33,000 bases of DNA from Dicyema japonicum (taxonomy: Eukaryota; Animalia; Dicyemida), in the NCBI GenBank assembly GCA_011109175.1, contig RDEW01000053.1, positions 257,662-290,661 on the forward strand, given 5' to 3'. Below the pieces are notes generated by a model. The model worked only from the letters and a program-made list of their open reading frames with translations, ran no database searches and was not told where the DNA came from. Below are positions 1-33,000 of the stretch, in pieces; positions within the stretch are counted from its first letter, which is position 1; each line of letters begins with the position of its first letter. Made by a program: the position numbers and the translations under genes.

Positions 1-895
1 TGATTTCTGGGTTTGGAGATACCCTGAAGGAATGTCCCCCAGTGAGAAATGCCGGATTCTAAGTTATCGGATCAGAAATACGGATGTTGGTGGTCACAAA
101 GGTTTCGGTTTACGTTGAAATTGATAGCATTCCCTTCTGTTGATAACCCATCATCCCCGCCTTCGCACTGAGTGACCATTTTCGGGGGACTGATCGGTCT
201 CATTGTTAGTGATAGTGGGATGGATAAAGCCACGAACCCTGAGATCATGATCAAACTCCCATGCCAGCCATATTGGCGTAGACAAGTCGAAATTATCACT
301 GGAAATATGCTGGATCCAAAACTGGAACCCAAGCAGGCCAAGCTCAGAGCCACGGGTCTCCTCTTATCAAAATAGAAGCCCACCATGACCTGGGCACTAA
401 ATGAAAGCGTGCATAAAGCGCCCCCTATGGTTTACTAGTACAGCCTAACCAGCCAAGAAGCCCATAGTGAGAAGCAAGACCCCAAAGGAGGGGGCATAAT
501 ATGAGCACAGGAAACTCCCAGAAGCCAGGATAGAAGAAGCAATACAAATCGGTCTCACTCCAAATCGGTCGAAGAGAAACCCGACGATTGGTCCTAGGTG
601 ATGAGTATGATCTCTTACCAAAGGCATAGGTGATGGAGTATAGTATGGAGATGACTAGGGAGGCCATAAAGAGGGAAACGTTGAATGTCTCCTGAATGCT
701 TGGAATGACGACTCCAGTGGACCCAAGGATTCCGTCCACAATGGTGTTGAATATAAATGAGGCAAAAACAACGACCCACCCCCACCCACCGTCTGGGGGG
801 ACAGGGAGAGATATTATTTTGGTTAGGATATCTCTTTCAAGGTTTAATTCTTCAGGGAACTGAAGTTGGTCGATTCCGTCAAAGCCGTTGCTCAT
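1..895 (-). CDS. Monocarboxylate transporter-like MFS protein (SLC16 family); 3' end runs off the window
   Basis: Contains PPDGGWGWVVVFASF (SLC16 TM1 signature), GPIVGFLFDRFGVRP and YFDKRRPVA. The ORF-track pieces join in frame after removing GT-AG introns at 594-618 (25 nt), 425-449 (25 nt) and 59-81 (23 nt). The start is uncertain: ATG at 895, but the ORF is open to 1063. Confidence 0.9.
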
Positions 896-1129
896 GTCCG
901 CACAAAAACGCCACCACAGTTTTTCTAATAGACTAAACCGCAACCACACGCTGCACATGCCCAAACACAAGTTATTTTGGATTAATCTCCCCCGCCATGT
1001 TCGATCGATATGGCGAAACATTTCGCTTTGTGATGACAACCGATCACTGCTGACAACCCCCAAGTTTTTTGTTTTCTAAATTATCGAAACCTCACAATTC
1101 TAGATAAAACAGTCATTGTCATACATTTT

Positions 1130-1330
1130 GAAATAACCCCGGATATACCAGAAATGTGTTTCACCTAGATCTCCCGTCGGAGTGGGACGTACCTTTTCCA
1201 ACCATAACGTCCCTTCCAGGTATTTTCCACCACGGGAACTTCTCTACAGGAGTAGGGACGGGAGGGTTCCTTTTCGGACGTCGGCCAGTCATTGGGTGTC
1301 TCCTGAGTTAGATGAATCTAATAAAGGGAC
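1130..1330 (-). repeat. Divergent relative of SINE family A
   Basis: The reverse complement keeps the core (GATTCATCT..CTCAGGAGACACCCAATG..CGAAAAGGA..CCCTACTCC) and the tail GGTATATCCGGGGTTATT. Confidence 0.55.
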
Positions 1331-2039
1331 ATCCTTCCACCAATAGGTGGGGGAGTGGAAATACAGGTGGAATAATTTAGCGTGAATCTCATAAAAGCTT
1401 GAAAACACCACAGGTACCCCGAGTTTAAGTTTTCTATGGAATTAACGGAATCTGATCAGGGAAACAGCAAATATCAATGTGGAGATAAGCAGAATCTGAA
1501 AGACGACCCTTAAGTGTAAGTCGAGAAATCGCTGACTATGATTATCATGACTTCCTTCCAAGTAGTGAATACCCTCCAAGTGTAAAGAGGCTCAATGAAA
1601 ATGAGGTCACATGACTGAAGAAATGGAGTCACCAAAACCGTTCCATTATAATAAAGCCGCATTTAACAATATTCTTGGTGGTAAACACACTTGTGATTGA
1701 TTATTTGTAGTTATTAGATTTAGTGGGATTTTAACTTGGGCAAGATTAGAACACGTGGCACATGTGATATTCCTTTATATCTTATTTCATACTGGTGTAG
1801 TTTGGTGAGACGGAAAGGAATCAGGTGTCCCTTAGTACTCGATCACGGAATTAACACCTTTATGGGGTACTTCACTGTCGTATTACATAAGAGAGAAGCA
1901 TCCTCATCCACCAAATTCCCAGAAGTCTTCGTATTATTTCTATCAGCCGATAATAATACAGACTATAACCATAGCTCAAGCCAAATCATCAGTTTCCTCA
2001 TTCTGGGGATTCAAACTCATCCTTTGGTACATAGTCCAG

Positions 2040-2900
2040 TCCACATGCGAAGAGATCAAGAATGGAGTGGCCACGTGCAACATCTCTTAAGTCTTCAAGA
2101 TGTTCTCCACATTTCATTTTTCTTTTGACGTACTTGAGATCAGCAATAAGTATCCCAGCGTCCACAGAAATGTGTCTGTCTCAACAAAGTACTCATCGCT
2201 ATATAAGCCGGGGAATCCATGTCCACTATGTCCAAAGAGCCTCCACCTCAAATCACTGATCTCGAGACTCAAAGGAAGCAAACATTGTACAAAGCATTCT
2301 TGTCTGTTTTCATTGACCAATTCAGTCCTGAAAATGTCCTGAGCTGCCTTTGATGAAACAAGTCTGTTAGACACCACCACCCTCTTCTCGAGATTGCGAC
2401 TTGTCGGTGGCAGTCTAAATCATCTGGAACGGCATGACTCATCCGTAATTTGTCCCCAAGTAATTCCCATCGGGTCTTGGCAATAATTGTATCCAAGTGC
2501 TCGGATTTGTATCCCAGGTCACCAAGCAAAGACCTGACCTTTTTAGATCTCCTCCACATCTCATCGGTAAGTTTGCTTTCTCGTTTGATTGTAATAAGGT
2601 AGGTTTTTTCATTTATCTTCAGGAACCATCTCCAGGAGCATGATTAAGAGCAATCCTGATATCATTGAGAAGTAGGACCAATTTTAGCTCTAAGTGAGGG
2701 GTGAGTATTTTAGAAGTTCTCCGTTTATACCGTCGATACCGGACATTTTCCGTTATTCAGTTTTTGCAAAGCCGTTTGTATCTTAGTTAGAGTTATAGGG
2801 ATGTTTAAAAATCTCGGGTCTCAGACTAACTGATGTATCTCCTCAAAGTCGGCTATTTTTTCTGCCATCTCCTTTTTGTCAAACATTTTTCTTCATTAAA
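2040..2900 (-). mobile_element. Degenerate RTE-type LINE, internally deleted
   Basis: IQTALQKLNNGK..GIDGINGELLKY precedes the RT region. It is followed by WRRSKKVRSLL, FHQRQLRTFSGLNW, PLSLEISDLRWRLFGH and LEDLRDVAR, typical of the RTE C-terminus. Confidence 0.75.
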
Positions 2901-2929
2901 AATTGTTAGAGGCGTTTTCCGTCATTAAT

Positions 2930-4000
2930 TGTAATACCGATGCCCTGTCACTGACACTCCAGCACTTTTGAATCGAGGTCGCATATCGTCATTGGACCGT
3001 GGTGTCCATTCATCCTCGCAAATGCGGAGAAATCCGGAACCACATCTACGAGTTCTAGATTCCGTCAGCAGGGGAAGTATTTCTGTTTCACATTGTGGTC
3101 CCAGCATACGTGTTGTTTTCCTTTACAGTAAGTTTAGTTTTTGGATAGTGGCCTCTGATAGCGCGAATCTCCACGCAGCAGAGACATATTCCACAGCCGG
3201 CGCAATTGTCTGGCGGTATATGGTTCAGATTGCTTTATTCATATTCGCTGGGGTCTTCTGGATGAGGACATTCAATTTCTGTAGTCCTTTGGTGATGACT
3301 TGTTTGGCATGCTAGGTAAAAGTGAGCAGCCTGTCGTATGTCACTCCCAGGATTGAGGGGTTTCTTGTGACAGGTATCCGAGTATGTCCGATGAAGATTT
3401 CTGGTTCTTCTTTGGACTGACGGTCGGAGGTGAATAGAGTGCATGTTGATTTTGGATCTAATACCGAGAGACAGTTAGCTATCAACCAATCGTGGATACA
3501 ATCCACTTTCTTCTGTGCGAGTGAGACTGCTTCTGATGTTGAACTGCTTCTTGTTGCAATGATGATATCGTCAGCATAAGAAAGCGTCAGCATGACCCTC
3601 CTACGTCTTCCAGATCAAAAAATTGGCCAACCATAGCATCAAGTTGGGCGAATTTTTGAATCAAAGATTTTTCCAATTAAATGTTTCCTCGGTCAAACGC
3701 CTTGTTGATGTCAATCGAGACCATTGTTGTCCGCATGTTTTTGGGGCAGCGTTGAAACCATCCCCAATGAACTGCGAAAGCGTTGATAATAAAGTCGTGG
3801 TTGATCTTTTCAGAACGGAATCCGTGTTGGAAATTCGGTTCAGTTAGGGAAGGAGTAATTTCAGATAAGATCAGTGTTTCCAACACTAATGATATAGTAG
3901 AGGTCAATGAGATTGGTCTGTATGAACTGGGATCTCCTTTTGATTTTCCGGCCTTATGAATTGGAATGATGAGCGAATTCTTCCATGTTTTGGGGATAAT
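2930..4000 (-). mobile_element. Degenerate LINE RT (Jockey/I-like)
   Basis: WKNSLIIPIHKAGK..SYRPISLTS, FQHGFR, SIDINKAFD, YADDIII and ILGVTYDRLLTF, with frameshifts. Confidence 0.9.
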
Positions 4001-4009
4001 TACATATTA

Positions 4010-4080
4010 TTTAATAATCCCGAAAAGGGAACACCAAGAAAGAAGGGGTAAACCAACTAATTAAGTGATCCCGGTACACC
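4010..4080 (-). mobile_element. Isolated LINE 3' tail
   Basis: Reverse complement GGATCACTTAATTAGTTGGTTTACC...CCCTTTTCGGGATTATTAA is nearly the same as the tail of the 17775-18480 LINE. Confidence 0.7.
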
Positions 4081-4321
4081 GAAAAATGTTAGCGTGGCGT
4101 CATGTGGTTCACCTTTTATGGTGGCGCTCAATGTCGAATTTCACCAAAAAAAACGATTTTCTCTTTTCCATCCAGACTCCTCGTATGCCTGGATGGTACA
4201 CCTCAACTGGAATTACATTTTATGCTCCATTTTAATCGGCAAAATTAGGATTATTAGTAAATTATTTACTAAAAACATTAAACAGAAATTTTTAATTTAA
4301 ATTTAAACTAAAGTTCTTTGT

Positions 4322-6254
4322 ATGCCTCATTTTTACGACGATATCGACCTCACAGATAAAATCCTCAAAAAGGCTTGGAAGTACAAATTTATATTTAAAA
4401 CTAAGAAAGCATAAGCATCAAATAAAAGCCAGCGAAACAACCGAGCAGAAACGCCTCCGGAGACTCTCAAGAAAGAATTCAAACAAAAATACCGCCAAAT
4501 GCGGACAAAAGTACCCGTAAACATTGAATTTCAGTCTCATGCCCCCCACAGCATGGCCCAACCCTTCGTCTGGCACAAGAAACTTGAAAAGGAGGGAAAA
4601 CTGCACCTTTCCCGGAAACAACTGGAGAAGGAACAGTCCGAGAAAATGGTCCACATTGCGGTTTCCGTGGCTTTTTTACTCCTAGAGAGAATTAGAAGAG
4701 TACAAAATGGCCAAGGCAGCCCGGAACCGACAGCACACAGAACGAAACAATACATTTGTAAGTCCGGGACTAACCTTAGGAATTGATCCAACGGAGAAAG
4801 ACTCAGCCTACAACGTTGAGTGGGCTCAGAGCGACGAGAGGGTGTGGGACCGTTTAATTTGTAGTTCCAACTCGAGCAGGCCACTCTGAGGATGAAGCTC
4901 AGACTGGGGAACAACAGAGGTTTGTCTTTTGGGGGATCCCAGCCAAGCCTATTGACTTTCTGTGGAATTACGCGACCAGTCTCCACGATGGCTCCTCCTG
5001 TGGGGCTGTGAAGCTTAAACACCCTGTGGAATACTTCGAATCGGTAGAAAACGAGGACTTGGAGGACCTCCTGTACGACATCCAGGTGATAAAGACTCTG
5101 GAGAGTGGTAATAACGCGGAATTTTGGGACGAAATTACTGTGTTGATTGAGGATCAATACTCCAGGAACCAAAAGGATCCCAATGACGGTAGGTCCCCAT
5201 TTTTGAGGTCTCCCAGAGGAGAGTCGGTACAGGATGGACGGAGGGGTCAGCTCGGAGACCATGGAGAAAGTGGGGTCCCTGATTGATGGGAAGACCGCAG
5301 ATTGCTTGCGGACGATGCAGAAGTTCGCCTTAGAGAAGTTGAAGGGAGGCGAGGGAGTTGACATTGGTTTGAAGATTGCTTAGTTTAGGGTTCTGGGAGA
5401 CCCTGTCGAGGAGATTGAGGGTGGCTATAGCACGTGCTTCATTGAATGAGAAGCACGAGTTCACCATGGCTAGTCATCCGAGTCTGATCGCGGAGAAGAA
5501 AGATTCCGTGATTGAGGTGGAGACTGAGTCCCTTGGGGAGAGCGAGGAGGAAGATAATGAATGGAAATACTCCCCTGTTTTGTTGGACGATGAAGAATTC
5601 GGGACCTGGCAGTGGATGAGGATGATGACGCTTTGAAATTGGCGGGAGCGAGGCTGCAGGTTCAGAAAATGACGCAAATGCTGGTTTTCCGTGATTCCGT
5701 GAGTGTAGATGGACAAAGAACAAGAGTTTGAGTTAATAGCACGTGAGGGGATGAACAACGACGAGTCAGTGCTCGACACTCAAATAGATCTTGGGAGTCA
5801 TAAGGCCCAATGGATGGGTAAGTACAAACCACGGAAGCCGAGGTTCTTCAACCGTGTTTTGATGGGGTTTGAGTGGAACCGGTACAACCAGACTCACTAT
5901 GATCCTGATAATCCCCGCCTAAGGTGGTGCAGGGGTACAAATTTAACGTAAGGGTGAGTGAGGTAATGGTAGATATATTATCCTGATTTGATCGACAAGA
6001 CCAAGCCCCCTACGTTCACTCTGGTTTAGATGGGCTTTATTGGTAGAATACGGTGGAGGATGAGGATTCGTTTATTTTGCGGATTATAGCGGGTCCCCCT
6101 TATGAAGTAAGTGAGTTGCTAATGAAAGGATATTGCCTTTAAGATTGTAGACAGAGATTGGGAGTTGTCGTGGAAGTATGGATATAGATGTCAATTTCAA
6201 AATGACATTTTCCAGTTGTGGTTTAATCTGAGGAAAGAGCGATATCGACGATAA
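4322..6254 (+). CDS. CACTIN: Cactin (spliceosome-associated protein)
   Basis: Cactin motifs occur in order: ETTEQKRLRRL, PFVWHKKLEKEG, FQLEQATLRMKLRLGNNRAKPIDFL, EDLEDLLYDI, GFWETL, KYSPVLL, KYKPRKPRFFNRVLMGFEWNRYNQTHYDPDNP, GPPYEDIAFKIVDRDW, FQLWFNLRKERYRR*. Introns: 4381-4405, 4511-4534 (tentative), 4661-4685, 4758-4779, 4842-4864, 4920-4942, 5189-5216, 5367-5388, 5684-5708, 5948-5972, 6024-6046, 6107-6128. Four 1-nt insertions are needed to keep frame (see findings). Confidence 0.95.
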
Positions 6255-6353
6255 TTATTATTTCTTTTAATGTTTGTAATATTATTATGTTCCTATTTGA
6301 GATTTTTGGTTATTTGACTTACTGCTTTGTTTTTGAGGCGGTATATTTTGCCC

Positions 6354-6663
6354 GCGTGGCACCATGTGCTGCTTCGTGGATAATTGGTTCAAGTTTCTAT
6401 TTTGTTCGTCTGTTCCTCCTCTCTCTTCCTATTAGAGTGGCGTCATGTGATCCACCTGTCTAGGTGGCGCCCAGTGCCAGGCACGAAAAAGGATCGTTTG
6501 CTTTCCCCCACTCCACTAGAGGGGTTTCCACAACTGCATGTAATGGACGTCTTATCTTTTATGCTGATTCCGGATGGACTCTCTGTAGAAGTGTAAACTG
6601 GATACACTTAATTAGTTGTTTACTTTAACTTCTTTCTCGGTGTATCCGGGTTAATAAATAATA
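6354..6663 (+). mobile_element. ~310-bp SINE-like repeat, family A, copy 1
   Basis: Aligns end to end with 17134-17457 and 18572-18898. It has no coding motifs and ends in CGGTGTATCCGGGTTAATAAATAA. Confidence 0.85.
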
Positions 6664-6828
6664 GTGGTTAGTGCTGGTTGCTCTGGGTTCTGGTTTCATC
6701 AAATCCTAGGAGGCATCTGATGATCTACTTGTCTTAAGAGACATTCCTGGGCGGTATCCAAGAAGGATCTATCTCTTCCCTACTCCAGTGAAAAGCGGAT
6801 ATGGATGGACGTGATCCTCGTACAGGAT
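6664..6828 (+). repeat. Divergent SINE-A-core element, cut by an N at 6829
   Basis: GATGATCTACTTGTCT...AAGAAGGATC...CCCTACTCCA resembles the family A core. Its 5' part is different (TAGTGGTTAG..GGGTTC, weakly tRNA-like). Confidence 0.45.
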
Positions 6829-7326
6829 NAAAAATTCGAATTTTTTGATGAGTTAGCAAAATTTTACAAAGTTTCCTAACTAAAAGGCTTCAATAACTCG
6901 AAACTTCATAATCCGAATCTGAAGGACATTTATTAAAAATTGTTTAAAAAAGCCTGAGGAAATTAACTGTCTTGATTAATTTGCTAATGTAAATATAATG
7001 CAAGATCCTGTTTTGAATGAGTACAAAAGAACTGAACTTGCTAATGAATAAGAAATAACTCGAACAGAAGTGCTCAAGAAAAACGAAATCGTCATTCTTT
7101 GTGAATGTCGACGAGAAATCTAGATTGAGAGATTATTTTTATTTTTTTCTTTTTACTATTAAAAATTTATTAACAATAAAATATTATTTATTAACTATGG
7201 GGGAGAGCGGCTGCTGACATAACGGAGTAAGCGTTACCGCGAACAACTGCGATACCAATTCTTTGCCTCAGCGAGAGATTATTATCTATGAAAACATAAA
7301 TATCACTACAATTAATTTAATATATT

Positions 7327-7388
7327 TATTCCTTCACAGACCGAAAGTCATCCAAATTTTTTTTGTTCGGATTAATGAGGGTTTACTG
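7327..7388 (-). mobile_element. Terminal region of a pogo/Tigger-like DNA transposon (right end, followed by TA)
   Basis: Reverse complement CAGTAAACCCTCATTAATCCGAAC...GTGAAGG, flanked by TA at 7389-7390. TA plus a CAGT start is typical of pogo-type TIRs. The same end occurs at 17076. Confidence 0.65.
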
Positions 7389-8163
7389 TATTATATCTTT
7401 TAGGCTGTAAGCAATTAGCCCAAAAATGTGGTTACAACGAAAAGTTCTACGAAACTCATAAATTCCCATATCGATAATATTACTTCCCAGAGAACCACTA
7501 AATCTTTCTCAACGTCCTTATTATTAGAATTTGTATAAACTGTGAGGGTCTATGATTAGTTTCGAACATGTCACATGGGTGGCTTAAAGCCTATGGGCAG
7601 ATCGTTTTTTTACGTGTTTCCATGGTAACCAGAGATATACTACATAATATGACTTTCTTGTAACTCTTATAAGAAATACATTTTATTAATTCATTAATTT
7701 TTTAATACATTTAACTAATTCATTACAAAAGAGTAAACACTTATATGATTTAATTTAGAATTTTCGTAAAAGAAACACATAAAAATTGGTTATTCTCTGG
7801 ACTGTGATTCCGAGATGGAAACCCGTGCCAGATCCATCCATCTGATCTCACACGGAGGCATCAATAAAATCGAATTTCTCTGCTGTCGGATCTATTTTAT
7901 AGTAAAGAGTTCTGTAATAATAAAGGTTACGAATGAATGCGAGGTTTGTAAGTTTTCGTTTCCTCTTAAAGTTATCTTTTTTTCAAATAACTGCTTAGAT
8001 TGTTGACGAGAACATTCGTGTTTTTGCGTCTGCTCCAAATGAGCGTTTTCAGATTGATCTAATCGATAAAGGATATAATATAAATAATAAAACCTTTTCA
8101 AGAAAGCCATAGTATTTATAGCTCCGCATAGGCAGGACACACACTTTATTTAAGTAAAAAACA

Positions 8164-8383
8164 GTTTAATTTTAACTAATCGTAGAACCAAGGAATGATC
8201 TTCACTTCTTTTTTCTTTTTTCTTGTGTGAGTGTCCTTTCTAGACAATCCAGTTCCGATGACGGGGTCACTCGTCAAACCCTTGATGCGTGAAACCTTCC
8301 ACCAGGTGAACAGCAGCGAAATTCTTACCCGTAGCCTAAGCCACTTAAGCCCGACACCTAACCACTATGCCACCCGGCTACCG
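8164..8383 (-). mobile_element. tRNA-derived SINE, family B
   Basis: The head GGTAGCCGGGTGGCATAGTGGTTAGG contains an A box and a decayed B box. Body and 3' region align with 26657-26867. Confidence 0.75.
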
Positions 8384-8614
8384 CTAGCCGATTCAGAAAT
8401 AGTTGAAACGTCATTAATTCTTGTCACTGATTCTATAATTAAGTCTTAATGTACCGTTCGAATGGCGTCTCATTTTATAGAGTGCATTGTCTCATTTTAT
8501 TTAACATCGGCCTTGAAAAAGCGAAACTAACGTAGATATATATAACCCGCATAAATGGATCCTATTTGTAATTGATGTATATAGTTGGTAATAAAATTAT
8601 AAAGAAAAAGAAGC

Positions 8615-9345
8615 AAATCAACATCGTCTGGCTTGTTTGGTGTCAGCTTCAAGTGGAAAAACTGGAGCATGTCTTAGTGCAATACCTTGGCCAAACCTCG
8701 AGACCTTTTTGGACGACGATTCTTTGAGGATTGGAATCAGACAAAGGCTAGGATTAGACGTTTGCAAGAGCACCGATGCCGATGCGGGAAAACAGTCGAT
8801 GCCAAGGGATTGCACCCATTGTCCTGCAGAAGAAGCGCCGGAATGGGACCAGGTCATGCTGCTTTGAACGATGTGATCGTCAGAGCTCTGAAAGCTACAG
8901 ACTTCCAAGCACAGCTTGAATTAGTGGGTCTTGATCGAGGAGAAGAAAAGAGACCCTGTTTCCCTTCACGTCTGGAAGATCTATGTTCTGGGACGCAACT
9001 TGTGTAGACACGTTCTCAAGCACGAATATTTTCAAATCGATTCAGACACCTGGGGCAGCTGTTTCGACTGCGGAGAACCTAAAAATCAAGAAATATTCTT
9101 GCCTCGGGGATCGCTATCGATTTACTCCTGTTGCGACCGAATCATCGGGAGTCGTTGGTCTAATGACGTCTGAGTTCTTGCGAGAACTCGGAGGAATGCT
9201 TGCCAGAAAGAAAGGGATCAACGAGAAGTGTAATGGCTAAGACAAAAGATTCGGAATGCCTATACTCCGAGGAACTTGTTCGCAATCCACGCAGCAGGCA
9301 TCTTCAACTGACATTTGTTTAATTGTTAAAATTTATTTTGATTAA
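8615..9345 (+). mobile_element. CRE-clade non-LTR retrotransposon 3' fragment (zinc finger plus restriction-like endonuclease)
   Basis: LRIGIRQRLGL, CRCG..HPLSCRRSAG..HAALND, WDATCVDT, AENLKIKKY, FTPVATESSG, with frameshifts. Confidence 0.9.
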
Positions 9346-9457
9346 AAAAAATTTAATAAATTCTTTGTAAAATCTACCAAATTGATATCTTGTTACCATG
9401 GAAACACGTAAAAAGCAGGATGCACATTGGCATCAAGCCAATCTTATAAAAATTGTT

Positions 9458-10258
9458 TTTAACGGGTCCTATGGGTAAGTAAAACATTATACCAGGGTCC
9501 TCGATATCTTTAGGTAAAAAAGTCATCTTTTTAAATAATCTAAAAATAGATTTTAAGGGTACTTACCACTTACCATGGATGTATGTCTTATATAGATGAT
9601 CCGGTTCTCATTGAAATGTTCACTGATAACGGCGTCACTCATAAAGTCGAAGTATATTTATGCATGGAACTTTCAGTAATGAGAGGGGTTTTAGGTCCTT
9701 TCTCAACTAGAACAATTAGTTATTGACAGACAATCACACACTCGGACAACTTTCAGACCTGGGCACTCCAAAACATCTCCTGACCTCACATTATGTTCTC
9801 CATCACTATCTTCGGCGATATCCTGGAGAATTGTATATGACCTACAAACAACGAATTACAAACGTGCGAAATGGGATTCATTCAGAGAAAAAGAAAATTT
9901 TTTATCTGAATTTTCCGAAAGAATTTCAAATCGCTTGACGCCGCAGTTAAATTTTTTAATGATATCATCCTCAGTGCCGACAAGAAATACATTCCAAGAG
10001 GACTCATTGCAGACTATAATCCCAATTTCTCTAAGGACCCTTTTATAATATTCAACTTACCTATAGGACCCCGTAAATTAATTTTTATTAAATTTAAAAA
10101 AGATGACTTTTTTACTTTAAGATGTCGAGGACTTTGTACAATATCTCGTGATGTTTCTTGAACTTCTCCAAAACCTGAAAAAAATTAATTGGAGGCCATT
10201 TTGAATGGGAACCATTTTATAATGTGAATTTTTTACTTTGTTCACAAAAATCACCCTA
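9458..10258. repeat. Foldback-like element with inverted ~90-bp subterminal repeat units
   Basis: The unit GGGTCCTATGGGTAAG...GTCCTCGATATCTTTAGGTAAAAAAGTCATCTTTTT (9460-9535) recurs inverted at 10030-10140. Confidence 0.55.
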
Positions 10259-10529
10259 ATATAACAGTCATACAAATATATTCTTATTGTGGTCGAGACA
10301 ACGAAGGAATAAGTGGATAATCGCTTCGTTTCCTAAAGAAACTTGGACGCTTAGTTAAACTAAAAAGCACATGAGACCCGCTGGCTTCTTCAGTCGATCT
10401 CTGTAGTAATCGTGAGAGGCAACGCAACGTCGATAATATCGGCGGAGACCACTTTGGATTGTTGTGTTAATTAATTATTAATTGTTAGTTAGCTATTGTT
10501 AGTAAGTCAACTAACTAACATTCACAACA

Positions 10530-11200
10530 ACGAGAAAGTTAATCAATCGACGTCGCTTCTGCCGCACCCCGGATAAACTTTGCAGTCAGACGTTTACACA
10601 CTTTTCTTGAGATTGCGATTTTTCGGATGTCGTCTAAGTCATAAGATTTTCCAGTCATATTTTCCATTTTTAGGTCGTTATTTAAAGTCAGTAGATATTA
10701 ACAGATATTAACGCAGTCTTCTATTCCTTTAGATACTTACCTTGACTGTGACCAAATCTTTGATTGTTCAACTACATATTTTAATTCATCTTACAATATA
10801 TTTAGTAGCCTGATGGAATCTATTCTATTTGATTGGCAGGGTTTTCATTGGACTTTTGGTTTCTATTTCTAACGCCTAAAAGTTTTTGTGTACTGTTGAA
10901 TACAGGTCGAGCAGTATGATGGAATTATCAGAAGCCTTATCGAATAAGTTTAACTGTGATTCCAATCAAGCAGACTCACCTGTGGCTCTATCTATTCCAA
11001 TCTGCACTTCGGGATAGACCGCATACATTAGATGTGCGATATGTTATGTACAGTCAACATCTCTCACCAAACCAAATAGTCATAGCAATGTATATATATT
11101 TAATATTAAGATTTTTGACTTCTTTGAAAGTTATTGAACTACACCATTCCCGATGCATTGTCCTCGTTATAATTTTGCTAAAGTCATTTGGATTATCGTC
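10530..11200 (-). mobile_element. Highly decayed RTE-type 3' region
   Basis: KLLGVRNRNQKSNEN, RFGHSQG and YDLDDIRKIAISRK resemble the RTE C-terminal motifs seen at 2040-2500. Confidence 0.45.
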
Positions 11201-13519
11201 ACATTGTGCTTCCCTCCTGTTCACTATTTATTAATTATTTTCATCATTAAATTTATTTTAGAAACCAATTGAGAACAGGAGTTAATTATTCCAACATGGA
11301 AGTTAGCTCTATGATTGCTTGTATATCTTCACCAAAGAATACAAATTTGTTTTTAATCAATAACTCAATTTTGAATAACAAATTAATCAAATAATTTGAT
11401 AAGTTTTTAAATTATATATGTTGACAGTCCATAACTGGAGTTGAAAAATATTCAGGTATCATTTATATAGCAAAACTATTAAATATTACAATTTGAATGG
11501 GTTTTGAATCTAAAATTGTTACTCGTGATAGTTTTTGATAATTTGGAAAATAGATGAAACCATTTAATAATTGCAATAACTGATTTTATAGATATACAAA
11601 TTAACTAACCTCTTAGCACAATTCTGTGTTTTAACAAGTTAGCCGATTGTTTCGACACACTCCACAGTGCTAGTGGTATGTACTACAGACGAATCTACAG
11701 AAATCGGTCGGATAAATGTGTCTACCAGCACTTGTTATGTCCTCTTTTCTACATCTTGTTTTCAAAATACTTATATCCAGTCACTACGCTGTCACTTTTT
11801 TCATTATGTTAATAATATACATTTTAAATGTAAAAATATACATTTTTAGGCGTCAGAATTAATCGTAGATGTATCACTTAAAGTAAGTCACCAGTTTACA
11901 ATCTTTGAACAGTTCACTAATAACTAATCTCATAATTATTAAAATAAATTTGTTTTATTTTCTTTAAAAAATACGTCATTATAATAAAATCATGATTATT
12001 TTAAATAATGCTTCATGTAAAAAATTCAAGTTATTTAACGTCCGCGTAGTCGTATGGTCAAACATAATAACAACAGAAGTTGGTAAAATTTATAAATTTG
12101 CTATTCTTAAAAAATCCAGTTCACTACGCCATCATTTTTTCATTATGTTAAAATTTTGTTGATAATTTACATTTTTTATGTTGATGTTAGAAACTAATCA
12201 GCAAGAGTTTCTATTATGGGATTTTAGCCTTCGCCGACAAAATTAATATCGTCTGCGTGTATTATTTCTGTTCATTTGACTTTTATTCAGAAGTCTTTTA
12301 ACCCCATTTTTACAAAAGATCAGAGTCTTCTCGAGGGATGCCACAAGATAATTCAAAGTATTGAGATTTCGAGTCACCAATATCCATTCCTTCCAAATGC
12401 TAATCCAAAGAGAATATTCTCCATATCTTGCTCTGGGAACGAAGTTGAGAATCCTTGAGGCAGGAAAAAACTAATCAGATTTATTATTAATTTGATCAAC
12501 AGACTAAAATAAATTGTATTATAACAGCATTATTTGCCAGCATTCTTTTGTGCTCTTTGTAGTCTAGCACGATTTGCATAGGTTTCCGTGAAGCATTTGG
12601 GAGTCTTAACATACTTAATACGACCTTGTGATCGCTATTTGTCAATGTTCTAAAAGGGAGTTCATTAGTAGCCTTTTGAGAGTATGTTTACATATAATAT
12701 AATCGATTTGGGTAAAAATACCTATTTTCTCTCCTTTTTATTTTAGGTCATACATAAGTCTATCAGACAGTTTCCAGGTGAATTGGAAAAACCACTTCCG
12801 TAGTTTCAAATGCTGTTTTAACTACTACGTATAATTCCTGTTTTGGAATTCTATTCTCTTTTACAAAACATAGTCTCCGGAACAGTGCTAAGAGTATATT
12901 TCGGATAGAATCGAAAAAAAATCATTAAGCTCATCTATTGAAATTATCACTCTTCATGTGTGGGGAGAATTCAAATTAGAATTCATGAAGTGAATACTTT
13001 GTGTCCATACGATCCTGAAAAATGGAAAACCAAGTTGCAGTAGGGAGAACTATACACCGACAAGTCTCATTTGTTGTGTGTCAAAGATAACGAAAAATGG
13101 TTTTCAACAGATTCTCCATTCATCTCTAGAATGGGAATTTTTTCTGACAATCAGTGGAGTGACTGGCTATTGTTTTACAATTCTGATAGAAGCTACACTG
13201 CCCATAATATTAGGGAATACCTTACTACGTGTCTGAATATCTTTAAAATTTTTGATAATGATTGGTGGTATTGTACACATTTTTTACTAGACCAATATTG
13301 GTTAAAAGAGTATCTTTTCATGAGAAAGTCGTCAATTCTTGTTGGAAGTCGAACATCGAAAAAATACCCTTCTGATGTTCGTTAATTATATTAGTTTTGT
13401 CAACGACTCCGTTTTTACTAAATCAGCCATTAAGTCAACAAGAATGTAGTCCTATCAAAGTAATCTTTTCAGATTTGAAAAAGTAAATTGTTGTTTTGGT
13501 AATTGAAAACACTTTATAA

Positions 13520-13770
13520 TTATAATAACACCAGAGACCACAGTTACACAAACTAACTAATCACGTGATTCCAACACGCTCTAGCAGGGGCCTCATCTTG
13601 GCCCGATGATCCTCCTTTGACCCCACACAAGCACGTATCGATCGAGTGACTAGATCTTTGCAGTCACGACGGCACGTTTCATGGTTCATTCGTATCAAAG
13701 CTAAAAGAACCATTGGTGGCATGAACTCTCCAGAAATCCTGCCTTTCGTGATTTTGAAAGCTCATTTAGT
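13520..13770 (-). mobile_element. LINE 3' end, same family as the 30567 element
   Basis: Aligns by eye over ~230 bp with 30575-30805 (e.g. GTTACACAAACTAACTA, CACAAGCACGTATCG, AACTCTCCAGAAAT), including the TTA-rich tail. Confidence 0.85.
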
Positions 13771-13864
13771 TTCTATAAAGTGGAAACACTTTAGTTTCTA
13801 TAAAGTGATATAATTCGACGTGTAATCAAAATTAAAAATTAAACTGATTGGAAAGTAATTAATA

Positions 13865-14440
13865 ATTATTTTATTCCAGCCAGTTTTATTGATGCGGGCG
13901 TTTTTCTCTGGACCGTTAAGGAGACTAACTGGATAAGCCATTACATTTCACAGTCATCGTGACTTATGAGCGAGGCTATATGTCCGAGTTTCTTGAGGAA
14001 AATCAGTGACTTACTGTTGATTGATCCAGTTTTTTCTACAACAGTCGCGTGGAAAATACATCGGTTGAGGAGTCCTCTATTCCTTTTTTTAGATCTCTTT
14101 ACTTTCTCTGCAGCGTAGTGCCTTTATCTGTTCTCTCGATGATGTTTGTGTAGGAGAGAGAATCGGCAGATGTTGCATCCTAATCTAATGGTTTCCCTCC
14201 TCGAACGAAAAATTGTTTCTCCGTCCGGTCGCTTTCAGACTCCCTTGCCGAAGTTTATGGGTTCGGGTATGGAGGGGTAACCAACATACACCAGGGCTCG
14301 CTTCACAATCATGTTAATCTTGAGAATTTTCCTGCACTTCTTCAGCAAGAAAGGGCATGGAGTCCATAACAGTCGACAGTACTACCACACTAACATTTGC
14401 TAGTCTTGCAAATCTAGTCAAAGTCTGATAAAGATGCCGT
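13865..14440 (-). mobile_element. CRE-clade 3' fragment
   Basis: LHALSC*RSAGKFSR, IVKRALVYVGYPSIPEP, KRPDG, DATSADS, SLIFLKKLG, WLIQLVSLTVQR. Confidence 0.85.
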
Positions 14441-14679
14441 ACGAACAGCATCGTCGTCAGGGCTAGTCCTACGAAATAGACAGAATGCCTACGAAATAGT
14501 CTCTCAACGTCAAGATAGTAGAATCTAGAGGAATTTTAGTCACTGAAAATAAACAGCCAAACGTTTCTCCGTGAAAATCAAATCTTTACAGAACAACTAC
14601 TCTTCCTTATACTCATTTCTGATCACGATTCGTATCTTTTCTCCATATCAACTAAATGTATTTTTGCAATGTACTAAAC

Positions 14680-15700
14680 AATGCCAAATATTAAAGTTTT
14701 CGATTTCATATCTATTATGGGGCGACCTAAACGGCAAAACCGTGAACTACAGATGCTATATAACAAACATTGACGGACTAAAAATAGAAATTCAGCGTGA
14801 GAGAGCCGGATTCGAAATCATGACGTCGGAGGAGCAAACCACTTCTCTCACCACGGAAGAGATATACTTGGTGTGTTTTTAGTATCACCATCACTATGCA
14901 CTTACATAGAGAGGCCGAGGAATATGTAGCAGTGATCATATTCTTCAGAAACTAGTTCAACACCTTACTCAGATGTCACGGAAACAGTATTTATGAAATA
15001 TGACATGTCACGATTTGACTGTGAACACTACCGAATTTACCGTACCAAAGAACCTTCAAAGTTGGAAAGAGAATAAGTCACTGATTGAAATTGATAATAT
15101 GGACCAAAATCTCGAAATCGTCATAGAGAAATATACCAAGAAGAAATTCTCGAATGTCAGCCCAAAAAAAAGTATCGACATTTCACCCATTACCTTTGGT
15201 GAAATTTTTTTTTGCTGCTATGGGAAATACTATATAAACCTCATTCCATAATCAGCCAGATCACTCTCGTAGTTTTTTTATGGTGGACTTAACATTAAAA
15301 CTCCGGCAGAAGCAGTCAGGTAACGAGTAACGCATGTGAAATAAGATGATTAAAGATCTGGCAAATATTGTGCTGAAATGAATAAAAAGACTTTCTTACA
15401 GATCTTTAGAAAAGCAAAGTGGATGTCGAAAAAGGAGATCAACAGCCGATGGGGTTTGAAGCCACTGATGGAGGTGTTTACACATCAAAGATACAATAAC
15501 CCGGGATTGACTTATCAACAGTCTTCGACACTGTCAATAGACATAAACTTATGGTGGCGACATGAAAAAAGTGGCACCTCAAAATATGAAAGTGCCATAG
15601 ATGAAACCTCATTGTGAAATGAACTAATTGGAAAATATGTGGTAATATAGATTATTAAGAGAGAAATCATCAGAGTGACTGTAAATTTATGGAGCATATG
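14680..15700 (+). mobile_element. Decayed APE-RT LINE remnants
   Basis: LLWGDLNGK (APE GDFN motif) at ~14715 and IDLSTVFDTVNRHKL (RT D..KAFD motif) at ~15505-15550. Confidence 0.55.
14790..14862 (-). repeat. tRNA-like SINE head remnant
   Basis: Reverse complement CCGTGGTGAGAGAAGTGGTT...GATTTCGAATCCGG gives degenerate A and B boxes. I cannot fold a convincing cloverleaf. Confidence 0.35.
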
Positions 15701-17075
15701 TCATTTCTCCATGTGGTACACACGAGAGAGTTAAAAAGTAAAAAATTGTAATCACTATTTGGTATTATAGAGAGGCGAGATTTTAAGTAGTGTCTCGTAT
15801 TATAAAAGTTAAGAGAAATTAATTGCTTGCATAAGGATAACATGATTAAACTAGACTTAACATTAGTAAATAATTAATATGTTTAAGTTTTATGCACTGT
15901 ATACCCCGAAAAAACCTACATGGAATATTTGGGATTATTTGTGCAATTAAGAAAATCAATATTAAACAAAAAATTATTTTTGGTAAAAACTAAACAAAAA
16001 CAGTAACAAATTTTTAATATGATAAGTATTTTTTCTTGGCGTTGTTATTTCTTTAATTTTACGTTTTGACTCATCGTACTGTTATTATTTCCCTTTCTAT
16101 TTGAAATAAAGGCATCCACTTTTCTGAGTATTGACATTGATCCTTGATTTTGTTCAACAACTTCTTTACACTTTGTTTTACTTGAAATATTTCTCAAATT
16201 ATTGTTATTTTTAACATTCTTGTATTTCCTTAGTATAAGTGAATCAGTTTTGTCATTTATTACATTGACCGTTTCTTCTAATTGTTTATTGTGATTTGCT
16301 TGATTAATCATTTCCAAAGACATTGATTTATAATTGTTATTTGGTAGGTTTCTGCTATTGGAGAAAATTTTAGGTTTTTGAATTGGCAGGAGACTTTTTA
16401 CATTCGTAATTTTGAGATTAAGTTATCCTTGGTTGTGTGAGTGGATAAGGATAATGGAATAATTAATCTATTTTTAGTTTTCTTATGGCTGATTTTACTT
16501 GTATCTCCTGTAGAGAGCGAGTAAGAAACTAAAATATCGATTCCACCTTAAATTTTGATTACTCACATGTAGACAAATAAGACTAATCTCAAGGGGATAG
16601 TCATTTGAGTCAAGTACGGTCAATGTAGTACTCCAATCACCTTCATTATGCATTACTATTGCCCTTAAATATTTTACAGATCTATTACTGGATTTTACGA
16701 CGTAGTAATAATCGGTTGTTCTTTGATCCAACCAATAATACGTATATAAAAGTATCACGAGTTTTTAAAATTTGCATAATTATTCCTTGGTTGCGGGAAC
16801 TGGGATCACTAGTTGATTTTACTTTTGTCTTTCTTTCTCGATGATCCCGGGGTTAATAAATAAATAAATTATATACGCGTTTTCATGAATGAAGTCGTAT
16901 TATATTGCATATAAACATCACATGAAATTGTTAAAGCTCATTCTCGAAGAAAAGTTAGTGAAATGTTTTAAGAGTTCAAGAAAATGGAACATTCTGCTTC
17001 CTTAACGCTGAAAAGTATCCCTGACTTTTTTGTCCAATCTGTTTTTAGCTTCACTTTTAAATAGAAATACAAATA

Positions 17076-17133
17076 CAGTAAACCCTCATTAATCCGAACA
17101 CAAAAATTTGGATGGCTTTCTGATTGTGAAGGG
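17076..17133 (+). mobile_element. Left terminal region of the same pogo-like family, interrupted by SINE A
   Basis: TA|CAGTAAACCCTCATTAATCCGAACACAAAAATTTGGATGGCTTTC matches the reverse complement of 7327-7388. Confidence 0.65.
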
Positions 17134-17457
17134 TGCGTAGCGCCATGTGGTGCTGCGTGGTTAATTGGTTTAAATTTTCTGCTTGCTTGTCTGTTCCTCC
17201 TCTCTCTTCCTATTAGAGTGGCGTCATGTGATCCATCTGTCTAGGTGACGCTCAGTGCCAGGCCGGCATGAAAAAGGATCATTTGCTCTTCCCCACTCCA
17301 CTGGAGGGGTTTCCACAACTGCATGTAATGGACGTCTTACCCTTTATGCTGATTCCGGATGGAATCTGTTTCTGTAGAAGTGGAAACTGGATGCACTTAA
17401 TTAGTTGCTTACTTTAACTTCTTTTCGGTGTATCCGGGTTAATAAATAATAATAATA
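17134..17457 (+). mobile_element. SINE-like family A, copy 2, with 11-bp TSD
   Basis: ATTGTGAAGGG at 17123-17133 and 17458-17468 flanks the element and its (AAT)n tail. Removing the element restores the pogo-like end seen uninterrupted at 7327-7388. Confidence 0.9.
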
Positions 17458-17639
17458 ATTGTGAAGGGAATAATGGAAATGCTTTCTACGATCCTGTGCG
17501 TCTCCATTGTTCCCACTGTCGAATGGAAATGCTTTCTTCGATCCTTGTAGAGGAAGCCGACTGTGGAAGGAAATTTCTTAGCCAATCGATTTTCTTTTGC
17601 GTAGAACAGTGATAGGCTTAGTGGGTGTTTTCCAGAACT

Positions 17640-17745
17640 GAATCCGTGTTGGAAATTCGGTTGAGTTAAGTAAGGAATAATTTCAGATAGGATCAACTTT
17701 TCCAACACTTTTGATATAGTAGAGGTCAATGAGATTTGTCTGTAT
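17640..17745 (-). mobile_element. Short RT fragment, close relative of 3819-3923
   Basis: YRQISLTSTISKVLEKLILSEIIPYLTQPNFQHGF; roughly 90% nucleotide identity to 3819-3923 by eye. Confidence 0.85.
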
Positions 17746-17774
17746 TATAATCAAGGACATACTTACTACGGATC

Positions 17775-18480
17775 CTTAATTATTATTTATTTATTTAATA
17801 ACCCCGAAAAGGGAACAGAAGGAGTAAACCAACTAATTAAGTGATTCCGTTACGCCTCAAAAGGATCAAGAGGTTTTTCCTGTGTTCCTCCGGAGTACCC
17901 ACGGCTTTCGTGAATAGACGACGATCATCTTTCATTAGAGTTTGAAAAGGGGTCGGATTTTCCCCCAAATTTCGTGTATTTGAGGCCACTAGCCTTGAAT
18001 AGAAGAAACGACTTGTTTCTTGGCCACACAGACCGATGAAGCCGGAGCCATTAATTTTGATTGCGGCGTAATCAAGCATTGGAGGAAAAGACCGGGGGGT
18101 AGATTCGTATTTCATCAAAGGGTTAAATGTCACCCCAGGATAGTTAGACGAATCTGTAATGGTAAGGAGTTTTCATAAATGTTCAAATCCAGTTTTTCTT
18201 ATCTGTCCGTAGTGAAGATTGTGTACGTTGATTTATCCCTGGATATGGAGAGACGATTCAACTTCAACCAGGCTCCCATGTCGTCAATATGTGACTAAAG
18301 CTCTGATTTTGCTGTACCCACGTATTTGTTCCTGCTAGCATGATTAGGTCGTCAGCATAAGTGAGAATCATTGAATCTGGTTTTCCAGGGCAGGGTAAAT
18401 CGTTGAGAAATAAGTTGAATAACGCCGGAGAGAGGGGTGATTTTTGAGGGACGCCATTTGGTAGGAGACGTTTCCTTCAA
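17775..18480 (-). mobile_element. 5'-truncated LINE with intact 3' tail
   Basis: NGVPQKSPLSPALFNLFLNDLP..ILTYADDLI, then a C-terminal ORF (17837-18133), a 3' UTR motif and a (TAAA)n tail. Confidence 0.9.
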
Positions 18481-18571
18481 GTGAAGGAAACCGGTGTCTA
18501 ACATTAATAAATAAATATTCTAAAATATTTAAAAAAAATAATTAAAAAAATGAATTACTAAATTAATCGAC

Positions 18572-18898
18572 GCGTGGCGCTATATGTAGTTTCGTGCCTA
18601 ATTGGTTGAAATTTTCTGTTTGTTTGTCTGTTGCTTCTCTCTCTATCTATTAGAGTGCCATCATGTGATCACCTGTCTAGATGGCGCCCAGTGTCTGACT
18701 GGCACTAAAAAGGATCATTTGCTTTCCCCCACTCCACTGGAGGGGTTTCCACAACTGCATGTATGGATGTCATTTTCATTTTATGATGATTCCGGATGGA
18801 CTCTGTTTTTGTACAAGTGGAAACTGGATACACTAAATTATTTGTTTACTTCAACTACCTTTTCGGTGTATCCAGGGTTAATAAATTAATTAAATAAA
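18572..18898 (+). mobile_element. SINE-like family A, copy 3
   Basis: Full-length alignment to copies 1 and 2. Confidence 0.85.
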
Positions 18899-19049
18899 GT
18901 TATTCTGAATTATAATTTTTAGACTAATCCTTGAAATAGAATTCATGTGGCTTCCTGTTTCTGGTAAAGTAAGTTTTAGAATTTACTTTACATATGAAAA
19001 GGACAGCGTATTCCCCAAATCCAATAAGATTGTCCTACGTAATTTCAGC

Positions 19050-20450
19050 CTTTGTGGTCTGCCCACCCGACTTGGTGAAACCCATCTGTGCTCTCCGATG
19101 ACATAAAACCAAACCCTGGGCCATCAAACAAGGACCTTCTTAAATTCAGGACGCAGAACTTTGCTTACTTCAATAAAAAAGAAACAGGTCCCAGTCTTCA
19201 GAAACAGGTCCCAGTCTTCCCAGGCTATAACATTATGCAACGTGACCGCCCTATTGGTCCAAGTGTGGAGTAGTTATAATTGTCAAAAAGGAAATTTCAT
19301 TTACGGAAACAATACATGTCCAAAAACCAGCCCGAAGACGAAAGGGAAATCCACTTATTTCTTAATTAGAATAATCTAGTTTTTTAGCAACCCTACATTC
19401 AATACAAGGACTCCTTATAGAGCAAATGACAAGAGTCCCTACCCACTGTACATTCACTTGTCTAAAATCTCTGTCCTAACCAAGTGGTCACTGATTTACT
19501 ATACTTGAAGTAACTGTAATCCTATTCTCATTACGTTCAAATGAAGATGTCTATAGAAAGTTTATCTTAGCCCGGGACTACAAAATCCTTTGCACGAAGA
19601 AACCTTTCCGCGCAACCGATACATCCGGGAGGGAAAGAAATTGCTTTAAAGTCTACAAATTCAATAATGGCAACATGATAGGATTCGTGACTTGGAGAGA
19701 TATCAGAAACAAGGCAAAGATGAAACAGGAGAGAGTCTGTTCTAACCTCATGTCCATTTTAAGCAAACATACCCCTTCACGAGGATTTGGAATATTCACC
19801 AACTTTGTTAGGACGCCTCCTTGCAAAAACATGGAGAACGAGAATTTTTTAAACAAAATAATGAAACTTGGGATAAAAAGAACCTTATGTGAAGAATTTA
19901 CTTACAGAAGGCTTTTGACTCCATTCTGATGAAATTAATTGCTAGGAAGATCAAACAATTCGAAAATTTCGATTGTAAACTTTTTTAACCGACGAAGAGG
20001 AAGAGTAATTTCACATCCCATATTTTCTGTTACCAAATGCCTGGTCGGCATTCAAAAGGATCCAACTATTCTTTCCATCAGGAGACAATTTCGTTCCCTG
20101 GCGACAAGTTCTTGAATTGACTTCAGCTGCCGTACAGCATCCTCTGGATCAATGTTCTAGGTTGAGGACGAAGAGGAAGGGTAATTGCATGATCCACATA
20201 TTCTGTAACTAAACTGGGGCTTATAGGGATCTTAACTCTCATCCATTCTCTAAAACTTCTCTATGAGAGATATGCCTTCCTGTAGCAGCGACAACACTCT
20301 GGTCCTCGCTTATGCTGACAACATAATCTTATCAACAAGAGACATTGTGATACTCATCAGGTACTCGCTTACTAGATTTACTGGTCAACCTATTGTTGTA
20401 TCTTCCAGATAAGAAAACCGAAAGTGACTCTCATAATTTCACATAGTTCA
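19050..20450 (+). mobile_element. Degenerate LINE ORF2 (2A-like motif, APE, RT), with deletions and nested pieces
   Basis: LSDDIKPNPGP (19091-19123), FPGYNIMQRDRP (APE), YLQKAFDS (~19900) and LAYADNII (~20310). Confidence 0.75.
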
Positions 20451-21215
20451 ACGATTTCTTCTCTGTCCAAGAGTCAAAGATGTACAGTGTCAGTTCTCCT
20501 TCTATTAAGGGTATATTACAGGGTTTTCACTTCAAAGTGAGAATTTATTCACATTAATGTGAGAATTATTCACATCGAAGTACCTTTATTGATCCTTTAA
20601 AACTACTCTGAATTCTCTGAAATTGGAGATGTCTGAGTTTGTGAACAACTCAAGTTTGTAGAGACGTTGATCCTCAACCACAGCCCTTTCATATCCTAAT
20701 CAAATGGAGAATGAAATCATTATTACAAACAGTTGTAGGTGGCAGGAATTATTTAATTTAGTGGAAAATGTTGAAATATCCATTTTTGATCTAATTCTAC
20801 TACTGAGTCTGTGATGGAGACGAACTACATGTGGCACAAAAAGATATGTGTCAAATGAAAGAAACCTCAGATCATGAAGTCACGAAAGTGATGTCATGTC
20901 TTGAAAAAATAAGTTCAATGTATTATATGATGTCATGTCTTGAAAAAATAAGCAATTTTCAGATCTGAGGCTACGACTGACTTTCAAAATGCGCAAGCCT
21001 GAATGGCAGCGTTGTGACATGACTTGATTGAAGATTTCTCTTTTTTTTCTGGTGGTGTCATTGGATCCACCTTACTCATGAGACAGCCAGTACCTGACCT
21101 GCGTTCAAAAGAATCCATCTATCATTCCACCGGGAGACACTTTGGTCACTGGCGACGAGTTCTGTAATTGACTACAGCTCCCTGGACAGCGCTCTCTGGA
21201 TCACTGTGCTTGCTT
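20030..21215 (-). repeat. Two related dispersed fragments (20030-20165 and 21050-21215), probable LINE 3' regions; a weaker relative lies at ~24460-24500
   Basis: Shared GGAGACA..TT..G..CTGGCGAC.AGTTCT..AATTGACT.CAGCT.CC.T..CAGC...CTCTGGATCA. Strand assignment is tentative. Confidence 0.5.
20889..20952 (+). repeat. 25-bp direct repeat, two copies, period 39
   Basis: TGATGTCATGTCTTGAAAAAATAAG at 20889-20913 and 20928-20952. Confidence 0.85.
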
Positions 21216-21829
21216 TGGAATAATTTATATGTATTATTTTTTTAAAGAACTTTTGATGCGTTCTTTGAAGTTGTCATTCTCCTCATCTAGCTGTAACCCG
21301 CTTTTAGCGAAAAAAATCCCTGTCTAACGCGACTTTATGAGGAGAGGGTATATGCATATTCATGATGGTCGATGTATAACTGAGATGATGATGTACTTTA
21401 TGGAGGAGGAAGATTTTTTTTTTGAATTTGAGTAAATGATTTCTTTTTTTTATAAACTCCTCCACGGCCAGAATCATCTGAAAACGATGTAGCCGAGAAG
21501 GAAAGGTAGTAGAAAAGCGCATGTTTTTATTATATTTTTCAAAAAGTTTCTTAGTTATAGAACCATTCCATAACTACCCCGTTAATGTTGAGTTAAATTA
21601 AGGTGAGGGCTTAGATAGACCAGGGTCGTAGTTTATGTATCCAGAAATTTTCGCAAGGGTTTCTGACAAGTCAGGTGTGAGAGGCGAAAAAGGGAGGCAT
21701 CTAAGAGGGGGGTTATTTAGTTCAGTAATCATTAATTAATTCATAATTTACATATTAATTTTTTTGTTAATAACGCTAAATTAATTTATTATTACCACAG
21801 GATCACTGAGTCAATCAGAAAGAAATAAA

Positions 21830-22000
21830 AGTTCTCAACTAGTGATCCCAGAAGGCCGCTATCGTGGAAGACCTAGAACAAAACTCCCAATAGTTTTACA
21901 AAAAGACCTGGTCAATATCAAAAGAAATCTAAAAATTGCCGATGATTTGGACAACATGAAAGCTTCGCTAGGAACAGGGTAGCATGGAAAAGGATGACAT
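21830..22000 (+). mobile_element. RTE-type 3' end
   Basis: PEGRYRGRPRTKLPIVLQKDL...DDLDNMK matches the RTE C-terminal RGRP motif. Confidence 0.65.
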
Positions 22001-22329
22001 TTAACCTTTTTTCTTTGCTGCACATGCGGGGCTATAATTAGTATAGCTCTTGTTAAGTGCTTAAATAATAATAATAAGTGATCCCAGACCGACAGAGGAG
22101 ATGACGAGTCCGGCAGAGTCGAGAATCCTGACCAGCTCTTCTCATTGGAAATGACATAGGCTCAAACTATTTACATGTTTGTAGATATTTCGATATTATA
22201 TGAAACAAGGGGCAGCTTGGTATTCAAATAGTATGAGGGACAATATCCAGGAGGCGTGTGTTGAGAGATACTCTATTTTTTATAATTTTTAAATCAGTCA
22301 TACAGCCTAACTTCATCCTTACTTTTCGG

Positions 22330-23430
22330 GGACTTCCTTATACATTTATATCTGGAGTCACAGGGAGATTCCCTTGAACACTTATTATTTTGTTTTGCAA
22401 TAGAGATAATCACCAAACTTCCGCGCTCGACCTTCAACATATGGTATTTGGATGATGCGGTCCTCGGAGGACCCCCGAACTGTTTTCCTGAATTTGGAAG
22501 TGATAATTCCAGCACTGTCGTAAGCTTGACTGGAAATAAATTACACTAGATGCGAAATCTACAATTGCGTACTTTCAGAAAAGAAGCATTCAACATTTAC
22601 CATCGTCGCTAATTGCTTGTAACACCCTTGTCATAAGGATTCTACATTCCCTCCCTGAATTCTCTATTGATCAAGACGACGGCCATACTCGTGAGGCCTG
22701 GAACCGTACTTATCATCTTTCCCTGCCATCCGCGTTCTTTCAGCAGTGACTGGACGATGCTCTATGCTAGAATTTTTTATAAGATTTGCTGGTGTTATCT
22801 AGCCAACATCGCCGTGCCTGTTTGTTGTCGGGGCCATCTTCCGAGAGCGGTGCCTGGCTCAGCGCCATTCCACATTGAGTTTTGGGTACCTTCCTGAATG
22901 ATGAATGCGGCCGTATTGGGATCTCATTACGACTGGGATTAAAAGTCTGTTTTCCGCATCCGTGCCGATGCGAGACCAGATTAACTGTTCTGGCATACCC
23001 CTCTCTCCTGCAGAAAGAGTGCAGGCAGATTTCCCAGACACATGGCCTTGAACGAAGTTGTTAGGAGAGCTTAGGACCCCGCCGGACACCCCTCCATGCT
23101 CGAACCAGTCGGTTTTCGCAGGTGAGACGGGAACGACCAGATAGGATGACAATCTTCCCTTTTGAAGCCGGTAAACCTCTTGTCTGGGTCGACATCTGCA
23201 CCGACACGTTTGCCTCTTGCACCTACTCCAAAGTGCCTCTGGAGCCTGTTCTGCCGCTGAGAAGGCCGAGAAGTTGAAATGGGAATAGTACCAAGGGTTT
23301 CGTTTGTCCCACTCGTCGTTGAGACGTCTAGTTTTCTTGGAATTCTTGAGTCGTCTAGGGAATCGAATTGGACACGATCAGAAGATTTGAGCGAATCTCG
23401 CTTGCCATCCTGAGAGGGAATAGTCAAAAA
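22330..23430 (+). mobile_element. CRE-clade element, RT through endonuclease, degenerate
   Basis: QGDSL..LFCFAI, WYLDDAVLGG, RIGISLRLGL, CRC, CRKSAGRFPRH, ICTDTF, VVETS, ERISLAILRGN. Confidence 0.9.
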
Positions 23431-23433
23431 AAG

Positions 23434-23735
23434 TTAACAACTGGTGGCTGCTCTCATAATTGAAAACGCATTTCTCTCTACGATTTGCAAGGAAATGCGC
23501 TCAATGAGCCAGCTCTTTTCTCTCTTATCGTTTTTCTTCTTTGCGATGTGACCTGCTTCCAATGATTCCTGTCGTTTCGACTGCCACCGGTCGAAGATTA
23601 AGTGTCCTCCAAGACATGCGTTTTTTATCAATAGGTTTTCAGCCTTTTCTGAAACAGAGTATGGGTTAGTTCCTGTCGTTGAAAGGTTGGAGGGAGAGAG
23701 GCTATCGATACAGGTGGCGTCCCAAACAAATTAAA
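23434..23735 (-). mobile_element. CRE-clade 3' fragment, tail-to-tail with the previous element
   Basis: WDATCIDS..AEN..WLIERISLQIVERNAFSIM. Confidence 0.85.
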
Positions 23736-24074
23736 ACGAGTAAATTCACTAATTAACCGTATTCTAATCCTGATCGTTGGTAATCCATCTACTTCTCTTA
23801 GAAGATAAGTGTGCCATCAACTCTTTATAATTTTTTATATCCACATCAGAGTCAGTCTAAATATCTCTGTTTGAGTCCAGTGGGATGTCCTCACAGCATG
23901 TATGTTTATAAATTTATTCAATTAAATATTATTCGTATTCATAGAATTGATGACCACAATTACTTACACGAATACTACTAAATGTAAAATAATTTAATTC
24001 TTTTTTAATCATTATTGGTTGAGGTGGTAACGACGCCTCTATTGCACTATGTCTTATTCGTATTCCTTACCGAC

Positions 24075-24300
24075 TTCTCCTTCACTCTGGGATCTTTTAA
24101 TAAAGGAATCAAACAGCCTTACAAGAAACAACAACTGGTATGCGATCTAACAAAATACGACGTCTGTCTGTTGTCTACAGAGACAAAAACGACCGTACAA
24201 TTTACAGAACTGTTTAGAAAATTCCACCCCCAGGAAATAATCTGTTGTCATATGGGAAAAATATAATCTATTTGATGTCTTCCTGAAATTGGAATCCGTG
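24075..24300 (+). mobile_element. APE N-terminus of an RTE-type LINE
   Basis: FTLGSFN..KKQQLVCDLTKYDVCLLSTETK corresponds to APE domains I-II. Confidence 0.65.
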
Positions 24301-24559
24301 TTAATGTAGAAATGAATGGAAGGAACTATGCAATAGAAAGTAATTTTATGACATGCTAGTGAGTAGAAAAAATTGAAGGTATGGAAAATTGTTATTAGGG
24401 TGATATCTTATAGAATACTTAATGCTTTTTAATGATTTAGTTGTTTCGTAAGTTGTCCCTGTGATGGCATTATTGGATCCATCTTACTAAGGAGATGCCC
24501 AACGAGGCACATGCAAATGAGAAACATGGCTCAATGTGATGGCCTTTTCCGATTCACTA

Positions 24560-26420
24560 TGATCCAATTCTCAATTATTTAGGCTTTGAAACGGTCAAGA
24601 GTAATTTTATTCTTTCCGTGGTCTTCCGGATTTCCCGATCTCACGAATCCAAAACAATATCGTCTACATAAAAAGAAAAAACTTTTTATTGAATTCTGGA
24701 GTTGAGAAATTGGCCAGAAAAAAGTTAAACAGAGTAGGGGATAACGGAGATCCTTGAGAGACTCCATTGGGGGAGACATGATATGGAATTCGGACCTCGA
24801 AGGCATACAAGTCCCTTTTGTCCATTTAGGAAGTTAATGATTGAGCTTTCCTGCATCTCGAGATTAAAGATTTGCCTGTTAAGTATTTTCCTTGAAACAG
24901 AGTCGGACGCCTTGTCGATATCAATTGAGCAAAGCACTGTTTTCTAATGTCTTAGCTTATTTTAAAATCCATCTCGAATGAAATTGGTCAATGTTTGTAT
25001 TGGGTAGACGTAGATCTTTTTTGAATCCAGACTGAAAAGGTATATCTGATGAGAACTTATTTATTCTCCTTAGCCAAGTCTCTCTAGGATTTTAGATATG
25101 GAGCATAGTAGAGAACAGGTCAAAATGACGCTGGGTCATGTTTTGGTCTTCCAGGTTTTAGTATTCCGAATATGTCTCTTTTCAAGAATAACGGTATCAC
25201 ATTTGATTAATCGAATAGTTGAAGATCGACGTTATGAAGGTAACTCCCACGTCTCCGATTCTTAAATATGATAACTGTAAAGTTATTAGGTCTGTTAGTG
25301 TATGTTCTTGTGAAGCATAGTGTATTTTCACATCTTTTTCCTAAAAGTAGAGCTGATCTGATATCCTTTTTCTTATTTCTGTGTGATAAGAGAGGTGCAT
25401 CCGACTTCTTGTGTTCCTTTTATGAAATCCTTTTGAACGTAATCTCCTCTGATAAAATTTACTTGCCTTTGTAACGTTTCGAACAGCTTTTTACACATTG
25501 CCCTCGTAAGATTTCAATTTACTGTTGTAAACACACAATCCTACTTCAAACTTTGGGCCTTTAGTTTTTTTTACCTTTATTTCATTATCCAATGCTCTGA
25601 TCCTGCGTTTCACTTCTAAGATGATTCAATTAGATTTTTTGAGATACCGACCTCTCGACGAATTTAATCGACGTTTTGGTATAGCCATTGATCTTGCTTC
25701 TAAGATTATTCGGGTAAAGTAGGTGATCATTTATCCAGAGAACTGAAGCTATCCACGTAATGATTCTTCAGTCTGTCGTCCGATATTGCGCAATAAAATT
25801 TTCAGTCGACACCTTTGTAATTGTAGCTACTAGGAATTCTCCCTACTTGATCTTTACCACAATCGGATAATAATTAGCACATTCGCGTTGTTTACTGGTA
25901 ACGCGATGTGCTTTAACTAGCTAACTGTTTCATAGAAGACTGACCTGTTTAGGTGAAAGTGATGAGGAGCAGAGTGTTACGTTACAGTAGGTAGGCTGAT
26001 CCGTCACTCTGAGTGGTGACCTTGTATTTTTGATGGGTCATTCAAAATAGGATACGTTTGCGATAACTATAGATCCCCTCTTATAGCCATAAGACGGTAT
26101 TTTGCATTCAGATTCCTACAGATGATGATCTCATCGAAGGTAGCCAGTCTTGATAGGTTTGGCATAGCCTTTCAAAAAGGAACCAGGAAGCGGAACGTAA
26201 AGGTTCACAAGGTATAGTCTTCCTTTCGTTGTCCCTAGTAAGATTCCAATTTTTTTGTTAACCTCATTATCTTCAACGAGTTTACTCACCACCGAGGAAA
26301 TGTTTCTGCCTTTCAGGTTCTTTTTGAATAAATTGAGCAGGCTTCCAACTCTTCTCACTTCACAATCTGTCCTAATAACCTTGTAACCTGTAGAATGTAA
26401 GGGAAGGGTCATTTAAAGTG
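24560..26420 (-). mobile_element. Degenerate LINE ORF2 (APE plus RT)
   Basis: GYKVIRTD..LYLVNLYVP (APE), ILKPGRPKHDPAS, SIDIDKASDSV, PQWS..SPTLFNFF and FYVDDIV. Confidence 0.85.
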
Positions 26421-26529
26421 ATTTTGCTCCAGGGAGCATGAATGCCCGAATAATCGGTATCGATGCCAATTCCACCTTAGGAGTGCCCGAATAATTTCCA
26501 GTGACACCTTCAGGTTTACACCCGCATTT

Positions 26530-27400
26530 CTTGTAGATTCTGGTCGGCCAGTCTATTCCTGTTATTTTTCTCAGATAGATCCTATCGAACGAGACCAGCC
26601 TCTTTATTTCCTCTTTTGAGGTAACCCAAGTCTCAGCTGTTTATAGCAGAATGTAACGGTTGCCGGGCAAGTGGCCTTAAGGTCGCAAGTTCGAATCCCG
26701 ATAATGTACATTTCTGTTGAAGGTTCCACGCATCTCTATGCTTTGGCTTGACAAGTGACGCCGTCTACTGCGGAACCGGATCGTCTATATAGGACAAATA
26801 CCCAACAAAAAGAAAAAAAAGTGAAGAGCATTCCTTGATTCTCCTCGTCGACTAGTTAGGATAACTGTTCTATGTTTAAAATAAAGTGTGTGTTCTGCCT
26901 GAGGGAACGATAGCTGATATGGCTCCTCGGAAAGTGCATTGTTTTTTGTTTTTTCTTAAGTATATCCGGTGCTTTATAGATGTTCCAAAAGCGCTCAATT
27001 TTCTGAAAATGAGTCGACGTCGTCTGCATAGATTAATTTTTCTTTTCTCTCTTGGTATAGTGGTCTGAGTTGCCTCATATACCGTGAACAGTATGGGAAA
27101 GAGTCGTCTTGAGGGACGCCTGTATTTGTGTTAAATTTTCTTGTGTTGGTTTTTCCCACTCTCAACAAAAATCTCAGTATTGTTAGTAGAATTCTAATCA
27201 TTCTTATAATTGATTCATCGAGAAATTGCTTCAGTACCTCCATTAGTTATGAGTCTGTCAATTGGACAATTGTCCTGTCGGCCAAATGTCCTAGTACCAA
27301 CTTGATAGCGCTGATGATCGGTATTTGCTTGATTTACATGCTGTGTGTTATAGTCAACCCGTCGTGAAACTCGGACCAAGGAGATTATCATACTAGCAAT
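26530..27400 (-). mobile_element. RTE-type RT, interrupted by SINE B
   Basis: TNTGVPQDDS and LIYADDVD; beyond the SINE, AETWVTSKEEIKRLVSFDRIYLRKITGIDWPTRI. Confidence 0.85.
26657..26867 (+). mobile_element. tRNA-derived SINE, family B, within an RTE LINE
   Basis: B box GTTCGAATCC at 26689-26698; the A-box segment is deleted relative to the 8383 copy. RTE RT sequence lies on both sides. Confidence 0.75.
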
Positions 27401-27789
27401 TACACGCGTCGCAATGAAAGTGAATAGATGTCACGGTTCAGTTGGAAACATAAATCTATCTTATACTACAGTTGTAGAGAGAGTGATAGCTAGTGCGTTA
27501 AGACCCAAAAAAATGGCTAATTATACCTGGTTAAGATAAAGCCAGGGAAACAATGGTGGAGTTCCATCGCGGTTCTGACGTCCTCCAAATTTTGTGGCAG
27601 ATGAGATTCGAAGCATAGTGATCCGATACTTCCTTGCTTTGAGACATTGTGCATTTAATGCCTCATGAATAGCTCAAAACTAAATGACATTGCACATTTC
27701 CAGAAATTGTCAACAAATATAAAGTGGATGGAAATTGTTGGTCACTTTCTACAGTTGAACATTGACGCTCTGGGAAATTAAATGAACAG

Positions 27790-28080
27790 TCGGCAGAGGG
27801 TCATATAGCGGCCTCCCTGACTGCATGGTTATTCTGTCTCAGGATGGCGAGCGAGATTCGCTCTAAGTTCTGTCACATTTGATTTTTTTCTTGAAAGACA
27901 GAGAAATTCTTTTCTTAAGTTCTCGGTCTCAGAACCAGTTTTGAGTCAGACTATCTGATTGTTTAATGAGTTGGCAGTCCTCAGGAAATTTTTAATTCTT
28001 CAAAGGTTATTAACTGCACTCTTACGCTAAGTCATATTATGTCCGCTCAGACAGGATACAAAATTAATTTAAGGAAAGAA
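27790..28080 (-). mobile_element. CRE-clade 3' end
   Basis: GAGCGAATCTCGCTCGCCATCCTGAGA (ERISLAILR) matches 23390-23416 at all but one base. Confidence 0.7.
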
Positions 28081-28588
28081 CAGTTTCTGATAAATAATCG
28101 CAGTGGGAGAACCAATGAATGATCTTCACTTATTTTTTCTGAGCGATAGATTTGAAATTAGGAGAGATGATTCTCTTATTTGTTTCCAGGAGTTTGGTCA
28201 ATTTATCTACCGAAGAACGGGACATAGCCAATGACCAGACTACATTGCCGAAAGTCAATACTAGCCTGATAAATTGTCTGTAGATAGCTGTGAGGAATCC
28301 AGCTTTGTTTCCAAGACGTTTTGCTCATAGATTCAGAATGTTAACATTTGATTTTTTTGTTTCTTATAATTCGTAAAATTTCAAAAAATATTAAATTTAT
28401 TAAGTTATGATAAAAAAAAACTTATAAATAATAATAAATAATTTGGCACCATTTATAATTTTTTCGATGTGGGACGATAACATTTCTGATCAGATAAACA
28501 ATAAATTTGACGATGGCGAGGTCCCCACGTTGGAGTCTTCAAAAAACCCGATAAATTTAAAGAGACTGAAGTCAGAGAGAACTCTTCC

Positions 28589-29424
28589 ATGTGTAACTTG
28601 GAGATTCCCGAACTTTTGAGACGACTATCTGATGTTCCCGCTTCTGAGATATTTCTCTCTAACACGGAAAATCTATCTGAAGACTATCTACTGACGTGTA
28701 AACGCTACATTGAAGAGCTAAACGTTAGTCTTTTTCAAAATATGACACTTATTGGTGTGGATGTGGGCCTTCAGAGGGTTGCCATTTCCTTTGATCTGAT
28801 CACAGATTGGACTAACAAGGTATCAGAACTAAATCGTATTCTGAGTGAAAAGAAGTGCTCTCTTTTGAACTGTCTTAGTACTGAAATGAATTTGATACAT
28901 GTGGAGAATAAACAGTTTCCTATTATGACTGAGGCCGACAGTTTCAGCGACATTGCAGGCAAACTCAGTCATATGCGAAGAAATCGATTAAAAATGATCG
29001 AATTCACGAGTTATGTTGACAAGTGGAAGGAGTTTATGTCTTCCATAATTGAGATTGAATCCAAATCGAATGATCCAGATCGACTTAGAAATAGAAGGGG
29101 TGTTCTTTGACGGATAATGCGCACATACAAAAATATAATAAAGAATGCGAAAAACTGCAGAATAAAATATTAGGATTTGTTATTGACGATGAGGAATTTT
29201 ATGAATATTTTCATAAACTTAAAGATATGTTTAGAAAAAACATGGCTGAAGAGAAGCAAAGGTTGCGTGATTGCAAATCATCTGGTAAGGATACCGCGAA
29301 AATGGGTAGTAAAGGACAGACTAAAAATACTCATTCTGTACTTTTTGTAGTTATTTAGATTCCATTGGCGATTAGTAATACTAAAAAGATTAGGGAAAAC
29401 GTCAAAGACAAACGTTGGATTTGA
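28589..29424 (+). CDS. PRC1/Ase1/MAP65-like microtubule-bundling protein, divergent
   Basis: VDKWKEFMSSIIEIESKSNDPDRLRNRRGVL(L) resembles the family motif W...EFERKASDPNRFxNRGGxLL. The ORF continues in 29107-29358 if one T is added at 29106-29108. A possible 21-nt intron at 29338-29358 extends it to TGA at 29422-29424. The frame is open upstream to 28511, so the start is unresolved. Confidence 0.65.
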
Positions 29425-30566
29425 TTTGCTATACGTTTAAAGTTTTGCTTTATTAAATTCGTTTTAAAAGTAAGAGTGTTTCACAACTTATGATTATGAT
29501 ATAATATTTACGTATTATTTTATCACACATTATGGTGTAATAATCCATTATTTTATACACTTTTTACAATAAGTACACATTTTATCATGATCTCTAAGTT
29601 CTGATCCGAAAAAGAAAATGCTATACTACACCTGTAGATGGTTCCAATTTCTAACAAACCTCCGTTATGGCTTCAGTTGAGTAAGGAAAAGAAAGATCCT
29701 TTTTGAATAAGTGTCGTGTATAAATCGAACCTATAGCTAAATGTTGACTCAAGCGACAACACTAATCACTGCGAGAGATAGAGACTATCAAGCAATCACT
29801 AAGTTATATAAGAAATTTTTGACACTCTGACCCTATGGTTTTTTTACCTACGACGGCTTAAGATTTCTCTCCAAATCGTTTATAGTATCGTTTACTACTT
29901 GTCAAATCAAGAATCCTTTTCAATCATACTATTATTCCACTCTATAGCACGCCAAACATCATGTGAGTCATGTAAAATATGAGGAAAACCGGGAACAATG
30001 CTCCATCTACAGAATTTACAGACAATTTTCCTGCCAGTACAGACAATTTTGACTAAGAGTAAACGTGGTCAATATCCACATCTCATTTTTGGTCTATACA
30101 AAATCCCAGTAATCATCGGCCTCGGCCTAATTCCGACTCTATGACTTTTGAAGAATTTCTACGTGAACGAAAACGAAAATTCGTGAGGGCAGCAACCTAA
30201 CTAAACAACCACCTCTTTGACATCTCTATTCTATTTATTGAACATACAAGATGCGATCATCTAAAGGAAAAATCTGTCGTTAAACCTGCGCCTTGAAGAT
30301 CTCAGAAGGTTAGTGCTTTGGAAATGATCTGTACATGTGGAGTCCGGCAGATCTTTTATTCCATGAAATCACATAAGTCGGATTGGTCTCTACTTATTTT
30401 TTTTATTTAACCCCGGTCCTTTTAAATTGAAAAGAAATTGATGACTAGTAAGAAACGTCACAGCTACGGACGCTCCCAGAGATCCAATAAGTGTTTTTTT
30501 TGGTCTGTGCAGAGGTCGAGAAGCGGACTCGCCTCTTATTCTGGTCTTATTGGTCTCTTGTCATTT

Positions 30567-32200
30567 GAAAAATAATAATAACACCACGGTTACACAAACT
30601 AACTATTCACGTGATCCCAGTACGCTTAGCAGAGACCTCATCTTGACCTGATGCTCCTCCTCGACCGCCACAAGCACGTATCGGTCGAGTGATTGGATCT
30701 TCGCAGTCACGAAGGCGGGTTCCATGGATCATTCGTATCATGGCTTCAAGAAACATTGGTGGCTAAAACTCTCCAGAAATTCAGCGTTCCGTGATTTGAA
30801 AGCTCTTTTTCGGCTAGCCTCGATCTTCAAGACATTTTTCCAAGAGATGAATGGCTCCCAGATACCACATGCGTAAGAGATGCATTGCTCGATGTGTTGT
30901 TTGTATATTTACAGCATGATTTCCGTTCTTCTTTAAGCCTGTGAGGCACTTAAAACATTAGTTTTCTTTTCGCATTTTGTTATGTAGTTTTCAACATAGG
31001 CGAGAATGACATGTGCATGTAAAAAGTCACTCCAAGGATCCTTTGAGATCTTCTAAAAGGAATAATTTCATTTTTTGTTTTCAGTTCGACCTCTGTCTTC
31101 CCAGTCTCTTGTCTGAAGTTTGACGGACTTCTGGCTGTTGGCAACTGACGATTCTTCAATAGCTATTCGTCAAGACGATCCCGATTTTGTTGCAATCTCG
31201 AAGTGGCGATCTGGATGTCCTGATCACGTGAAGCAATTACAACATCGTTGCCATAAGTTAGAATAATATCATTTTTGGTGTCCAGTGTGGGGAGGTCCGC
31301 CATGAATAGATTGAATAATACTGGAGACAAAAGGTATCCTTGATGAAACCACTAGGAAGAAGCCGTGAAATAGATCTTGACTGGCCAATGAGACGCGTCC
31401 TCTCCGACAACTAAGAAAGTTGGCTAGTCATAGTTTAAGCTTTCCAGGAATCTTTCTTAGTTAATTTTTCCAAGTACGAATCCACATCGACAGCGTCAAA
31501 AGCTTTGTGGACGTCTATGGAACAAATTACAGTCTTCATATGTCCCGGCCTGTGAGAAAAACCATATCGTATAAAGTTAGTCAAAGCAGATAAGTAGATC
31601 GAAGTAGACCTCTCCTTTTAAAACCATGTTGAAATAACAAATCAGAGAGAAAATTTTTAATCTTCACAAGACCCAGTCTTTCCAGAATTTTCAACACCGA
31701 ACACAACAACGCGATCGGTCCTTCTTCACTTTTCCGGGTTTCAAAATTGGACGAAGGTGGGCAAGTTTCCATAAGGCAAGAATTTAATTTTTGTCGATAG
31801 ACTGGTTGCAGCGATTTCATAGTCCCCAAGATTCTCAAGGAGGATTATTGGGATCTTATCCGGTCCGCTAGAATAGGTTGTTTTAATTGCTTTCAATAAC
31901 TTTATCACGTCGTTTTCAGTAAAGTAAATCATTTCCTTTTCATTTTTCAATTTTCTGAGATATTTCTGGGGTTCATCCGACTTCGTATGGTCCTTATGGG
32001 ATATTTTCACATATTATTCTATTAGGTTATCTAACTCATATTGGCTATGATCCACCTTAGACGATCTTTCATCCTTTCTTAAAGCGGCTCAGATGATCTT
32101 CCAAATTTCTTAGTGGGTTTATTTCTATTCTATGAAGAGAACACATGCTTCGATCTCTGTGCTTTGACCTACCTGTTTTTTAATTCACTGTTCAAAGCCA
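30567..32200 (-). mobile_element. 5'-truncated, degenerate LINE (Jockey/I-like RT) with (TTA)n tail
   Basis: RT motifs in order: SSGPDKIP, PIALLCSVLKILER, FQHGF, SIDVHKAFDAVD, QGYLLSPDLFNLFMADLP, TYGND (decayed YADD), RILGVTF. A 3' UTR and TTA tail lie at ~30570-30580. Confidence 0.9.
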
Positions 32201-32343
32201 ATTGTCAGCTGATTATAAAAAGACGGTCATATATTACAGTGATACGCTGTTATGTGCAGTGTACTGCATCATTTGTTAACTAGTGCATTTAGCACACATG
32301 CATAAATTAATGTAAGTGTGGGTTATTGCTATGAAAAGGTAGA

Positions 32344-32520
32344 TGGTTGATCCTGCCAATAGTAATAAGCTTATTTTACAGATAAGCCTTTCATGAGCAA
32401 GTGCAACTTCATGCTCTCTAATGAACGAGACCGCTGACGGCTCATTAAATCAGACATAACATACTAGTTTTTGTCAAACTACGGAAATTGCTGTTATAAA
32501 TTTAGAACTAATACACATGT
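32344..32520 (+). pseudogene. Decayed 5' fragment (~180 nt) of 18S rRNA
   Basis: TGGTTGATCCTGCCA, GACGGCTCATTAAATCAG and TAGAACTAATACA occur in the order and approximate spacing of the SSU 5' end. There are many substitutions at normally invariant positions (CCAATAGTAATAAGCTTATTTTACAGAT versus CCAGTAGTCATATGCTTGTCTCAAAGAT), and similarity stops at ~32520. Confidence 0.85.
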
Positions 32521-33000
32521 AAAGCTTATTAATTCTGGTCTTATTGGTCTTTTGTTATTTAATATTAAATGATTTGGTTTATAAAATATTAATTCTAATA
32601 AAAATATAATTTTATTTATATTTACTGGATAACCTAAAAAGTAAATAAAATTTAAAACTTAAAATTAAACGAACGACAATTTACATGTTTAGTGTACGAC
32701 AACATTTACACAAACGAACTGGAAAATTTGGAATTATTTGGTAATAAACTTATAGTAATCAAAGGCTCGCTGCCACTAATTATGGAAAAATAAAGAAGAA
32801 TGACTACTGCAAGTTAGACATAGTTGAAAACTGGTTAAGATCATGATTAACATAAAGTTATGAATTGTTAGCACACATGGAAGGATTGAACCAATATAGC
32901 AGAATATCGTTGTATTTTTCGGGAAAACTATTTATTGGAATCGTTAGAATTCATTTCAAACAGATTTCGCTGTTAATCGGTAAATCATTAAGTAATAATA

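Follow-up and report, generated by a model that had tools for sequence, protein, structure and literature searches.

Twin priming on a second RNA has already been proposed (2025-26) for chimeras of LINE-1 with antisense 5S rRNA, tRNA, U5 and mRNA sequences (PMC13174262, Cell Genomics 2026), in which the 5′ end of the RNA lies at the LINE junction and tRNA halves are found among the RNAs. Classical L1 twin priming, which yields a 5′ inversion, has been reviewed (PMC2912911), and sense chimeras (U6/L1, U3/L1 and 28S rRNA/L1) are attributed to template switching or RNA ligation (PMC13174262; PMC6789731). The general mechanism of trans twin priming on a cellular RNA is already part of the literature. 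In templated filler formation, synthesis-dependent strand annealing (SDSA) and ectopic gene conversion, a repeat-homologous 3′ end copies the repeat together with adjoining foreign sequence and is end-joined; a LINE whose 5′ junction bears a patch of 362 nt that produces an imitation of a target-site duplication has, as far as we know, not been described. The rDNA-specific LINEs (R1, R2 and the 18S-targeting R7 and R8) occupy fixed sites inside intact rDNA units in sense orientation. The targets of R2 are listed in PMC5035012.

Here we describe a decayed, non-functional relic in a 33,000-nt stretch of the Dicyema japonicum genome (contig RDEW01000053.1; the window throughout), in which a LINE is joined to a piece of rDNA. 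Like the antisense RNA/LINE-1 chimeras (PMC13174262), the locus holds a 5′-truncated LINE and an oppositely oriented RNA piece inside one repeat pair, with the RNA 5′ side at the LINE junction and the 3′-truncated end at the repeat. Unlike them, it involves a non-L1, (TTA)n-tailed family related to a mollusc element, 18S rRNA with upstream spacer and a 29-nt duplication and, in a further difference from those chimeras as described, its rDNA piece and flank appear to exist also without the LINE. With classical L1 twin priming it shares the geometry of second-strand-nick synthesis, an inverted segment and one duplication; the inverted segment, however, is not LINE. With the sense chimeras it shares the joining of an abundant nuclear/nucleolar RNA to a retroelement, and also the same orientation if the rDNA piece belongs to the right-flank repeat described below (R), but the rDNA piece is antisense to the LINE, and R is a low-copy repeat of putative retroelement status. 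As in the rDNA-specific LINEs, the LINE physically adjoins rRNA gene sequence, whereas its family is dispersed, its orientation is antisense and its flanks are not rDNA, which places it outside the R elements.

Results

Direct repeat and anatomy of the locus

Two copies of a 29-mer, at 30538-30566 (ATTCTGGTCTTATTGGTCTCTTGTCATTT) and 32532-32560 (ATTCTGGTCTTATTGGTCTTTTGTTATTT; neither with an assigned strand), match at 27 of 29 positions, both differences being C in the left copy and T in the right one, and are separated by 1965 nt. A search of the window thereby confirmed the 29-bp direct repeat around a LINE and an inverted 18S piece, as well as the insert length of 1965 bp, that had been proposed in a sequence-only reading. 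The same reading had named membership of the 29-mer in a dispersed repeat family as grounds for abandoning its interpretation. Only these two copies occur in the 33-kb window, with no third one even at up to 9 mismatches (about 0 are expected in shuffled sequence), and a dispersed repeat inside the window can be dismissed; in the genome, however, the right-hand version is present at least twice according to the reads. A partial look-alike of the 29-mer at 30377-30399 (18/23) fails at full length.

Between the repeats lie, in this order, a 15-nt tail, a minus-strand LINE, a 141-nt spacer and a plus-strand 18S fragment. The single pair of 29-mers encloses more than the LINE, 333 nt of non-LINE sequence being included, and the parts stand head to head, with the tail at one 29-mer, the 3′-truncated 18S end at the other and the 18S 5′ side facing the LINE. 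The left 29-mer belongs to single-copy sequence, since the left flank, the 29-mer, the tail and the sequence up to 30612 form one read contig at unit depth; the right 29-mer is part of a two-copy unit (32199-32606, see below). Both junctions are tighter than initially read. The tail does adjoin the left 29-mer, as had been noticed, yet without the intervening few bases, as GAAAAATAATAATAA begins directly at 30567; and the ~10 bp thought to separate the 18S end from the right repeat are not there, 18S homology reaching 32531/32532, the first base of the repeat.

The LINE and its family

The LINE (30582-32198, minus strand) is a decayed, 5′-truncated non-LTR retrotransposon that retains the RT domain, with the last part of the linker before it and the 3′ region after it, but no endonuclease domain. 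The 5′ truncation recognized from sequence alone was upheld by tblastn, tblastx and weak RVT_1 matches, and falls in the linker before the RT domain. In tblastn, P0002 (XP_029654626.1) from Octopus sinensis, the nearest LINE protein, matches 32195-31675, homology beginning with residue 202 at window position 32195; in tblastx, the element is collinear with an Octopus sinensis LINE locus over 32073-30798 (E 1e-88), at a DNA identity of only ~70%. RVT_1 is recovered as fragments with weak scores, and the copy contains many stops and frameshifts. A homologous protein search with an 89-aa RT piece and an exact-protein look-up of a 275-aa ORF of the window gave no match.

The 3′ tail (30567-30581, minus strand) is GAAAAATAATAATAA on the plus strand and of (TTA)n type on the LINE strand; the same tail type recurs in a further family copy in the window (13525-13764) and also characterizes the consensus of the 23-44 read contigs that stop at 30583. 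The family 3′ end, which on the plus strand reads ...CACC(AGAGAC)CACGG plus an (AAT)n tail, is common to the focal copy, the 13525 copy and these contigs, the focal copy being without 7 nt (CAGAGAC) of it. The family is very abundant in the reads, with depth climbing toward the 3′ end, and is dispersed, with ~1000+ copies in unrelated flanks; the two family copies in the window likewise have unrelated, non-rDNA flanks. The copy at 13525-13764 is bounded by a clean target-site duplication of ~12 nt.

18S fragment and spacer

A decayed 18S rRNA fragment occupies 32340-32531 on the plus strand (RF01960, 70.2 bits, E 5e-19), which substantiates the antisense 18S 5′ fragment of the sequence-only reading, the LINE being on the minus strand. 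The match, obtained by searching a short stretch (Rfam scans of the whole window and of 1-kb pieces missed it), starts at 32340 with model nt 1 and covers ~180-185 of the 1831 model nt. By a hand count on the Rfam alignment, ~18 of ~90 near-universal 18S positions are changed (~20%). rDNA-like read contigs follow the window to 32532, beyond which they proceed as 18S (AGCGCAATTATTAG...TTGACTCTGG). A continuation of 18S through the right 29-mer into the flank was rejected on three grounds: the divergence of these contigs at 32532, the fall of the Rfam score from 70 to 17 bits when the alignment is forced to 32760, and the lack of any Rfam 18S match in 32520-33000. No 18S-like sequence was found left of the left 29-mer.

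The spacer (32199-32339, plus strand) had been read as ~140 bp of non-LINE sequence, possibly 5′ ETS. Its length (141 nt) and non-LINE character held up, as 32199-32531 has no LINE protein similarity in any frame; by the same result, an inverted LINE segment of ordinary cis twin priming was rejected. Resemblance to the region upstream of 18S in the high-copy contigs is confined to the last ~45 nt and does not extend to 32199-32295, with a high-copy contig aligning from 32310 and its loose end matching 32297-32306. Bin 32222-32322 reaches only 10-23% of the read depth of the adjacent 18S bin (32323-32423).

Right flank and second copy of the spacer-18S-repeat unit

The right flank (32561-33000, no strand assigned) is an AT-rich repeat of low copy number by read depth (R). 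Depth right of 32626 corresponds to ~10-20 units, and an exact contig, 32732-33000, is present at ~3.3 units. The alignment of a diverged R copy begins at 32551, and breaks in the contigs indicate additional left ends at around 32577, so that the left ends of R are staggered (~32551, ~32577, 32626 or beyond), while the left flank of the locus is single copy. No ORF, Rfam or tRNA-like signal was seen in the right flank. In the reading preferred below, the 29-mer itself would constitute the first 29 nt of R.

The stretch 32199-32606 (plus strand: spacer, 18S piece, right 29-mer and 46 nt of flank) is recovered as an exact 408-nt contig in runs X1 and X3 at depths of 17.5 and 25.8. The left flank has depths of 9.2 and 13.4 in these runs and the LINE-side contig 31984-32228 depths of 8.5 and 13.5, i.e., the unit stands at ~2x both of them. 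In run X2, the unit is contained in a contig of 848 nt that extends 440 nt leftward into sequence unlike window 30000-33000; its depth of 184 agrees with 408 nt being present twice and 440 nt once. Contig depths and this one 848-nt contig point to an identical second copy of 32199-32606 without this LINE; according to the reads, therefore, the rDNA part and the duplication junction do occur apart from the LINE. The shared unit breaks at 32198|32199, at most 4 nt from the last detectable LINE codon (32195). The contig across the LINE-spacer junction (31984-32228) is at single-copy depth, on the understanding that a source diverged by several percent would share no 31-mers with it. As this contig crosses the seam unbroken at left-flank depth, an insertion/deletion allele at the seam was rejected. 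No branch toward an empty site was seen in the left-flank contig (one sample), and an exact-protein look-up of short ORFs in the two-copy unit gave no match.

Age of the parts

The LINE and the 18S piece have each decayed by ~13-20%, and the 29-mers differ at 2/29 positions. If all parts were of the same age (10-13% decay per copy), so small a difference would have P ~0.02-0.07. The second copy is completely identical over 408 nt, whereas the LINE is full of stops, which argues that the copying is far younger than the LINE.

Discussion

We tentatively prefer, at somewhat less than even confidence, to group the rDNA piece with the low-copy repeat on the right and to regard it as copied to the LINE 5′ junction by homology-guided synthesis from a paralogue; this history and trans capture of an RNA are comparably likely. 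In an old first layer, a (TTA)n-tailed LINE of an abundant family would have inserted by target-primed reverse transcription into AT-rich DNA, 5′-truncated in the linker before the RT domain and with its tail directly after the present left 29-mer; the 29-mer would be the first 29 nt of R and the right flank the remainder of R. In the second layer, another R copy would carry the rDNA piece (ETS-like sequence plus 18S nt 1 to ~185) directly before its 29-mer. An R-bearing 3′ end (the second strand of the target, or a later broken end at the LINE 5′ junction) may have paired with this paralogue over at least 29 nt and, with the paralogous DNA or its transcript as template, may have been extended through the first 29 nt of R and the 333-nt rDNA piece before being joined to the LINE at 32198|32199. 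The chemistry would be that of twin priming (a second-strand primer on a foreign template), guided by long homology to a paralogue and not by microhomology to a free pre-rRNA. Copying would have run from the paralogue to the locus, after LINE insertion, and its model requires no coincidence at the seam, which is the point where copying stopped. Several observations weigh against such copying: the second copy is deduced from depths and one 848-nt contig, the only placeable diverged R copy aligns from 32551 and not from the start of the 29-mer, the 27/29 identity is above expectation if the left 29-mer is older than the LINE (a problem common to trans twin priming), the similar decay of LINE and 18S is directly predicted by joint insertion, and more steps are needed than for a single chimeric insertion.

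The main rival, a possible if somewhat doubtful one, is a single target-primed event in which the first nick primed LINE RNA and the second-strand nick, 29 nt away, primed pre-rRNA at ~18S nt 185, with synthesis running up to the 5′ terminus of the RNA, where a start site or processing site 141 nt ahead of 18S would lie, the cDNAs being joined and the second copy arising as a later partial duplication. The geometry anticipated by the sequence-only reading, which had proposed twin priming in trans on pre-rRNA, was indeed found: the junctions are exact (the tail after the left 29-mer, the 18S end at the first base of the right one), and the head-to-head orientation with the RNA 5′ side at the LINE junction is that of the antisense 5S rRNA LINE-1 chimeras (PMC13174262; mechanism, PMC2912911). 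The family makes target-site duplications (12 nt at the other copy), the ETS-like sequence upstream of 18S nt 1 suggests a precursor rather than mature 18S, and the similar decay of LINE and 18S fits as well. What speaks against this proposal is, above all, the LINE-less copy, which includes the right 29-mer and 46 nt of target flank and must therefore be a DNA-level copy under trans twin priming, with a duplication edge at most 4 nt from the LINE end (a chance of ~1 in 200 for a ~2-kb block). Furthermore, the 29-nt duplication is long compared with 12 nt at the other family copy, the 2/29 difference between the repeats is unexpectedly small for the age of their contents, no more than 1 nt of microhomology exists at the priming site, and only ~45 of the 141 spacer bases are tied to rDNA. 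Taken as a whole, a one-step chimera made by a non-L1 (TTA)n invertebrate LINE, in which the second-strand nick primed a nucleolar pre-rRNA intermediate with run-off 141 nt ahead of 18S, appears rather unlikely; the second copy would in that case be a later duplicate. If true, the one-step history would mean that a non-mammalian LINE has captured 18S/pre-rRNA in antisense, so that trans twin priming would not be limited to mammalian L1 and small RNAs but would include pre-rRNA as well, would imply that the second-strand primer can use a nucleolar precursor RNA, and would provide a route to dispersed rDNA fragments carrying ETS.

Near-identical 29-mers around a LINE and 18S piece decayed by ~13-20% are directly explained only by remobilisation of a pre-assembled block, an improbable history in our estimate, in which an old truncated LINE sat antisense beside an ETS/18S start (e.g., in an rDNA unit or orphon) and a read-through transcript, from antisense 18S to the LINE 3′ end, served an active element of the family as a template in trans, giving a young 29-nt duplication around old contents. 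In stringent-type LINEs, where the 3′ end is specific and the tail a repeat, RNAs bearing that end can be mobilised, which counts in favor of this history, as against the absence of 7 nt of the family consensus from the 3′ end of the focal copy. Besides, no second LINE-spacer junction is seen, 31984-32228 being at single-copy depth (a source diverged by several percent would escape), and the LINE-less copy with the right 29-mer and flank is left unexplained. The 5′ transduction that the sequence-only reading had offered as its alternative amounts to this same remobilised block and shares its low probability. A recent event in which an old LINE RNA and the patch were mobilised in trans was rejected, as the LINE contigs are at single-copy depth and hence have no identical source. 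Nested events or a haplotype artefact, i.e., an rDNA-plus-repeat unit with its own left end at 32199 inserted into or beside the old LINE, or a structural variant of the other haplotype, would fit two identical copies with a common left end, and a stepwise series of left ends, as in the right flank, is characteristic of 5′-truncated retroelement copies. We consider this very improbable: a simple insertion/deletion allele at the seam conflicts with the unbroken LINE-side contig at left-flank depth, and the 29-mer at the LINE tail would have to be there by chance as the stump of another R copy. The latter supposition is hardly credible, as a family of ~10-20 copies is extremely unlikely to leave by chance two 29-mers of R origin in a 2-kb stretch, with one of them precisely at the LINE tail; independent nested insertions landing exactly at the junctions were rejected as too improbable.

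If the preferred reading, homology-guided copying from a paralogue, is true, such copying between dispersed repeats can make or mimic a tail, a duplication, an inverted RNA piece and exact junctions; given this mimicry, entries in LINE-RNA chimera catalogues should be screened for a further, LINE-less occurrence of the RNA part with the duplication. For the copying speak the ~2x unit contig with its 440-nt leftward extension in X2, the repetitive nature of the right flank and the small templated patch at the 5′ junction of the family copy at 13525-13764, the feature that the LINE family has in common with templated filler and SDSA. This patch, 18 nt long (13765-13782) and adjacent to the 12-nt target-site duplication, reproduces target DNA lying close by (13790-13807), so that primer-template synthesis at the 5′ junction does happen in this LINE family.

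Structure of the LINE-rDNA block

The direct repeat described in the sequence-only reading is borne out by our reading of 30300-33000 and by repeat searches: two 29-mers (30538-30566 and 32532-32560) agree at 27/29 positions, with C in the left and T in the right copy at both mismatches, and allowing up to 9 mismatches reveals no third copy anywhere in the 33-kb window (about 0 expected in shuffles). The 1965 nt between them, the same length as reported earlier, comprise a 15-nt LINE tail (GAAAAATAATAATAA, 30567-30581), the LINE body on the minus strand (30582-32198), a spacer of 141 nt (32199-32339) and an 18S fragment on the plus strand (32340-32531). Since the 29-mer pair is real and the inner edges of both copies meet meaningful ends (the LINE tail and the end of the 18S fragment), a directed process must have set the block between two copies of the same sequence. 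Nesting by chance is excluded as too improbable. The original observation is thus confirmed and sharpened. A look-alike of the inner 29-mer at 30377-30399 (18/23, GTCGGATTGGTCTCTACTTATTT), 167 nt before the left repeat, is probably due to chance, because the match fails across the full 29 nt.

Reverse-transcriptase remnants of the focal LINE are interrupted on the minus strand by many stops (about 5 per 165 codons in the best frame) and frameshifts, local differences from the family consensus reach 10-13%, and the copy is old. When an 89-aa open piece was used in an exhaustive profile search, a single informative relative emerged: the Octopus sinensis protein XP_029654626.1, which runs from the end of an endonuclease domain through a linker into the beginning of the reverse transcriptase. 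Its residues 233-388 match 32109-31675, and residues 202-237 match 32195-32094 collinearly with one frameshift (E 6e-4); the Octopus locus is collinear with 32073-30798 by tblastx (E 1e-88), with a DNA identity of only ~70%. Comparison with this protein detected no LINE similarity right of 32198, so the focal copy is truncated in the linker at ~32195-32198. Read contigs (Logan contigs from four runs, X1, X2, X3 and X5 among them, compared with 30000-33000 at a likeness of at least 80%; three runs share one sample, and a second search for runs yielded no further samples) show a family depth of >1000 units at the 3' end, dropping toward the 5' end. Their loose-end consensus at 30583 represents the family 3' end followed by an (AAT)n tail; compared with this consensus, 7 nt of the 3' end are missing from the focal copy.

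The 18S piece was missed by Rfam on the whole window and on a 1-kb stretch, and was found on a 261-nt stretch (RF01960, 70.2 bits, E 5e-19, plus strand, 32340 being model nt 1). A hand count on this alignment gives ~18 changes at ~90 near-invariant 18S positions (~20% change at conserved sites); the piece is a decayed pseudogene fragment. The right repeat had been placed ~10 bp past the end of the 18S; instead, high-copy 18S-like contigs (~300-640 units, across 32323-32524) depart from the window at 32532 and continue as AGCGCAATTATTAGAATTAGTTGACTCTGG, resembling the next conserved 18S stretch of the Rfam consensus, so that 18S homology ends on the first base of the right 29-mer (overlap of at most 1 nt). 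Lengthening the stretch to 32760 forces the RF01960 alignment onward and lowers its score to 17 bits, and Rfam found no 18S-like sequence in 32520-33000 or 30200-30600. The suggestion that the spacer is a 5' ETS holds in part: one high-copy contig aligned from 32310, its loose end matching 32297-32306, and a depth in 32222-32322 of only 10-23% of the neighboring 18S bin (32323-32423) together make the ~45 nt before the 18S demonstrably rDNA-like, but not the other ~97 nt, at the 80% threshold. The high-copy 18S-like contigs of this sample are AT-rich and unusual (e.g., ATGCTTATCTTACAGATTAAGCCAT; the region beyond nt 185 is very short), and may derive from functional host rDNA, from a family of pseudo-rDNA or from a different organism present in the sample. 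The small run X5, bearing the same species label, contains LINE contigs and zero contigs on the 18S piece.

Read evidence for a second rDNA piece without the LINE

Of the new findings, the most useful is that the rDNA piece has a twin lacking the LINE. The left flank is present in single copy: a contig spanning this flank, the left 29-mer and the tail up to 30612 occurs at unit depth (9.2 in X1, 131 in X2, 13.4 in X3). In X1 and X3, an exact 408-nt contig covers 32199-32606 at depths of 17.5 and 25.8, overlapping by exactly 30 nt with a LINE-side contig (31984-32228) whose depth (8.5 and 13.5) is similar to that of the left flank. In X2, this sequence occupies the leading 408 nt of an 848-nt contig, whose other 440 nt extend leftward from 32199 and resemble nothing in 30000-33000; the contig depth of 184 is consistent with 408 nt at two copies and 440 nt at one (the contig orientation convention was confirmed with a pair of records that show a single repeat on opposite strands). 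The doubled depth and the leftward extension therefore point to an identical second genomic copy of the spacer, 18S piece, right 29-mer and 46 nt of flank, unattached to the focal LINE. The shared homology stops at 32198/32199, at most 4 nt from the last LINE codon found independently by the protein match. As the 408-nt copies are identical, the event relating them is much younger than the focal LINE.

The right flank is a repeat: beyond 32626 its depth is ~10-20 units, 32732-33000 is covered by an exact contig at ~3.3 units, a diverged copy aligns from 32551, and breaks between contigs suggest one more left end close to 32577. The read contigs of the one sample gave no indication of an empty allele. 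Over the left flank and LINE (30000-30612, 31724-32228), contigs and window diverge by ~1%, with 12 gap letters in 613 nt in addition; over the 408-nt unit, the difference is just 0-1 letters. This contrast reflects either differences between haplotypes or an unequal polishing of the assembly. Within the otherwise single-copy left flank, 30101-30201 shows ~7-8x read depth and every read has G at 30137 (C in the window), pointing to a small repeat of dispersed type or to a difference in the assembly or between alleles.

Origin of the block

We tentatively prefer a homology-guided copying from a paralogue of the right-flank repeat, R, to the 5' junction of the LINE. The 29-mer would be the left end of R, the old LINE would lie 29 nt inside one R copy, and a different R copy would have a decayed fragment of rDNA as its neighbor. 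At the 5' junction of the LINE, a 3' end bearing R sequence could have primed on this paralogue (DNA or transcript), copying through the first 29 nt of R and 333 nt of rDNA before joining to the LINE. The seam would then be the point where copying stopped, requiring no coincidence, and the identity of the 408-nt copies would follow from recent copying. This reading is weakened by its larger number of steps, by a second copy deduced from contigs, by the unproven boundary of R at the 29-mer, and by the 27/29 identity: the probability of at least this identity after decay in place is 0.07 at 10% per-copy decay, 0.02 at 13% and <0.001 at 20%. That identity is equally awkward for one-step twin priming in trans on pre-rRNA, as proposed in the sequence-only reading, which explains the geometry of the block well and is partly supported, though not established; we rate it only somewhat less likely than our preferred reading. 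Because the second copy includes the duplication and the target flank, it would have to be a later, DNA-level partial duplicate with an edge falling on the LINE-spacer seam by chance (of the order of 1 in 200), and an unusually long target-site duplication would be required as well. Remobilization of an older LINE-rDNA block would account for young repeats around old contents, but leaves the LINE-less copy unexplained and seems improbable; the remaining probability falls to other or artefactual explanations.

Twin priming was defined for 5' inversions of L1 (reviewed in PMC2912911). A catalogue of LINE-1 chimeras (2025 preprint; Cell Genomics 2026, PMC13174262) reports 5S rRNA, tRNA halves, U5 and some mRNAs as mostly antisense to L1, with the RNA start commonly at the LINE junction in 5S rRNA chimeras, and 28S rRNA pieces as mostly sense-oriented; 18S and pre-rRNA are not mentioned. 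As twin priming is proposed there for antisense chimeras, priming in trans is not a new concept, and the present locus, which differs in its LINE clade, invertebrate host and 18S with ETS, would be at most a further example of an antisense RNA/LINE chimera.

Other LINE copies in the window

A second copy of the family 3' end (13525-13764, minus strand like the focal LINE, 83.5% identity) likewise ends in ...CACC and (AAT)n. It is surrounded by a ~12-nt target-site duplication (13505-13516 vs. 13782-13793, GAAAACACTTTA / GGAAACACTTTA), and its 5' junction carries an 18-nt filler (13765-13782), a small templated insertion copied exactly from target DNA 25 nt farther right (13790-13807). Thus, the family of the focal LINE produces target-site duplications, and its 5' junctions show templated synthesis. 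The window is rich in transposons. Further LINE-like remnants (endonuclease, linker, reverse-transcriptase start) at 25123-26165 (minus), 9686-10047 (plus) and 19380-19541 (plus) match the Octopus protein at 28-44% identity; having no DNA similarity to the focal LINE, they belong to other LINE families.
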